A DNA stretch of 53,254 nt from a virus. Taxonomy: Duplodnaviria; Caudoviricetes. Within the stretch, counting starts at the first letter, position 1; every line of letters starts with the position of its first letter. The DNA lies in the IMG/VR virus record IMGVR_UViG_3300010052_000163, positions 1 to 53,254 of that record, one strand, 5' to 3'. The notes under the pieces are model-generated. The model ran no database searches. It had not been told where the DNA came from and worked only from the letters and a program-made list of their open reading frames with translations. Positions 1 to 53,254 of this stretch are shown one piece after another. Both the position numbers and the translations under genes were made by a program.

Positions 1-906
1 ATGCTGATGGGTTCGGACAGCTTCTACCCCGAGGAGTCGCCCAGGCGAAGGGTCCGGGTCGATCCCTTCCTCATTGACCCCGAGCCGGTGACCAACGCGC
101 AGTTTGCCCGGTTCGTAGCCGAAACGGGCCATGTGACTGGGGCCGAGGTCGCGCCCGATCCAAAGGATTATCCCGGGATGTCGCCCGAGATGGCGCGGCC
201 GGGATCCTTGGTCTTTCACAAGACCAGCGGACCGGTTCCGCTCGATGAAGTCTATCACTGGTGGCGCTTCGAATTCGGAGCCGACTGGCGCCATCCCTAT
301 GGCCCCGACACCAGCCTCGACGGCCTTGACGACCATCCGGTGGTCCATGTCACCTGGAGCGATGCGGCAGCCTATGCGCGATGGGCAGGAAAGGATTTGC
401 CGACCGAGGCAGAGTGGGAATTCGCGGCGCGAGGTGGCCTGGAGGACGCCGACTATGCGTGGGGAGACGAACTGGCGCCGGACGGCAGGATTCTCGCCAA
501 TTATTGGCAAGGTCTCTTTCCTTTTGCGAACCTATGCGTCGACGGATGGGAACGCACCTCCCCTATACGCTCGTTCCCGGCAAACGGATACGGTCTGTTC
601 GACATGATCGGCAATGTCTGGGAGTGGACTTCCGACTGGTACGCCGATCCCATCGTGGCAAAGAAGCGGAAGCGCGGAGCGTGCTGCACGATCGAAAATC
701 CACGAGGCGCCCAGAAAGTGCAAAGTTTCGACCCGTCGTATCCCGATATTCGGATAGGGCGAAAGGTGATCAAGGGCGGTTCGCATCTCTGCGCCGAAAA
801 TTATTGCCGGCGTTATCGCCCTGCGGCGCGACACCCGGAAATGGTCGATACGTCGACAAGCCACATCGGCTTTCGCTGCGTAGTGCGCTTGTCTGACAAT
901 CCATAG
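1..906 (+). CDS. Formylglycine-generating enzyme family (FGE-sulfatase/SUMF1) protein; 5' end may extend beyond the window
   Basis: Motifs VTNAQF, HPVVHV, LPTEAEWEFAARGG, NGYGLFDMIGNVWEW, KGGSHLCAENYCRRYRPAAR (two Cys), HIGFRCV. Confidence 0.92.
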   Translation: MLMGSDSFYPEESPRRRVRVDPFLIDPEPVTNAQFARFVAETGHVTGAEVAPDPKDYPGMSPEMARPGSLVFHKTSGPVPLDEVYHWWRFEFGADWRHPYGPDTSLDGLDDHPVVHVTWSDAAAYARWAGKDLPTEAEWEFAARGGLEDADYAWGDELAPDGRILANYWQGLFPFANLCVDGWERTSPIRSFPANGYGLFDMIGNVWEWTSDWYADPIVAKKRKRGACCTIENPRGAQKVQSFDPSYPDIRIGRKVIKGGSHLCAENYCRRYRPAARHPEMVDTSTSHIGFRCVVRLSDNP

Positions 907-1167
907 CGCTTTGCGGAACATGCTCTGTCAGTTTGCGGAAGCCCTCTATGTTCTTGCCGAGCTTGATCCGCACGTCAAATATCGTCGACTGAAAGACTTG
1001 CTAGCCTAAGCTTTCCGAACGACCGGTTCTTGGGCAACCCAAATTCCAGCTGAATGGCTAGGAGCGGGCGCGTTCGTGCCGGTAAGTTCTGAAGGACCCG
1101 AACGGCTGCTCTCGGGCATCGGTTTCGCGACCGGCTATGGCGAGGATGAGGCGCAAAGCTGCCGAAC

Positions 1168-1193
1168 AAAAAAGGCGGTCCAGTCGGGCCGCC
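1168..1193 (-). terminator. Intrinsic terminator
   Basis: Minus strand GGCGGCCC-GACT-GGACCGCC stem followed by TTTTTT. Confidence 0.65.
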
Positions 1194-1295
1194 AGAGTTG
1201 AATGGAGAAAGCTCTCCACTTGGGTCGCGGTGCGGCGAATACACCGGCTCTTGGCCGGCGCCATCAAAATCAGGCTGCCGTAACGGAATCATCTT

Positions 1296-1514
1296 TCAGT
1301 GATGCGATGATACAACAGTCCGTTGATTGATCAGTGACACAGCAGCCTCTGCCAACGCAGCGATGCGGGATGCAGCGTCGGCAACCTCCAGAATTACACG
1401 GTTTCGTTCGTCGGCTGTCATCACAGCACCGGTAATGGCGACCACGCTGGCGTCCTCGATCAAGATGCCGATCCTCGTGCAGAGCTGAGCGAGTAATTCG
1501 TCGGTATCATCCAT
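1296..1514 (-). CDS. Hypothetical helical protein (72 aa)
   Basis: ATG start, protein-like composition, terminator downstream. Confidence 0.55.
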   Translation of the reverse strand: MDDTDELLAQLCTRIGILIEDASVVAITGAVMTADERNRVILEVADAASRIAALAEAAVSLINQRTVVSSHH

Positions 1515-1711
1515 AACGCAACCACGCCCCGATGCGCCGCGGAAGTCCAGACGCAGCTTTGTCTGCCATTACGAACATTCCATTCGACTTCGCCCGCGCT
1601 GCAAGCATTGGTGTTGGTGCGCCGGAGCGATGGCGCAAGGCTCCGACCCGGCAGGGTCCGGAGCATGACGCAGTGGGACCGGCATCGGGTCGGGCCCTCT
1701 GGAGACCTCGC

Positions 1712-1945
1712 ATGACCGAAGACCTTTTACCCGCCGGCTCAGTCACCCGCCCGCAGACCAAAGCAGCAACGGTGCAAAAGCTGCTCGCACGTCCCAAGGG
1801 CGCGACGCTCGCCGAACTCACCGATGCAACCGCATGGCAGCCGCACAGCACTCGAGCCTTCCTGACCGGGTTACGTAAGAAGGGCACCAATCTCGTCCGC
1901 GAGTGCCGCACCAATGGCGACACATGCTGGCGCATCGAGCGCTAA
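1712..1945 (+). CDS. DUF3489-like small winged-helix protein
   Basis: TKAATVQKLLARPKGATLAELTDATAWQPHSTRAFLTGLRKKG; GGAG RBS before ATG 1712. Confidence 0.8.
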   Translation: MTEDLLPAGSVTRPQTKAATVQKLLARPKGATLAELTDATAWQPHSTRAFLTGLRKKGTNLVRECRTNGDTCWRIER

Positions 1946-1947
1946 TC

Positions 1948-2388
1948 ATGGCGCGCATCGAAGAACAAATGGCTGGCCTGGCGACTATGTCGCCGGCCCG
2001 GCTGCGTGCGGAATGGCGACGTTTGAACCGTGGACAGCCGCTGACCGAGGGCCTCACGTCGAGCCAGCTAGTCCGAAGCATCGCATGGCGCCTGCAAGAG
2101 AAGATGCAGGGAGGACTGCCGCCGACCCGAGTGCGGGAACTTGATCGCCTCGCTGGACAGCTCGAACGTGACGGTGATTTGGAAATGGCCGCGGACCGAT
2201 CCCTGAAGCCTGGTTCCCAGCTTGTCCGGCACTGGCACGGCAAGCCTTACACCGTGACGGTGCTCGATCAGGGGTTCGAGTTCGATGGACAGCTTCATTC
2301 GTCCCTAACCCAGATCGCTCGGCAGATCACCGGTGCTGCATGGTCGGGCCCTCGCTTCTTCGGGCTCACGCGGAAGGTCGCTGCATGA
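1948..2388 (+). CDS. DUF2924-like protein
   Basis: LRAEWRRL...IAWRLQE..GGL...PGSQLVRHWHG...SLTQIARQITGAAWSGPRFFGL. Confidence 0.85.
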   Translation: MARIEEQMAGLATMSPARLRAEWRRLNRGQPLTEGLTSSQLVRSIAWRLQEKMQGGLPPTRVRELDRLAGQLERDGDLEMAADRSLKPGSQLVRHWHGKPYTVTVLDQGFEFDGQLHSSLTQIARQITGAAWSGPRFFGLTRKVAA

Positions 2389-3926
2389 AACCGCAATCCT
2401 CACGCCGTCGCTGTGCCATCTACACCCGCAAATCTACGGACGAGGGTCTCGACCAGAACTTCAACAGCCTTGACGCGCAGCGTGAAGCCTGCGGCGCTTA
2501 TATTCTCAGCCAGACCCACGAAGGTTGGGAACCCACCGGTGAGCTTTACGACGATGGCGGATATTCGGGTGGGTCGATGGAACGCCCCGGTCTCCAACAA
2601 TTGCTGGAAGATGTAGAGGCCGGAAAGGTCGACATCATCGTCGTCTATAAGGTCGATCGGCTAACTCGCAGCCTCGCCGATTTTGCGCGCATCGTCGATG
2701 TGCTCGACAAGCATGGTGCATCATTCGTGAGTGTGACCCAAGCATTCAACACCACGAACAGTATGGGTCGCCTCACGCTCAATGTCCTGCTGTCCTTCGC
2801 CCAGTTTGAGCGCGAAGTGACGGGCGAGCGTATTCGAGACAAGATCGCTGCGTCGAAAGCCCGGGGCATGTGGATGGGCGGCACGGTACCGTTGGGTTAC
2901 GAGGTCAAGGACCGGAAACTCCTCGTCGTTCCTGCCGAAGCCGATAAGGTGCACCATATCTTCGAGCGCTACCTTGCTCTCGGGTCGGTCTACGACCTCC
3001 AAGCCGAGCTTGCCGCAGATGGAATATTGACCAAGTCGCGGGTGCTCAAGGATGGTCGCAATTACGGCGACAAAAATTTCAGCCGCGGCGCGCTCTATCA
3101 AATGTTGCGCAACCGGATCTATCGTGGCGAGATCACGCACCGCGGCAAATCCTATCCTGGCGAGCATGATGAGATTATCGACGCCGACACATTCGATCGG
3201 GTCGGCGAACGCCTAAGCGGCAATCAAGTCAAACAGAAGCATGCCGCCTATGCTGAAAATCCGAGCCTGTTCGCTGGGATCATATGGGATGGCGACGGGC
3301 GCCGCCTTACACCCAATCACGCAAACAAAAGCGGGGTTCGGTACCGCTATTATATCAGCCGGAAGGACAAAGAGCGGCTCGACCTGCCGATTGTGCGTGT
3401 CCCAGCCGGTGACATCGAAAACCTGCTCATCCACCAGCTCCAGCAGCATTCCGACGTAAGCTGGGACGGCCCGCGACCCGCCCGAGAGCTGATACTCGCG
3501 ACAATACGGAGAGTGACGATCCATCGCGACCGCGTGGACATCGAGTTCATCGAACGCGACGATCCGGTCTCCATCACGGCGACCCTGGTCCGTTGCAGCG
3601 GCGAGAAACGCGTTGCCGTGGCTCCGGAAAACTACCTCCATCCCCGGCCCGATGCGTCGCTCATCAAACTGATCGTTCGGGCCCACCAGGCCAGCAAGGC
3701 TCTAGCCGAACCGAAGAACACGACGATCGAAGCTGCCGCAAATTCCATGGCGGTATCGACGCCCTACTTCTGCTCGCTGCTGCGGCTAGCCCATCTCGCG
3801 CCCGATATCACGACCGCCATCCTTGACGGTCGACAGCCAGCGCACCTCAACCGGCAATTCCTCGCGCGCGTCAACAACCTGCCGATCGATTGGCACGGCC
3901 AGCGCGACATGCTGGGGTTCGTTTAG
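2385..3926 (+). CDS. Large serine recombinase
   Basis: CAIYTRKST catalytic Ser, YKVDRLTRS, SFAQFEREVTGERIRDKI, recombinase domain NRIYRGEI; ATGA overlap with upstream gene. Confidence 0.93.
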   Translation: MKPQSSRRRCAIYTRKSTDEGLDQNFNSLDAQREACGAYILSQTHEGWEPTGELYDDGGYSGGSMERPGLQQLLEDVEAGKVDIIVVYKVDRLTRSLADFARIVDVLDKHGASFVSVTQAFNTTNSMGRLTLNVLLSFAQFEREVTGERIRDKIAASKARGMWMGGTVPLGYEVKDRKLLVVPAEADKVHHIFERYLALGSVYDLQAELAADGILTKSRVLKDGRNYGDKNFSRGALYQMLRNRIYRGEITHRGKSYPGEHDEIIDADTFDRVGERLSGNQVKQKHAAYAENPSLFAGIIWDGDGRRLTPNHANKSGVRYRYYISRKDKERLDLPIVRVPAGDIENLLIHQLQQHSDVSWDGPRPARELILATIRRVTIHRDRVDIEFIERDDPVSITATLVRCSGEKRVAVAPENYLHPRPDASLIKLIVRAHQASKALAEPKNTTIEAAANSMAVSTPYFCSLLRLAHLAPDITTAILDGRQPAHLNRQFLARVNNLPIDWHGQRDMLGFV

Positions 3927-4171
3927 ATCCATCTCCACATCAGGACCGGATGAGATGCGCATCTGATGCGCATCTTTCGTGCAACGCATCCTCCGACCGC
4001 AAAATCCTCGAACAGAGAATCTGCGTCTGATGATGGCTGCCGGCGGCTGGCAAAAACGTCTCAACGTCGAAGGTCCACGCGCCGATCGTCGCGCTAAGCC
4101 TCTAACATTTAGCGATACTATTGAGGTTATGACTGCTCCGTCACGGAGATTGCAGTCAACTAGTGACTGGA

Positions 4172-4217
4172 TGGTGGGCGCTGACGGGCTCGAACCGCCG
4201 ACCCTCTCGGTGTAAAC
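4172..4217 (-). other. 3' half of tRNA-Val(TAC); prophage attachment junction
   Basis: Minus strand GTTTACAC CGAGAGGGTCGGCGGTTCGAGCCCGTCAGCGCCCACCA: anticodon loop, T-arm, acceptor 3' strand and CCA; no matching 5' half upstream. Confidence 0.88.
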
Positions 4218-4391
4218 GGCAGGCACCCGCGCCAATCCGTCACTATTCGCCCAATAATCAGCGCGATTTGGCCAACGAAGCCACGTATTACCTTGCTTGC
4301 GGTCGGGGATATGGTACACACGTACCATACGAAACGGGCCGCAACGATGGTGGAACATCGCGCGGCCCTACCAACGCGAAAGGTAGTTCGC

Positions 4392-4664
4392 ATGGCTGAT
4401 TCTGACTTACACCGCCCGCGCCCGTATTGCGACTGGCATGAAGACCGAGGCGACGTCCTCTGGTGGCTCATACCCGTCTCGCAAGCGCCTTGGGTCGGCA
4501 CGCCCCTCTGCCTCGGTCGCAAAGAGCAGCGCCACATCACCGAGGGGCTTTCGCTCGTCATTGACGGCGTGGGCGCATGGCCGTTCGATGATGATGATAT
4601 TTCCCGCCTCTGGTGGACGCCCCTGCCCGATGGTGCCAGCATTGAAGATCAGGTGCCGCTATGA
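4392..4664 (+). CDS. Hypothetical phage protein (Trp/Pro-rich)
   Basis: AGGTAG RBS before ATG 4392; ATGA coupling to next gene. Confidence 0.65.
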   Translation: MADSDLHRPRPYCDWHEDRGDVLWWLIPVSQAPWVGTPLCLGRKEQRHITEGLSLVIDGVGAWPFDDDDISRLWWTPLPDGASIEDQVPL

Positions 4665-5038
4665 CCGCCCGCGTCCTCGTCTGCGGCGGTCGCGACTTCA
4701 ACGATGCCGACACCGTGTTCGCCGCATTGGAGTCCCACGTTGACCGGATGCGGAGCACGGTAATTCAAGGCCACGCCCCCGGCGCTGACCGGCTGGCGCG
4801 GGACTGGTGCGCTCGCAACGGCGTCCACCTTGAAAGCTATCCCGCTGACTGGGCCTCGCATGGCAAGGCAGCTGGTCCGATCCGCAACCAGCGCATGATC
4901 GACGTTGCCAAGCCCACGAAGGTTCTCGCCTTCCCCGGCGGACGCGGAACGGCTGACATGGTCCGACGCGCTCGCGCTGCTGGCATTCCCGTCTTCGAAT
5001 TTTTGGCCAATCCAGAAAGCTATCTTCATCATGGGTAA
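4661..5038 (+). CDS. DUF2493/YspA-like SLOG protein
   Basis: RVLVCGGRDF, IQGHAPGADRLARDW, YPADW..HGKAAGPIRNQRM, AFPGGRGTADMVRRA. Confidence 0.88.
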   Translation: MTARVLVCGGRDFNDADTVFAALESHVDRMRSTVIQGHAPGADRLARDWCARNGVHLESYPADWASHGKAAGPIRNQRMIDVAKPTKVLAFPGGRGTADMVRRARAAGIPVFEFLANPESYLHHG

Positions 5039-5321
5039 TGATTCAAAACTGTACTGGGAGCCGATAGAGACGGCGCCGAGCGACGGGACCGAGATTCAGG
5101 CCCGCATCCCCGGCAACGGCGAGGACAACGTGATCGCGTGGGTCGGCGACTTGATAGACAGCAACGGCGAGTATTGCGGGGCATGGGCGTTCACGCGCGA
5201 ACAGGAGCCGCCTGACTGCTGGACCGATGGCTATTGCTGGGAGGTCAACGAGAATGGCGACCGTTCCGTCCAACCAACGCACTGGAAAGCCCTCCCCACC
5301 CGCAATGAAGAGGTAGAGTGA
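5031..5321 (+). CDS. DUF551-like phage protein
   Basis: WEPIETAPSDGT at N-terminus, PTHWKALP at C-terminus. Confidence 0.75.
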   Translation: MGNDSKLYWEPIETAPSDGTEIQARIPGNGEDNVIAWVGDLIDSNGEYCGAWAFTREQEPPDCWTDGYCWEVNENGDRSVQPTHWKALPTRNEEVE

Positions 5322-5668
5322 TGAGCGATGGAAGATTGCCCTGCGATGTGCTGGTTCAGCCGGCGACTCTGATCAAGCGTGGCTGCAAGATCGAAACCCT
5401 GCTTGAGTGCATCGAACTGCGGCGGGAGCGATCGGAGACTGGCCCGCCGTTCAACGACATATTGAGCAAGCGGCAAGCCGACGAACTCACCGCCCTCCGC
5501 AGCCAGGTATCGGAGCTAAGGGCTGACCTTGAGGTGGCGGTGAATCGCTCTTGGGAAATTCTGAAACAACGGTGTTGCGCCGATCCGAAAAAGGCGAAAC
5601 GATGCGTCATGGTCAGCAAAGACGATTTCCGCGCCGCCCTACTGAAAGACCCCGATGCAAAACCTTGA
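5318..5668 (+). CDS. Hypothetical phage protein with coiled coil
   Basis: Coupled overlap with upstream gene; GAGG RBS. Confidence 0.6.
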   Translation: MMSDGRLPCDVLVQPATLIKRGCKIETLLECIELRRERSETGPPFNDILSKRQADELTALRSQVSELRADLEVAVNRSWEILKQRCCADPKKAKRCVMVSKDDFRAALLKDPDAKP

Positions 5669-5744
5669 ACGCGCTGGCCGTCTGTTCGCCATCGGCGCGC
5701 TGATCGTGTTGGTGGTGGCGATCTTTCACGCTACCTTGAATTAG
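5655..5744 (+). CDS. Small single-TM peptide (29 aa)
   Basis: MQNLERAGRLFAIGALIVLVVAIFHATLN, overlapping upstream stop. Confidence 0.4.
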   Translation: MQNLERAGRLFAIGALIVLVVAIFHATLN

Positions 5745-5774
5745 GCGCGGAGTTTTCAAGGGATGAAGGGTTTG

Positions 5775-5882
5775 GTGGAATGGGGCGGCGAGCCGACCGG
5801 GAACTCCCTGTCCAAACTCGCCGCCGTGCGCGGGTCGAAAGTGATCAGCTTCCGGCTATGCCCATTCGCACCGCCGCGCCCA
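5775..5882 (-). ncRNA. Candidate structured small RNA
   Basis: Nested stems GTGCG/CGCAC, CGGAAG-CTGATCA-CTTTCG and GGCGGCGAG/CTCGCCGCC; upstream TTGCGA-N17-CAGGAA promoter-like site (5886-5914). Confidence 0.35.
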
Positions 5883-5962
5883 TCGTTCCTGCCACAAAAT
5901 AGCGGGAATCGCAAGGGGAGCGCAAAAAGCGCGCGCCCCGTCGCCCCCGCGATGTTCGACGT

Positions 5963-6202
5963 TCAGCCCAGCGAATCTTTCGTGCGCTCTGCATGGGCGT
6001 TGACCCGTTCAGCCAGCGCGTCCAGCCCGGCCTCGATCTCCGCAGCCTTCGCCGGGTCGAGCGCATCCTTGATCGTCGAATAGGCGCCCTTGGCCGAAGC
6101 GAGCAGAGCCTCGGCGGCCGCGACTTCATCCGACAGGCCAACGAGCGGTGCCGTCGCCTTCACGATGCCGAGCAGATCGTCGGCGAGTTTGTTCCAGTTC
6201 AT
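5963..6202 (-). CDS. Small amphipathic protein, last gene of lysis cassette
   Basis: RBS and coupling to upstream gene; Ala-rich helices. Confidence 0.7.
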   Translation of the reverse strand: MNWNKLADDLLGIVKATAPLVGLSDEVAAAEALLASAKGAYSTIKDALDPAKAAEIEAGLDALAERVNAHAERTKDSLG

Positions 6203-6203
6203 G

Positions 6204-6566
6204 TCAATTTCCCTTCAAGAGCGCGGTGATCTGGCGAAAAGCATCGGTGGCCTTTTCCAGAGCGAGCACCGGATTTTCTTGGCTCAGCCCCGCCCGCACG
6301 GCGCGCGCGGTATTGAGCCCGTCCTGCGCCGTCTGGATGAGCGCCTTGACCTTGAGCGCCTTCGGGGTGCCGGGTTGCAGCACGCCGGCGGTCACGAGCC
6401 CATCGACGGCCGTCAGCAGCACATCGAAGCTGGCATAGGCAGCGGTGAGCGCCTGTTCGTCAATATGGGTCTGCGCGAGCGGCGCGGTGGGATGGTCGGC
6501 GAGCGTCGCGCATCCGGGCAGGGATAGCGCGAGGGCGGCGGCGAGGATGAAATTACGCATGGTCAT
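6204..6566 (-). CDS. Lipoprotein in lysis cassette (possible spanin function)
   Basis: Signal peptide with lipobox LPGC; downstream of endolysin. Confidence 0.7.
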   Translation of the reverse strand: MTMRNFILAAALALSLPGCATLADHPTAPLAQTHIDEQALTAAYASFDVLLTAVDGLVTAGVLQPGTPKALKVKALIQTAQDGLNTARAVRAGLSQENPVLALEKATDAFRQITALLKGN

Positions 6567-6919
6567 TCTCCTTTGATCTTGTCGGCTTCGGTCTGCGCGG
6601 CGTCGGCCACCTGATCGGCGGCGTTCCCGGCTTCGTTCGTCGCTGGCGTTGAAGCGGCCGCCGCAGCGATGGCTTCAAAAGCCTTGCCGGTATTCTCGGT
6701 CGCGGCCTGATCGGTGCGGTTGGTGCGGAAGATCATGGCGGCGATCGTCCCCAGCACACCGACCAGCCCGGTCACCGTCTTATCCGAGACGGCGATCAGG
6801 CTATCTGGCAGCGTCTTGCCCATGATGCCGGCGGTCACGACCGGCGCGAGGCCGAGCATGAGGATGGCGACAATCAGCGCGATGAAGGCGACGAGCTGCT
6901 CGCGGTTGGAAAGGCTCAC
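6563..6919 (-). CDS. Two-TM membrane protein (holin-like)
   Basis: Two hydrophobic segments; adjacent to endolysin. Confidence 0.6.
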   Translation of the reverse strand: MSLSNREQLVAFIALIVAILMLGLAPVVTAGIMGKTLPDSLIAVSDKTVTGLVGVLGTIAAMIFRTNRTDQAATENTGKAFEAIAAAAASTPATNEAGNAADQVADAAQTEADKIKGE

Positions 6920-7497
6920 AGCAACAGCCCCTTCGCCTTGGCCAATTGCGCCTTGCGGTCATCCAGCCCGTTCGTCCCGCCGTTTATAGCCTTCGTGATG
7001 GCGAGTAGGTTGTCGGCGTCGGCAAAGGTGTTGAGCCCGTTCACCTTCCAATATTCGAGCGCGAGATGCAGGCCGATTGACGGGACAGCGGCAATCTCGG
7101 GATGGCTTTCGATGTCGATACCGATCCGCTGCCCATAGCGGCGATAGTTGGCGCGGCCCGTGACCTGGATAGGCCCTCGTCCCTTGAACCGCTTGCCGTC
7201 GCCTGGCTGCAGATTGCCAAGGTCGCGGCGGCCCTCATAAGCCTGCCCCGATGCGATCTCTTCCATATATCGGAAGCCGCCGCTTTCATGGACGAGTTGC
7301 CCCATGAAGTGAGCGAGGCGCAGCGGGCTGTCCATGATGCCATAGGCGGGGAAGTGGACGTTGGCCGACAAGGCAAGTTCCGCGGCGCGCTCGGGCCCGG
7401 CGCCGAAACACGCAAAGAGCGCCGCATAGGTCCCGCGCCCGATGATGCCGTCGTCCGCAACGCCGAGCGCGCGCTGTAATTTCTTGGCGTCGATCAT
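6916..7497 (-). CDS. Endolysin, GH19 family with short N-terminal PG-binding segment
   Basis: LQRALGVADDGIIGRGT; AHFMGQLVHESGG, DGKRFKGRGPIQVTGRANY, INGGTNGLDDR. Confidence 0.92.
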   Translation of the reverse strand: MIDAKKLQRALGVADDGIIGRGTYAALFACFGAGPERAAELALSANVHFPAYGIMDSPLRLAHFMGQLVHESGGFRYMEEIASGQAYEGRRDLGNLQPGDGKRFKGRGPIQVTGRANYRRYGQRIGIDIESHPEIAAVPSIGLHLALEYWKVNGLNTFADADNLLAITKAINGGTNGLDDRKAQLAKAKGLLL

Positions 7498-7691
7498 TTC
7501 TTCCGCTCCTCGCGTGACATGGCCCTGATCTGCCGTTTCATGGATCTCGGTATCGCTTCACCAAGCACCGACGATTCCGCCATGCCGAGTGCGATATCGA
7601 CCGGGCCGACGACCTCAGCACACGCAAGGGTCAGTTTCATCGCCGCCGCTTGCACCGCGCGAATGGCGGCGATCTGGCCGGCGCCGTTCAT
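7494..7691 (-). CDS. Hypothetical protein
   Basis: ATGA-coupled on both sides. Confidence 0.55.
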   Translation of the reverse strand: MNGAGQIAAIRAVQAAAMKLTLACAEVVGPVDIALGMAESSVLGEAIPRSMKRQIRAMSREERKK

Positions 7692-7888
7692 TTCATCCTC
7701 TGGTCGAGATGCTGGATCGTCACGGTGAGCGCGGACAATGCCTTCGCAAGTTCGATGTCCGAAGCCGCGCGCGCCTTCTCGATCTCGCCGCGCTTCTCCG
7801 CGCCGGTCTTTTCGCGCCATACGAGATAACCGATCATCAGACCGAGCGGACCAAACTGGCCGAACGCCGTGATAAGCTCTGGCGTCAT
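7688..7888 (-). CDS. Single-TM holin-like protein
   Basis: MTPELITAFGQFGPLGLMIGYLVWRE plus coiled tail; upstream of endolysin. Confidence 0.65.
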   Translation of the reverse strand: MTPELITAFGQFGPLGLMIGYLVWREKTGAEKRGEIEKARAASDIELAKALSALTVTIQHLDQRMK

Positions 7889-7977
7889 TTGACCCTCCGC
7901 CAAACGAGCGCGCCCATCATCACGACGATGACCGGCGCCGCGATCAGGAACAGGGTGTCGGCGGTGGCGGGGGTCAT
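7885..7977 (-). CDS. Small TM peptide (30 aa)
   Basis: MTPATADTLFLIAAPVIVVMMGALVWRRVK; coupled overlaps at both ends. Confidence 0.5.
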   Translation of the reverse strand: MTPATADTLFLIAAPVIVVMMGALVWRRVK

Positions 7978-9725
7978 CACAGCACCCAATCGAACAGGAC
8001 GCACCAGTTATGGAGCGCAAAGCCATCGATCGACCGCGCATCGCCAGCCCTGTCGCGCAGGTTGCCAGCCCCGCCGCCATAGGTGCCGAGACCACTTGCT
8101 GCGACGCCATAGCTGATCGTCGCACCGCTATCCGGCGGGCTCGCAAACGTCAGCCGGACCTCGTTGCCGTTAATGACCGCCTGCGCCGTCGGGTGGTTCG
8201 CAGTCACCCCGTCGCCCATGACGCACGAAAATCCGTTACGGGTCTGCGCGGCGACGAGCGTCGTGTCGAATTCGAGACCGGTCTTGTTGAAGGTCATGAC
8301 AACGGTATTGCCGAGCACGCGCGACGCGATCGGGCGCAGGGGTTCGAACTTCACGCCCGCCGCCCACTGAGCAATTGCCTCACCGAAATAGCCGCCCATG
8401 TGGCGTTCGGCCGCCGAAACAATGTGCTTATCGTCGTAATACTCGAACTGGTACATCGGGCAGGCGAGGACGATCAGCGGGCTTTCGAGCGATGCGGCAA
8501 GGTGGGCCAGGCCGATCGGCCGACCGATCGATCCGAGCTGATACGAAACCGTCGGAATGCGCTTCGCCTGCGCCGTCGCCGCGCGAAGGTCGGCGTCGAT
8601 GTCAGTGGCGAACTCCTTGAACAGTCCCTTATACGTGGCGGGATCGGTAGGCACCAAGGCGTCGCTTTCGCCCTGCGCGAAGATGACCGCCAGAACGCCA
8701 GACGTTTCGCCCGTCAGCGGGCCAAGAGCCGCCGCCTGCGCGACGGCAGAATCATAATAGACCGTCCCCTGATTGATCTGATCGAGGCGCCGGCCATCAT
8801 AGCCATTGTTGGCGATGACAATGCGGCTGCGCGTCGTCAGATAGGAAATATTGTGATCGCGGTTGAGCGCGTCGCGAAACTGCTTGGCGCATCCGAGCCC
8901 AGACCATTCGCCTCGGACAATAGGAGTGTCTCGCTGGCTGTTGGCCGTGGTCGCTGGAAGCAGCGTGTCTGGATCAGCGGGATAGGCCGGGAAGCAAACG
9001 GTATCATATTCCTGCGCCGTCGTGATCGGGGTTTCGCCGTTCGTGTCGGTCTGCGAGCCCTCCATGAGCGACTGGCCCATTCCGATGACCATCATATTCG
9101 CCCACGGCAGATCGACAGACGTCGGGCGCGGACTGACGTTTTCGGTGATCTCGGCAATCTCAAAGCGGATCGAGAACGGATAAATCTGGATCGTTGCCGC
9201 ATCCGTGAAAGGCACGGTAGCGCCGGTGTACCAGCCGCCACCCGGATCAGGGCCGCCGGTGATCTGGAATCGCACGGTCGGGTCGACAACCTCGACGCCG
9301 ATCAGTTCGTCCTCGCCCTTTTCAAGCACGAGCGGGATTGTCTGAACGCCCGAACCCGGCACCTCGACGGCGACATAGCGCACCCGGTCGAACACATCTC
9401 CGGTCTTGGTGTATACGCCGACGTTGAGCGTTCCCGCGCCGACGGAATCGAGTTCGACCGACAACACGTAACCGCGGCCCTGCGTCGTCGGCCAGACATA
9501 GTGCGAGGCGTCGGCAGTGTTCGTGCCTGTCGGAACTGGCGTGGTCGGATAGACGATGTGGCTGATTGTGCCGAGTTGGCGGGCGATGTCCGCGGCTGCG
9601 CGGGTCGAGGTGTCTGCCGATACCTCCGCATCCGCTGCGAACCGCGCCGCTCGCGCAAGCTGCGAAGATCCCGGCGCCAGAACGATTGGTGCGCCAACGC
9701 GCTTGATGACGATCGCGCGCGTCAT
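7977..9725 (-). CDS. Tail spike/receptor-binding protein with SGNH (SASA-like) O-acetylesterase domain
   Basis: GMGQSLMEG, AQGESD, DDKH motifs; last gene of tail module. Confidence 0.72.
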   Translation of the reverse strand: MTRAIVIKRVGAPIVLAPGSSQLARAARFAADAEVSADTSTRAAADIARQLGTISHIVYPTTPVPTGTNTADASHYVWPTTQGRGYVLSVELDSVGAGTLNVGVYTKTGDVFDRVRYVAVEVPGSGVQTIPLVLEKGEDELIGVEVVDPTVRFQITGGPDPGGGWYTGATVPFTDAATIQIYPFSIRFEIAEITENVSPRPTSVDLPWANMMVIGMGQSLMEGSQTDTNGETPITTAQEYDTVCFPAYPADPDTLLPATTANSQRDTPIVRGEWSGLGCAKQFRDALNRDHNISYLTTRSRIVIANNGYDGRRLDQINQGTVYYDSAVAQAAALGPLTGETSGVLAVIFAQGESDALVPTDPATYKGLFKEFATDIDADLRAATAQAKRIPTVSYQLGSIGRPIGLAHLAASLESPLIVLACPMYQFEYYDDKHIVSAAERHMGGYFGEAIAQWAAGVKFEPLRPIASRVLGNTVVMTFNKTGLEFDTTLVAAQTRNGFSCVMGDGVTANHPTAQAVINGNEVRLTFASPPDSGATISYGVAASGLGTYGGGAGNLRDRAGDARSIDGFALHNWCVLFDWVL

Positions 9726-10147
9726 ATCGTGACCCCCGGATTGATGATGAATTTGCCCTGCGAGACGATCCGCTTGGGAGCGCCGGACGGCGTGATGTGG
9801 AGGTCATAGTAAAGGACCACTGGCTCATCGGTCGGCGTGCCCAGAGACAGGGCTTCAAGCGTGGCCTCGTCGACCTGGATCAGGACAAGGGAGGCGGGGC
9901 CAGTCTGTTCTGTTCCGGTCTCGTCGACATAGACATAAGCCGGATCATAGGTGACGCTGATGCCCTGAGTTCCTGCCGTTGCGCCAGCCAAGCTCAGAAT
10001 CGGCGTGTCAGTGTCGCCGGGATTATTGCGGACATGCATCGCATAGGCGCCGCCCGAATAATCCTCGCCAATAAACACAATGGTAGCGCCGTCCTCGTCA
10101 ATGAACGGGACGCGCTTGTCGGCTTCTAGATCGATGGTGACCGCCAT
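9722..10147 (-). CDS. Tail tip/baseplate adaptor-like protein
   Basis: YYDLHIT...SQGKFIINPGVT; lies between central tail protein and spike. Confidence 0.6.
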   Translation of the reverse strand: MAVTIDLEADKRVPFIDEDGATIVFIGEDYSGGAYAMHVRNNPGDTDTPILSLAGATAGTQGISVTYDPAYVYVDETGTEQTGPASLVLIQVDEATLEALSLGTPTDEPVVLYYDLHITPSGAPKRIVSQGKFIINPGVTI

Positions 10148-10187
10148 GCCGGAACACTAGGCAGGGGGTCTCTATTCGTTACCGCCG

Positions 10188-12521
10188 TCAGGAGCCGGTG
10201 ACCGTCACCGTGCCGATGAAGCTGACATCGCGCGCGCCGTCCGTCAGGTCCGATCGCGCAGCATGGAGCTCGACCTCATGGTCGGTGCTCGCGGTCAATC
10301 CGGTCACGCTGTCGGCAACGTCGATCTGGCCTGTCGAGCGGATATAGCGGTCGAGGCCAGCGTCATAAAACAGGTTGAGCGAGGTCGTGTCATCGATCGC
10401 CGAGCCGATCCATGTCCACGATCCCGACGGCAATTCACGATAGCGCCATTGCGCGTTGACCGCGAACGTGCCTTCGGGCGCGGCCTTGGCTCCGGTCGTG
10501 GCGAGGATACCCGAAAAGTCGATTTGCCCGCCAGTGCCCGTCTTGACAGGGATCGCCGCGGTGATCGCGATCAACGATGTGCCCGACACGCTCGAGAATG
10601 TGCTGACATTGCCCGCGCCGCCACCGCCCGTTCCAGTGGTCGAAGGCGGGGCATTGGTGATGCCGAGCGTCACGTCGGTAATCAGGTCGAGGGAATTGCG
10701 GACTGACTTCACGCGGATCAGCGCATATCCCGGAGAAATGACACACCCGCTCGGAATCGTCAGCACGCCATCGGCAACCGTCGGTGCGGTGCCGCTGATC
10801 CCTTCGGTGTAGAGGATAGACCAGACCGTGCCGGCGTCGGTGCTGACGTCATCGGAGCCCTCGAAACGCTGGATAAGCAGGGTTTCGGGTAGCTGGTCGG
10901 ATGGATCGAGCACGCCCGCCGAGTTCCCGGCGAACATGATGGCAGTCGCGGTTGGTTCCTGCCGCGAGTTGGCCTCGTCGATGCCCTGAATGATCGGGTT
11001 GAGCGTCGTGTCATAGACAGACGGATCGGCGGGCGTGACCTCGGGCGCCTCTTCCTCGTCCCAAGCGTAGATGGCCGCGTTTTCCTCGCGCAGCATGACC
11101 GGGCAGGTTCCGTCGACCCGGTGCTCCATCTCGGCAACGCGGAACAGTTTTTCGGTCCATCCAAGGCGGCTGAATGTGAGCGGGATGACCATGTTCTTTT
11201 GGAGCAGCCACCCGCGCGCGTTGAAAACGGTCGTGAACTCGCCGCCATATTGCTGACGCTGGAGGCGCTGCTTTGCCAGCCGCTGCCATTGCGACGGCGA
11301 TTGCACGAGCGCCAGGTCGAACTGGTCGAAGCGATCGATGCCGTCCCGGCTGTCGATCTCGACCTGAGGCGCATCGATAAGCTGATAGAGAGAAACGTCG
11401 CGCGGGTCGGTATAGGAGCCCCGAACGATGTTGAAGCTGTCGGACAGCGCCGGCGTCTGGACCCAGCGAAAGCCCTCGACCATATCCTCGTCGGAGAAGG
11501 TCGGCCCCGGGTCGGCAAGATCGTTGTGGAACACCGTAAGCCGGAATTTGCCGCCCACGTCGTCGAGGTCGGCATTCATCGCGGCTTTCAGATTGTCGAT
11601 GACGTTGGTCGGATCATCTCCATCGGAAAACACGCCGTCGGCACGATAGCGCGGCTCCGAACCGCCGGCGGCAAGTGAGACGGATTCGTCGCACAGGTTT
11701 GCGGCCGTGATGAAGCTTTCAAGGTCGATGCGATTTGCAGGGATGCCGCAACCGATCGACACGATGCCATTGATGCGCCAGCCGAGCAGATACCAGAGCA
11801 AGAGCAGCGCCGGGTTGCGGCTTGCGTTGTCGTCCCATGTCCACGTCGATTGATCGTCGGCGCGGTGCGCGCCCGATCCGCCGATGACGGTGCTATCTAG
11901 GCGCGGGTCATAGACATAGGCGCCCTCGGTCCTGATCGTGAAGCGCGTCGGGATGGACTGGGCGAAGGGGCTATCGGTCTTTTTCGAGTTGCCCGTCAGC
12001 TTGTAGCGCAGATAGACGTAAGCGCAGCCGGTGTAGCGCCGCGTCGTGCCCATTCGCGCGCTGATATTGATCGCATTGCCAGACGTTCCTTCAAGGATCG
12101 GCGTGACGGTGAGATAGCCGGCATATTCGCCCTGAGCGCCGCCAGCCAGCGTCCACGCCTTCTTGTCGTCGAACCAGATTTCGGTGATTTCGTGGACCTT
12201 GTGCGCGGCCACGACGATGAAGCGATGCAGATAGGTCTGGCTGTCCGTATATTCCTGATCGCGAATGTCGGTGTTGCCCGCCGTGATGCCGAACACGCCC
12301 TTGCGCGGGGTGCGGGGGTCGATGCTGGCGTTGAGGCGGTCGAGGCTTGTCCGGTCAACCTGAGGGGCTTTCGGGCGTTTTTGGAGCAGCGATGCGCCGA
12401 TAGATGCGCCGACCGAAATGGCGCCGAGCAATGCCGCAGAAATACCAAGGCTGGCTCCGAGTGTAACGGCCGCCGCCGCGACGGACGCGATGACGGCGAC
12501 AATCTTGAGAATCTTACTCAA
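10188..12521 (-). CDS. Central tail/host-specificity protein (TipJ-like)
   Basis: VYDPR, NPALLLLWYL, IDLESFITAANLCDE, RYRADG; position. Confidence 0.85.
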   Translation of the reverse strand: MSKILKIVAVIASVAAAAVTLGASLGISAALLGAISVGASIGASLLQKRPKAPQVDRTSLDRLNASIDPRTPRKGVFGITAGNTDIRDQEYTDSQTYLHRFIVVAAHKVHEITEIWFDDKKAWTLAGGAQGEYAGYLTVTPILEGTSGNAINISARMGTTRRYTGCAYVYLRYKLTGNSKKTDSPFAQSIPTRFTIRTEGAYVYDPRLDSTVIGGSGAHRADDQSTWTWDDNASRNPALLLLWYLLGWRINGIVSIGCGIPANRIDLESFITAANLCDESVSLAAGGSEPRYRADGVFSDGDDPTNVIDNLKAAMNADLDDVGGKFRLTVFHNDLADPGPTFSDEDMVEGFRWVQTPALSDSFNIVRGSYTDPRDVSLYQLIDAPQVEIDSRDGIDRFDQFDLALVQSPSQWQRLAKQRLQRQQYGGEFTTVFNARGWLLQKNMVIPLTFSRLGWTEKLFRVAEMEHRVDGTCPVMLREENAAIYAWDEEEAPEVTPADPSVYDTTLNPIIQGIDEANSRQEPTATAIMFAGNSAGVLDPSDQLPETLLIQRFEGSDDVSTDAGTVWSILYTEGISGTAPTVADGVLTIPSGCVISPGYALIRVKSVRNSLDLITDVTLGITNAPPSTTGTGGGGAGNVSTFSSVSGTSLIAITAAIPVKTGTGGQIDFSGILATTGAKAAPEGTFAVNAQWRYRELPSGSWTWIGSAIDDTTSLNLFYDAGLDRYIRSTGQIDVADSVTGLTASTDHEVELHAARSDLTDGARDVSFIGTVTVTGS

Positions 12522-12921
12522 CGCGCCAGCCCCCGACCCATTCGGCGCGCGGGATGCGGATCAGCCCTTCCCTATCCCCTTCCTGTCCGACGAACAGCGC
12601 ATAGGCTCCCATGCAGACGCCAACCGCCTCGCCGTTCCAGACGCCATCCCCGCGTTGCAGGCGCCCGACCGGACATGGCTCGAAAATGCCGTCGATCGTC
12701 GATTTCAGATCACCGGCGCCGAAGCGTTTCAAAGCCTTCGCGGCACCAAGGTCGGTCGTATATTTGCCGCGGAACGGCTCGCCCGGATCGAAGTCGGTCA
12801 TGGCTTTCACCGCGCCGGCAAAGAACAGCCCGCAATCGTGCTCGCCATAGGCGTAGGGCTTGCCCCGCATCGAAGCGATATAAGCCGAAAGATCGGACTC
12901 CCATGTCGATCGGCGGGTCAT
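12514..12921 (-). CDS. NlpC/P60-like tail tip protein
   Basis: PYAYGEHDCGLF...AMTDFDP..FRGKY, LQRGD; ATGA coupling at 12918-12921. Confidence 0.8.
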   Translation of the reverse strand: MTRRSTWESDLSAYIASMRGKPYAYGEHDCGLFFAGAVKAMTDFDPGEPFRGKYTTDLGAAKALKRFGAGDLKSTIDGIFEPCPVGRLQRGDGVWNGEAVGVCMGAYALFVGQEGDREGLIRIPRAEWVGGWRVE

Positions 12922-13580
12922 CGGTTGTTGATCCTGTTCCAAGGATTCCCGCCTCGACCGCCACCGCCTCCGCTGCCCATCGGGGTGTTGGGCGTGTTGC
13001 CGGACGTGCCGGACACGCCGTTCGCAATGGCAATGGCCGCGCGCGCCGACTGATCGCCCGAATCGTAGCGACTTTGGTCGAGATAGGTGCGGTTCGGCGC
13101 GGTCGAAAATGCGGCCAGATAGGTTTCGACGGTGACGGTGATCGTCTGCCCCTCTTCGCCGCCACCAATCTCGAGAGAGGTCATGTAGCCCGTATAATAG
13201 GGCTGAAACCCGCCTTGCTGGACGTTCGATGCGTCTCGGATGACGCGCCAGAGCCGAGCAAGGCGCCCCTGCCAGTTGGCCGGATCGCCGAGCAGGTTCA
13301 GCGTGTCGCCGTCGACTTCCGGCAGGCCCGACAAGGTGGCCGTGACCGATTCCGTGCCTTGGTCCGAAACCTTCACCGACGAGATGTCGACGAACATGTG
13401 ACCGATGCCGATAAACAGCGCGTCGTCGAGGTCGGCGTCGCCTGTCGCGGTCGGCGTGATGTCGTGGCCAGACGAGTTCGCACGCACCGGATCGGTGTCG
13501 ATGTCGAGGAAGGCGAAGAATACCGGCTTGATGACCTCGGCTTCGATCGCGGCCGCAGCCGTGCTGTCGGGAACGCTCAC
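12918..13580 (-). CDS. Minor tail (hub) protein
   Basis: TLSGLP, WQGR, YYTGYM, DQSRYDSGD; GTG start coupled to upstream stop. Confidence 0.75.
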   Translation of the reverse strand: MSVPDSTAAAAIEAEVIKPVFFAFLDIDTDPVRANSSGHDITPTATGDADLDDALFIGIGHMFVDISSVKVSDQGTESVTATLSGLPEVDGDTLNLLGDPANWQGRLARLWRVIRDASNVQQGGFQPYYTGYMTSLEIGGGEEGQTITVTVETYLAAFSTAPNRTYLDQSRYDSGDQSARAAIAIANGVSGTSGNTPNTPMGSGGGGGRGGNPWNRINNR

Positions 13581-14179
13581 AGCGCTTCCTCGAGATTGAA
13601 GCCGATGCCCGCGACGGCCTGCTCCCAATTGATCGTGACGCGCGGATCCGAATTGCAGACCGGAATGAAGGGCTCGGCAGTTTCGACCGTGGCATTGTCC
13701 GCCGGGATTTCGCCAAGTTCGATGTTGAGCTGAGCCGTCGCCTGTCCCGATGCGTCGGTGATGAGATCAGCCGCCAGCATGACCAGCCGGTTATGGCCAG
13801 ACGGCAGCGGCACGGTCATGTAATGGCCGGCGGACAGGATGCGCGTCGATGGCTGCATCCCGTCGAGAGGCAGGGTATAGCCCGCCGCCGACGCCGCATT
13901 GACCAATGGCTTGCCGCCGACATGACGCTGGCGGGGCATGGGATAATTGAAATGGTTCTGCCGACCGCGAAGGTTGAACAGGAACGCGCGCCACGGCCGC
14001 TCTTCATCCTCGGTCGCCAATGGCTCAAGCGAGAATGACGCCATCCACATTTCCGCGCCGGGCAGACCGACGACCTTGCGCCGACGTGTCCAGATCGAGC
14101 GATTTTGCTGGTCCGGCACGTCGAGCGTCAGGCTATTGAGGATCAGCGCCTCGGTGTCGGGAACGGTGAGCAGCGCCAT
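13577..14179 (-). CDS. Distal tail-like protein
   Basis: WRAFLFNLRGRQNHF; follows tape measure gene. Confidence 0.7.
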   Translation of the reverse strand: MALLTVPDTEALILNSLTLDVPDQQNRSIWTRRRKVVGLPGAEMWMASFSLEPLATEDEERPWRAFLFNLRGRQNHFNYPMPRQRHVGGKPLVNAASAAGYTLPLDGMQPSTRILSAGHYMTVPLPSGHNRLVMLAADLITDASGQATAQLNIELGEIPADNATVETAEPFIPVCNSDPRVTINWEQAVAGIGFNLEEAL

Positions 14180-14223
14180 GGCACCGGAACGCTATGGCGT
14201 GGGCTGGTATTTGCTTACCGCCG

Positions 14224-17088
14224 TTAGCGTCCGGCGCCCGGCATACGCGGCCTCGACAAGCGGCGCTGTGTCTCCTGCGCGGCGCCTTCAACCATGCTCG
14301 GATATGCCGCGCGCGTCACTTCAAGCGAAACGCCTGTCGCCTCGGTGCGGATCGTCGACAGGAAGTTTGGCCCCTCTTCGATGATGACCCGAACCACGCC
14401 GCCTTGCGCGCCAGCTTGCGCCACGCGCTGGTTGACCTGCCCGAGCGGGATGACGGTGCCGCCCTGCGATCCCATGCGAAGATACTCAGCGCCGCCGGCT
14501 TGTTCGTTGACGCGCACCGTCTGTCCAGGGGCGACATAGCCACCCGATGCACGGCCGAAGAGCCCACCCTTCCCGTATATGATATTGTCGATCTTGCTGC
14601 TTTCACCGGCAACAATGTTGCCAGAACCGCCCGACACTGGACCGCCCCCGAACAGGCTTCCAATCCCCGAAAGGATCGACCCGAATATCCCACCCCCGCC
14701 AGACTGCCCCTTGCGGAGCGCCTCGGCGAGCGGCTGGAAAATCACCTGATCGAGGAAGATCGAAAACAGGTCTTTGACAAACTGGTTCTTGATGCCGAGT
14801 TGCTTGGTGAGCGCGTCGGTGATGCCGTCGTTCACGGATTGGAGTTCGCGGACGATGGCTTCTTCGGTGCGCTTTTTGGTGTCCGAGATGTCGTCGATGT
14901 AGCGGCCGAGCGCTCCCTGATTGGCTTTCTCCACGACGGCCCGCCGCGTCGGTGCGCTCGAATTGAGCGCGTCGAGTTCGATGCGTGCTTGCTGCCGAAC
15001 GGCGTCGGTCAGATCCTTGTTTGCAATGACCGCCTCGAGCTTCGACCGCAGATAAGCATCCTCGGCGTCGAGAATTTCGAGCGCAATCCGGCGGCGCTCG
15101 TCGTCGGTTTTCGCAAGGTCGAATTGATCGCGAAGGGAGTCAGATGCAGCGCGATTCTTGGCCTCGGCAATGCTGTTCTCTTCGTCGAAAAGCTGGAGCC
15201 GTTCGTCGCGATTGACGCGCTCGATCTCGAAGTCGGCCAATCGATCGACTTGCTTTTTCAGCACCTCCTTTTGCGCGGCGGTGTAATTTTTCTCGGCGTC
15301 GATCGAATTGATGGCTTGGCGACGCGCGAGTTCCACGCCGGTCCGCTCAAGGTCCGCACGCTCCTTCGCGCTCGTAGCCAGCGACTGGCGAGCCGAAAGG
15401 GTTTGCTGTCCGATGCTGATCAGCTCGTCGTTGAAGCGCTGTTCGATTTCGGATGCGGTGGGGCCGGATGGGCCGCCTCCGCCGCTGCCACGCTTTTTCC
15501 CACCGCCGCCCGTTCCCGCAGCGGCAAGTGCCGGGGCCTTCGCGCCCTCTCCGATCGCAGCCGAAAGGCCATCGACCTCGCCCTCAAGCGCGGCAATCTT
15601 GCGTTCGGACTCGTCTAGCTTCTTTTGCGCGGCGCTGACATTCAAGTCGATTTTGTTGGCGCGCGCCGTTCCTGGCGTGATCGTCGGGCCCGCACCGCCG
15701 GCACCGCCAAGACCACGGCCAATCGTCGCTAGAAAGCCAGTGTCGCCCGCCGAGTTCTCATAGATTTTTCGGGCTTGCGCGCGGGCTGCCACCAAAGCTG
15801 CTTTAGCCTCGGCCTGCAATGCCTTCGCCGTCTGCAAGGCCTGAGCGGCCCGATCTCGGCTCGCCCGCGTCGCCTCGATCTGCGCAGCCTTTTCAGCACC
15901 TTTAGCCGCCGCCAAGAGTTCAGTTGCGCGCTTTTCCGTGTCCTGCGCCGACGCTGTGCGTATAGCCTGAAGCTCCGCCTCTTTCGCAGCGCGTGCGGCC
16001 TCTTCAGTGTTGGCGACGAGATAGCCGATGCCGATCACAAGCGCCGTGATTGCCACGCCAACCGTCCCCCCGAATGCTGCCAGCAATGCACGACCAGCCA
16101 CCGCAGACGTGCCCGCCAATGTCACTGCGGCCCCGGACGCCGCCAGCAATGCCAACCGCGCGCTGACTGCATTCGTTACCAGCCCGACGCCGAGCCCAAG
16201 TGCGATCGTAGCAAGCGCAGGAATTAACGTGTCCAGATTGTCGGCAAGAAGCTTGATCGCCCCGGCCAGCACAGCCGTAGTTCCGCTCGCCTGGGCAGAC
16301 TGCCCGATATAGACGGTCAATTGCGACGTCAGCGCCTCGAAGGCGCCGGCAAGCGTAAGGGTGGCCTTCGATGCTTTGGCGTCCAACTGGTCGGCGCCGC
16401 CGAGAATGGCCTGAAAGAATTCCTGCGAAGAGACCTTGCCCGCAGTAACGGCGATCCGAAGCTTGGCGACCGATCCGCCAAACCGCTCGGTATTCGCCGC
16501 GACCTGCAACAGCGGACGAAGGCCGCCTTCATTGATCTGGTTGAATTCTTCGGCTCGGACCACGCCAGATGCCAGCGCTTGCGTCAGACCGAGCAAGGCG
16601 CCCTGCGCCGCGGTCGCCGACGTGCCGGTGATCTTGAGCGCCTGCGAGCTGGCCTCGGTCAACTGGACAAGCTGCTGCTGCGAGGCGCCAAGTTCCTGCG
16701 CCGTCTGCGAGGTCTTGCCGTAGAGGTCGGCCAGCCCTTCGATGCTGACGCCATATTTCGTCGACAGGGCGAGCAACTGCGATTGCACCTGTTCGAGCTG
16801 CGCGCCTTCGAGGCCAGCGACTTTCAGGCTGTTTTGCAACCGCGTGAAGCCGTCAATCAGTCCCACCAGTTCGCGCCCGGTGAAATATGTGCCGAGCGTC
16901 CCCGCGAGCCCGCGCAACGATGCGCTGATCGCGCCGGACGATTTGCGCATTTGCGCTTCAAGTCGCTGAGCCGACTTTTCCTGATTGCCGAGCAGGCGCT
17001 GGACCTGGCTGGTCGTAGAGGCGAGGTCAGCACGATATTTGCCAAGGTCTGCGCGCAGTTCGAGGATGACGGGATCGATCTCGGCCAT
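14224..17088 (-). CDS. Tape measure protein
   Basis: 954 aa, Ala-rich helical; QALASGVVRAEEFNQINE; C-terminal RASGGYV...VNE. Confidence 0.93.
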   Translation of the reverse strand: MAEIDPVILELRADLGKYRADLASTTSQVQRLLGNQEKSAQRLEAQMRKSSGAISASLRGLAGTLGTYFTGRELVGLIDGFTRLQNSLKVAGLEGAQLEQVQSQLLALSTKYGVSIEGLADLYGKTSQTAQELGASQQQLVQLTEASSQALKITGTSATAAQGALLGLTQALASGVVRAEEFNQINEGGLRPLLQVAANTERFGGSVAKLRIAVTAGKVSSQEFFQAILGGADQLDAKASKATLTLAGAFEALTSQLTVYIGQSAQASGTTAVLAGAIKLLADNLDTLIPALATIALGLGVGLVTNAVSARLALLAASGAAVTLAGTSAVAGRALLAAFGGTVGVAITALVIGIGYLVANTEEAARAAKEAELQAIRTASAQDTEKRATELLAAAKGAEKAAQIEATRASRDRAAQALQTAKALQAEAKAALVAARAQARKIYENSAGDTGFLATIGRGLGGAGGAGPTITPGTARANKIDLNVSAAQKKLDESERKIAALEGEVDGLSAAIGEGAKAPALAAAGTGGGGKKRGSGGGGPSGPTASEIEQRFNDELISIGQQTLSARQSLATSAKERADLERTGVELARRQAINSIDAEKNYTAAQKEVLKKQVDRLADFEIERVNRDERLQLFDEENSIAEAKNRAASDSLRDQFDLAKTDDERRRIALEILDAEDAYLRSKLEAVIANKDLTDAVRQQARIELDALNSSAPTRRAVVEKANQGALGRYIDDISDTKKRTEEAIVRELQSVNDGITDALTKQLGIKNQFVKDLFSIFLDQVIFQPLAEALRKGQSGGGGIFGSILSGIGSLFGGGPVSGGSGNIVAGESSKIDNIIYGKGGLFGRASGGYVAPGQTVRVNEQAGGAEYLRMGSQGGTVIPLGQVNQRVAQAGAQGGVVRVIIEEGPNFLSTIRTEATGVSLEVTRAAYPSMVEGAAQETQRRLSRPRMPGAGR

Positions 17089-17089
17089 A

Positions 17090-17332
17090 TCAGGTCACCT
17101 TCTTTTCGGCATTGAAAACCTTAAGCATCTGCTCGCGAAACTCGGGCGAAGCTGGCTCATGCTTGGCGCCCTTTGGATCCTGCGCCTCGTTGTGCGCCTC
17201 CAAGGCCTCGAAATATCCGGACAGGGACAGGCGCGACCAATCGAGATGCATGGCGCCGCAATTGGAAATGACATGCCCCTTGATCAGGGCCTCATTGCCG
17301 TTCGTTATTCGGCGGGATCGCTGTTTTTTTTT
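17090..17332 (-). CDS. Tail chaperone -1 frameshift extension (gpT-like)
   Basis: -1 frame opens across the A9 run; LDWSRLSLSGYFEALEAHNEA; stops 2 nt before the tape measure start. Confidence 0.75.
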   Translation of the reverse strand, partial: KKKQRSRRITNGNEALIKGHVISNCGAMHLDWSRLSLSGYFEALEAHNEAQDPKGAKHEPASPEFREQMLKVFNAEKKVT

Positions 17333-17736
17333 AAGTCGATGCCGACGATAGCGGCATGAAGAATCTTCCACGCGGTCGCGGCGACCTCGGACAGCGGGCG
17401 CTCGGGATAGCCATAGAGTTCGACCAATTGACCGGCGCGCACAGGGCCAACCTCGCCATCTGGTCCATTGTTGCCGCCGATCAGGCCAAGCCGGATAACC
17501 TCGTTGCAGTCGCGCGCGGGGACCGATGCCCCGCCGATAAAGACCAGCTTGCCATCAGCATCCTTGCCGAAGCCCGCGCCGATCTCTTCATAGATCGTGA
17601 ACAGAGATTTTGGGTGAGCCTTGCCTTCGCGATCCTGCATACCGCACTTGCGCTCAAGCTCGATCGCCTGAGGCATGGGAAGCCAAGCGGTATAGGTCTC
17701 GCCGCCGAAGAGGATTTCAGTCGCGGTGTCCGGCAT
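17305..17736 (-). CDS. Tail assembly chaperone (gpG/GTA gp10-like)
   Basis: ELERKCG, EVIRLGLIGG; ends ...DLKKN at slippery site. Confidence 0.82.
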   Translation of the reverse strand: MPDTATEILFGGETYTAWLPMPQAIELERKCGMQDREGKAHPKSLFTIYEEIGAGFGKDADGKLVFIGGASVPARDCNEVIRLGLIGGNNGPDGEVGPVRAGQLVELYGYPERPLSEVAATAWKILHAAIVGIDLKKNSDPAE

Positions 17737-17739
17737 AGG

Positions 17740-18252
17740 TCACGCCGCGACGGTGCGGCCGACGATCACGATGTCATAGGTGACCGACGTCGAGCCCGCG
17801 CTGTTGGCGATGTTGAGAAGGTCACCGGTCGCCGCGGTTACCGGCCATCCCGATTGCGACGCGAGCAGTGCGAACTCCCCCGGCTTGACCGAAATGCCGT
17901 CCGAAGCGGCGAGGAACGGCCCTGCGAAGCCATTGGAAGCTGGGCGCGTGACGTTGACGTTGTTCGTATTGCCAGACGCGGCACTGACGAAGATCGCGAC
18001 AATCTCCGCGGCGGTGATCGTCGAGCCGAATGCGCTGGCGAGCACTCCCGCAAGGTCCAGGTCTTCGTTCGCCGACGCGGCGAGCGTGCGCTGGTCCGAA
18101 AAGAGAATGTCCGCCTTGTTCGTGGCATCGGTGCCAGGAACCAGAGAAAGCTCCTTGCCGATCGACACGCGCATCTTCGGCGCGCCAAGGTCTGCCGATC
18201 CGGTGTCCGTCAGGTCAAGCGTGACCGCGATGTCGCCACGAACGCCGGCCAT
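17740..18252 (-). CDS. Virion-associated beta-rich protein
   Basis: Between tube and chaperone genes; Ala/Thr/Gly-rich. Confidence 0.65.
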   Translation of the reverse strand: MAGVRGDIAVTLDLTDTGSADLGAPKMRVSIGKELSLVPGTDATNKADILFSDQRTLAASANEDLDLAGVLASAFGSTITAAEIVAIFVSAASGNTNNVNVTRPASNGFAGPFLAASDGISVKPGEFALLASQSGWPVTAATGDLLNIANSAGSTSVTYDIVIVGRTVAA

Positions 18253-18692
18253 TATGCTGCCGTCCAGACGATAGCGTCTTCACCGGCAAGCGTGATTTCG
18301 GCCGTTCCGTCGGCGTCGCCCATGTTGACGTTCGCCGCGGTCATCACCGCCGGACCGGCATAGGTGCCGATGATCTCGCCCGCGTCGGTGCCGTCGCGGA
18401 TGCCGAAGTCGAACTGGTAATTCTTGCGGATGCCGAGCGAGGCGGCGAAGGTGTCGAACTCGTCGACGTTGACGACACCCGAACCGGTCGCGTCCCATTG
18501 CTTGCCGGTGACCTTGACCTTGCGCGTCGGGGCAGAACCCGGTTTCGCGCAGTCGCGGCGGAAGCGGTCGTTGGTGTTGACGGTCTGATTGATCGTCGCG
18601 CTTTCGATCCCGCAGATCGTGGTGAAAACCTCGGGTTCCGCACCATCGCCGACTTTCACGACGATGAAGTCGGCTTCATTGGGATAGCTCAT
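18252..18692 (-). CDS. Major tail tube protein (GTA-like)
   Basis: VKVGDGAEPEVFTTICG...DC..P...GSGV. Confidence 0.85.
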   Translation of the reverse strand: MSYPNEADFIVVKVGDGAEPEVFTTICGIESATINQTVNTNDRFRRDCAKPGSAPTRKVKVTGKQWDATGSGVVNVDEFDTFAASLGIRKNYQFDFGIRDGTDAGEIIGTYAGPAVMTAANVNMGDADGTAEITLAGEDAIVWTAA

Positions 18693-18737
18693 GTTGGTCT
18701 CCGCAGAAAAATCCTGCGAAGACGCTATGGCGTGGGG

Positions 18738-18974
18738 TTAGGTTCGGTTACCGCCGTCAGGTCCAAGATGAAGGCGAGGCACCAAAACCATGTTCCGGCG
18801 CCGCTCGTCCGCCGGCTGCTCGCCCACTGCCTCGATCACCGCTGCGCGCACGGCATGGGCGGCGTCATCCTGCCCCTCGTCGTCGAGACGGCGCGCGACT
18901 TCCTCGGCATCGGCATGGTCGAACGTGCCGTTGCGGATGAGCTGCACGGTGATGTGGAAAGCGGTGGCGTCCAT
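18738..18974 (-). CDS. Hypothetical protein
   Basis: GGAG RBS; in operon. Confidence 0.6.
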   Translation of the reverse strand: MDATAFHITVQLIRNGTFDHADAEEVARRLDDEGQDDAAHAVRAAVIEAVGEQPADERRRNMVLVPRLHLGPDGGNRT

Positions 18975-18983
18975 TGGCTCCGC

Positions 18984-19427
18984 TTATGCCACGGCTTTGA
19001 GAACTCGGCAATTCAATTGGCCGAACCAATGCCAATGGTCAGGATCGACGTCTTTGAGGATGCGGACGTCGGAAAACGACAGTTTGCAATGAGATCCGTC
19101 CTCCAAGGTGATATTGTTCGGGGCAAAGGCCGTTTGAATCGCCTTGCCGATCGCACTGATATGCTGACGGCCTGTCTGCACGACCGATGCCCCAGACTTT
19201 TTTGGTCCGGCAAAAGCGTGCACGTCCATAGCGATGTCGCTGCCAATCGCGCACGCCATCCGCAGGGGCAGCATCGTCGGATTTTCGATCATCATAATCG
19301 GCCAGGGCTGAACGCCAACAGGATCGATGCTCGTTTTTGGAACGAGGGCAATCAGGGGCGCGTCATTCTTGGCCCGGATGAGCAATGTCCGGCGCGCTTG
19401 TTCTTCAAGTTCGGTATCGGTGATCAT
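18984..19427 (-). CDS. Tail completion/terminator protein (DUF3168-like)
   Basis: Position; DVHAFA, D..HWHWFG. Confidence 0.7.
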   Translation of the reverse strand: MITDTELEEQARRTLLIRAKNDAPLIALVPKTSIDPVGVQPWPIMMIENPTMLPLRMACAIGSDIAMDVHAFAGPKKSGASVVQTGRQHISAIGKAIQTAFAPNNITLEDGSHCKLSFSDVRILKDVDPDHWHWFGQLNCRVLKAVA

Positions 19428-19639
19428 TCCGCGCTCTTTTTGACGCGCTGGCGACGGCTGGCGCTGGGCTTTTCAGGATCGGGCGCGTCGGTTTCCGTGG
19501 CTGGCGCTTCAACAACCAGCGCCCCAGCCTGTTCAGCCGCCTTACGCCGAACAGCGGGCAGTGAGCCCGTCCAGCCCTTCGGATAGGTCACCGTCACCAT
19601 CGGGTCGCGATAGGTCCATTCGCGGGCAAATTCGTCCAT
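19424..19639 (-). CDS. Hypothetical protein
   Basis: Coupled; YPKGW...AAEQAGA. Confidence 0.6.
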   Translation of the reverse strand: MDEFAREWTYRDPMVTVTYPKGWTGSLPAVRRKAAEQAGALVVEAPATETDAPDPEKPSASRRQRVKKSAE

Positions 19640-19640
19640 A

Positions 19641-20060
19641 TCAGTCGCTCCTACGGGATTTCTTGACGACGCGGCCTAGGGCTTGCTCGACCAGTCGCTT
19701 CGCCTCGGGCTTCACCTTGTCGCGCGCGGGGCGCATGAACGGGCGAGCGGCTATCTTGCCGGTCCCAAATTCCAGCGCCGCCGAATATCCAGCGCTCGAC
19801 GTGACCAAAACCCGCAAGGGCTTGGGCTGCGTCGTCTCGATATTGTTCGCCAGCACCCCGGTGTCATTGTTCGGCGGCTCGCCCGGCGCCGACGGCACAT
19901 GCCCCTTGCCCGACACCGCGCCCGCCGTGATCGATCGCTGCGCCGTCGTTTGCACCAATTCGCCGGCGGCAAAGAGCGCCTTGCCAATCTCGCGCTCGGC
20001 GCCAGCGCTCGCCAGCGCATTGAGCCGCCGAATATGAGCGCGCGCACCCTTGAACGCCAT
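19641..20060 (-). CDS. HK97 gp10-like protein
   Basis: PSAPGEPPNNDTGVLANNI, YSAALEFGT, ARPFMRPA. Confidence 0.88.
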   Translation of the reverse strand: MAFKGARAHIRRLNALASAGAEREIGKALFAAGELVQTTAQRSITAGAVSGKGHVPSAPGEPPNNDTGVLANNIETTQPKPLRVLVTSSAGYSAALEFGTGKIAARPFMRPARDKVKPEAKRLVEQALGRVVKKSRRSD

Positions 20061-20437
20061 CACAGCCCCCCGATCTGGCGCGCGCGGCACTCCCACCCAA
20101 ACCCCAGCGGATCCCGCCCGACGGTCTGGATCGTGTAGGACTGACCAGCGAACGGGCCAGCCGACACGGAAACGTCCGGTTCGGTGGTCAACGAAACAGG
20201 CCCGAGAATGAGCAACCGAACATCGCGCTCGAGAAACCCCTCGGCCTGCCGCATTGCCTCGGTCACGCGATCGACCTGGACCCTCACCGAAACCTGAGAC
20301 GGCATGCCCGGAGTGATGATGCTCCCACCATCGTCAAAAACCGGCGTTCCGGCATAGACCAGCAGCCCATCGTGATACGGCCCGCCTACAGCCTCACCGA
20401 CAAGCGTGGCGATCTGGGCGAACGCTTGGTCAAGCAC
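20060..20437 (-). CDS. Head closure protein
   Basis: Position; DVRLLIL...YTIQTVGRDP. Confidence 0.65.
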   Translation of the reverse strand: MLDQAFAQIATLVGEAVGGPYHDGLLVYAGTPVFDDGGSIITPGMPSQVSVRVQVDRVTEAMRQAEGFLERDVRLLILGPVSLTTEPDVSVSAGPFAGQSYTIQTVGRDPLGFGWECRARQIGGL

Positions 20438-21074
20438 AGCCCACCAGCCTCGGCCCGCCCACATTCCGGCGCAGATAGGTCAGAAACTGGACGCCGTAGC
20501 GGGTCGACGAATAGCCCCCATTCCCGCTACGGCGCACGGTCTCCGCATCGAAGCTGACCGACATCGACGCGGATTTGAAATCGGTGACGCCCATCCCGGC
20601 GAGTGACGCGACGGCACCGCCCGTCGTGCCGGCGCCAGACAGGGCGAGGTTGTGGGCGGCGAGCGTCAGTTTCGCCGGTTCGATGTCGGCGGCGAACCAG
20701 CCATCGGTGACGATGAGCCCGGCGTCGGTGATCCAATAGGCGACGGTCGAATCCGGCACCGATGCAAAGGCCGGAAACCGAATGCGGAACGCCGTGACAA
20801 GCGCGCTCGACGATTCCGCGACGGCAATTTGCGCGGCCGTCTCAAAGGTGCGCCCGCCAACCGTCGTGACGCGCAGGGTGAAGGTAGAAACGCCGACTGT
20901 GCCGCCCGATAGCCAGACGGTCACCTTGTCGTCGGTGTTTGCGTCGCTGTCGATCGTGACGTCGCCATCGTCGAGGGTGACGGTATGCGATGCGATGGTG
21001 TCGCCAGCATCTATGCCGGGCGTCCACGAATAATCGGCGACCTCATCCGGGTCTTTGGCGGGCCAGATAATCAT
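20430..21074 (-). CDS. Neck protein: fibre-adaptor-like N-domain fused to DUF4054-like head-tail adaptor
   Basis: KDPDEVADY...VWLSGG...TTVGGRT; then FRIRFPAFASVPD, LAAHNL, STRYGVQF. Confidence 0.72.
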   Translation of the reverse strand: MIIWPAKDPDEVADYSWTPGIDAGDTIASHTVTLDDGDVTIDSDANTDDKVTVWLSGGTVGVSTFTLRVTTVGGRTFETAAQIAVAESSSALVTAFRIRFPAFASVPDSTVAYWITDAGLIVTDGWFAADIEPAKLTLAAHNLALSGAGTTGGAVASLAGMGVTDFKSASMSVSFDAETVRRSGNGGYSSTRYGVQFLTYLRRNVGGPRLVGCA

Positions 21075-23500
21075 CGCGCCAACCTTAGGCTGACGGCGGT
21101 GCGGTTTCTTACCGCCGTCATTTGATCGCGGGACGGACGGGCGGTGGAGACGTTGCGGTCGGGCCCGTCGGTGTTGGCGGTGCGGGATTGCATTGCGGTG
21201 GCTGCGGTTCGGGCTTCGGATGGCGCCATGAGGACGCGCTTTGTCGCGGTGGATTCGACGGCATCGTCATCCTCGGTTATTGAGCCCGCGCCCAGATTGG
21301 TGACGCCGCCAGACGACGAAACGACGTCATCCTGTTCGGTCATCGCCGCCGCGCCAGAAATGCGGGCTAGCGATTCACTCGCAACCGAGTCCATTTCCTC
21401 GACGATAGAAGCCACAGCGCGCACGACGAGCCCGCCTGTGGCCGCAATAGTATCGCCGGCCTCGGCGATAACCGCTGAGCCTGCGCGGCCATTCGAAGTG
21501 GCGAGCGTGTCGTCGGCTTCCGTAATCAACGCGACCGCGAGAAGGGCAACGACGCCAGACGATGCGAGCGCGTCACCGGCTTCGGCGATCAATACCATAC
21601 CGGCAAGCGCGAGACTGGACGAAGCGGCCAGTGTGTCGCCCGCCTCGGTGATCGCGACCACCGCGGACATGCTGTGCAAGCCAGTCGCTGCAAGCCCGTC
21701 GTCAGCTTCGACAATCGTCAGGGCGCCAGTGCGGTTCGAACCGCTGAACGCCGAAAGCGTGTCGTCGGCTTCGGTCGAGGAAAGCGTGCCGTTCACTGCA
21801 AGAGACGCAGCGCCGTTTGCCAGGTCATCGGCTTCGGTCAAGGTGGCGACGGCTTGGACCAGCACCACGCTCGTAGCCGCAACGCTGTCTGCGCCCTCGG
21901 TGAGGGTTGAAGTGCCAGCGATAGGTAGCACCGACGTTGCCGAAACGGTGTCACCCCCTTCAGCGATCCATGCGACGCCCTCGACCAGCGCCGCGCCGGT
22001 CGACGAAATGGAGTCCCCCGCCTCGGTGACGGACACCGCACCTACCAGCGAGAGCGTCGATGCGCTCGACACGGTGTCCGCGGCCTCGGTTGCGCTCAAA
22101 GTGCTTGCGATGATCAGCGCCGATGCGGCCGCGAGCGTGTCTGCGCCTTCCGCGACGGACAAGACGCCCGAGATGAGCGAAAGGCCTTCACCTGCGGCCG
22201 AGACCGCATCGTTGCCCTCGGTGGCGCTCAGGTTAGCGGCAATGGCGACTTTTGCGGGTGCCGCGAGCGTATCAGGTGCTTCGGTTGGCGACGACGCGCC
22301 GGCGAGCGCGTTCTTTGCTGTTGAGGCTACGGTGTCGGCGGCTTCGACGATCGAGGCCGAACCACTCCCCCCGCTCGATCCCAAATCGAGCAGCGCCAGA
22401 GCCGACCCCGCGCCAACAGCGATGGTTGCCGATCCCGCCTGACTGCGGTCCAGCGTGTAGGTCTTGGACCCCGCCCCCGGTGTCCGCACCGACGCGAACG
22501 CACTGTTGTGGAACCTGACCTGAGCGGCGTTGTAACTGCGACGGATGCTTTCCGCGATGTCCGAACCCGCCTCGGTCACCTGAGTGGTCACGTTGGTGCC
22601 AGAAGTCGTGCATGACGTGCCCCAGCCGCCCAAGAGCAGGTGCGGATTGGCACTTAGGGTTTCCGTGAACGTGATCGCCGTCGCGCTCGATTGCGTCCCT
22701 GCGCTGTCGGACGTTAGCTGGTTGCCGTAGACCGCATCGAAGTCCGCTTCGGACACGACGAGTATGCGAGCGTTGGTGATGCCGCTGACCTGAGCGACAC
22801 CATGAGCGCGGAAGTCGAAGGACGCCGTGCGCGAACCGGCAGGAACCGCCATGAAGCGCCACACCATCATCGCCGGGGTCAAATTGGTAGCGTCGTTCGT
22901 TCGCGCGCCGAGTTGCGACGTGCTGACCCCGTCGCATGTCAGTTGGATATAGACTGGGACGCTCGCGGTGTTGCAGTCGAACTCGCCAGAGCCGACAACG
23001 ACATAATTGCCGCCATCGCTGGTGAAATTGACCGACACCGCTGCCGACGGGGTGGTGGATGTCGTCGTCTGCCGGGCGAGGCTCTGCGCCTTGGCATCAT
23101 TCGGCCCCAGTTTGATCGAGACGATATGGCCGTTCTTGCCGTTGATCGAGTTGCCGTTCGTCTCGGGCTTGATCGAGACGTCGGCATAGACACCGATTGG
23201 GGCCACGTCCTCGTCGTGGAAGAACATGCCGGCCAGTTGCGGATATTCCGCGGTGTTTGCGCTCTCGAAATTGAGCGTCGCAATCGTCGTCTCGAACCCG
23301 ACCGGCCCGAACCGAACCTGCAAGTCGGCGTCTGCCGTCGCGTTGCTGGCATTCTGCACCCCGCAGGACCAGAGGAACGCATAGGGGCTGCTTACGTCGG
23401 GCGTAAACTCGTCAAGCGTGACAACAGACGCCCACGTCGAATTGGACGTGTTGTTGACCGGGCCAGCATTGGACGCCGAGTAATATTGGCGGGCTGCCAC
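21071..23500 (-). CDS. Long fibre-like virion protein with ~18 repeats of ~21 aa
   Basis: C-terminal half with regularly spaced (T/A/V)-E-x-x-D motifs; beta-rich N-half. Confidence 0.7.
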   Translation of the reverse strand: MAARQYYSASNAGPVNNTSNSTWASVVTLDEFTPDVSSPYAFLWSCGVQNASNATADADLQVRFGPVGFETTIATLNFESANTAEYPQLAGMFFHDEDVAPIGVYADVSIKPETNGNSINGKNGHIVSIKLGPNDAKAQSLARQTTTSTTPSAAVSVNFTSDGGNYVVVGSGEFDCNTASVPVYIQLTCDGVSTSQLGARTNDATNLTPAMMVWRFMAVPAGSRTASFDFRAHGVAQVSGITNARILVVSEADFDAVYGNQLTSDSAGTQSSATAITFTETLSANPHLLLGGWGTSCTTSGTNVTTQVTEAGSDIAESIRRSYNAAQVRFHNSAFASVRTPGAGSKTYTLDRSQAGSATIAVGAGSALALLDLGSSGGSGSASIVEAADTVASTAKNALAGASSPTEAPDTLAAPAKVAIAANLSATEGNDAVSAAGEGLSLISGVLSVAEGADTLAAASALIIASTLSATEAADTVSSASTLSLVGAVSVTEAGDSISSTGAALVEGVAWIAEGGDTVSATSVLPIAGTSTLTEGADSVAATSVVLVQAVATLTEADDLANGAASLAVNGTLSSTEADDTLSAFSGSNRTGALTIVEADDGLAATGLHSMSAVVAITEAGDTLAASSSLALAGMVLIAEAGDALASSGVVALLAVALITEADDTLATSNGRAGSAVIAEAGDTIAATGGLVVRAVASIVEEMDSVASESLARISGAAAMTEQDDVVSSSGGVTNLGAGSITEDDDAVESTATKRVLMAPSEARTAATAMQSRTANTDGPDRNVSTARPSRDQMTAVRNRTAVSLRLAR

Positions 23501-23526
23501 GGGCCTACCTCCCGCCCGTCAAGGGA

Positions 23527-23934
23527 TTACGCGTTGCCCGCGGTCAGCGTGAAGCCAGTGATCGAAAAAGCCTGACCCGCGGCGAAGCTCACATTATCCA
23601 CGGTCATGTCGCCGCCGCCACCCGAAGCGGTAACCGTGCCCTGCGCGTGGCAGGTCGTGCCGTCGGATGCATAGAGGCGGAAGTGGGCCGCGGTGCCGGT
23701 TGCGTCGGCGCTGGTGTCTTCCCATGTACCCGACTTGGCCTTGGTGCCGCTCGAGGCGGCCGCCATCCAGTCCGACGGGAGGTTGCACGTCGCCACCACA
23801 GTGCCGCTATCCGCCGTCGCGCACGATGCCGGAGCGGCGCCGGTGCGGATCTTGAGAATCGCGCTGGTGCCGATCGTCGATTCCACCACGTCGAGACGGG
23901 CATTGCGGACAGCGACGGAGTATTGAAGTGCCAT
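23527..23934 (-). CDS. Virion structural beta-sandwich-like protein
   Basis: RNARLD...LKIRTG..P...GTAAHFRL..DG...QG.V. Confidence 0.7.
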   Translation of the reverse strand: MALQYSVAVRNARLDVVESTIGTSAILKIRTGAAPASCATADSGTVVATCNLPSDWMAAASSGTKAKSGTWEDTSADATGTAAHFRLYASDGTTCHAQGTVTASGGGGDMTVDNVSFAAGQAFSITGFTLTAGNA

Positions 23935-23945
23935 ATTCGGTCCTT

Positions 23946-23980
23946 AAAAATAAGGGCGGGCGCTTTCACGACCCGCCCTT
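23946..23980 (-). terminator. Intrinsic terminator after capsid genes
   Basis: AAGGGCGGG-N11-CCCGCCCTT followed by ATTTTT on minus strand. Confidence 0.75.
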
Positions 23981-24003
23981 TGCGCCCCAGAGAGGTTGGT
24001 CGA

Positions 24004-24258
24004 TCAGCCCTCGCGTGCGAGTTCGATCGCGGCGATGATGTCGGCTTTCTTCGATGCATCGCCGATGTCGACATTCTCGGATGCAGCGAGCGCCTTGAGG
24101 TCGGCGACGGACATGCTCGAAAGCCCGCCCTCGCCTTCCTCGAACCACTCGTCGGCAAAATCGTCGGCTTCGATCGTCTCGCCGGGGTTTGCCATGACCA
24201 GCGCTTTGCCGAGATAGGCGCCACGCGGACCATTCGAGATGTTGGTGACTTTCGCCAT
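24004..24258 (-). CDS. Small head-associated protein with HeH/Rho-N-like C-terminus
   Basis: SMSVADLKALA...KKADIIAAI. Confidence 0.7.
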   Translation of the reverse strand: MAKVTNISNGPRGAYLGKALVMANPGETIEADDFADEWFEEGEGGLSSMSVADLKALAASENVDIGDASKKADIIAAIELAREG

Positions 24259-24270
24259 GGTCTTCGCTCC

Positions 24271-25365
24271 TTAGAAGCTGTCGCGGTACACGACCGCCTT
24301 GGGAAGCCGCACTTCGACACCGCCGACGTTCATGATGCCGCCGACTTCGTAGGTCATGCTCGACTTCTGGAACGGCGGAAGGAACTGGTGGGCTCCGGGC
24401 AGGTGGAATTTCAGCACCTGGGCGTTGTTCGCATAGGCGATCATGCGGGTGCTGGTCGACGTGCCAGCCGTCTCGAGCGCGCGGCTCTTGAGGATGGTCA
24501 GGCCTTCACCGGCGACGTTGTTGGCGAGCAGGAACGACAGGATCGTCGCGTTCGTGTCGCCCACGCGGGTCGTGGCGATGTAGTTGTACCGCGACGTCGG
24601 CAGAACCAGCGTATCGGCAATCATCGTCTCGCCGGTGCCGGTTTCGACGGCAGTCAGCGCCTCGTTGATGTCGCGCAGGATCAGGTCCGGCGTCTTGGCC
24701 GACCACAGGCGCGAGGGACCGGTGCCGTCGTTGGCAACCTGAGCCGACGGGGCAGAGGCGTTGTTGATGAAGCCCGTGCCGCCCTTTTCCGCGACGCCAG
24801 CCGGGGTCTGCCCGTTCATGGCGATCGTGTAGATGAAACGATCGGCGGCGAGCTTGGCCGCACCGGCCTTGTCCGAGCTGAGCGAGCGGCCGAGCTTAGC
24901 GGCGCGCTGCAGTTCCTGCGTGTTCCATTCGTAGCCGATGCCGGCGAGATGGTAGTTCTTGGTGAACTGCGTCATCTTCGTGCTGGCATAGGGCATATCG
25001 AACGCGCCGCCGGCCAGATACTCGGCCTGGCCGACCTGATCCATCGAATAGACCAGCGTGCCGACGTCCCACATATCGCCCGACGTATCGACCGTCATGA
25101 AGCGGGTGATGTCGAAGCTCGGATACTTCGTCATGTAGACTTCGGTTTCGATGCGGTAGAGCTGCGGCGTCAGGAAGGCATAGCCCACCTGCGCGTCGCT
25201 CATGAACGCATCCACCTTGTCGGCGAAGGTCGCGGCGTGACGGGCGTTGTCGCCCGCCCACATGGCAATGACCTGCTTTTTCAGGCCAGCGTCCGCGAGA
25301 AGGAATGCGCCGGGGTCGGTGATGCGGCCCGCTGCGCTGTCGTAAAAATTGGTGATAGCGTTCAT
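24271..25365 (-). CDS. Major capsid protein (DUF2184-like)
   Basis: GYEWNTQEL.RA, GFINN, WSAKTPD.I..DIN, DTLVLP, GGVEVRLPKAVVYRD. Confidence 0.88.
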   Translation of the reverse strand: MNAITNFYDSAAGRITDPGAFLLADAGLKKQVIAMWAGDNARHAATFADKVDAFMSDAQVGYAFLTPQLYRIETEVYMTKYPSFDITRFMTVDTSGDMWDVGTLVYSMDQVGQAEYLAGGAFDMPYASTKMTQFTKNYHLAGIGYEWNTQELQRAAKLGRSLSSDKAGAAKLAADRFIYTIAMNGQTPAGVAEKGGTGFINNASAPSAQVANDGTGPSRLWSAKTPDLILRDINEALTAVETGTGETMIADTLVLPTSRYNYIATTRVGDTNATILSFLLANNVAGEGLTILKSRALETAGTSTSTRMIAYANNAQVLKFHLPGAHQFLPPFQKSSMTYEVGGIMNVGGVEVRLPKAVVYRDSF

Positions 25366-25378
25366 ATCAGTCGCCCCT

Positions 25379-25846
25379 TTAGCGCTTCACGATACGGCAC
25401 AGGCCGTCGGTGATGGTTTCGTCCGCGATCCAGCCGGTCGCGATGTGGGTGGCATCGGCAGCGGTGGCGCCGATCAGGTCGGCCGCGCCGCCGCCAGTTC
25501 CGACGGTGATCGCGGCGCCATCGGTGACTGCGCCTTTGACGTTCACGAAAATCGCGCCGAGCGTCATGATCGCCACGTTGTCGTACTGCTGATATTCGTC
25601 GGCATCCTGGCCGGCGATGACAGCCTGCCCGGCATTTGCGATGGTCCAGCCGAGAAAGGTTGCGAGCGTGCCGACCGTGGCCGTGCAGCCATGATCGCCA
25701 GTGCCGCGATAGACCGGCTGGCCGAAAGCAACGCCCGCAGCCGTTTCGCAGGTGCGCGTGATGCGGTTCGACGTTTCGCCATTGGCGACCATGCCGGGAT
25801 AGCCCTTGGCGACGGTCTCGGTGTAGGAAGTCTGGAGTTCAGCCAT
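25379..25846 (-). CDS. Capsid decoration/cement protein
   Basis: GYPGMVA, AFGQPV, MTLGAIFV; directly upstream of capsid gene. Confidence 0.78.
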   Translation of the reverse strand: MAELQTSYTETVAKGYPGMVANGETSNRITRTCETAAGVAFGQPVYRGTGDHGCTATVGTLATFLGWTIANAGQAVIAGQDADEYQQYDNVAIMTLGAIFVNVKGAVTDGAAITVGTGGGAADLIGATAADATHIATGWIADETITDGLCRIVKR

Positions 25847-25858
25847 GTCGAACGCTCC

Positions 25859-26971
25859 TTATGCGTACTGCGCCATGCGCGCGGCATCGCGAACGCTGGC
25901 ATTGTCGGTTGCGAGGATGCGCGGGGTGCCGATGGGCTGGACCGTGCGGTTGTCGTTGGCTTCGGTCTTGCCCTCGGTGAGGCCGTCGAAGCGGGCGTCG
26001 ATATAGTCGTCAGACTTGTCGGCCACGGCAGTGTCGCCCTTGATCAGGCGGACCGTCTCGCGGCGAACGTCGGCGACGCTCTTGCCAGCGAAATCGGGCG
26101 CCTTGTCGCCGAGCAGCGCCTTGGCCTTGGTGACGGCATCGGCCTTCGCGTCGGCGAGCGCATCGATCTTGGTCTGATCGACAACCTTGGTCTTGAGATC
26201 GTCGATCTCGGTGTCCTTGGCCGCGAGCGCCTTGTCGTGGGCGGTCTGGGCATCGGCCAGCGCTTTGTCGGCAGCGGCCTTATCCGCCTGCAGCTTCACA
26301 ATTGCCGCCTCCGCTTCATCGGAGACGTTCGGGACACGAAGCCCGTCGATCGTCAGAGTTTTCATGGGTATGTCTCCAGTGGAGGTGAGGCGGTCGAAAA
26401 TGTCCGCAGGAAGCGCGTCGCAGGCGGCAAAACCGTCCTTGATCGCACATTCGGAGCCGGCGCGGCCCCGATCCACGAGGGCGACGTGATTGCCCGCGAT
26501 GGAAGTCTGGCGCGCCTGGCATTTGGTGCCGTCGGGCGCGGTGAAGTCACCGAATTGCAGGTCGGTCGAATAGCCGTTCGACAGCTCGCGCTTGCCAGCA
26601 TCGACCTTTGCGATGGCGTCGGCGTCGGTGAGCAAGAGATCGAAGGCGAGATAGTCGCCATCGCGCATCGCTCCCATGACGGTGCCGCGCGCGAGATCTT
26701 TCCAGTTGGTGGAGTTTACCGGCGCACTCGGATGGTCGTCGGTGATCGGTTTGCCGATGAAGCTGCGAGCGCTGGCGTTGTCGAAAACGGTTGTGTCGTC
26801 GCGCAGCACCTTGACGATGGGCGTGTCGCGCAGGCCGTGCTCATTCTTGGGATCGACCTCGGAGCCGGCATAATCGTAGACGCCGGTGCGCGCAGCCTTT
26901 GCCCGCACGGCGAGGTATCCGTCCTTGGTCCGGCGGGGCGCGTCGAGCGTGAGGGCGTCGGTAAAGAACAT
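25859..26971 (-). CDS. DUF2213 prohead protease/scaffold-like protein
   Basis: TKDGYL, ARTGVYDY, PITDDHP, ELSNGY, NHVALVDRGRAG; coiled C-terminus. Confidence 0.9.
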   Translation of the reverse strand: MFFTDALTLDAPRRTKDGYLAVRAKAARTGVYDYAGSEVDPKNEHGLRDTPIVKVLRDDTTVFDNASARSFIGKPITDDHPSAPVNSTNWKDLARGTVMGAMRDGDYLAFDLLLTDADAIAKVDAGKRELSNGYSTDLQFGDFTAPDGTKCQARQTSIAGNHVALVDRGRAGSECAIKDGFAACDALPADIFDRLTSTGDIPMKTLTIDGLRVPNVSDEAEAAIVKLQADKAAADKALADAQTAHDKALAAKDTEIDDLKTKVVDQTKIDALADAKADAVTKAKALLGDKAPDFAGKSVADVRRETVRLIKGDTAVADKSDDYIDARFDGLTEGKTEANDNRTVQPIGTPRILATDNASVRDAARMAQYA

Positions 26972-27022
26972 CTTGGGCGAGCACGTTATGCATCACCCTG
27001 TTATGCGGTTACCGCCGTTAGG

Positions 27023-27316
27023 TTAATCGGTGGGCTTCGGGTAAAATCCGATAGCGCAAAGGTCGCCGTGGAACATTTGCACCTCAGCAAAGGTGAACGG
27101 CGGGCGCAGATGCACAATGTCCTCGAACAATTCCCGCTCGTCGTCGTCGGATTCCTCTTCCAGAACGACAGCGAAAGCCCAAAGCTCGCCGCGCTTGACC
27201 GGCTCGCTGCCAAAGTCGCCTCTCGAGCGATAGCCGCTGGTCCGTTGGGCGCTTTCATCCCAAAATTCGTCTTTGAAGACGCGGTTGGGATGGTCATAGA
27301 CAATGAGCCGCGCCAT
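27023..27316 (-). CDS. Hypothetical accessory protein
   Basis: Coupled to upstream ORF; acidic. Confidence 0.6.
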   Translation of the reverse strand: MARLIVYDHPNRVFKDEFWDESAQRTSGYRSRGDFGSEPVKRGELWAFAVVLEEESDDDERELFEDIVHLRPPFTFAEVQMFHGDLCAIGFYPKPTD

Positions 27317-27579
27317 CACCCGCCCTCGCTCAATGCGGCGTCGATCATGGCTTGCCAATCCTGCGTCGGGTTGTTGTCCATCAAGCTCATGTCGGACACT
27401 GCCGCCACCATCCCCTCGCTCGGTTCGCGCAGAGCTTCGAGGATGGAGCGCGCGTCAGGAAGGCAAAGCATCCACGCTGGATAGTCGCATGGCTCGCCGA
27501 TTGGGTTGCCAGCTTGAACCATTTCGTCGGCGCGCGGGCCAGCAATTATGCGGGCAGCGCGTTCGAGGGGGCTGGTCAT
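27316..27579 (-). CDS. Hypothetical accessory protein
   Basis: LERAAR...ALREPSEGM...WQAMIDAAL, a pattern common in small phage ORFs. Confidence 0.7.
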   Translation of the reverse strand: MTSPLERAARIIAGPRADEMVQAGNPIGEPCDYPAWMLCLPDARSILEALREPSEGMVAAVSDMSLMDNNPTQDWQAMIDAALSEGG

Positions 27580-27863
27580 GCTGCCGTGTCCGGTCGATAG
27601 GTCACTCCGTTGACGACGACGAAATCTGGCTGATAACCAAGCGGCTTGCGGGTGATAACGGTGCCGCGCGAAAAATGCTTCTTACGCACATCGATCGGTT
27701 CAATCTCAAGCCACCGGGCGTCGCCATCGCGGCAGTTGACGAGGGCGAGATTTTCCGGGTCACGGATGCGCATCACGCCGCGCGCATATCCCGCAATTCG
27801 TTGGCAGGTGTCACCAAATTCTTTGATGCTGGCGCTCAAATTCGCCATAGACGTTTCAGCCAT
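27576..27863 (-). CDS. Hypothetical accessory protein
   Basis: AGGAGG RBS within structured leader. Confidence 0.6.
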   Translation of the reverse strand: MAETSMANLSASIKEFGDTCQRIAGYARGVMRIRDPENLALVNCRDGDARWLEIEPIDVRKKHFSRGTVITRKPLGYQPDFVVVNGVTYRPDTAA

Positions 27864-27955
27864 TCGATCCTCCTATGATCGTCTAAGGTCAGGGTCGGCG
27901 GTGTTGTCGCACCGTCGGCCCGAAATGGTAGCAGAATCGCCCGAAAAGCCTAGCG

Positions 27956-28813
27956 TTATTCGTCAAACTCAAACACCAGCACCGACCGCGACCGGCATCC
28001 GCAATACGGTGGCTGCCCCGGTCTGTCTCCACGCTCGGGTGGCGCATTAACCGTCCGCCCATCGACCGACTTGCCGACATTCGCAGCCACATCCGAATAA
28101 TAGACCCCATCGCGGGCGACATGCTGGGCGCGCGGGTGAAGCTTGCCGGAGTGTATCCATGCCCAGACTTCTATCCCGGCCTCGCGCCGGCGTTCATCGG
28201 CCAGGCTGTTCGACAGCTTCGACAATTGGTCGGCGGCGATCCGGCGCGCACGATCGCGCCCCATGCCCACCGCATCCGAAATCTCTTTCGCCACCTCACG
28301 CGCGGGCTTGCGCTGGGTCAGGCCCGAAAACACGGCATCGGATATGCGTTTCTTGATCTGTGCGGACACGTCGGCAACGAGGTCGACGTTCCAGCGCAGA
28401 TAGGCGTCGAGCGTGTCGCGCACGTCGTCGGGGCCGAGCATGGTTTGCAGGTCAACGCCGGTCGCGGATAGGATGGCGCCGCGCCATTTGGATCGCACGG
28501 ACGATTCGACCTTGAGCGTCCAATCCCTGAGCGAAGGCATCAACGCAAAAAACAACCGCTGAAACGCCGCCTCTGCCCCGTCGATCTGCGCTTGGATGTC
28601 GGCGGGGGCGTCAGTGGTGAGGGATGCGAGGGTGCGGGCGTATTCGTCGATGATCGAGGGGGCGGCCTGGGTCCAGACTTGGATTACGCCTCGGTACACA
28701 GAATTGAACAGGTCGGTCGCGAGCATCGCCGGCGCTGAGACTTCGCGCAGGACGATAGCGGATCGGCGGATATTGCGTGCGCGCCTCGACATCGCGGCCA
28801 GGTCGTAGCGCAT
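27956..28813 (-). CDS. Minor head protein (MuF/SPP1 gp7-like)
   Basis: RARRIAADQ, WIHSG...PRAQH..RDG, PGQPPYCGCR. Confidence 0.88.
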   Translation of the reverse strand: MRYDLAAMSRRARNIRRSAIVLREVSAPAMLATDLFNSVYRGVIQVWTQAAPSIIDEYARTLASLTTDAPADIQAQIDGAEAAFQRLFFALMPSLRDWTLKVESSVRSKWRGAILSATGVDLQTMLGPDDVRDTLDAYLRWNVDLVADVSAQIKKRISDAVFSGLTQRKPAREVAKEISDAVGMGRDRARRIAADQLSKLSNSLADERRREAGIEVWAWIHSGKLHPRAQHVARDGVYYSDVAANVGKSVDGRTVNAPPERGDRPGQPPYCGCRSRSVLVFEFDE

Positions 28814-28995
28814 CAGGCTTTCCGCAGCGGCATCACCAGATAGGCCCGCCAGCCGGTCGGCAGCGGACGTTCAACCAGATTGCCGCCGACCATTTGCTCG
28901 ACGCGAATGATGCGTCCGATGCGCCATCCGAACGGGCGCAGGACGCGGTTGATGAGGCTTCTCACCACGAACCCGACGAAATATCGCCGCCCCAT
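28813..28995 (-). CDS. Small basic hypothetical protein
   Basis: GAAGG RBS; TGATG coupling to MuF. Confidence 0.45.
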   Translation of the reverse strand: MGRRYFVGFVVRSLINRVLRPFGWRIGRIIRVEQMVGGNLVERPLPTGWRAYLVMPLRKA

Positions 28996-29022
28996 CCTTC
29001 GCGGGTCAGGTCAACATAGCCT

Positions 29023-30939
29023 TCACGCTTCATTGATCTTGCCTTTCCAATCCAAATCCAACGGCTCGAAAATCTCAGGCCCGAACGCCAGTTCGCCAGT
29101 GAACGGACGCACAGCCTCCAAATCCAGACCCGCGGGCGCCGAATAGGTGATCGTCACATGAGGCAGATATTCGGGATAATCATGCGATGCCCCGCCTCGC
29201 ACCATGTCGTCATGGCGCGAGGCGAGGTTCCACGATGCGAATTGCAGCACCACAGCACCCTCGCCAAAGCGTTCCAGCGCGCGCGGCCCGCCTGCCTTGA
29301 CCGTCAATCCGCCATCGTCCTCATTGCCCCACGTCTCGCCCATTTTCATCGGGTCGACGGGCTGTTTCGAATAGAGGACGGTGACGTGCATGTCCGATGG
29401 ATCGAGCGTCGTCGTGAAGCCGTTTGCCTTCGCCCATGCGATCAGCGCCTTTGCCGATGCTGGTTTCAGGTCGCGGCGGACATAGAGCGGGCGCGGGGTG
29501 GCGTCGGTGAACAGGCGGGCGAAGCTGTCATTCGCAGCACGGGCAGCGGGGACACGCGCCCCGCCCCCACGAGATACCGGATCACCTCCCTCCTGTGTCA
29601 ATGCGCTCGGGTCCGTGCCGTCGTCCTCGGATGCGCCGCCGAAGCGTTCTGCTTCGGGGATCTTGTCAAGGGCAGCATCAAGCCCCGGCAACCAACCCGC
29701 CTCGACCAGCCCGTTCTGATAGGCCTCGTTGAACGCGACCTCGGGAATGGCGCCAGACATCGAAACCTTGTCCATCGCCTCGGTCCACGTCTTGAAGCGG
29801 GTTGTTTCCTCGGTCTCGGTCGGAATGTTGAGCGGCGAAAACTGCCACCAGATTTCGGGCGGCCGCGAACCAAGGGCAGACGGGATGAGCGCGGCATCGA
29901 CCTGAACAAGGCAAGGCTTGGTCTCTATTTTCTGCCCGGTCTCGACGGTTTCGCGCCAGTTGTTCGCGTCCCCTTCGCCGGTCGCGTTCAACCCCTTCGC
30001 CGAAGTCCCCCAAAAGCGGGTGAACGGAATGTCGGAGGCGGCACAGAAAGCCTCAGCAAAGCCACGGATGATCTCGGGGATGCCAGTCCACGTCACTTGG
30101 TGGCGTTCGAGCTTTTCGCCGCCCTTGCCGTCTTTGTCGCCCAGGTCGTAGAGCTTGCCGTTGAACACGGACGACCCTTGCACCATCAAACCAAGGCGGC
30201 GCATCAAGCGGGCCTCGCCGTCGGTGGTGCTGACTATGTCGAGCAACCCAGACACGCCGATGTCGACGTTGAGGGAGTCCTTGATCATCGCCGCGAACGT
30301 CGCCAGCGCCTCGTCTAGGTTCTGCGCGGATTCGAGCAGCGACGGGACACGTCCGCGGCCCCAATAGCGATCCTCATGACTTCCGCGCCACATCGACGGC
30401 AGCGGTTCGCCTCGGAAGCATACGACGCGCGACGGGTGGATACGCGTGCGGTTATTTGTGCCGTTGAACGTCCAGAATTTCGGCTGGCCATAGGTCGGGC
30501 TGGTGATTTCCTCATCCCATTCCTCGCCAGTCAGGTGCCAGCGGGTAACGACGTTGATGGCGACAAGGCCCATCTTGCCCGTCACGTTGATCGGCATGGC
30601 AGGATCACCGGCAGCGACAAGGATCAGCGCGCCTCCGCCAAGCCCGCGCAAAATTTCGGCCTGTTTGGTCTTGGCTTGCAGCTGGTGCCGTTCTTCCTCG
30701 GCCTCGATCGCCTCGATTTGCTTTTTCGTCGCCTGCCAGTCGCGCCAAGCCCGGATGCGATCGGTAGCTGGGATATTGATGGCTTTGCGCAGGGACGGGC
30801 TAGCCTCAAACGCTTCCTCGATCTGGACTGGCGTGAGGTGGAGCGACGCATAGGTTCGGCCCATCCGCGCATCGGAGCGCGTCCCTAGGCCGGTGACGAC
30901 ATTTTGCAGCCCGTCAACGAAATTGCGCACGATGCCCAT
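29023..30939 (-). CDS. DUF1073-type portal protein fused to C-terminal Acb1/57B-like 2H phosphodiesterase
   Basis: Portal: RIHPSRVV.F, DIPFTRFWGTSAKGLNATGEGD; C-terminal ~155 aa with MHVTVLYS, GASHDYPEYLPHVTITY and FEPLDLDW. Confidence 0.88.
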   Translation of the reverse strand: MGIVRNFVDGLQNVVTGLGTRSDARMGRTYASLHLTPVQIEEAFEASPSLRKAINIPATDRIRAWRDWQATKKQIEAIEAEEERHQLQAKTKQAEILRGLGGGALILVAAGDPAMPINVTGKMGLVAINVVTRWHLTGEEWDEEITSPTYGQPKFWTFNGTNNRTRIHPSRVVCFRGEPLPSMWRGSHEDRYWGRGRVPSLLESAQNLDEALATFAAMIKDSLNVDIGVSGLLDIVSTTDGEARLMRRLGLMVQGSSVFNGKLYDLGDKDGKGGEKLERHQVTWTGIPEIIRGFAEAFCAASDIPFTRFWGTSAKGLNATGEGDANNWRETVETGQKIETKPCLVQVDAALIPSALGSRPPEIWWQFSPLNIPTETEETTRFKTWTEAMDKVSMSGAIPEVAFNEAYQNGLVEAGWLPGLDAALDKIPEAERFGGASEDDGTDPSALTQEGGDPVSRGGGARVPAARAANDSFARLFTDATPRPLYVRRDLKPASAKALIAWAKANGFTTTLDPSDMHVTVLYSKQPVDPMKMGETWGNEDDGGLTVKAGGPRALERFGEGAVVLQFASWNLASRHDDMVRGGASHDYPEYLPHVTITYSAPAGLDLEAVRPFTGELAFGPEIFEPLDLDWKGKINEA

Positions 30940-30982
30940 GGGGCGCGGTTATGCTTGGATGGGAAGTTCAGCCCTACCGCCA

Positions 30983-32215
30983 TCAAAGCGCGTTTTGCAG
31001 CGCCGCCCCATAGTCGTACCCGTCCATCTTGATCAGCGGCGACACCGAATAGCGGATGGCGTCAATCCAGTGGTTATTCGCGTCGACCAGCACCGGCAGA
31101 ATGTCGCCGGTGAGGCGATCTACCTTGTAACTGTAGAGGCGCATTTCCTTGATGACGTTGACGCAGCGCGGATGCACGACGATCTCGCGAAAGGCGCGCA
31201 GGAAGCGGATGCCGTCGTCAACGCTGCCCTGCCATTTTTCGGCGCCGATCGCTTTGGGCAGGCCGGACCGGGTGAGGATGCTGATCGAACCGGGCGAGGC
31301 GCTATCCCACCGGCTGATATGGTCGTCATAGCCGGGAATGTCCTCATTGACCCGCGCGGCAATGGCGTCGAGCTCAATCGCCCGACCGCCGGCTTCGTGG
31401 CTTATGTAGAGCGTGTCGCCGTGAATATAGGTTCGCACCGCCGCGGTCGGATCCTGCGCATAGCCGAAGTCGCCGCCCTGATACGGGCCGTCCCACGTCG
31501 ATGATGGCTCGAACTCCTTTTGCCGCCACTTGCCCGCGAACACTTGGGAATCGCTATTCGTCAGGTACGCGCCCTCCCAAATATGGGCATAGGTAGCGGG
31601 GTCCAATCGCTCCTGTTCACGCCTGCGCAGCGCATCAAGGCCGGGAGGAAAGAATGGGTTGTCGTTCCAATTGATTTCCGTGATCAGGGCGTTCGTCGGA
31701 GGGGTTTTGACGAAACGCTTATCGACGGGGGAGCCGTCAAGCCGCGGGTTCCATATCGCCCATAGCTCCGAATTGGGTTGGCGAAACACCGTGGCCTCAA
31801 GCGCCAGCCAGGACGCCTCTGCGACGTCCTCCGCTTCCTCGACGATGGTCAGGTCGATCTTTGCCAGCGACTTGATGCCGCCGGTATTGTGCCGCAGCCC
31901 GCGGAAAAGAAACTCGGTCCCATTGCGTCCGCGCAGATAGTCGACGCCGACGTCGTAGTGATCCTCAAGCCATGGGTAGGTGGCGATGGCCGATTTCAGT
32001 TCGGCGTGGAACGATTCCTTGATCGACACCTGCAGGTCGCGGGTACACAGCACGCGCAACGGCTCGGCATATCCCCACACGGCCGCCATAAGCGCCGCGC
32101 TGAACGACTTTGCCGACCCTCGTCCGCCCTTTGTCGCGCGATACTGCACGGAACCACGCGGCGGGGCGTAGATCGGGACGAGCTTGGGGGGGAGTATAAT
32201 TCGGGCTTCGGTCAC
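30983..32215 (-). CDS. terL: Terminase large subunit (PBSX family)
   Basis: GGRGSAKS, VEEAE, WNP, GGDFGYAQDP, DANNHWIDAIRY. Confidence 0.95.
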   Translation of the reverse strand: MTEARIILPPKLVPIYAPPRGSVQYRATKGGRGSAKSFSAALMAAVWGYAEPLRVLCTRDLQVSIKESFHAELKSAIATYPWLEDHYDVGVDYLRGRNGTEFLFRGLRHNTGGIKSLAKIDLTIVEEAEDVAEASWLALEATVFRQPNSELWAIWNPRLDGSPVDKRFVKTPPTNALITEINWNDNPFFPPGLDALRRREQERLDPATYAHIWEGAYLTNSDSQVFAGKWRQKEFEPSSTWDGPYQGGDFGYAQDPTAAVRTYIHGDTLYISHEAGGRAIELDAIAARVNEDIPGYDDHISRWDSASPGSISILTRSGLPKAIGAEKWQGSVDDGIRFLRAFREIVVHPRCVNVIKEMRLYSYKVDRLTGDILPVLVDANNHWIDAIRYSVSPLIKMDGYDYGAALQNAL

Positions 32216-32664
32216 TTCGCCGCTTCGATGACGATCTTTGTGGGGATAGGCCCGCCGTTCGGTCCGCTATGCTCGGTCTTGTCCGTGAAAAGTTTCAGGT
32301 GCTTGCCGAGCAGTTCGGCGCCTTTGAGCACGCCCATCGCGTTGAACGTGTAGGCCAGCGCCATGCCACCGTCCTCGGTCTCGGTCATCACGTGCTCGCC
32401 CTTACGATCAAGCACCGGCTCGACCTGCTTGCATCGCTCGATTGTCGATACGATGGTGCCGAGCACATAATCTGCCGTTATTTCAGTGCGTTGGGCTCGT
32501 TTGTCCATCGCCGCTTGGATTTCTGCCGCAATTTCAGGTTTTTTGAGGTTCTCGTCACCGATCTGCCCAGCCGTCTTTTCGCTATACCCAGCCCGAATTG
32601 CCGCCTGAGTAGCGTTCAAGTCGATCAGGTATTCGCGGACGAAAGCCTCTTGCTTCGGTGTCAT
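32212..32664 (-). CDS. terS: Terminase small subunit
   Basis: TPKQEAFVREYLIDLNATQAAIRAGYS, ELLGKHLKLFTD. Confidence 0.95.
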   Translation of the reverse strand: MTPKQEAFVREYLIDLNATQAAIRAGYSEKTAGQIGDENLKKPEIAAEIQAAMDKRAQRTEITADYVLGTIVSTIERCKQVEPVLDRKGEHVMTETEDGGMALAYTFNAMGVLKGAELLGKHLKLFTDKTEHSGPNGGPIPTKIVIEAAK

Positions 32665-32864
32665 GCTTCATTCCTCAAAAACCGCACCCGAGCCGCCTTC
32701 AACCGCTCCCCGCCGAGCATGATGTACCAGCGATGGGCGCAGCGTTTGCCGAACATGCGATTTACCTTCGACCATCCGTGCTGGACGAACGTCGGCTCAA
32801 ATTCCGGCGCGGGTGGGCGCAGGGTCTTGGTGGAGTATGGGCGGGGGCGGGTTGCTATGGTCAT
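32661..32864 (-). CDS. Hypothetical basic protein
   Basis: ATGA coupling on both sides. Confidence 0.55.
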   Translation of the reverse strand: MTIATRPRPYSTKTLRPPAPEFEPTFVQHGWSKVNRMFGKRCAHRWYIMLGGERLKAARVRFLRNEA

Positions 32865-33226
32865 TGGACGGCTCCGTCTGCAATCAAGGCTGGCACGATC
32901 GGGCGGTGCTTGGCGATCAGGTCGGCCATATCCCGCACAAGGTTGTGCTGCTCGGAACCAGCGCCCCAGCAATTCCCGGCGGCGATGACCAGTTCATCCA
33001 TCTTGGCGATCGGAACCACCGCATAGCCCGCGCTCTTGATTGCCGCGAGAGCCTGCGTGGCATTGTGGAGCGCCTGTTCAATGTTTCCGCCATAGGTCAT
33101 CTGGGCATATCGCTCGGCTGTCTCTTGGTCGTCGCCATCCTTGAGGCAGTAGGCGATGAATTTTTCGCGAGACCGAAAAGTCAGCGGGTCGATCGCCAGC
33201 GCGATTTTCTGAATCAGGTCACTCAC
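32861..33226 (-). CDS. Hypothetical protein
   Basis: Coupled; AIKSAGYAVVP. Confidence 0.65.
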   Translation of the reverse strand: MSDLIQKIALAIDPLTFRSREKFIAYCLKDGDDQETAERYAQMTYGGNIEQALHNATQALAAIKSAGYAVVPIAKMDELVIAAGNCWGAGSEQHNLVRDMADLIAKHRPIVPALIADGAVQ

Positions 33227-33783
33227 AACGCCGCATCCTCATCAATAGCCCCGAACCCGGTCGAAGCCGCCATTTCGGCCAGCTGATAGAAATACTCCCG
33301 CGCATCCGGTGTCGCCCGGTTCCAGCAGCGCACGATCTCGGTGGCGATGCGCGAGACCTCATCCCCATCGTCGAACAGCTTGCCCGTCTCGACCTTGTGC
33401 TCGACGACATGGTGATGGGCCGTGCGTTCGTTCCAATGCTCGTCGACCGCCTGCTTGAGCATCCGCTGCCGCGTCGCCTCATCCTCGACCTTCGCGATCT
33501 GCTTGCACACGTCGAACGAGACTTTGTCGGTGCGCCATGACGGGGGGATGAGGCGCGCGACCTTGGCGTCGGAGATGGCGCGTTTGGGGTCATACCCTAT
33601 CGCTTCGAGGAAAAGCTGCATTTGCGGATCCTCGCCGAAATGCGCCTGGCCAAATTCGAGGGCATCCGCGATCTGCCATTCGACGTTGCGCTTGTCGGCA
33701 ATCAGCCGGCGCATGTCGGTCGCCCATGCTTCGAGGGTGACGATCGGGGTGGGCGCATGTTCAAGGACGGTCATGGCGTTCAT
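33223..33783 (-). CDS. Hypothetical protein
   Basis: GGAG RBS before MNAMTV; helical composition. Confidence 0.65.
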   Translation of the reverse strand: MNAMTVLEHAPTPIVTLEAWATDMRRLIADKRNVEWQIADALEFGQAHFGEDPQMQLFLEAIGYDPKRAISDAKVARLIPPSWRTDKVSFDVCKQIAKVEDEATRQRMLKQAVDEHWNERTAHHHVVEHKVETGKLFDDGDEVSRIATEIVRCWNRATPDAREYFYQLAEMAASTGFGAIDEDAAL

Positions 33784-33959
33784 GTGAATAGGTCTCCGGT
33801 CTGGCGCTTGTGGATGGGGTTGGCTTTGGCGTGCTCGACGCAGAACAGGGCATATTCCCTCGAGACCTGCCAAGTCGGGAAACGACGGCGCAGTTCGTCG
33901 ATGTCGATGCTGCCCTGTCGGAAGGCGATCAGGTCGAGGTGGAGTTTCTGGACGGTCAC
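33780..33959 (-). CDS. Hypothetical protein (59 aa, GTG start)
   Basis: MTVQKLHLDLIAFRQGSIDIDELRRRF...; coupled to downstream gene. Confidence 0.5.
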   Translation of the reverse strand: MTVQKLHLDLIAFRQGSIDIDELRRRFPTWQVSREYALFCVEHAKANPIHKRQTGDLFT

Positions 33960-34036
33960 TTTTCCGCAACCTCGGCCAAAAAGCGCGAAAGACTTTGGGG
34001 GAGGCTATCCTCCCTCTTTTCTTTCTTTTCTCTTTT

Positions 34037-34213
34037 AGGTTGTGGAAGAAGTATAAAAAGGGGTGGATTCTCTAAGGCTCCACAACCTTTCCACGACCTC
34101 GAAAATAGGTTGTGGAGAGGTTGTGTTCCACGACCTCGAAAATGGATCGGGCGCACGTCTCCACGACCTGAGGTTGTGGATTCCACGACCTTTCCACGAC
34201 CTTTCCACGACCT
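34037..34213. repeat. Iteron array, putative phage replication origin
   Basis: About 11 copies of TCCAC(G/A)ACCT in both orientations next to a T/C-rich tract, immediately downstream of the VirE-like gene. Confidence 0.8.
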
Positions 34214-34227
34214 CTGAGGGGGCTTTA

Positions 34228-35409
34228 TCATGTCGGCCTCACCCATATTCGGTAGGTTTTTCCGTTTCGATCTTTCGGCGTTTTCGAGACGAAGCCGATC
34301 TCTTTAAGCGCCTTGGCGACGCGCATCTGGGCGCGCTTGTCCTTTCGTTCGTGAGGGATGCCCAATTCGGTGAGCGCCCGGTCGGATGTTACCTCCGTCA
34401 GATTGGACAACTTGTCGGAGAGCACCGGAGCCCAAGCGTCCTGCTCTTGGCGTTCGGATGTTTCGACATCCGCCAAAGCATTCTCATCCCCATCAAGCCA
34501 CCAGCGTTCGCCCTCGCGATATAGGTGATACGCCTCGGCCCAAAGCTGGTCGCGCTTTTCGATGATGCCGGCGATGTCGATCTTCGTGACACTGACGGGC
34601 CAATAGCGCCGGTTTCCGGTGCCGTCGGTCAGATAGCCCATGTCGTCGGGATTGATCGTGCCGAAGAATATGCACCGCCGAGGATGGGTCGACGCCGACT
34701 TGGCATAAGGCAGGACGACGCGATCGGAGCGCATCGAGATCAAGCCTTTGACGGCATTCATGTCCTTGCGGATGACGGCGACGAATTCGGCCAGCTCGAC
34801 GCACCACGCGCCCATCATCTGCATGACCATTTTGCTATGCTGATCGAACAGGCTGACGGACTCGGCCGTATATTCCTCGCCGAACAGCGTCGCGATGGCG
34901 CTTGATTTCTTGAGCCCTTGATCGCCTTCGAGGACGACGATCGTGTCGACCTTGCATCCCGGCTCCATCGCGCGCGCGACGGCGCTGATCAGCACTTTCG
35001 GGCCGACCAATTGAACGAATGGCGTATCGGGCGCGCCGAGGAGCGTCTGCATCCACCGGTGGAGGCGCTTGGTCCCGTCCCATTTCAGCGGGGTCAGATA
35101 ATCTACGACGGGGTTGTACGCGGATTCGCGGCACACGCGATCGATGGCAGGTCGCACGTCGCGATCCTGCGGCTGATAATTCTCGCGCTCCATCAAGAGC
35201 CGGATATCGACGACGTCGGGATCCTCGATCGGCTTGCCGCGCCATTCGATTTCCTGCGTCATCTCGTTGAAGCGCAGGTTTTTGCCGAGCTCGGGCAGGC
35301 CGCGGATATGCGCCATCGTGTTGGTCAGATTCCGCTTCGGACCCTTGTCGCCCATCTGGAGGTTATGCCGCCAGGCGTGAAGTTCGTGGACTTTGGCCGC
35401 CATGGTCAT
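34228..35409 (-). CDS. VirE/VapE-like P-loop replication ATPase
   Basis: PGCKVD.IVVLEGDQGLKKSS, ELAE, GTIN..YLTDGTGNRRYWPV, RDQLWAEA. Confidence 0.9.
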   Translation of the reverse strand: MTMAAKVHELHAWRHNLQMGDKGPKRNLTNTMAHIRGLPELGKNLRFNEMTQEIEWRGKPIEDPDVVDIRLLMERENYQPQDRDVRPAIDRVCRESAYNPVVDYLTPLKWDGTKRLHRWMQTLLGAPDTPFVQLVGPKVLISAVARAMEPGCKVDTIVVLEGDQGLKKSSAIATLFGEEYTAESVSLFDQHSKMVMQMMGAWCVELAEFVAVIRKDMNAVKGLISMRSDRVVLPYAKSASTHPRRCIFFGTINPDDMGYLTDGTGNRRYWPVSVTKIDIAGIIEKRDQLWAEAYHLYREGERWWLDGDENALADVETSERQEQDAWAPVLSDKLSNLTEVTSDRALTELGIPHERKDKRAQMRVAKALKEIGFVSKTPKDRNGKTYRIWVRPT

Positions 35410-36167
35410 GCTGCCCTCTGATAATTGGTGGGCGCGTGTACGCGCGGGATGGGCTTGCGGATCATGCGGTTCAGCGTCTTGACGTCGATGCCTTCGCCAG
35501 CGGTGATTTCCTCGGCGAAAGGCCAGTCGATTTTCTCGATTTTGCCAATCGCCAGCGCCGAAGGGGGGCGACCATGCCACGCTGGCGGGATATTCGCCTC
35601 GCGCTGGGCAATGCGCGCCGAGTGGACGTGTTCAAGGCGCGACCGGGCAAACTCCCGCGCCCATGTCTTGGCGTCGGAGTGGACAGTGAATTTCCTGGTG
35701 GAGATCGGCTCGATCAATTGAGGCGCCTTCGACTTAAAGATTGATGCCCGTCCTTTGCCGTCAATCAGCACGATGTCGGTGATCGGGATATGATCGGTCG
35801 TCATCGGGCTGGGGGCGGGGACGGCAATTGCCAGCTTCCACCCGTCGAGATTAACCGCCGTCATGCCCCCGAGCGCCAGCGTTGGCGTCGTCGCGGGGTT
35901 CAGGTCGAGCATCCGGCACTTCCACTGGTGCGCCGATTCCCATTTTGTCCGTTCTGTTCGGCGGGCCGCGCGCCACAGTTTGTCCGGCGTGTCTGGTTCG
36001 TGGGCGTCGAGGGCTTGGTGGATTTCGTCGCAGAGTTTCGACATGGCGCGTACGTCGGCGATCGAGTTCATCGGCTGGTCGATCGCTTCAAGGATGGGAC
36101 CGAAAACCTGTTCAGTTGCCAGTTCGGCGCCGAGTGACGACGCCATGATGATGTCGCGGCGCCTCAC
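35406..36167 (-). CDS. Hypothetical replication-region protein
   Basis: Coupled between VRR-NUC and VirE genes. Confidence 0.65.
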   Translation of the reverse strand: MRRRDIIMASSLGAELATEQVFGPILEAIDQPMNSIADVRAMSKLCDEIHQALDAHEPDTPDKLWRAARRTERTKWESAHQWKCRMLDLNPATTPTLALGGMTAVNLDGWKLAIAVPAPSPMTTDHIPITDIVLIDGKGRASIFKSKAPQLIEPISTRKFTVHSDAKTWAREFARSRLEHVHSARIAQREANIPPAWHGRPPSALAIGKIEKIDWPFAEEITAGEGIDVKTLNRMIRKPIPRVHAPTNYQRAA

Positions 36168-36487
36168 AGCAAACCCTCCAATTGAAGGGTATTTTTGACG
36201 TCATCGACGGACCATGCCGGGAACGCGAGGCCGCCGGCGCGAACGACAGCATCGGCAAATTTTTGCTGATCGGTCTTGAGCTTGTCCCGCCCGATCTTGG
36301 CATCGATCCAGACCGAACGGCCCTTGATACATGCTGAGATGTCGAGGCGTCCCTTTTTGCCGATCTTCACCGGGCGTCCGGCCTTGTCGAACAACAGGCC
36401 CGGGGTTTCGATGTGGCATGACAGGCCGCCGATCTCAGATATGAAGATGCGGATTTTCTTGACCAGGTCGTCGTGGGGGGCGCTCAT
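36164..36487 (-). CDS. VRR-NUC nuclease
   Basis: GRLDIS...WIDAK..DKLKTDQQKF...AGG...WSVDD. Confidence 0.82.
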   Translation of the reverse strand: MSAPHDDLVKKIRIFISEIGGLSCHIETPGLLFDKAGRPVKIGKKGRLDISACIKGRSVWIDAKIGRDKLKTDQQKFADAVVRAGGLAFPAWSVDDVKNTLQLEGLL

Positions 36488-37599
36488 TGGATCACCGTGA
36501 CAGTCTTTGCGGCACGAGTGACGGCGGTATAAAGCCAGTTCGACCGGGCATCGCGAAACGCGCCGCTTTCATCGAAAACGATCACGTCATCCCACTCGCT
36601 GCCCTGCGATTTGTGACAGGTGATCGCCCAGCCGAACGTAAATTCGTCGTATTTCTGGCGTTCGCGCCATTCGATCTTATGCTCGGCACCAACGAAGAAT
36701 TCCTCAGCAACCTCGACGGTCAAAGGGTCGCGGTCCTCGTCGAGCGATGTGACCTCGATCGACAGGCATCCGAATTTGTCGGCCACGCTGTCGGCCATCC
36801 ACATGCCGCCGTTGAAGATGCCTTTTGCCTTTTTGTTTCGGAGGCAGATCAGCTTATCGCCGACGGTCGGGTGGTAGTCCTCGGCATCGCCAGCCAATTC
36901 TTTGAGAGCGCGAATGCGGCGATTATAGGCCACGCGCGTCCGGTTCATGCCGCACAGCAGTTGGTCGGCGCCTAGCACCAATTCACGAAGGCGCTCATGC
37001 CCTATGTCAGCGCGTGCGGTGACGAGGCTATCACCATAGGCGCCTGGGGTCAGGCGACCCTCTTCGCGAATTTCCATACTCATCCGCGTGATCGGGTTTT
37101 CTGCCGCCTGGCGATGCACCTCGGTCAACATGACATCGGGCGCCGAATTGATGAAGAAACCCTCGTCTTTGACCGGCGGCAACTGGGCAGGATCGCCAAG
37201 TACGAGGATGCGTTTGCCGAATGACAACAAGTCTTTCGCCAATTCGCCGCCGACCATCGACACCTCGTCGACGATCAGAAGCGCGGCGTCGCACAGGTCG
37301 CTTTCGTCATTGAGCGTGAACGTCGCCTCGCCAGTGCGCTCGTTGACGTCGACCTTGTAAATCAGCGAATGGATGGTCGATGCCTCGTCGCAGCCCTTTT
37401 TGCGCAGGACCAGCGCCGCCTTGCCGGTGAACGTGGCATAGAGCACCGACCCCTTGACCGACTGCGCCAGCTCCTTCGCGAGCGTCGTCTTACCCGTTCC
37501 GGCATATCCAAACAGACGAAACACCTGCTTTCCGGACTTATCGGCCAGCCATGCCTTAACGTCGGCAATGGCGCGTTCCTGTTGAGGTGACCAGCTCAC
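36484..37599 (-). CDS. RecD/Dda-like SF1 helicase
   Basis: GYAGTGKT, DEVSM, GDPAQLPPV, HRQ, TCHKSQGSEW, YTAVTRA. Confidence 0.92.
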   Translation of the reverse strand: MSWSPQQERAIADVKAWLADKSGKQVFRLFGYAGTGKTTLAKELAQSVKGSVLYATFTGKAALVLRKKGCDEASTIHSLIYKVDVNERTGEATFTLNDESDLCDAALLIVDEVSMVGGELAKDLLSFGKRILVLGDPAQLPPVKDEGFFINSAPDVMLTEVHRQAAENPITRMSMEIREEGRLTPGAYGDSLVTARADIGHERLRELVLGADQLLCGMNRTRVAYNRRIRALKELAGDAEDYHPTVGDKLICLRNKKAKGIFNGGMWMADSVADKFGCLSIEVTSLDEDRDPLTVEVAEEFFVGAEHKIEWRERQKYDEFTFGWAITCHKSQGSEWDDVIVFDESGAFRDARSNWLYTAVTRAAKTVTVIQ

Positions 37600-39209
37600 G
37601 CCGCCATCCCCACATCAGAACCAATCTCTCGCAACACCGCCCCGGTGAAAATCTCGGGATGCTCGCGCTCGATCCATTGAAACACCGACGGCTTCTCGGC
37701 GCGGATCCACATCAGGCAGGCAACGGCGCCCTTCGACGCCGCGGGCATCCCTTCCTTGCGATAGGCCTTTACCTGCATCGGGGTGATGCCGAGCGAATTG
37801 GCGAAGCGTTCGGCTTCCTCGCGACCTTGCACGACATGCCGCGCCCATGCCTCGGGATTGCGCTGACCGCGCTGGCGACCGATCGCGATCAGGTCGTCGA
37901 TCGACTGCGCCCTGCCCTGTTCGAGTTTTTTCGCCTGTGACTCAGCCCGACGCAAAGCCGCAACGTCGATTTCCTGCAACTCGCCCTCGACCTGTTCTAT
38001 CTCGCGAACGGGCGCGACATAGACATGGCCGCAGTTCGGGCACGAGGGCACGGGACGGAACACGGCAAAGCATTCAGGGCAGGTGCGGATGGTGACTTCG
38101 GACTTTTCGCCGGACTTGCGCTTGGGGCGATCGTCGAGCGACCATTCGCGGTCGTCGTCTGGGAAGCCGTGACCCTGGCCATTGAGTTCGCGCGGCAAAC
38201 TGTTGCCCGCGTGGTCGAGGATGATCGCATAATCCTTGCCCGGGGCAGGACGAAGGGCGCGGCCGACCTGCTGCAGATAGAGAGACAAGGATTTCGTCGG
38301 CCTGAGAAGAATGACGGCCTCGATCGCGGGAACGTCAAAACCCTCGCCGAACAACTCACAATTGGACAGCACCAGCGTCTCGCCGTCGATAAACCGCTGG
38401 ATCGCAGCATCCCGGCTTGCTGTGTCCATAGTGCCGTCGACATGCTCGGCGCGGATGCCCTCGAAGTTGAACTGCTCGACGATGTGGAGCGAGTGTTGAA
38501 TATTGACCGCGAAGGCGACTGCGCGTTTGCCGGGGCACAGTTTTTTATAGTGCTCGACGGCATTGCCCACGATCGACGGCTTGTCCATCACGTCGGCCAG
38601 ATCGCCGCGCTTGAGGTCGCCGCCGATGGTGCCTATCTGCGAAACGTCGGGAACATGCGGCGCGAACAGACGATACGGCGCCAATGCCCCGCGCTCGATC
38701 AGCAGCGCCACCGTCGGCCCCATGACGAGGTTCGCGAACCACTGGCGCAGACCTCGACCGTCGAGGCGGGCAGGCGTCGCCGTCATCCCTACCTTCTTAG
38801 CCTTGGGGAATCGGTCAAAAACCTGCTGATATTGCCCCGACGCCATATGATGCGCCTCGTCGAAGAAAATCATGTCGGGAGGCGTCAGTTTGTCCAGCCG
38901 GCGCACGATCGTCTGGATAGAGCCGATCTGGACACGCTTGGCCGGGTCGGTGCAATTCCCGCCGGCGATGATGCCGTGCGTGATGCCAAGGCTGGCAAAT
39001 GTCTTGGACGCCTGCGCTATGATCTCGCGGCGATGGACGAGCCACCAGCAGACGAGGCCCTTGTCGCTCGACCGCTGGACCATGAAAGCGCTCGTAATCG
39101 TCTTGCCGCCGCCGGTGGGCAGCTGGATAAGCACCGTGTCCTCGCCGCTGCGGAACACTTGGCGGCAACCCTCGATCAGGGTTTCTTGGTAGTCGCGGAG
39201 GCGGATCAT
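37596..39209 (-). CDS. DEAH-box SF2 helicase with Zn-finger
   Basis: LRDYQ, PTGGGKT, DEAHH, TATP, EGFDVP, QQVGRALR, CPEC...CPNCG. Confidence 0.93.
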   Translation of the reverse strand: MIRLRDYQETLIEGCRQVFRSGEDTVLIQLPTGGGKTITSAFMVQRSSDKGLVCWWLVHRREIIAQASKTFASLGITHGIIAGGNCTDPAKRVQIGSIQTIVRRLDKLTPPDMIFFDEAHHMASGQYQQVFDRFPKAKKVGMTATPARLDGRGLRQWFANLVMGPTVALLIERGALAPYRLFAPHVPDVSQIGTIGGDLKRGDLADVMDKPSIVGNAVEHYKKLCPGKRAVAFAVNIQHSLHIVEQFNFEGIRAEHVDGTMDTASRDAAIQRFIDGETLVLSNCELFGEGFDVPAIEAVILLRPTKSLSLYLQQVGRALRPAPGKDYAIILDHAGNSLPRELNGQGHGFPDDDREWSLDDRPKRKSGEKSEVTIRTCPECFAVFRPVPSCPNCGHVYVAPVREIEQVEGELQEIDVAALRRAESQAKKLEQGRAQSIDDLIAIGRQRGQRNPEAWARHVVQGREEAERFANSLGITPMQVKAYRKEGMPAASKGAVACLMWIRAEKPSVFQWIEREHPEIFTGAVLREIGSDVGMAA

Positions 39210-39370
39210 CGCCCCGCCCTCGCCAACCCATTCGCGCGCGCGATACCGGCCACCGTCGTTGCCGAACGTGAAAGGGCACGGGCTACGCGGGCGTAAGATG
39301 TCCTCGGCCGTGCTGCGAGATAGGCGACGATCTCGTCGCGCTCGCGAGGTTTGATGCGGTCGGTGATCAC
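39206..39370 (-). CDS. Small HTH-like protein (54 aa)
   Basis: SYARVARALSRSATTVAGIA; coupled on both sides. Confidence 0.55.
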   Translation of the reverse strand: MITDRIKPRERDEIVAYLAARPRTSYARVARALSRSATTVAGIARANGLARAGR

Positions 39371-39597
39371 GCGGCCTGCCACCCAAAAGGCTTGGCGATG
39401 GCCTGCCTGAAGCGGGAGATGCAGCTATTCTTCGTGCGCCCGAGAAGATCGGCGGCGCGCTGGAACGAATTGCCGTCTGCGATCATGTCCGCGAGACCAT
39501 CGGTCTCAGCATCTGTCCACGCGCGCGAGACGCATTGGTGGCATCGTCCAGACGAGTTGTGCTCGCCGAGTGGGCCTTTGCAGTCACGGCAGGTCAC
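39367..39597 (-). CDS. GcrA-N-like HTH protein with Cys4 N-terminus
   Basis: CRDC...CHQC then WTDAETDGLADMIADGNSFQRAADLLGRTKNSCISRF. Confidence 0.65.
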   Translation of the reverse strand: MTCRDCKGPLGEHNSSGRCHQCVSRAWTDAETDGLADMIADGNSFQRAADLLGRTKNSCISRFRQAIAKPFGWQAA

Positions 39598-40076
39598 GCC
39601 GCCATCCCCATCCGCTCAGCCCGAGCGATCAGCGAATTGACCAGCCGCTGCGTCGCCTTCAAATCAGGGATCATATCAGCCAGCTCGCGGTGCGTTATCG
39701 CGGCCCCGCCATCGCTTGCATCATCGGTGGCTACCGACAACTTGTGCAGCGATCCGGTCACCGCAGTCAGCGAAACGCGGCCATCCGACGCATCCTTTGG
39801 GACATTGCGGCCGCCGAAACATGCGGACCAGGGATCGAGGCATTCGGGACCGAAGCGCGCACCGAGTTTGGCGATCGTCTCTTGATTGAGGTCGGTGCGT
39901 TCGTTGCGGACGTTGCGGATCGTGCCGTCGCTGACCCCGATACGATCTGCCAGCGCCTCGTCGGTCAGGCCGTGCTCAGCCTGAACGGACCTGATAATCT
40001 GTGCCAAAGCCTTCCGAAGCTCATTTCGGGTTGGCAGGGGCAAAGGAAGCAAGCCATTGCTGTTGGTCGAGTCCAT
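39594..40076 (-). CDS. CII-like XRE HTH regulator
   Basis: GLTDEALADRIGVSDGTIRN; C-terminal SDGGAAITHREL; downstream of cro. Confidence 0.72.
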   Translation of the reverse strand: MDSTNSNGLLPLPLPTRNELRKALAQIIRSVQAEHGLTDEALADRIGVSDGTIRNVRNERTDLNQETIAKLGARFGPECLDPWSACFGGRNVPKDASDGRVSLTAVTGSLHKLSVATDDASDGGAAITHRELADMIPDLKATQRLVNSLIARAERMGMAA

Positions 40077-40234
40077 TACACAATCCCATGATCAAAGGAA
40101 AAAACAGCGCCGGGGACGAAATTCGCGGGAGCAGTGATGTCCCCCAGTCGGCCCGCGTTGACGCAAAGCGCATCACGTCCATTGCAGCCGCCGGCGCGGT
40201 CGGCTGTGAGAGTACCGGTGGGGGTGTTCGGGAT

Positions 40235-40267
40235 AAAAGGCCGGGAGACGGGTTGGCGTCCCCCGGC
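40235..40267 (-). terminator. tR1-like terminator after cro
   Basis: GCCGGGGGACG-CCAACC-CGTCTCCCGGC-CTTTT. Confidence 0.65.
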
Positions 40268-40296
40268 GAGTTGCGCCCAGTGGGGAGCGTTCGGAG

Positions 40297-40518
40297 TCAT
40301 GCTGCGCTCGCTTGGTCGGCAGGCACATATTCGGCCATGAACTGGCGAATTCGTTGTTCTGTGTCGCCCCACAGCCGTCGTGGGCGGGCACGATCTTGAC
40401 CGCGCAGTTCCTTGATCAACCTCCAATCGCCAGCCGCTCTCCGACCGAATGTGCTTTCGGCCATGTCATGCTGCTGGATGAACGCGTCGATCTCGCTAAG
40501 GATAGGGTGCTGTTCCAT
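40297..40518 (-). CDS. Cro-like protein
   Basis: ILSEIDAFI..HDMAESTFGRRAAGDWRLIKELR; divergent from repressor. Confidence 0.78.
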   Translation of the reverse strand: MEQHPILSEIDAFIQQHDMAESTFGRRAAGDWRLIKELRGQDRARPRRLWGDTEQRIRQFMAEYVPADQASAA

Positions 40519-40525
40519 GAGCGCG

Positions 40526-40600
40526 ATATATTGCGTGTAATTACCCGCACGTCAAGCGGATATGCGGGTCTCTACACGATATTGCGGGAAAATACCCGCG
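40526..40600. promoter_or_regulatory. OR-like region: three operators plus cro promoter
   Basis: 18-bp near-palindromes (consensus TGCGGGTAATTACCCGCA) at 40532, 40563, 40583; minus-strand TTGACG at 40550-40555. Confidence 0.8.
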
Positions 40601-40617
40601 CGCTGATAAGCGCGTTC

Positions 40618-41076
40618 ATGGACGGCGCTCCCACGATCGACATGGAAAAGCTAAGGGCCGACATGGCTGAGAAGGTCGAGCGCAGCTCGGCTCGCAAGTT
40701 CTCTCTTGCTGCGACAGGTGGGAGCAATCCCGATTTTTATCGCAATTTCCTGAACAATGGTCAGGACAAGAGATTATCCGCTGACGTGTTCGTCGGCATC
40801 GTTGCCGCCTTGGGGCGCGACCCCGTGGAATATATAAAAGGCGCAGACGTCGCTATGCGACTGCCTAGTGCAGCCGTGCTGACCAATGCGATTGCTGCGC
40901 TGCTAGAGACTGTCGGGATTGATCCTTTTGAGGACGAACGCGCGCAAAAGCTTGCGAGGCGCTTTCCAGATGCCCTTCGACAAGTCGCAGCTCTTCACGA
41001 AGGCCTGGCAGAGGATTCCGGCTTGTCTCGCGCAGAAGCCGCTCCTGATCCCGGCGGAGCTCAACCAGCAGCATGA
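40618..41076 (+). CDS. CI-like repressor without S24 peptidase domain
   Basis: N-terminal HTH-like SARKFSLAATGG.NPDFYRNFL...IVAALG; divergent from cro across operators; only 152 aa. Confidence 0.7.
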   Translation: MDGAPTIDMEKLRADMAEKVERSSARKFSLAATGGSNPDFYRNFLNNGQDKRLSADVFVGIVAALGRDPVEYIKGADVAMRLPSAAVLTNAIAALLETVGIDPFEDERAQKLARRFPDALRQVAALHEGLAEDSGLSRAEAAPDPGGAQPAA

Positions 41077-41155
41077 CTACACCAGCGCAATGCAGTGAGC
41101 ATTCGTCGCATTCCTGTGGGCAGGCAGGCTCAGATAGAATTATATTTTGTCCCAT
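40865..41155 (-). CDS. Candidate SOS-inducible antirepressor overlapping cI antisense
   Basis: CPQECDECSLHC motif plus helical tail; promoter and LexA-like box directly upstream. Confidence 0.5.
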   Translation of the reverse strand: MGQNIILSEPACPQECDECSLHCAGVVMLLVELRRDQERLLRETSRNPLPGLREELRLVEGHLESASQAFARVRPQKDQSRQSLAAQQSHWSARLH

Positions 41156-41174
41156 AGCCAAGGCAGCAACCTTT

Positions 41175-41216
41175 GTTCCGTGTTTGTACTTATACGTCTA
41201 GGAAATTTCCTAGCAA
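41175..41216 (-). promoter_or_regulatory. Sigma70-like promoter with LexA-like box
   Basis: TTGCTA-N16-TATAAG (minus); GTTC-N7-GTAC at 41175-41189; perfect palindrome CTAGGAAATTTCCTAG at 41198-41213. Confidence 0.55.
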
Positions 41217-41451
41217 TAGGAACAAGGATCATGGCTGTGGAAAACTTTCTAAGACGTTGAATATAAGTTCCTATTTCGCATTTTTTAACGATAGCCAATG
41301 CGATTTGACGCAGATTTCCTATTTATACGGGTTGACGTATAAGGCGGTCGGGGTTTGCGCGCGATTGCGGCAGATAGGACGGCGCGCCCAAGCGTGCCGG
41401 GCCAGAATCGCTTATCTTGCACCCGATCGACGATCGAGGTAGAATAGGCGA

Positions 41452-41571
41452 ATGAAACGGATACTCTTATTTTTGAAGGCGATCTTCGAAACGAAGAAGA
41501 TTTGCGATCGAGAAGATTGCTGCGACGCTTCGCTTTGCGAAGACTGCTACTGGAATTATGCGATCAAGTGA
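41452..41571 (+). CDS. Small Cys-rich peptide (39 aa)
   Basis: MKRILLFLKAIFETKKICDREDCCDASLCEDCYWNYAIK; GAGG upstream. Confidence 0.35.
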   Translation: MKRILLFLKAIFETKKICDREDCCDASLCEDCYWNYAIK

Positions 41572-41588
41572 TCGGCAGCGAATCCAGG

Positions 41589-43382
41589 TCACTTTCGGCT
41601 AAAGTCCTTTTCGAATTTTTCTCGCAGCATCCTGGCGCCAGACAGCGTTAGGTGCCCGTCATCGAAATATGCTGGCGCCCCCGTCGGATCTTGAATCCGG
41701 CATTTAGGGGTGCATATCGAAGGCGCGGCTTGGATTATCCTAATGCCATCCCTTTCCAGAGCAGCCAATTTCTGGCCGTTGCGATCGCCGTAATCCCAGA
41801 GATTTTGCGAAGGTTCGGCTGGGATGCCTTTGTGCCGAAGGTAGAGCGTCAGAAGCACGTTATTCCGGTATACTGGAACGGGGGCAATCAGGATCGTCTC
41901 GATCCCCAAGGCCTCCAATGCGCGGCTAGCCTCAATAATTTTCGACGCATCTAGGTTGCTCGGGGCATAGTGGAAATACACCCTTTCCGGTTTGCGCCTT
42001 CTGGCTTGTTCAACTAGCCAGGCGATGTCGAATTTGCCGCCTATAAGGGGCGCGTTATCCACCGAGAAGTAAGTCCTGAATCCGGCCTTCCCTGCGACAT
42101 CGGCGAAGGTCGTCTTGATTGCGTCGGAGTGGCTGTCACCGATCAGGAATATTGTTCGCCTGCCCTCGCTCACCGCGCAAAGACTTTCTTGCGGCGCGAT
42201 GATACGAACCAGCTTCCCGCAACGATAGACGGCGCGATCGGTGTAGCCTCTGAATATCTGCTGATCGGCGGGGGAGAAGCGTTTCATCTGGATTGGCGCG
42301 GACGCGAATCCAACGACAAGCAGGACACTAGCAGCCACCACGCTTCGACGGACGGTAAACATCTTCGGCCCCGGCTTTTCGAAAGCCCGGTAAAGTAGGA
42401 TAGTGAAAGCTGCGATCAGGAGGGCCGCGACAACAAATTGAGGTGGCGTCCGCGGTGCGTTGACCGTGCCACCGAACGGCACATAGAGGAGCAGGACAAG
42501 CGCCGGCCAATGCGCGAGATAGAGCGAGTAGGAGATGTTGCCGAGCCGCTGAGCGGCCAACCCTATGCGCGACGCCACCAAGATAGGGCTAAGAGGGTTC
42601 GCGAGCGCCAAGGCCGCGCCTATTGAGATGGCCACAGCGGCAAGACCGGGGTGGCCCCATATCAGATCCGATTGGTCGACAGAAAGCGGCACGAACGGGA
42701 TCGCGATCATGGCCACCAGCCCCGCGAGACCAATCCGGCTATCTGTCTTGCCAGTCCAGTTTGCCGCCATCATGCCCAAGCCGAACTGCCACAATCGAGC
42801 TGGCATCATAAAGAAAGCGGTTTTTGGGCTGACCATCATAAGGGCGAAGCACAGCCCGAGCGAGCCGATGATAACGAGCCAAAGCAGCCAGCTTCTCCCC
42901 CGGCAGGCCCACGCGATCAATGGGAACAGCAGATAGAATTGGATTTCTGCGCCTAGCGACCAGAGGTGCAGCAGCGGGTTGAACTGTTCCTTGGCGAAAT
43001 ATGAGTTTTGCGCCCAGAAGCCGAAATTCGATGCGAAGAATGATGCGAATAATGCCTGCTCTGAGACCTGCCCGAACTCGATCGGCAGCGTTATAAAAGC
43101 TGCGGCTAGAACTGTCGCAAACACTGTCGCGAAATATGCTGGCAGCAGCCGGCGCGCCCTTCGAGTGTAGAATGATGTCGCGGTTGACCCTGCCGGATGC
43201 AGTTTCTGCATCAGGAAGCCGCTCACCACAAAAAAGATGTCGACGCCGAGAAAGCCCGACTGAAATCCGGGAACCCCCATGTGAAACAACACCACGACGG
43301 CAACCGCCACGGCCCGAAATATCTGAATGTCGCCCCTGTATTGCACCATCATTGGCCTATCGAGTGCTGCCTCAGCCATCAA
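41589..43382 (-). CDS. Acyltransferase-3 + SGNH O-acetyltransferase (OafA/OafB/OatA-like architecture)
   Basis: RAVAV..VVLFH, GVDIFFVVSGFL, RRARRLLP, HLWSLGAEIQFY, SYSLYLAHWP; IGDSH and DDGHL. Confidence 0.92.
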   Translation of the reverse strand: MMAEAALDRPMMVQYRGDIQIFRAVAVAVVVLFHMGVPGFQSGFLGVDIFFVVSGFLMQKLHPAGSTATSFYTRRARRLLPAYFATVFATVLAAAFITLPIEFGQVSEQALFASFFASNFGFWAQNSYFAKEQFNPLLHLWSLGAEIQFYLLFPLIAWACRGRSWLLWLVIIGSLGLCFALMMVSPKTAFFMMPARLWQFGLGMMAANWTGKTDSRIGLAGLVAMIAIPFVPLSVDQSDLIWGHPGLAAVAISIGAALALANPLSPILVASRIGLAAQRLGNISYSLYLAHWPALVLLLYVPFGGTVNAPRTPPQFVVAALLIAAFTILLYRAFEKPGPKMFTVRRSVVAASVLLVVGFASAPIQMKRFSPADQQIFRGYTDRAVYRCGKLVRIIAPQESLCAVSEGRRTIFLIGDSHSDAIKTTFADVAGKAGFRTYFSVDNAPLIGGKFDIAWLVEQARRRKPERVYFHYAPSNLDASKIIEASRALEALGIETILIAPVPVYRNNVLLTLYLRHKGIPAEPSQNLWDYGDRNGQKLAALERDGIRIIQAAPSICTPKCRIQDPTGAPAYFDDGHLTLSGARMLREKFEKDFSRK

Positions 43383-43430
43383 GCATGAAAGCCGATAACC
43401 ACAACCGGCGCCAAGGCATATTTTGAGCCT

Positions 43431-43486
43431 TGCGGGAACTTACCCGCATTTTATGCTTGACGCGTGTAATTACCCGCATCTATAAC
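43431..43486 (+). promoter_or_regulatory. PL/OL-like promoter with two operators
   Basis: Operators at 43431-43448 and 43461-43478; TTGACG at 43457, TATAAC at 43481. Confidence 0.82.
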
Positions 43487-43536
43487 ACCTCCATCACCCG
43501 CCGACCTCCCAACCGGGACGCGAGACGCGGGCAAAG

Positions 43537-43821
43537 ATGGAGACGACAGTGGCCCTTCACGACCCCGCCCTCAAAAAGTCCTTCGACGACAACCGCCGCG
43601 CGATAGCGCTGGCGCATGTCCCCGAGAACGCGATCCGCAATTTCGAGGCGATGACGATAGGCGAGCGGCGGTTTGCCTTTTATCACGCCGAAGCGCAGGC
43701 GATGCGTCACGACGGACTTGCCGCGACCGACGAAGCGCTAGGCCGCGATCCCGAATATAACCGGCAGTGCGCCGCCAACCGCCGTGCCACCGCTGCGGCT
43801 TTGCAGGCGATTGGGCTGTGA
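43537..43821 (+). CDS. First early gene, hypothetical
   Basis: Directly after PL; true start may be the GTG a few codons downstream. Confidence 0.6.
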   Translation: METTVALHDPALKKSFDDNRRAIALAHVPENAIRNFEAMTIGERRFAFYHAEAQAMRHDGLAATDEALGRDPEYNRQCAANRRATAAALQAIGL

Positions 43822-44060
43822 GGGGCGCGACCGAAATCTACAAGTGTGCGCGCTGCGGCGATCCGTTTCGTGCCCGCACGGCCGACCGTAAGCGCGGCTG
43901 GGCACGCTTCTGCTCAAAGTCCTGCAAGGCAATCCGCCAGACCCAGCGGACGGGTTACGCCGGTCCTGATCGAGATGATTGGCACATGGCTGGCCTCGAA
44001 AACACGGAATCCGGGTGGGACGGCCACAAGGCTTGGGGTGCGGAAGGAAACAGCAAATGA
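43818..44060 (+). CDS. Small Zn-finger protein
   Basis: CARCG...RFCSKSC. Confidence 0.65.
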   Translation: MRGATEIYKCARCGDPFRARTADRKRGWARFCSKSCKAIRQTQRTGYAGPDRDDWHMAGLENTESGWDGHKAWGAEGNSK

Positions 44061-44143
44061 CCCGCGCTCTCAAGATCATCGCCGTGTTCGCGGTTTCGAT
44101 CCTGATCGCGCTGGTCGGCGCCCTCTTCACGGGGGGATTTTGA
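44057..44143 (+). CDS. Small TM peptide (28 aa)
   Basis: MTRALKIIAVFAVSILIALVGALFTGGF; AAGGA RBS; coupled. Confidence 0.5.
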   Translation: MTRALKIIAVFAVSILIALVGALFTGGF

Positions 44144-44313
44144 TGACCCTCGCCCTTCGCATAACCGAAGCCGAGGAAGCCATCGCCGACGATGCGCTCC
44201 TCGCCCTGTCCAAGCTGCGCGACATGCTCGTGCGCCGGGACGCCAACCTTTCTGCCTGCCTTGTCGATGACGCGATTGCGTCGGTCGAGGCGGCTTGTCG
44301 GGAGTCGAAATGA
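44143..44313 (+). CDS. Hypothetical protein
   Basis: TGATG coupling. Confidence 0.5.
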   Translation: MTLALRITEAEEAIADDALLALSKLRDMLVRRDANLSACLVDDAIASVEAACRESK

Positions 44314-44618
44314 TGGGCGATATTGCAGAAGCGATGCTTGACGGCACGATGTGTTGCCAGTGCGGCGACTTCATCGACACCGATAACGGTTTCGCGACGT
44401 TGTGTGCCAGTTGCAAACGCGAGGAGCGCCGCCAGCCGAGTGTCGGGCGTGGCAGCCGGTACACGGTCAAAGCCGCGCCGAAAATCCAGCAACTGGGCGA
44501 TGCAATTCGAAAGGGCGACACCATTGCCTGCCCGTTCTGCGTCAAGCGCGTCAAGATGGTCGGGTTCGGTCAGCATATGCTCGACCAACACGCAGACAAA
44601 TGGGGTGCGTCCAAATGA
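44310..44618 (+). CDS. Zn-finger protein
   Basis: MGDIAEAMLDG.CCQCG...CASC; CPFC...H....H. Confidence 0.65.
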   Translation: MMGDIAEAMLDGTMCCQCGDFIDTDNGFATLCASCKREERRQPSVGRGSRYTVKAAPKIQQLGDAIRKGDTIACPFCVKRVKMVGFGQHMLDQHADKWGASK

Positions 44619-44851
44619 TCGATACCCACGCCCACGCCCTCGAAGCCTTCAACCGCGCATCCTTCGATCCGCAGACGCCCGAAATCCTCCCGCCCGAGAC
44701 GTTGCAGGTCGATGCCGTTCGCGACGAACGCCCGACGCCCATGTCGATCCTCGCCAGCATTCCGGCGCGCGACTTTTTCGCGGCGGTCGGGATTGCCGTG
44801 ACGCTGTGGTTTGTTGCGGCTGGCTTTGCGGTGATCGGGGGTGGAATGTGA
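44615..44851 (+). CDS. Small protein with C-terminal TM
   Basis: Coupled; hydrophobic C-terminus. Confidence 0.55.
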   Translation: MIDTHAHALEAFNRASFDPQTPEILPPETLQVDAVRDERPTPMSILASIPARDFFAAVGIAVTLWFVAAGFAVIGGGM

Positions 44852-45786
44852 ACGCGCCGGCAAAGATTGATAGCGACGACGCCTTCCGCGCGTCCGTCGT
44901 CGGCGCCAGCGAGGTCGCGGCCCTGTTCGACGCCTCGCCATGGTTGACCAACTTTGAGCTGTGGCACCGCAAGACTGGCGGCATATCGACGCCTGCTTTC
45001 AACGCGATCAAACATGACGGAAGCCCTGAAAACGAGCGCGTCTATTGGGGCGTGAAGCTGGAAAAGGTCATCGTCGAAGCCGCTTGTGAGCGGTGGGGCT
45101 ATCAGCCGGTCGAGACCCCGCACCGGTTAGACAATGGCAAGGGTCTTGGCGGACACCCCGATCAGCTCGTCATCTGTCCTGATCGCGGCCCCGGCATCCT
45201 CGAAGTCAAGACCGCCGACTGGCTGGTAGCGAAGGAATGGGGCGAAGAGCCGCCGCTGAATTACCTACTCCAGAGCCAGTCATATCAGGGGCTCGCCAAG
45301 GTCCAGTGGGGCGATTTGATCGTTCTCGTCGGCGGCAATGACCTGCGGCGGTTCCAATATAATTTTCGTCCGAAGATTTACGCCGACATCGAGGCGCGCG
45401 TCATCGAGTTTTGGCGTTCGGTCGAGGCGGGCAAGGCTCCGAAGCCGGACTATGCCAAGGACGGGCGCGTCGTCTCGGAACTCTACGGCAACCCGGCAGC
45501 GACGGCGACAGACCTGCGCCGTGACAACCGGATGCCCGAACTACTCCGCGAATATCTGGAAGCCAAGGAAGCGGAGGCGCTTGCGAGCGCGCGTGTCGAT
45601 GCAGCCAAGTGCGAACTGCTCGAAAAGCTGGGCGACCATAGCGAGGCTATCGTGGACGGGTTCACCTGCCGCGCTCCACTCGTCGGCGGCAAGCCCGATT
45701 CCGTCATAACCGCCGACATGGTTGGCCAGGCCGTCAAGGGACGCGCGGCCTATCGCCGCTTCACAATCAAGGAGAAAACACAATGA
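44848..45786 (+). CDS. YqaJ/lambda-exo-like recombination nuclease
   Basis: VGASEVAAL..SPW..FELW..K, HPD, LEVKT, YLLQ.Q.Y, EFW..V. Confidence 0.9.
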   Translation: MNAPAKIDSDDAFRASVVGASEVAALFDASPWLTNFELWHRKTGGISTPAFNAIKHDGSPENERVYWGVKLEKVIVEAACERWGYQPVETPHRLDNGKGLGGHPDQLVICPDRGPGILEVKTADWLVAKEWGEEPPLNYLLQSQSYQGLAKVQWGDLIVLVGGNDLRRFQYNFRPKIYADIEARVIEFWRSVEAGKAPKPDYAKDGRVVSELYGNPAATATDLRRDNRMPELLREYLEAKEAEALASARVDAAKCELLEKLGDHSEAIVDGFTCRAPLVGGKPDSVITADMVGQAVKGRAAYRRFTIKEKTQ

Positions 45787-46664
45787 CCATCCAGCAACTT
45801 GCCGAACGCAAGCAGGCCAGCCCCATCCAGGTGCTGCGCGAAAACCTGACCCAGATGCAGCCCGAATTGAAGATGGCATTGCCCGCGCACGTCACCGTCG
45901 AGAAATTCAGCCGCGTCGCCATGACGGCGATCCAGAATAATGCCGACCTGCTCAATTGCGACCGTAAGAGCCTGTTCGGTGCGATCGTTCGCCTCGCGCA
46001 AGACGGGCTGCTCCCCGATGGCCGCGAAGCTGCCTTGGTCAAATTCGGCCAACAGGTTCAGGCTATGCCGATGATCGCCGGCGTCCTGAAAAAGATCCGG
46101 CAGTCCGGCGACGTGTCGAAGGTATCGGCGCAGGTCGTCTATGAAAACGACGTGTTTGTCGTCAAATATGGCTTCGACGAAGATGTCGAGCACAGCCCGC
46201 CCGCGCTCGACCAGCCTCGCGGCAAACCCATCGGCGCTTATGCCACCGCTGTTCTCAAGGATGGCTCGCGGCTGCTCGAAGTGATGAGCCTCGAAGAAAT
46301 CGAGAAGGTCCGCAACGTCAGTCGCGCCAAGGGCAACGGGCCGTGGGTGTCGTGGTGGGGAGAGATGGCCCGCAAGACCGTGATGCGTCGCCTGTCCAAG
46401 CGCCTTCCGATGTCCACAGACCGCGACGACGACGTGTTCGAGCGCGATGAAACGATGGGCGGGATCGAAGCGCCGACGCAAGTCATCGACGCCGAGGTCA
46501 AGAATGTCTCGCGCCTCGACGCGCTGGAACATCGGATCGACGCCGAGGATGAGAGCGAAGGCGCCGACACCGTGACGGAAGATTCCCCGAACGCCGAGGA
46601 AGGGCGCGCGGATGAGGATCATGGCGATCAGCATGATGGCGGGCCTTACGAGGGTGATGACTGA
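45783..46664 (+). CDS. recT: RecT single-strand annealing protein
   Basis: ALPAHV..EKF.R, GLLPDGREA.LV, VVYEND.F, GPWVSWWGEMARKTVMRRLSKRLPMS. Confidence 0.93.
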   Translation: MTIQQLAERKQASPIQVLRENLTQMQPELKMALPAHVTVEKFSRVAMTAIQNNADLLNCDRKSLFGAIVRLAQDGLLPDGREAALVKFGQQVQAMPMIAGVLKKIRQSGDVSKVSAQVVYENDVFVVKYGFDEDVEHSPPALDQPRGKPIGAYATAVLKDGSRLLEVMSLEEIEKVRNVSRAKGNGPWVSWWGEMARKTVMRRLSKRLPMSTDRDDDVFERDETMGGIEAPTQVIDAEVKNVSRLDALEHRIDAEDESEGADTVTEDSPNAEEGRADEDHGDQHDGGPYEGDD

Positions 46665-46861
46665 TGGCCCTCTCCCTCCAAACCCGTCAGCGCATCGCCG
46701 CCCGCCGCAACCGTCGGTATCGCACCGATCCTGAATATCGCCTCGCGCGAATCAATGATGCCCGTCGTCAACGCGGCGTCGAACCCATCGGCTCGCTCTC
46801 CGAAACCGGACGCTCCGGCAATCCGACCGGGCGGCGCGATGAACTCGGACGATTTACCTGA
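46664..46861 (+). CDS. Arg-rich hypothetical protein
   Basis: Coupled; C-terminal RDELGRF. Confidence 0.55.
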   Translation: MALSLQTRQRIAARRNRRYRTDPEYRLARINDARRQRGVEPIGSLSETGRSGNPTGRRDELGRFT

Positions 46862-46913
46862 AACCCCAAGAGAAGGGCGCCGGCCAGCCTAAGAAGCGCG
46901 GCGTTTTCATAGA

Positions 46914-47261
46914 ATGAACATCCTGAACATCTTCCGCCGCGACGACAGTATCGAGCGCGAACGCGACGCGATCAAATCCGAGCTAGCCGAGACGGTCAAG
47001 GAGCGGAATTCACTCGATGCCCGGTTCAAGACGGCGATCAAGGATCTGGCTGAAAGCTCGACCACGATCGCCACGCTGCGGCACAAAGCCTTGCTCGATC
47101 GCGAGACAATCCAGACGCAGGCGAGGCACATCGGCGAACTTCGCATCGAAATCGCCGCCCTCAAAACCGACGCCGAAAAGCTCCGCAACAAGCGCGCGAA
47201 CGACGCCGCGCTGAAGCGTGAGAAGCGTGCCGCTGCGAAGGCCCAACCGATCGCCGCCTGA
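46914..47261 (+). CDS. Coiled-coil protein
   Basis: Heptad-rich composition. Confidence 0.65.
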   Translation: MNILNIFRRDDSIERERDAIKSELAETVKERNSLDARFKTAIKDLAESSTTIATLRHKALLDRETIQTQARHIGELRIEIAALKTDAEKLRNKRANDAALKREKRAAAKAQPIAA

Positions 47262-47334
47262 GTTCAACCGCGCGCGAGGCGCACATTCCGCCGATCCACC
47301 TCGCAGCCCCCAGGATCGGCGGGAAAGGGATAGA

Positions 47335-47694
47335 ATGATGAACATCCTCCACACCCTCGGCTTGATCCCCCGCGCCCTAAACGCTCCCCTCTCTTGGATT
47401 GGCGAACGATCACAAGAGGTTGGCGTTGCCTCTGACGAGGCCCGCGCTGCCACCGCTTCGCGGCCAAGTCCTGCGGTCTTGGGCCAAGCTGGCATCGCTA
47501 ACGCGGTGGAGAGCCTCCCGCCGGATGACGACTTCGACGATTATTACGAAGGCAGCGAGATCGGTTGCGTCAACTGCGACGGCGGATGGCGGCACGGCTG
47601 CTGCGATGATCTCTGCCGGGGCAGCAAAGAGCCCGAATGGTGCGACAAGGCGCGCGCATGCCCTGTCTGCAACCCTCGCGGAGAAATCCTGTAA
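47335..47694 (+). CDS. Cys-rich protein
   Basis: CVNC.GG...CCDDLC....C....CPVC. Confidence 0.6.
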   Translation: MMNILHTLGLIPRALNAPLSWIGERSQEVGVASDEARAATASRPSPAVLGQAGIANAVESLPPDDDFDDYYEGSEIGCVNCDGGWRHGCCDDLCRGSKEPEWCDKARACPVCNPRGEIL

Positions 47695-47873
47695 TGGCGT
47701 GGGCACCAACCCGTAACAGCCGCCCTTGGCGCGACTTCCTTACCGAAGATGAGGCGCGCGAGGTTCTGCGGCTTGAGCAGAGCCGTAAGAGCCACCGGCA
47801 GGCCTTGGCCGAAATCCGCTTTGCCCTTGCTCCGATCCAGAACCGCGCGACGGTTCGGGCCGGTAAGCAATGA
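47694..47873 (+). CDS. Hypothetical protein
   Basis: WRDFLTEDE...IQNRATVRA; coupled. Confidence 0.55.
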   Translation: MAWAPTRNSRPWRDFLTEDEAREVLRLEQSRKSHRQALAEIRFALAPIQNRATVRAGKQ

Positions 47874-48112
47874 ATGTGAAGTGCCCATCATGTGGCGGTC
47901 GGGTCGCGCGGATGGCGTGGTCCGGTTGGTGGTCTTGCCAGTCCGATCATTGCGAATGGGATGAAGGCTCTTCGTCCACGCCCGTCGCGCAAGGGACTAG
48001 CGGCTTTGCTCAAGACGCGCAGCGGCTTGACCCGCAGGGCGCAGGCCCGGTCCGTCAGGATGCGCCCGAACCCTGCACCCATACTCACACGACTAAAAAG
48101 AAGGGGAAATAA
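47870..48112 (+). CDS. Zn-ribbon protein
   Basis: CPSCG...WSC...CEW. Confidence 0.55.
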   Translation: MNVKCPSCGGRVARMAWSGWWSCQSDHCEWDEGSSSTPVAQGTSGFAQDAQRLDPQGAGPVRQDAPEPCTHTHTTKKKGK

Positions 48113-48361
48113 GTGATGGCGGACCTCGACTATCCCGTTGCCGCTCCCGATGGAGTTGCGCCGGTCATCTTCCGCGCGATGCTGATCCAGCACATGGCCC
48201 TGCGCTATATGCAGAGCGTCCCCGGCCTCTCGCTCGACGAGGGCATGGAATCGGCCATCGCCACTTGGGGCACCGATTGGGACAGCGACCCTGCACCCCG
48301 CGACTACGACGATGCAGCCGATGCTGTCGATAGCGACCTTGAGCATTGGGAGGGCGACTGA
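48113..48361 (+). CDS. Acidic hypothetical protein
   Basis: AAGGGG RBS; in operon. Confidence 0.6.
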   Translation: MMADLDYPVAAPDGVAPVIFRAMLIQHMALRYMQSVPGLSLDEGMESAIATWGTDWDSDPAPRDYDDAADAVDSDLEHWEGD

Positions 48362-48597
48362 TGGCGCATGATGACGAGCAGCTTGCCGAAACGGTTTCGG
48401 CTTTCCGCGACGCCGAAAAGCAATGCCCCGCTAACAAGTTTTCCCTTGGCGAAAAGCTGTGTCCGAAGTGCGGCGCGAAAAGCAATGAGTCGTGCCGGGA
48501 GACTGTCCGCGCTGCCTATGCCGTCGTTGATGCTGCGAAGTCCGCCCTCCGCGCCCGCGAAACCACTCCCTCTATCAAGGGAGGGGATCGTGGATAA
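48361..48597 (+). CDS. Small Zn-finger protein
   Basis: CPKCGA...C; coupled. Confidence 0.55.
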   Translation: MAHDDEQLAETVSAFRDAEKQCPANKFSLGEKLCPKCGAKSNESCRETVRAAYAVVDAAKSALRARETTPSIKGGDRG

Positions 48598-50167
48598 CGG
48601 ACTAAGGGCGGCGTCCTGTTTTTCCGGGATCGGCGCCCCTGAGCTCGGCGGGCCGCAATTCGAATGGCTTTGGCACGCCGAGATCGAGAAATTCCCGGCT
48701 GCCGTTATGGCTGCGCGCTTCCCCGACAGCACGAACCTTGGCGACGTAACCGCCGACGACTTCCTGCAACGCGCATCGGCGTTCGGTCGGCTGGACCTGC
48801 TTGTCGGTGGCCCGCCCTGTCAGGATTTCAGCGTTGCGGGCCTGCGCGCCGGCGTGGCTGGCGACCGCGGCAACCTCTCCCTCCGGTTCATGGAAATCGC
48901 TCATGCAATTAGACCTCGAAACCTTCTTGTCGAAAACGTCCCCGGCTGGCTCAACATGCCAGACAACGCCTTCGGCTGTTTCCTGGGGGCGCTTGTCGGA
49001 GCAGATGATGCCCTGCGTTCGCCACTCGACGGAAAGTGGCCAAGTGCAGGTATGGTTGCCGGGCCAAGGGCACGGGCTGCATGGCGGGTTTTCGACGCTC
49101 AATATTTCGGAGTGGCCCAACGACGCCGCCGTGTGTTCGTTGTCGCAGATTTTGGAGAAGGGGCCGATCCCGCAGCGGTTCTTTTTGAGCGCAAAGGCGT
49201 GTCAGGGAATACTCCGCCGCGCCGAGAAGCGGGGCAAGGAACTGCCGGAACAATTAGCGCGCGCACTCAAGGCGGTGGCGGACTCGGGGCCGATTTCGAA
49301 CTCGGAGGCGGACTGACTGCGATCTCGACATTCGACCGGCAATCCAGCGGGGAATATGGCGATGCTCCAATCGCGAGCACTGTCAGCGCGCGCGATTACA
49401 AGGGCGCTTCAGACCTGATCGCCCACGCCCTTCGCGGCGAAGGCTTCGACGCCAGCGAGGATGGAACGGGGCGGGGTACGCCGATCGTGCCGGTGCATTG
49501 CATCCACGCCGATGCGATTGACCGCGACGGAATGGCGATCGTCGACAGCCCCGACGCGGAAGGCCGGATGCGCAAGCGCGATGCTGGCATGGGCATTTCA
49601 GACGACGCCTCGTTCAATCTGACGACGGGCAAGCCGCACGCGATTGCGTTCGATACGACACAGATCACCAGCGCGGCCAACTATAGCAATCCACAACCCG
49701 GCGACCCCTGCCACCCACTGGCGGCGGGTGCGCACGTTCCTGCCATCGCCTTCTCGTCGAAGGATTACGGCAACGACGCGACAGACGATCTTTCACCGAC
49801 GCTGCGCAGCATGGGACACGACAAGAGCCATGCGAACGGCGGCGGGCAGATGGCAATTGCTTTCCAAGAGCGGGGTCGCACGGACGGCCGCAACGTCGAG
49901 TGGCAAGATGACCTCGCCTATAGCCTCAACGCGCCCAACGGGGGCGGCCGCCGGCAGGAATTGAACATTGCCGCCGCTTGGCAGGTCCGCCGCCTCACCC
50001 CGACCGAATGCCATCGCCTACAGGGCTTCCCCGACGATCATTGCGCGATCGATTACCGCGGCAAGGTCGCTGCCGATGGTCCGCAATATAAAGCGCTCGG
50101 CAACAGCTGGGCCGTTCCCAATGGCGCCTGGATCATCGGGCGCATCGCAGAAAGATTGGCAGCATGA
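48590..50167 (+). CDS. C5 cytosine DNA methyltransferase
   Basis: FSGIG (I), GGPPCQDFS (IV), ENVPG (VI), QRRRRVF (VIII), RRLTPTECHRLQGFPD (IX), KALGNS (X). Confidence 0.95.
   Translation: MDNGLRAASCFSGIGAPELGGPQFEWLWHAEIEKFPAAVMAARFPDSTNLGDVTADDFLQRASAFGRLDLLVGGPPCQDFSVAGLRAGVAGDRGNLSLRFMEIAHAIRPRNLLVENVPGWLNMPDNAFGCFLGALVGADDALRSPLDGKWPSAGMVAGPRARAAWRVFDAQYFGVAQRRRRVFVVADFGEGADPAAVLFERKGVSGNTPPRREAGQGTAGTISARTQGGGGLGADFELGGGLTAISTFDRQSSGEYGDAPIASTVSARDYKGASDLIAHALRGEGFDASEDGTGRGTPIVPVHCIHADAIDRDGMAIVDSPDAEGRMRKRDAGMGISDDASFNLTTGKPHAIAFDTTQITSAANYSNPQPGDPCHPLAAGAHVPAIAFSSKDYGNDATDDLSPTLRSMGHDKSHANGGGQMAIAFQERGRTDGRNVEWQDDLAYSLNAPNGGGRRQELNIAAAWQVRRLTPTECHRLQGFPDDHCAIDYRGKVAADGPQYKALGNSWAVPNGAWIIGRIAERLAA
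48903..49316 (+). CDS. Overprinted alternative-frame ORF resembling the EcoHK31I methyltransferase beta polypeptide
   Basis: TLNISEWPNDAAVCSLSQILEKGPIPQRFFLSAKACQGILRRAEKRGKELP in +1 frame; start uncertain. Confidence 0.6.
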   Translation: MQLDLETFLSKTSPAGSTCQTTPSAVSWGRLSEQMMPCVRHSTESGQVQVWLPGQGHGLHGGFSTLNISEWPNDAAVCSLSQILEKGPIPQRFFLSAKACQGILRRAEKRGKELPEQLARALKAVADSGPISNSEAD

Positions 50168-50475
50168 CCAATAACGGACAGACCCCAGGAGGGAATACCA
50201 CCACAGCCGGGGCGGTTGAGATGGCGCGGCGGATTGCAGCTTCGATGATCGGTAATCCAGACGTGGTTCGCGATATGCTGGCCGGGGATCGCGACGATGA
50301 CGAAAGCGTCCAATCCGCCCTCGCCGCGATCATCGAGACGACGGAAGCGGCGGCCAATTGGGCCATCGAAGTCTACGGCAGCGGAAGGCCTGACGAAAGC
50401 ACGGACGGCGATTGCATTGCCTTTGACCTTCGCGAAGGCGCTCACCTGATCAACGGAAAGGCCCCAAAGCCATGA
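50164..50475 (+). CDS. Hypothetical protein
   Basis: Coupled; ALAAIIETTE. Confidence 0.65.
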   Translation: MTNNGQTPGGNTTTAGAVEMARRIAASMIGNPDVVRDMLAGDRDDDESVQSALAAIIETTEAAANWAIEVYGSGRPDESTDGDCIAFDLREGAHLINGKAPKP

Positions 50476-50957
50476 CGACCACACCCGCAACGCAGTCGCT
50501 TTTGCCGGTGACGCCCACGCGAGCAGATCATGACGCGGCCAATGCTGCTATGGATGCAATGGAACAGGCGTTGGGTAATCGGCGATCAGTGCTGGCCAGA
50601 GCATTCGCCCGCCACCGCCAAGCTCATTCCATCCCCGGAGACGTCGGGACATTGCTTGATTGCATCCGGCGCGAAGGTTTGTGGGGCCATCCGGGACTAC
50701 ACGCGGCGGTTCAGGCTGTAGCCGCTCTCACCCCTTCGGCGCTGTCCGGGAGCGATTATACGGAAGCGTTCGATATTCTGGTCGATGTGCAGTCTGCGCT
50801 TGTCCTGACCGCCGACCATTCGCAGGGTGCGACAGTGGCAAGTTTCGTGTCGTCATCGACGCAATACGAGCGGCTGAACAGGTTCCTTCACGAACGCCAG
50901 CACGCAGACCCCCGCTCGGCATCGGCGCTGTCCGGCGATGCGGGAGAGGGGGAATGA
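50472..50957 (+). CDS. Hypothetical mosaic protein
   Basis: Coupled; internal SALSG repeat. Confidence 0.6.
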   Translation: MTTTPATQSLLPVTPTRADHDAANAAMDAMEQALGNRRSVLARAFARHRQAHSIPGDVGTLLDCIRREGLWGHPGLHAAVQAVAALTPSALSGSDYTEAFDILVDVQSALVLTADHSQGATVASFVSSSTQYERLNRFLHERQHADPRSASALSGDAGEGE

Positions 50958-51343
50958 GCGGGTTCATCATGGGGTCGCGCATGTGCAATTACTGCCGCCG
51001 CAACCTGCCCAGCCCCGACCTGTGCGGCTGTGACGGTGAGAAGGCGGCACGCCATAAAGAGATGGACCGCCTGATTGCGAAAAGCATCTCCGGCACCGGG
51101 CCGATAAAGCTTGGAACCGAGCCAGCGCATATCGCCGCACAACTTCGCGAAATCAGCCGCCTAAGCAGCAAATACGATCTGCGAGAAAGCATCGAGGGTC
51201 ACAATGACGCTATCGGCGATAGCTACATTTGGCGCGACCTTATGGAGCAGTGCGACATTCTGGCGGCCAAGATTGACGGTCCGAATGACGCTGCATTTTT
51301 CAGACGCGCCGCCCTCCCTTCCCATAAAGGAGCCGGTGAATGA
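50954..51343 (+). CDS. Hypothetical protein with Cys motif
   Basis: GGAGAGG RBS; CNYC...CGC. Confidence 0.55.
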   Translation: MSGFIMGSRMCNYCRRNLPSPDLCGCDGEKAARHKEMDRLIAKSISGTGPIKLGTEPAHIAAQLREISRLSSKYDLRESIEGHNDAIGDSYIWRDLMEQCDILAAKIDGPNDAAFFRRAALPSHKGAGE

Positions 51344-51543
51344 GCTACCCAAAGATGAAGCCGTGCCCGAAATGCGGCGAGACCGACGCGCTGGAGGTCT
51401 ACAAATATGACCATGGCTGGCAACACGTCGAATGCGACCTCAACGAGTGCGGCTACATGGGGCCGGGTTCTGGCTCAATCCTAGGCGCGATCCGTTGCCA
51501 TAACCAGCACGCCAGCGCCGCCCTTGCAACGGAGGCGCAGTAG
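51340..51543 (+). CDS. Lar-family restriction alleviation-like protein
   Basis: KPCPKCG...VEC...CG..GP...AIRCHN. Confidence 0.65.
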   Translation: MSYPKMKPCPKCGETDALEVYKYDHGWQHVECDLNECGYMGPGSGSILGAIRCHNQHASAALATEAQ

Positions 51544-51544
51544 C

Positions 51545-51739
51545 ATGAGCGCCTATCAATTCACCTTTCGTCTGGAAATGGACGCCAAAGACCCGCAGCG
51601 TGAAATTCACGCCGACAGTTTCGGAACGACGGAAAGCTGGCTCATTTTCTATCGAAAAAATCCACAGGGCGGATCGCAACTAGAACATTGGCGCGTCCGG
51701 CTCGACGCTGTGATCAGTATGGAGACGAAACGTGGCTGA
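51545..51739 (+). CDS. Hypothetical protein
   Basis: GGAGG RBS. Confidence 0.6.
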   Translation: MSAYQFTFRLEMDAKDPQREIHADSFGTTESWLIFYRKNPQGGSQLEHWRVRLDAVISMETKRG

Positions 51740-51811
51740 CCGCAAATACGGCATAACGGACGGGAGCTACATAGCGCAGCTCGACGCCGCCCTTGCAACG
51801 GAGAAAACCCC

Positions 51812-51961
51812 ATGACCTACGGCAATCTATCGAAGGCAGCGCACAAGGCAACGTCGATCGACACCGGCACGTCGCAATGGCAGCGTGAACGCGCGCGTGG
51901 GACTATCCAGCCAATGCAATACCCCCGCCAGTCATGGCTGGCAAGATTGTGGGGGAAGTGA
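51812..51961 (+). CDS. Hypothetical protein (49 aa)
   Basis: GGAG RBS; ends SWLARLWGK; coupled. Confidence 0.5.
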   Translation: MTYGNLSKAAHKATSIDTGTSQWQRERARGTIQPMQYPRQSWLARLWGK

Positions 51962-52134
51962 TGCCCTGGGCCGCCCACAATATCCACGCCCCCGCCGTCC
52001 AAACCGACCCCGCCGGCACGATGACCCTAGACGGCAAGACGCGCATACAGCTTCCAGAGCCTTTGATGACGTTCGATAGCTTTGAGGAAGCGGAAGAGTG
52101 GCGAATGGAGCGGTTGGGGGAGATGGGGCGGTGA
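51961..52134 (+). CDS. Hypothetical protein
   Basis: TGATG coupling. Confidence 0.5.
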   Translation: MPWAAHNIHAPAVQTDPAGTMTLDGKTRIQLPEPLMTFDSFEEAEEWRMERLGEMGR

Positions 52135-52451
52135 CGGCGGAGCGTCCCTATTCGCCTGAGACGCTGGCTGATCGCTGGGGTTGCTCGGCGGAGAAGGTAC
52201 GGCTTATGTGTCGCGCCGGGGAACTCTCCAGCTTCAGGCTGGGGAAACTGATTCGCATCCCCGCGAGCGATGTGGAGCGGTACGAGTGCCAGAATACAGC
52301 CTCACCCAGCACCGAGGGAAATGGGCCGTCACTTTCAGAGAGGGAAGCCAACGCTTTCGAATCTCGACTGGTACGGCAGACCGCGGGCTTGCCGAGGCTC
52401 GCGCCGGTGAACTGTGGCGAAGGCGAACAGCCGCGCCGAGCGAACGGGTAG
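52131..52451 (+). CDS. xis: Excisionase-like HTH protein
   Basis: YSPETLADRWGCS.EKVRLMCRAGEL.SFRLGKLIRIP..DVERYE; upstream of integrase. Confidence 0.8.
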   Translation: MTAERPYSPETLADRWGCSAEKVRLMCRAGELSSFRLGKLIRIPASDVERYECQNTASPSTEGNGPSLSEREANAFESRLVRQTAGLPRLAPVNCGEGEQPRRANG

Positions 52452-53254
52452 CAGACCTATGGCCGCGATACGTCAAGGACAGGATTGGGGACGGCGCGAG
52501 ACCAGATCGCTTCAAGGCGCACTGGACCGCGTTGGGGCCTGTATTCGGGCACCGCATCGGCGCCGCGATAACGCGCGAGGATTGCCGGGCCTATTTCGAG
52601 CAGCAGAAAGCAGCCGGTTACGCGAACAGCACGGTCAAGACCGATCTGGAATTGCTGCGAGCCTGCCTTCGATGGAGATACGGCAAGAGCGCACCGAAGA
52701 TATGGATACCCCCGCCGTCCGCCCCGCGCGACAATTCGCTGACCAAGGAGCAGGCGCGCGCGCTGATAGAGGCGACCGATACGCCTCACATCAAACTGTT
52801 TCTGACGCTGGGGCTGGCGACCGGTGCGCGAGCTGCGGCAATACTGGACCTGACATGGGATCGCGTGCGCTTCGATCAGGGCACCATAGATTATCGCCCG
52901 GCTGGCAGGGAAGTGACGAACAAGCGCCGTACCGTCGTGCCCATGAACGCCAAGGCGCGAGAGGCTTTGCAGGAGGCGTACGAGGCCCGTCTGACGGATC
53001 ACGTCATCGAGTACGGGGGCAGGCCGGTGAAGTCGGTCAAAAAGGCGATTCAGAGGCTTTCCGAGCGTACCGGCATTCCGGTGTCGCCCCACGTCTTGCG
53101 TCACACCTGCGCGGTCTGGATGGCGCAAGCCGACGTGCCGATGCAAAAGATTTCGCAGTACCTAGGGCACACATCGCTGCGTATGACCGAGCAGGTTTAT
53201 GCGCGGTACTCACCCTCGTTTATGCGCGATGCCGGGGAGGCCGTGAACTGGTAA
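52286..53254 (+). CDS. int: Tyrosine integrase
   Basis: TGAR, KRR, HVLRHT, LGH, VYARY; GTG 52286 with GGAG RBS. Confidence 0.95.
   Translation: MPEYSLTQHRGKWAVTFREGSQRFRISTGTADRGLAEARAGELWRRRTAAPSERVADLWPRYVKDRIGDGARPDRFKAHWTALGPVFGHRIGAAITREDCRAYFEQQKAAGYANSTVKTDLELLRACLRWRYGKSAPKIWIPPPSAPRDNSLTKEQARALIEATDTPHIKLFLTLGLATGARAAAILDLTWDRVRFDQGTIDYRPAGREVTNKRRTVVPMNAKAREALQEAYEARLTDHVIEYGGRPVKSVKKAIQRLSERTGIPVSPHVLRHTCAVWMAQADVPMQKISQYLGHTSLRMTEQVYARYSPSFMRDAGEAVNW

Follow-up and report, generated by a model that had tools for sequence, protein, structure and literature searches.

The window analysed here, a stretch of 53,254 nucleotides that constitutes a 100%-complete provirus record (provirus only) of a temperate phage of Sphingomonadales type, encodes a portal protein whose C-terminal tail is, by sequence comparison, a true homologue of T4 57B/Acb1. 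The best overall explanation, which we hold to be probable, is a portal with an accessory Acb1 enzyme that would hydrolyse cyclic oligonucleotide immune signals and be borne in the phage head. The fusion itself is real, common and not an artefact. The gene is an ordinary member of a published class and embodies no new principle; both the fusion and its proposed role had already been predicted in print from comparative genomics.

An earlier note, made from the DNA letters, had described one stop-free open reading frame of 638 aa with a DUF1073-type portal, an acidic/Gly linker and a tail with two HVT motifs, and this layout was borne out (Table 1). The ORF call and translation contain no internal stops, the two motifs (residues 518-520 and 594-596) fall by minus-strand arithmetic on precisely the coordinates given in the note, and the strings RHDDMVRGGASHDYPEYLPHVTITY and FEPLDLDW are both present in the translation. 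A stop codon between the domains, which the note had named as evidence against its proposal, occurs neither here nor in hundreds of homologues. An independent six-frame scan recovered the Acb1 match at 29041-29490(-) within a 641-codon stop-free frame, with 134.2 bits. In the full-length AlphaFold2 model the portal is folded confidently to about residue 440 (29620), with pLDDT blocks mostly between 80 and 97 over residues 31-430 and of about 61-79 over residues 221-290, while the blocks from residue 481 onward have values of about 77-96; the linker is flanked by confidently modelled regions, the portal core on one side and the tail on the other. The protein is assigned to the portal class on its PF06381 match, the position of its gene directly after that of the large terminase, and its homology to the Pam3 virion portal gp3. 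Its score against TIGR01555 (HI1409 family) is 138 bits, under the cut-off of 196 for that model. The phrog_146 'portal protein' profile covers residues 8-618 (E 6.6e-91); the tail is thus part of that phage family's own profile.

Table 1. Coordinates of the portal-Acb1 gene, its parts and the neighbouring head genes in the window.
Feature	Coordinates	Strand	Basis or remark
Portal + Acb1-type 2H phosphodiesterase gene, 638 aa	29023..30939	(-)	Stop codon included; ORF call, translation, two Pfam domains
Portal core, residues 39-389	29773..30825	(-)	Pfam PF06381 Phage_portal_3 (= former DUF1073), E 2e-81
Acidic/Gly/Ala linker, disordered, residues 441-472	29524..29619	(-)	pLDDT <50; ends in ...RAAND, just ahead of the enzyme domain
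Acb1-family 2H phosphodiesterase domain, residues 484-633	29041..29490	(-)	PF23474, six-frame scan, AF2, Foldseek
First catalytic HxT, H518-V519-T520	29380..29388	(-)	Equivalent of T4 Acb1 H44/T46
Second catalytic HxT, H594-V595-T596	29152..29160	(-)	Equivalent of T4 Acb1 H113/T115
C-terminal 'lid' segment, E625...W631...end	29026..29067	(-)	Equivalent of T4 Acb1 E141, W147 and lid 145-152; alignments
Large terminase subunit, immediately upstream of portal	30983..32215	(-)	Terminase_3 + Terminase_3C
MuF-like minor head protein, immediately downstream of portal	27956..28813	(-)	Phage_Mu_F 31 bits, cut-off 29.6; phrog_324 'head morphogenesis'
DUF2213 head protein	25859..26971	(-)	DUF2213 190 bits; phrog_530 E 1e-81

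The relationship of the tail to T4 57B/Acb1, which the earlier note had proposed to check by HMM and structure comparison, was upheld by both. With a cut-off of 27, the Pfam Acb1 model PF23474 gave 130.3 bits for the full protein, over profile positions 2-143 of 144, and 134.6 bits for the tail by itself, scores that say little on function if the model was built with portal-fused sequences. In addition, BLASTP aligned 117 residues with T4 57B at 28% identity (E 9e-10), phmmer matched the tail to the Acb1 sequence of PDB 7T26 (E 1.9e-9), and tblastn found T4-like 57B genes at 28-37% identity. The AF2 model of the tail (pLDDT 95, pTM 0.89) has a predicted fold closest to the solved Acb1 structures: 7T26 and 7T27 occupy Foldseek ranks 1-2 (E 4e-9, TM 0.72 by target), with a moderate fit (TM 0.61 by query, rmsd 6.1) and, in the Foldseek rows, an identity to FBB1 Acb1 of 25-26%. 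The phage BCSR5 phosphodiesterase 9Q2Y is also among the top matches.

2H enzymes commonly process RNA ends. The domain could accordingly act on RNA, as a Usb1-like RNase or in 2',3'-cyclic phosphate end processing, rather than on cyclic-oligonucleotide signals, and enter the head either as an effector to be injected or for RNA-damage repair. The family is labelled 'RNA ligase' in PHROGs and in many phage records, and LigT structures match the tail model at E 5e-6 and a Foldseek probability of 1.00. However, the match to LigT structures is poorer (TM ~0.5) than that to the Acb1 structures, which outrank them, and the LigT-type 2_5_RNA_ligase2 model (PF13563) reaches 14.5 bits, under its cut-off of 27, against at least 130 bits for Acb1. 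The grouping with LigT-type enzymes that would have spoken against the Acb1 assignment was therefore not seen. The other LigT-type family, PF02834, gave no match to this protein in the Pfam profile search, and neither a PF09414 RNA ligase nor RtcB was found in the provirus. The label itself is the historical name of T4 57B, which was later shown to be Acb1 (Hobbs 2022, PMC9117128). In the sections of Iyer 2017 (PMC5512222) that deal with 2H fusions, the RNase reading is one of two options, offered because the 2H domain occupies the place in the architecture where PBECR RNases are found, and in our data too the slot alternates with PBECR3-like domains; the same sections record that these 2H versions were never found beside RNA ligases. 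Taken with the residue pattern below, an RNA substrate appears improbable.

Residue conservation was counted across 97 aligned fused homologues, using the T4 numbering given in the residue descriptions of Hobbs 2022 (PMC9117128), where Y12, W74, F107 and W147 are the base-stacking aromatics of T4 Acb1, E141 contacts adenine and residues 145-152 form the lid. H518 and T520 are each kept in 96 of the 97 sequences, as is H594, and position 596 is threonine in 82 sequences and serine in the other 15. For the ligand-contacting positions, Y486 (T4 Y12) is invariant (97/97), the Y588 position (T4 F107) holds Y, F, W or H in 95/97, W631 (T4 W147) is kept in 79/97 and E625 (T4 E141) in 67/97. Four of the five residues Y12, W74, F107, W147 and E141 have aligned equivalents, the alignment being ambiguous around W74. 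For W74 there is no conserved aromatic counterpart, and positions 548 and 557, within the ambiguously aligned stretch at about 548-558, are variable, so the substrate range may differ from that of the assayed Acb1. This lack of a conserved W74 is compatible with activity on RNA, but the retention of the Acb1-specific Y12, of an aromatic at F107, and of E141 and the lid W147 argues against it. Judged on sequence, the domain is very probably an active enzyme, and a cyclic oligonucleotide is its favoured, if less assured, substrate.

The tail was searched against the whole library, and matches were obtained in 2124 clusters (50% identity) at E<=1e-3 and in 268 at E<=1e-30; the tail domain is thus not a chance occurrence. 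Among the 120 closest portal clusters, 74 possess the tail and 46 lack it, and fused portals occur in isolated phages of Synechococcus, Rhizobium, Pseudomonas, Sinorhizobium and Pseudanabaena. The closest portals without the tail are 96%, 88% and 81% identical to this one, which indicates that the tail is dispensable for portal function. The 96% identical portal (P0272), the nearest of all among the 120, ends right after the linker; homology to such tail-less portals extends across the linker as far as ...RRAAND and no further. Other C-terminal extensions are present in 6 of the 46 tail-less clusters, two of them with sub-threshold similarity to PBECR3. Since the nearest portal is tail-less and relatives bear different C-terminal domains, the portal C-terminus has the character of a swappable cargo slot, and the tail is an accessory module that has been gained, lost and swapped.

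The same module is found on other carriers. In 56 of the best 150 tail-search representatives, at least 77 residues follow the Acb1 domain, and a Pfam scan covered 54 of these, the two giants left out being Acb1-NUDIX proteins. Within the 54, the scan identified Phage_portal_3 (27), Portal_Mu (8) and Phage_portal (1), the XkdF-type prohead protease Peptidase_S78_2 (8) and DUF2213 (2), as well as ADP-ribosyltransferase (10) and PBECR3 (3) domains; fusions to head proteins make up most of the best 150 tail-search matches. One Portal_Mu portal (P0139) has no phmmer relation to the portal studied here, yet its Acb1 domain is 59% identical, which indicates module shuffling. Members of the Acb1 subfamily are also strung together with ADP-ribosyltransferases and with a self-contained XkdF protease. 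A MuF domain after Acb1 was sought with the MuF protein of the window, which had no phmmer match in any of the best 150 representatives. The apparent 'prohead protease' fusion of roseophage DSS3P8 was rejected, as it is a misannotated, stand-alone Acb1-like gene of 150 aa.

These distributions also bear on whether the tail might be a structural or assembly appendage without enzymatic role, or the fusion a product of an assembly or frameshift error. Nothing specific favours this, although the Pam3 map appears not to resolve the domain, and it conflicts with a catalytic tetrad kept in 96-97 of the 97 homologues, with the highly similar portals that do without the tail, and with the presence of the fusion in 74/120 nearest clusters, in isolated phages of five genera and in a PDB sequence. 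The artefact version is refuted by the deposited PDB sequence, the homologues without stops, the isolated phages and the 74/120 clusters, and an appendage devoid of activity is highly improbable.

The earlier note knew of no functional account of such fusions, a statement that does not stand: Iyer et al. 2017 (PMC5512222) and Iyer et al. 2022 (PMC9503650) describe, in their sections on these domains, 2H domains fused to portal and MuF proteins, and propose that they are packaged in the head, injected, and degrade the signal nucleotides of SMODS (CBASS), cNMP and CRISPR systems. The present gene shares with that class, as those sections present it, the architecture (2H on a portal), a terminase-portal phage, the packaging and injection logic, and the swapping of the slot with PBECR and ADP-ribosyltransferase domains. 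It differs in that the name Acb1 is absent from those sections or postdates them and the choice between RNase and signal nuclease was left undecided there, whereas the domain here is tied specifically to Acb1 by Pfam, a PDB sequence and a predicted fold. As in the head-packaged effector class, a conflict enzyme domain and a head domain lie in one polypeptide among packaging and head genes. Our literature search, with most subscription journals outside its reach, found no experimental test of a portal-fused 2H/Acb1 and yielded on this fusion only the two Iyer papers.

The closest characterised enzymes are T4 57B and Erwinia phage FBB1 Acb1, for which a metal-independent HxT/HxT mechanism has been shown (Hobbs 2022, PMC9117128; PDB 7T26/7T27). 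They share with this tail the 2H fold, the HxT/HxT tetrad, equivalents of Y12, E141 and W147, and the C-terminal lid; F107 is Tyr in this tail, the W74 equivalent is not conserved and identity is 25-28%. They are stand-alone proteins of about 150 aa from large lytic phages, whereas here the domain forms the C-terminal part of a portal and the phage is temperate. Neither 'portal' nor 'fused' occurs in the main text of Hobbs 2022 (PMC9117128), which reports nine assayed Acb1 homologues without naming them. The closest structural counterpart of the whole protein is the portal gp3 of cyanophage Pam3 (621 aa; PDB 8HDS), whose virion structure shows a dodecamer (Yang et al. 2023, PMC9942802). It belongs to the same portal family and the same head-gene order, and has an Acb1-like tail at residues 461-618 (E 7e-27) with 36.7% identity to the one studied here. 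Despite this 37% sequence identity, 8HDS is absent among the best 50 Foldseek matches of the tail model, and the tail seems not to have been modelled in the virion structure, so mature virions may lack the domain or contain it in a flexible state. A third comparison is with MuF proteins (SPP1 gp7/Mu gp30) bearing effector domains and with T4 Alt and other internal proteins, which the sections of PMC5512222 on them present as enzymes that travel in the capsid; the carrier here is a portal, which is not ejected, and an extra release step would be needed. In this provirus a MuF gene stands right after the portal gene.

The head module runs in the order TerS, TerL, portal, MuF, DUF2213, cement and major capsid, and is syntenic with that of Pam3. 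The DUF2213 protein is labelled 'head maturation protease' in PHROGs, and its counterpart is called 'head scaffold' in the Pam3 record. We reject its treatment as a proven protease, the PHROG label having no counterpart in a PDB sequence match; should the portal tail be processed, this protein is a candidate for the task. An internal translation start that would yield free enzyme was likewise rejected: the linker contains the SD-like GGAGGTGATCC, and no in-frame ATG, GTG or TTG lies within ~13 nt downstream of it. Of four genomes with related prophages, one gave a CD-NTase (SMODS) match over the cut-off.

According to the preferred reading, the portal bears at its C-terminus, on a flexible linker of about 30 residues, an accessory Acb1-family 2H phosphodiesterase that is predicted to be catalytically competent. 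The C-terminal end of the portal is expected to face the capsid interior, and the fusion would place about 12 enzyme copies inside each procapsid, a location for the tail that we regard as likely. The chemistry would be the metal-independent HxT/HxT mechanism, and the likely targets would be the CBASS-type signals 3'3'-cGAMP or cA3, with other cOA molecules as possible additions. Through its fusion to the portal, the enzyme would be made with the late head genes and could already work in the cytoplasm while attached to portal subunits that are not yet assembled. Later it may travel in the virion and, should it be cleaved off the portal, leave with the DNA when the next host is infected. The portal stays with the capsid at ejection, and delivery would therefore need cleavage; release plus injection of the tail can be put forward only tentatively.

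The retention of the portal is also consistent with an enzyme that works only in the producing cell, in late infection or prophage induction, the fusion serving for co-expression and the tail staying on the portal or being degraded. The apparent absence of the tail from the Pam3 virion model fits this, as does the description of Acb1 as a monomer that needs no partner (preprint 10.1101/2025.07.12.664507), from which free, unassembled portal-Acb1 should be active. A further preprint links CBASS to virion assembly proteins in its title, 'Convergent mutations in phage virion assembly proteins enable evasion of Type I CBASS immunity'. However, an adjacent gene would suffice for co-expression, and the phage encodes the DUF2213 protein labelled head maturation protease. 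Moreover, repeated fusion to capsid-interior proteins (three portal families, prohead protease and DUF2213), together with the strings with ADP-ribosyltransferases and the self-contained XkdF protease, points to selection for packaging. Action confined to the producing cell is thus the less probable course, albeit a serious one.

A more specific prediction, which we rate as rather doubtful, extends the head-borne enzyme to a polymorphic DUF1073 cargo slot, in which the conserved RRAAND junction would be the attachment site and possibly a head-protease release site. The slot would be empty or filled by an Acb1-type phosphodiesterase, an ADP-ribosyltransferase or a PBECR3-like nuclease. In this phage about 12 Acb1 domains, freed inside the capsid, would be expelled with the DNA and give protection against CBASS as soon as infection begins, perhaps also against cA3-based CRISPR or Panoptes-type signalling.

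The gene provides a clean and complete example of the fusion in a fully complete provirus, and its near-identical tail-less relatives are possible natural controls. If the cargo-slot reading were true, the gene would give the first proven case of an anti-defence enzyme borne on a portal. If the published prediction is right, many temperate and lytic phages carry a capsid-borne enzyme that destroys cyclic-nucleotide alarm signals before any phage gene is expressed; the modelling of CBASS evasion would change, with protection from time zero rather than only after expression, and the repeated fusion of the enzyme to head proteins would be explained.

The earlier note described a portal of DUF1073 type joined by an acidic and Gly-rich linker to a C-terminal tail with two HxT motifs, all in one stop-free frame of 638 aa, and this observation is confirmed in every detail. 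The translation contains the peptide strings that had been quoted, the HxT coordinates match exactly, and scanning all six frames of the record for the Acb1 profile returned a sole match, within a 641-codon open frame with zero stops. In the Pfam search of the full ORF, Phage_portal_3 (former DUF1073) covers residues 39-389 (E 2e-81), and Acb1 (PF23474) covers residues 484-633, with 130 bits vs a cut-off of 27 and nearly the whole profile aligned. The full-length AlphaFold2 model, for which 97 fused homologues formed the input alignment, shows a confident portal core and a confident C-terminal domain, with pLDDT <50 in the acidic/Gly/Ala linker (residues 441-472); its pTM of 0.60 fits a protein of two separately folding parts. 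On its own, the tail is modelled with a pLDDT of 95 and a pTM of 0.89. The linker coding sequence also holds an SD-like GGAGGTGATCC, encoding EGGD, with no in-frame start codon seen downstream at normal spacing; it is probably a by-product of Gly-rich coding.

Coordinates of the portal-Acb1 gene, its parts and the other loci discussed in the text
Feature	Position	Strand	Basis or remark
Portal-Acb1 ORF, 638 aa, uninterrupted	29023-30939	minus	ORF call and translation
Acb1 model match	29041-29490	minus	six-frame scan
HVT motif, residues 518-520	29380-29388		translation
HVT motif, residues 594-596	29152-29160		translation
P-x-R-R-A-(A/Q)-N-D motif, residues ~469-478	29506-29535	minus	conserved at linker end
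SD-like GGAGGTGATCC	29579-29589	minus	within linker coding sequence
Three small ORFs (95, 87, 111 aa)	27023-27863	minus	between MuF and DUF2213 genes
Acb1-like gene gp129, Roseobacter phage DSS3P8	L001:4992-5444		150 aa, stand-alone
SMODS (CD-NTase) match, Novosphingobium genome	L009 = G003:C2:325925-329335		39.3 bits, above Pfam cut-off; 440-codon open frame

The earlier note took the tail for an Acb1 homologue and named grouping with LigT-type enzymes as the outcome that would speak against this. By sequence, the tail is Acb1-like: alone, it scores 134.6 bits on Pfam Acb1 but stays under the threshold, with 14.5 bits, on 2_5_RNA_ligase2, a family of LigT type; it is matched by the Acb1 of Erwinia phage FBB1 (7T26/7T27; E 1.9e-9, phmmer against PDB sequences), and T4 57B aligns with it at 28% identity across 117 residues (BLASTP, E 9e-10). 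In tblastn it matches 423 of 50,697 phage records; in most of them the match is a free-standing 57B gene from a T4-like phage, with ~28-37% identity. The tail model gave the same ranking in Foldseek, with 7T26 (E 4e-9) and 7T27 (E 8e-9) as the top two (TM by target 0.72 and 0.70), followed by a Burkholderia phage BCSR5 phosphodiesterase, and with E. coli LigT lower (E 5e-6, TM ~0.5); the fit to the Acb1 structures is moderate, at an rmsd of ~6 Å. Because sequence scores and predicted structure both favour Acb1, the tail does not group with LigT, which remains a clear superfamily relative.

Using the T4 numbering available from Hobbs et al. 2022 (PMC9117128), the T4 sequence and alignments to the tail, we mapped the tetrad H44/T46/H113/T115 to H518/T520/H594/T596, Y12 to Y486, F107 to Y588, E141 to E625 and the lid residue W147 to W631. 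Among the 97 fused homologues, Y486 is kept in all 97, and H518, T520 and H594 in 96 each; residue 596 is T or S in 97/97, residue 588 is aromatic or His in 95/97, and E625 and W631 are kept in 67 and 79, respectively. For the fourth stacking residue, T4 W74, no conserved counterpart was found across these homologues, the alignment being ambiguous there. With most Acb1-specific features present, this conservation indicates that the tail domain is under selection as an active enzyme.

The fusion is widespread. A tail search of the 90%-clustered collection, restricted to proteins of 350-1117 aa, returned 475 clusters at E<=1e-3, and both Pfam domains were present in all 120 of those listed. The 50%-identity representatives, searched exhaustively, contain 2124 matches at E<=1e-3, of which 1385 reach E<=1e-10 and 268 reach E<=1e-30; phmmer placed a homologue of the window portal upstream of the Acb1 domain in 104 of the best 150. 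Isolated phages with a fused portal include Synechococcus Ssp-JY40 and Yong-M3-232 (tail identity 70.6%), Rhizobium RHEph04/05/06 and relatives, Sinorhizobium HMSP1-Susan, Pseudomonas phiPSA1, MR15 and psageK9, and Pseudanabaena Pam3, in whose deposited portal sequence (8HDS, 621 aa) residues 461-618 align with the tail (E 7e-27). The fusion is not a product of faulty assembly or of a frameshift.

The tail is an accessory module that can be swapped. Among the 120 clusters closest to the portal-only query (residues 1-445), a script verified the tail in 74 and its absence in 46, of which 40 stop <=50 residues past the portal homology and six carry other extensions of 95-201 residues, two with sub-threshold PBECR3 nuclease similarity. 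In the closest relative, P0272 (484 aa, 96% identical), homology continues through the linker as far as ...RRAAND, and the protein terminates a few residues beyond. Comparison of P0272, P0274, P0276, P0302 and P0290 showed that the P-x-R-R-A-(A/Q)-N-D motif is common to portals with an Acb1 tail, with another C-terminal domain and without a tail, and that homology breaks off directly after it; the motif may mark a point of recombination or serve for processing.

Conversely, the enzyme occurs on other proteins. The Portal_Mu portal P0139, unrelated to the window portal by phmmer, carries an Acb1 domain that shares 59% identity with the one described here. At least 77 residues lie beyond the Acb1 domain in 56 of the best 150 tail matches, and a Pfam scan of 54 of these found 27 Phage_portal_3, 8 Portal_Mu, 1 Phage_portal, 10 ADPrib_exo_Tox, 8 Peptidase_S78_2 (XkdF-type prohead protease), 3 PBECR3, 3 ChaB, 2 DUF2213 and 1 Zeta_toxin. 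The tail's Acb1 subfamily therefore moves between different capsid-interior proteins, which argues that selection favours the fusion because it physically loads the enzyme into the head, and not just because the two parts are co-expressed. The scan omitted two giant Acb1-NUDIX proteins, P0257 (1490 aa) and P0201 (1744 aa), which have the same subfamily at their start; a ChaB-Acb1-XkdF protease-ADP-ribosyltransferase string, P0184 (624 aa), also contains it, and both arrangements look like self-processing multi-effector head proteins.

The head module runs from small terminase through large terminase, portal-Acb1, a MuF-like protein, three small ORFs, DUF2213 and a Pam3/E217-type cement protein to the major capsid protein. 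This is the order of cyanophage Pam3, broken only by the small ORFs, which have no Pfam or PHROG match. The record, an IMG/VR provirus, is estimated to be 100% complete and comes without host chromosome; related portals were found in Novosphingobium, Sphingopyxis and Porphyrobacter genomes. The Novosphingobium genome with the SMODS match also holds a related portal-Acb1 prophage (L007).

Portal C-termini (crown and barrel) point into the capsid interior. The tail would therefore sit inside the procapsid on a flexible ~30-residue linker, in 12 copies per particle. Whereas the fusion, family, predicted fold, residue conservation and modularity are shown directly, the tail is very probably an active enzyme, and its packaging in the procapsid is nearly as probable; a cyclic oligonucleotide is the somewhat favoured substrate. 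Release and injection are possible but doubtful. A portal remains attached to the capsid, so the tail would have to be cut off to reach a new host cell; the conserved ...RRAAND junction is a speculative candidate site for this. The phage's DUF2213 protein carries the PHROGs label 'head maturation protease', a label only. Despite 37% sequence identity, the Pam3 portal entry is absent among the best 50 Foldseek matches listed for the tail model, and the passages covered from the Pam3 structure paper (PMC9942802) make no mention of the domain; in the Pam3 virion the tail is thus missing, or it moves too much to be modelled.

The earlier note knew of no functional account of such fusions, which did not hold: two comparative-genomics papers by Iyer et al. 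(PMC5512222, PMC9503650), rather than the Acb1 paper, give the closest printed description and already contain the hypothesis. They propose that 2H domains fused to portal or MuF are loaded into the head, injected, and break down nucleotide signals of immunity, among them those of SMODS (CBASS) systems, and the 2017 paper (PMC5512222) states that portal-associated 2H versions were never seen with RNA ligases. Hobbs et al. 2022 (PMC9117128) established Acb1 biochemistry on stand-alone proteins and assayed 9 further homologues; its main text neither names these nor uses the words 'portal' and 'fused'. In the literature covered, which excludes most subscription journals, no experiments on a portal-fused member were found. 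Databases already hold the PF06381+PF23474 pair among precomputed Pfam architectures, and a Novosphingobium aromaticivorans protein has a UniRef name starting 'Anti-CBASS pr...'. Such naming has apparently been carried over from fused portals to P0302 (645 aa; source name with Sphingomonas baiyangensis), a portal with different cargo: 'anti-CBASS protein Acb1 family protein' is what NCBI calls it, but Pfam gives no Acb1 domain and its C-terminus has only weak PBECR3 similarity (19.7 bits vs a cut-off of 30). The label 'prohead protease, HK97 family' on DSS3P8 gp129, also seen in Ruegeria phage vB_RpoS-V10, is likely a misannotation; the Rhodobacter phage RcXuper homologue is labelled 'hypothetical protein'.

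The window gene carries a real Acb1-family domain on a portal, as the earlier note had correctly read. On homology it belongs to a published, widespread class known from comparative genomics and is of little novelty; it is useful as a clean example for which tail-less relatives provide natural controls.

Follow-up and report, generated by a model that had tools for sequence, protein, structure and literature searches.

Tum of phage 186 and AntC of phage N15 are LexA-controlled antirepressors, and the repressors in these phages have no cleavage domain. GfoA/GfhA of the Gifsy phages are reportedly LexA-controlled antirepressors too, and PDB entries 5d4z and 5d50, which appear in the match list of our repressor fold search, we take to be SPC32H Ant-Rep, again a LexA-controlled antirepressor system. 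In 186, N15, Gifsy and SPC32H the antirepressor gene has a separate genomic position and is not known to overlap that of the repressor. Among other systems, Qtip and its relatives in linear plasmid-like phages of Vibrio are said to be proteins of about 80 aa that inactivate a cI-type repressor, while P2 and 186 have convergent-promoter switches with transcriptional interference. The closest analogue of the module described below is AimX-AimC of the arbitrium Bacillus phages (phi106 family). As far as the accessible part of the report on it goes, AimX is a small antirepressor with a LexA site upstream, its gene is convergent with aimC and overlaps it by 30 bp in phi106, and the effect is due to the protein rather than to antisense RNA (bioRxiv 10.1101/2025.11.23.689978).

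Here we present an analysis of a locus with a related layout, in which a repressor-position gene is overlapped at its 3' end by a convergent small gene, Cys4, with a LexA-type box just upstream. The window, i.e. the whole stretch of DNA that was analysed, has 53,254 nt and corresponds to the whole virus record. Among the sequencing runs listed for it there is one DNA source, a synthetic metagenome, and no RNA source. With AimX-AimC the locus shares the convergent small ORF, the LexA site just upstream and the antisense overlap of the repressor 3' end, and its transcript would likewise run antisense across the repressor gene. The differences, again within what the available portion of that report covers, are as follows. 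AimX has 29-80 aa, is also under AimR/AimP control, is reported with no Cys4 motif and is unrelated in sequence to Cys4; its overlap of 30 bp (phi106) stands against 188-248 nt with a doubly constrained core for Cys4; its hosts are Firmicutes with a different LexA box, whereas the Cys4 family is found in Alphaproteobacteria (Sphingomonadales); and its function is experimentally shown, whereas that of Cys4 is proposed here. With 186, N15, Gifsy and SPC32H the locus has in common a non-S24 repressor and, as we propose, induction via a separate gene repressed by host LexA. Both features of LexA-controlled antirepressor systems, i.e. a repressor without S24 and a separate small gene with a host LexA operator in its promoter, are found in sequence across the related loci, the window's operator copy having one mismatch; however, the LexA box in those phages is gammaproteobacterial, and they have no sequence or family match to Cys4. 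The Qtip-type proteins are similarly small and directed at a cI-type repressor, as Cys4 would be, but their expression depends on phage transcription factors or quorum sensing instead of LexA, and they are not known to be encoded opposite the repressor gene. In P2 and 186, as here, lysogenic-side and lytic-side promoters lie face to face and elongation may interfere, but there the transcripts that converge are those of the main lytic and lysogenic operons, and no dual-coding antisense gene or LexA box is known at that site.

Results and Discussion

The immunity region and the repressor-position gene

On the whole, the gene order of the window is lambda-like. The structural and replication genes (tape measure, capsid, portal, terminase, VapE and two helicases) are on the minus strand. 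The leftward early operon begins with a divergent Cro-position ORF of 73 aa (40297..40518, minus strand) and continues with an HTH_3 protein, a Myb-like protein, the helicases and VapE. The Cro-position ORF itself has no family match, and a related prophage has a 76-aa homologue at the equivalent position. After the repressor-position gene follows an O-antigen acetylase moron (41589..43382, minus strand), and the rightward early operon includes RecE-like, RecT and cytosine methylase genes together with a tyrosine integrase. Two operator-like palindromes, TGCG(T/G)G-N6-CCCGC(A/G), are located in the OR region (40532..40600) at 40532-40549 and 40583-40600, and two of the same type in the OL region (43431..43478) at 43431-43448 and 43461-43478. 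The total of such palindromes in the window is at chance level, with four of the six matches falling within the two early-promoter regions; the pairs are near-identical and sit where OR and OL are expected. In addition, the scan lists a terminator-like hairpin at 40599-40614 on the minus strand. The best explanation is that a lambda-like prophage of the Sphingomonadales has its immunity region here.

The repressor-position gene (40618..41076, plus strand) encodes 152 aa. Residues 1-82 form a putatively DNA-binding N-terminal part and residues 83-120 (40864-40977) a conserved C-terminal core, which is followed by an acidic tail of variable sequence (residues 121-152). It gives no Pfam, PHROG or NCBIfam match and has no S24 (Peptidase_S24) domain, so that the claim of the first-pass annotation, that the cI-position gene is a 152-aa protein without an S24 autoprotease, is borne out by the Pfam and PHROG scans. 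The AlphaFold (AF2) model (pLDDT 70.7) consists of helices, including a short helical C-terminal part, and its tail is disordered from residue 132. A Foldseek search of the model against the PDB returns a weak XRE-type likeness (P22 c2, 434 Cro, C.AhdI and SPC32H Rep, E 0.08-1) and no match at E<=0.001, and a PDB sequence search returns nothing meaningful. Among the partner proteins at other loci, 8 of 10 have a Cro/C1-type HTH (HTH_3, HTH_26 or HTH_31) and none of the 10 has S24. We treat the 152-aa protein as a putative lysogeny repressor, on the basis of its position, the operator-like repeats and the weak fold match. Like lambda cI and the LexA family, it lies at the OR-OL immunity position, divergent from the Cro-position gene and with operator pairs on both sides; unlike them, it lacks S24 with its Ser-Lys dyad, and its C-terminal part is a helical domain of about 40 residues with a disordered tail. 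The database search finds 37 relatives of the repressor, i.e. 36 besides the window's own, the named ones being from Novosphingobium, Sphingopyxis and Rhizorhabdus; the two homologues named in NCBI are of the repressor and labelled 'hypothetical protein'. A longer reading of the repressor ORF, of 254 aa from TTG 40312, was rejected, since its 'conserved' extension consists of the operators and the complementary strand of the Cro-position gene. Such a false 'conserved' N-terminal extension appears in called proteins because the DNA of the OR region is itself conserved.

The Cys4 gene and its protein family

The Cys4 gene (40865..41161, minus strand) is read as 96 aa from ATG 41155, or alternatively as 98 aa from TTG 41161, with its stop at 40865-40867. 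It contains CPQECDECSLHC and shares 212 nt with the repressor ORF, in a frame relation that places codon position 3 of Cys4 opposite codon position 2 of the repressor. An SD-like AAAGG lies 14 nt from ATG 41155, a spacing that suits TTG 41161 better, and SD-like motifs together with aligned start codons are also seen in relatives of the gene. The codons of the motif C-x3-C-x2-C-x3-C (C12, C16, C19 and C23; 41087..41122) are outside the repressor ORF. The ORFs, promoter, box and Cys motif described at first pass match the DNA base for base.

A Cys4 profile search of 1.84 billion representative proteins gives 28 matches at E<=1e-3, and the Cys motif is present in all 27 sequences retrieved. All 32 aligned members have C12, C16, C19, C23, A24 and the terminal His, and P10 is nearly invariant in this 32-row alignment. 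The family resembles nothing in the collections that we searched. The Cys4 protein has no Pfam, PHROG or NCBIfam match, and among 11 members scanned there is neither a Pfam family at E<=0.01 nor a match to a described metal-binding domain (zinc-ribbon, Fe-S) of Pfam. Against PDB sequences nothing falls below E=0.1; Foldseek of the model against the PDB finds generic helical hairpins only (E>0.3); and in the ESM Atlas the best score, 0.76, is below the meaningful level, with no Atlas cluster. No sequence, profile or fold likeness is found to the known antirepressor families (Tum, Ant/KilAC, AimX, Qtip and others). The tblastn searches of Cys4 and the repressor against 50,697 deposited phage records, and of Cys4 against 72,556 plasmid records, give no match, and neither does blastn of the region against deposited phages. 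Searched outside the subscription journals, the literature has no description of the family or of antirepressors in Sphingomonads.

The AlphaFold model of Cys4, built from an 11-row alignment (pLDDT 74), has a confident antiparallel hairpin of helices 17-46, which carries C19 and C23, and 50-73 (pLDDT 87-96). The N-terminus with C12 and C16 is of low confidence, as is the third helix, which corresponds to the unconstrained tail described below. From the spacing of the cysteines we would guess that the cluster is a metal site (Zn or Fe-S), and such a site, if present, may add a redox or metal input to induction. A complex prediction of repressor residues 76-152 with Cys4, both given as alignments, scores 0.01 with a mark of 0.32 and speaks neither for nor against binding.

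Conservation across related loci

Related loci were collected from Sphingomonadales genomes, metagenome contigs and IMG/VR. The window and 14 fetched loci (L001-L014) make 11 distinct loci, after L001 (the same as L003), L008 (as L007) and L010 (as L009) were dropped and the partial L014 was counted together with the near-identical L005. A six-frame profile search of 401 Sphingomonadales genomes gives matches in 10 genomes at 11 places, nine of them new, and IMG/VR gives five loci, three of them new (L071, the same as L003, and L072, the same as L004, were removed). Besides the Sphingomonadales, 400 other Alphaproteobacteria genomes were sampled, with at most 12 first-look candidates scored per genome, and a single weak match was returned (E 8.9e-4, within an 841-aa frame), which we judged probably spurious.

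Overall, there are 23 distinct loci, window included. Each has an open convergent Cys4 ORF that reaches into the 3' end of an HTH-type gene on the plus strand, at the repressor position. Every one of the 23 ORFs (about 96 aa) has P-x-C-x3-C-x2-C-x3-C-A. The check proposed in the first-pass annotation, that the antisense ORF should stay open and keep its Cys motif in homologous loci, thus comes out positive throughout. The overlap has 212 nt in 13 loci, 209 nt in two and 188-248 nt in the other eight. The frame offset is identical in the 20 loci where it was measured, while three IMG/VR loci gave the overlap length only. The arrangement across relatives is far beyond chance.

Coding on both strands

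An open frame opposite a coding gene is weak evidence when taken singly: if the last 70 codons of the repressor are recoded synonymously, the Cys4 frame stays open in 41% of cases, and the window ORF alone is not significant. It may accordingly be argued that only antisense RNA or transcription matters, with constraints on the repressor gene or an RNA element producing the open frame and the Cys motif as side effects, and at 60% G+C the chance of openness is indeed 0.10-0.41 per locus. The product of these chances over 11 loci is 8e-8, the loci being not independent. We regard this argument as very improbable for the following observations. The Cys motif is outside the repressor ORF, and this part of Cys4 (residues 2-26) has a protein-coding substitution pattern, with pN/pS of 0.49 and codon position 3 the most variable among 11 sequences. 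Opposite the repressor tail (Cys4 residues 27-58, repressor residues 121-152) it is the Cys4 frame that is constrained, with pN/pS of 0.62 against 1.23 in the repressor frame. The relatives have the SD-like motifs and aligned starts mentioned above. Finally, no significant RNA structure is found: folds of the spacer RNA have z-scores of -0.1 to -1.5, with no convincing terminator or RNA element between the convergent promoters.

The opposite argument is that the repressor ends near residue 82, its 'C-terminal domain' being merely read-through over the Cys4 gene. The relaxed tail (pN/pS 1.23, as above) would suit this, and so would the chance openness of the repressor tail, which is likely for single loci (0.16-0.86). 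We find this argument hardly credible as well. Repressor residues 83-102, opposite Cys4 residues 77-96, have pN/pS of 0.34 in the repressor frame against 2.09 in the Cys4 frame; in 11 of 11 loci the stop codons of the repressor align with one another; and the product of chance openness over these 11 non-independent loci is 5e-5.

Between these two stretches, at 40924..40977 (Cys4 residues 59-76, repressor residues 103-120), pN/pS is about 0.5 in both frames (0.50 for the repressor) over about 18 codons, where pS falls to 0.35-0.36 and variation is low at all three codon positions. The N-terminal part of the repressor has pN/pS of 0.53. The codon-position profiles agree with the pN/pS pattern. 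Taken together, the staggered pN/pS and the codon-position profiles indicate that the two genes are real and that about 18 codons are constrained on both strands. Both strands thus code, with staggered cores formed by Cys4 residues 1-76 and repressor residues 83-120. Since the repressor tail 121-152 and the Cys4 tail 77-96 are unconstrained in their own frames, the functional overlap is much shorter than 212 nt. The proposal that the two proteins are encoded on opposite strands of the same DNA therefore holds for the stretch of about 18 codons where both frames are constrained; elsewhere in the 212-nt overlap one frame follows the constraints of the other.

The SOS box and the promoter

Upstream of Cys4 a promoter-like TTGCTA-N16-TATAAG is read from the sequence at 41189..41216 (minus strand), with the -35 at 41216-41211 and the -10 at 41194-41189; it is absent from the list of the consensus promoter scan because its -10 ends in G. 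Between the -10 and the ribosome-binding site is a one-mismatch LexA-type SOS box (41175..41189), GTTC-N7-GTAC, or GTAC-N7-GAAC on the Cys4 strand, and base 41189 is common to the box and the -10 hexamer. The direct repeat GTTC-N7-GTTC was first defined in Rhodobacter and Rhizobium. It is the same as the LexA motif of Caulobacter, as given in the accessible part of its publication (bioRxiv 10.1101/2025.01.26.634973). The window box has 7 of the 8 specified bases, and the whole window has no perfect copy of the repeat. One-mismatch boxes number 33 in the window against 44.7 expected from shuffles, and the window's own box is not significant alone. With its mismatch (GTAC) and one-mismatch sites at chance level, LexA control of the window copy may be weak or lost; as a speculation, the mismatch might make this copy leakier.

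The relatives give a clearer view. In 20 of 23 loci a perfect GTTC-N7-GTTC precedes the Cys4 start by 15-45 nt, in one orientation in 19 of them and inverted in one (L066), while the remaining three have single-mismatch boxes, namely the window (GTAC), L006 (GTGC) and L064 (GTTT). From about 150 perfect boxes per 5-Mb Sphingomonad genome, about 0.1 would be expected in the 23 upstream stretches, against the 20 found. In relatives the box is placed directly after a -10-like element and before an SD-like motif, and in most loci TTCCTA-N16-TA(K)(R)(R)(K), as read from the sequence, runs into the first GAAC. The host genes lexA and recA of two Novosphingobium genomes and one Sphingobium genome served as a control, and each of the six has a perfect box at 33-91 nt upstream. 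One phage box is identical, letter for letter, to the lexA box of the genome G001. The same genome has a tandem pair of boxes at its locus L043. The LexA box claimed for the Cys4 gene at first pass is consequently upheld for the family, by the 20 perfect boxes and by the host lexA and recA genes; the window copy, with its mismatch, does not stand above chance by itself.

A second element is the palindrome CTAGGAAATTTCCTAG (41198..41213), which covers the -35 region and has a single copy in the window. Over 20 loci, AGGAAWWTTCCT is seen in 6 and TAGGAAW in 11, at similar distance, and the palindrome is possibly the site of a second regulator. This bears on whether the direct repeat is bound by LexA at all. 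It might instead be bound by another regulator, either a phage protein like the LexA N-terminal domain or a factor for the TAGGAAATTTCCTA palindrome, in which case the gene would not be under damage control. The early operon of a related prophage does encode a short protein with a LexA_DNA_bind domain, a second conserved palindrome covers the -35 region, and the window box is imperfect. Against these points, all six host lexA and recA genes examined are preceded by this motif, with one phage box equal to the lexA box of G001, and it is perfect at 20 of the 23 loci, so that a regulator other than LexA seems quite improbable to us. The open ORF, the invariant cysteines, the perfect box at 20 of 23 loci and the box of host lexA and recA together point to a LexA-boxed, protein-coding antisense gene adjoining a repressor without a cleavage domain, a reading that we consider well supported by comparative sequence.

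Modularity of the cassette

The repressor C-terminal domain is shown to occur with different N-terminal parts. In L073 the N-terminal part is of the L004 type (80% identity, against 20% for the L005 type), whereas the C-terminal part is closer to the L005/L069 type (72-75% identity, against 52% for L004). The same C-terminal part is joined to other N-terminal parts in P0036 and P0037, and P0034 and P0035 combine the window-type N-terminal part with a different C-terminal part. The C-terminal part of the distant locus L060 retains 41% identity over 39 residues (pairwise E 9e-6), and that of L065 has no detectable similarity. Judged from these comparisons, the C-terminal domain with the Cys4 gene is a cassette that occurs on unrelated N-terminal HTH domains. 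Since the domain and the gene are on shared DNA, they travel together, recombining onto different HTH domains. For the same reason the association of Cys4 with the C-terminal domain is forced, and their co-occurrence alone is no proof of interaction.

A more far-reaching idea is that the domain and the Cys4 gene are one indivisible, portable SOS-sensing cassette, with the target surface and its inactivator encoded on complementary strands of about 200 bp. Recombination would then be unable to separate the two or to mismatch their specificity, and fusion to any HTH domain would yield a damage-inducible repressor without a protease domain. We put this idea forward tentatively, as possible but rather doubtful at present. 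On this view, the 18 codons under double constraint may correspond to the two helices in contact.

Proposed mechanism

The best reading of the locus in our view, with a probability of roughly 60%, is that Cys4 is an SOS-induced antirepressor whose expression is accompanied by convergent antisense transcription. In the lysogen, LexA would hold the Cys4 gene off; upon DNA damage LexA would be cleaved and the Cys4 protein made, which would inactivate the repressor via its C-terminal domain, e.g. by blocking oligomerisation. In addition, polymerase from the Cys4 promoter would read antisense across the whole repressor gene and lower repressor expression. With no terminator found between the convergent promoters, such transcriptional interference is plausible.

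The same finding also suits an alternative in which Cys4 is SOS-induced and not an antirepressor. It could then activate lytic genes, sense metal or redox state or inhibit the host cell cycle, and the repressor would be affected only by convergent transcription. Cys4 has no homology to known antirepressors, as described above, and its linkage to the repressor C-terminal domain follows from the shared DNA in any case. However, the cassette is found on many HTH domains and always at the repressor-position gene, repressors without a cleavage domain require some inducer, and in the AimX analogue, within the part of its report at hand, the small protein acts rather than the antisense RNA. We hence consider this alternative unlikely, although it carries more weight than the others discussed here, and keep to Cys4 as the probable antirepressor.

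Conclusions

LexA-gated antirepressors are an established kind; new are the Cys4 family of the Sphingomonadales and its long, partly dual-constrained overlap with the repressor gene. Cys4 is an undescribed protein family, with no matching Pfam, PHROG or NCBIfam model, and its gene seems to be overlooked by routine annotation. With evolutionary evidence for both frames, the overlap is among the better-supported long antisense overlaps of two protein-coding phage genes. Considered together with AimX/AimC, it suggests by analogy that the design of an antirepressor convergent with and overlapping its own repressor gene recurs and has evolved independently. For Alphaproteobacteria, a compact cassette that is LexA-gated and acts on modular HTH repressors may also be a possible genetic tool. 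If the proposed mechanism is true, it would provide the route by which Sphingomonadales prophages with non-cleavable repressors sense DNA damage.

The repressor start and its upstream region

Gene callers lengthen the repressor gene upstream across positions 40312-40617 of the window, giving a protein of 254 aa that starts from a TTG at 40312, and the relatives of the repressor in the databases span 137 to 255 aa, with many carrying such an extension. We rejected this extended N-terminus, since it is a translation of operator DNA and of the strand opposite the Cro-position gene; the N-terminal block that looks conserved as a result, '...RVITRTS..AG.YTILR', is an artefact. At the repressor start in the window no SD is evident. 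At 3 nt ahead of the repressor ATG lies a GC hairpin (CGCGCTGATAAGCGCG, 40599-40614), which is followed by a T-rich run on the minus strand and is listed as terminator-like by the scan; judged from the sequence, it could terminate the putative antisense transcript ahead of OR, the operator-like region.

Elements upstream of the Cys4 gene

Upstream of the Cys4 gene, which encodes a small Cys-motif protein, the palindrome CTAGGAAATTTCCTAG (41198-41213) overlaps the -35 region of the promoter and has a single occurrence in the window; it is a candidate site of a second regulator. Among 20 loci, AGGAAWWTTCCT is found at a similar distance in six (the window and the related loci L002, L003, L005, L059 and L065), and TAGGAAW, again at a similar distance, in 11. 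In addition, a DnaA-box-like element, TGTGGATAA, lies about 125-135 nt past the first Cys codon. Perfect copies stand in 3/20 loci (L005, L013, L060), and copies with one mismatch in two, namely L004 and the window, where the variant is TGTGGAAAA (41235-41243).

The acetylase moron and the OL side

Between the Cys4 promoter and OL, the second operator-like region, an O-antigen acetylase moron (Acyl_transf_3 + SGNH, 41589-43382, minus strand) is inserted in the same orientation as Cys4, and no convincing terminator was found in the window from the acetylase stop to the Cys4 promoter. Some relatives, L011 among them, have an operator-like palindrome similar to the OL site of the window about 230 nt past the repressor stop, and no moron intervenes there. 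A second promoter-like sequence read here, TTCCTA-N16-TATAAG (41316-41343, plus strand), looks like the Cys4 promoter in inverted orientation but lacks an SOS box, and would read into the acetylase gene from its 3' end.

Other genes of the record and of a related prophage

The record has a large serine recombinase as well as a tyrosine integrase (2340-3926 and 52181-53254, both plus strand), and its left end is occupied by an FGE-sulfatase-like gene (1-906). By domain matches, the portal protein (29023-30939, minus strand) is a fusion, with Phage_portal_3 at residues 39-389 and a C-terminal Acb1 anti-CBASS domain at residues 484-633 (E 5.6e-38), the latter part being labelled 'RNA ligase' in PHROGs.

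The early operon of a related Novosphingobium prophage encodes a 144-aa LexA_DNA_bind protein (L048 1333-1767, minus strand; G001:C6:389103-389300), too short to hold an S24 domain. The genome G003 has two other short ORFs with the LexA N-terminal domain, and G001 has a further one. The L048 protein may be a phage-encoded mimic of LexA that targets the same boxes.
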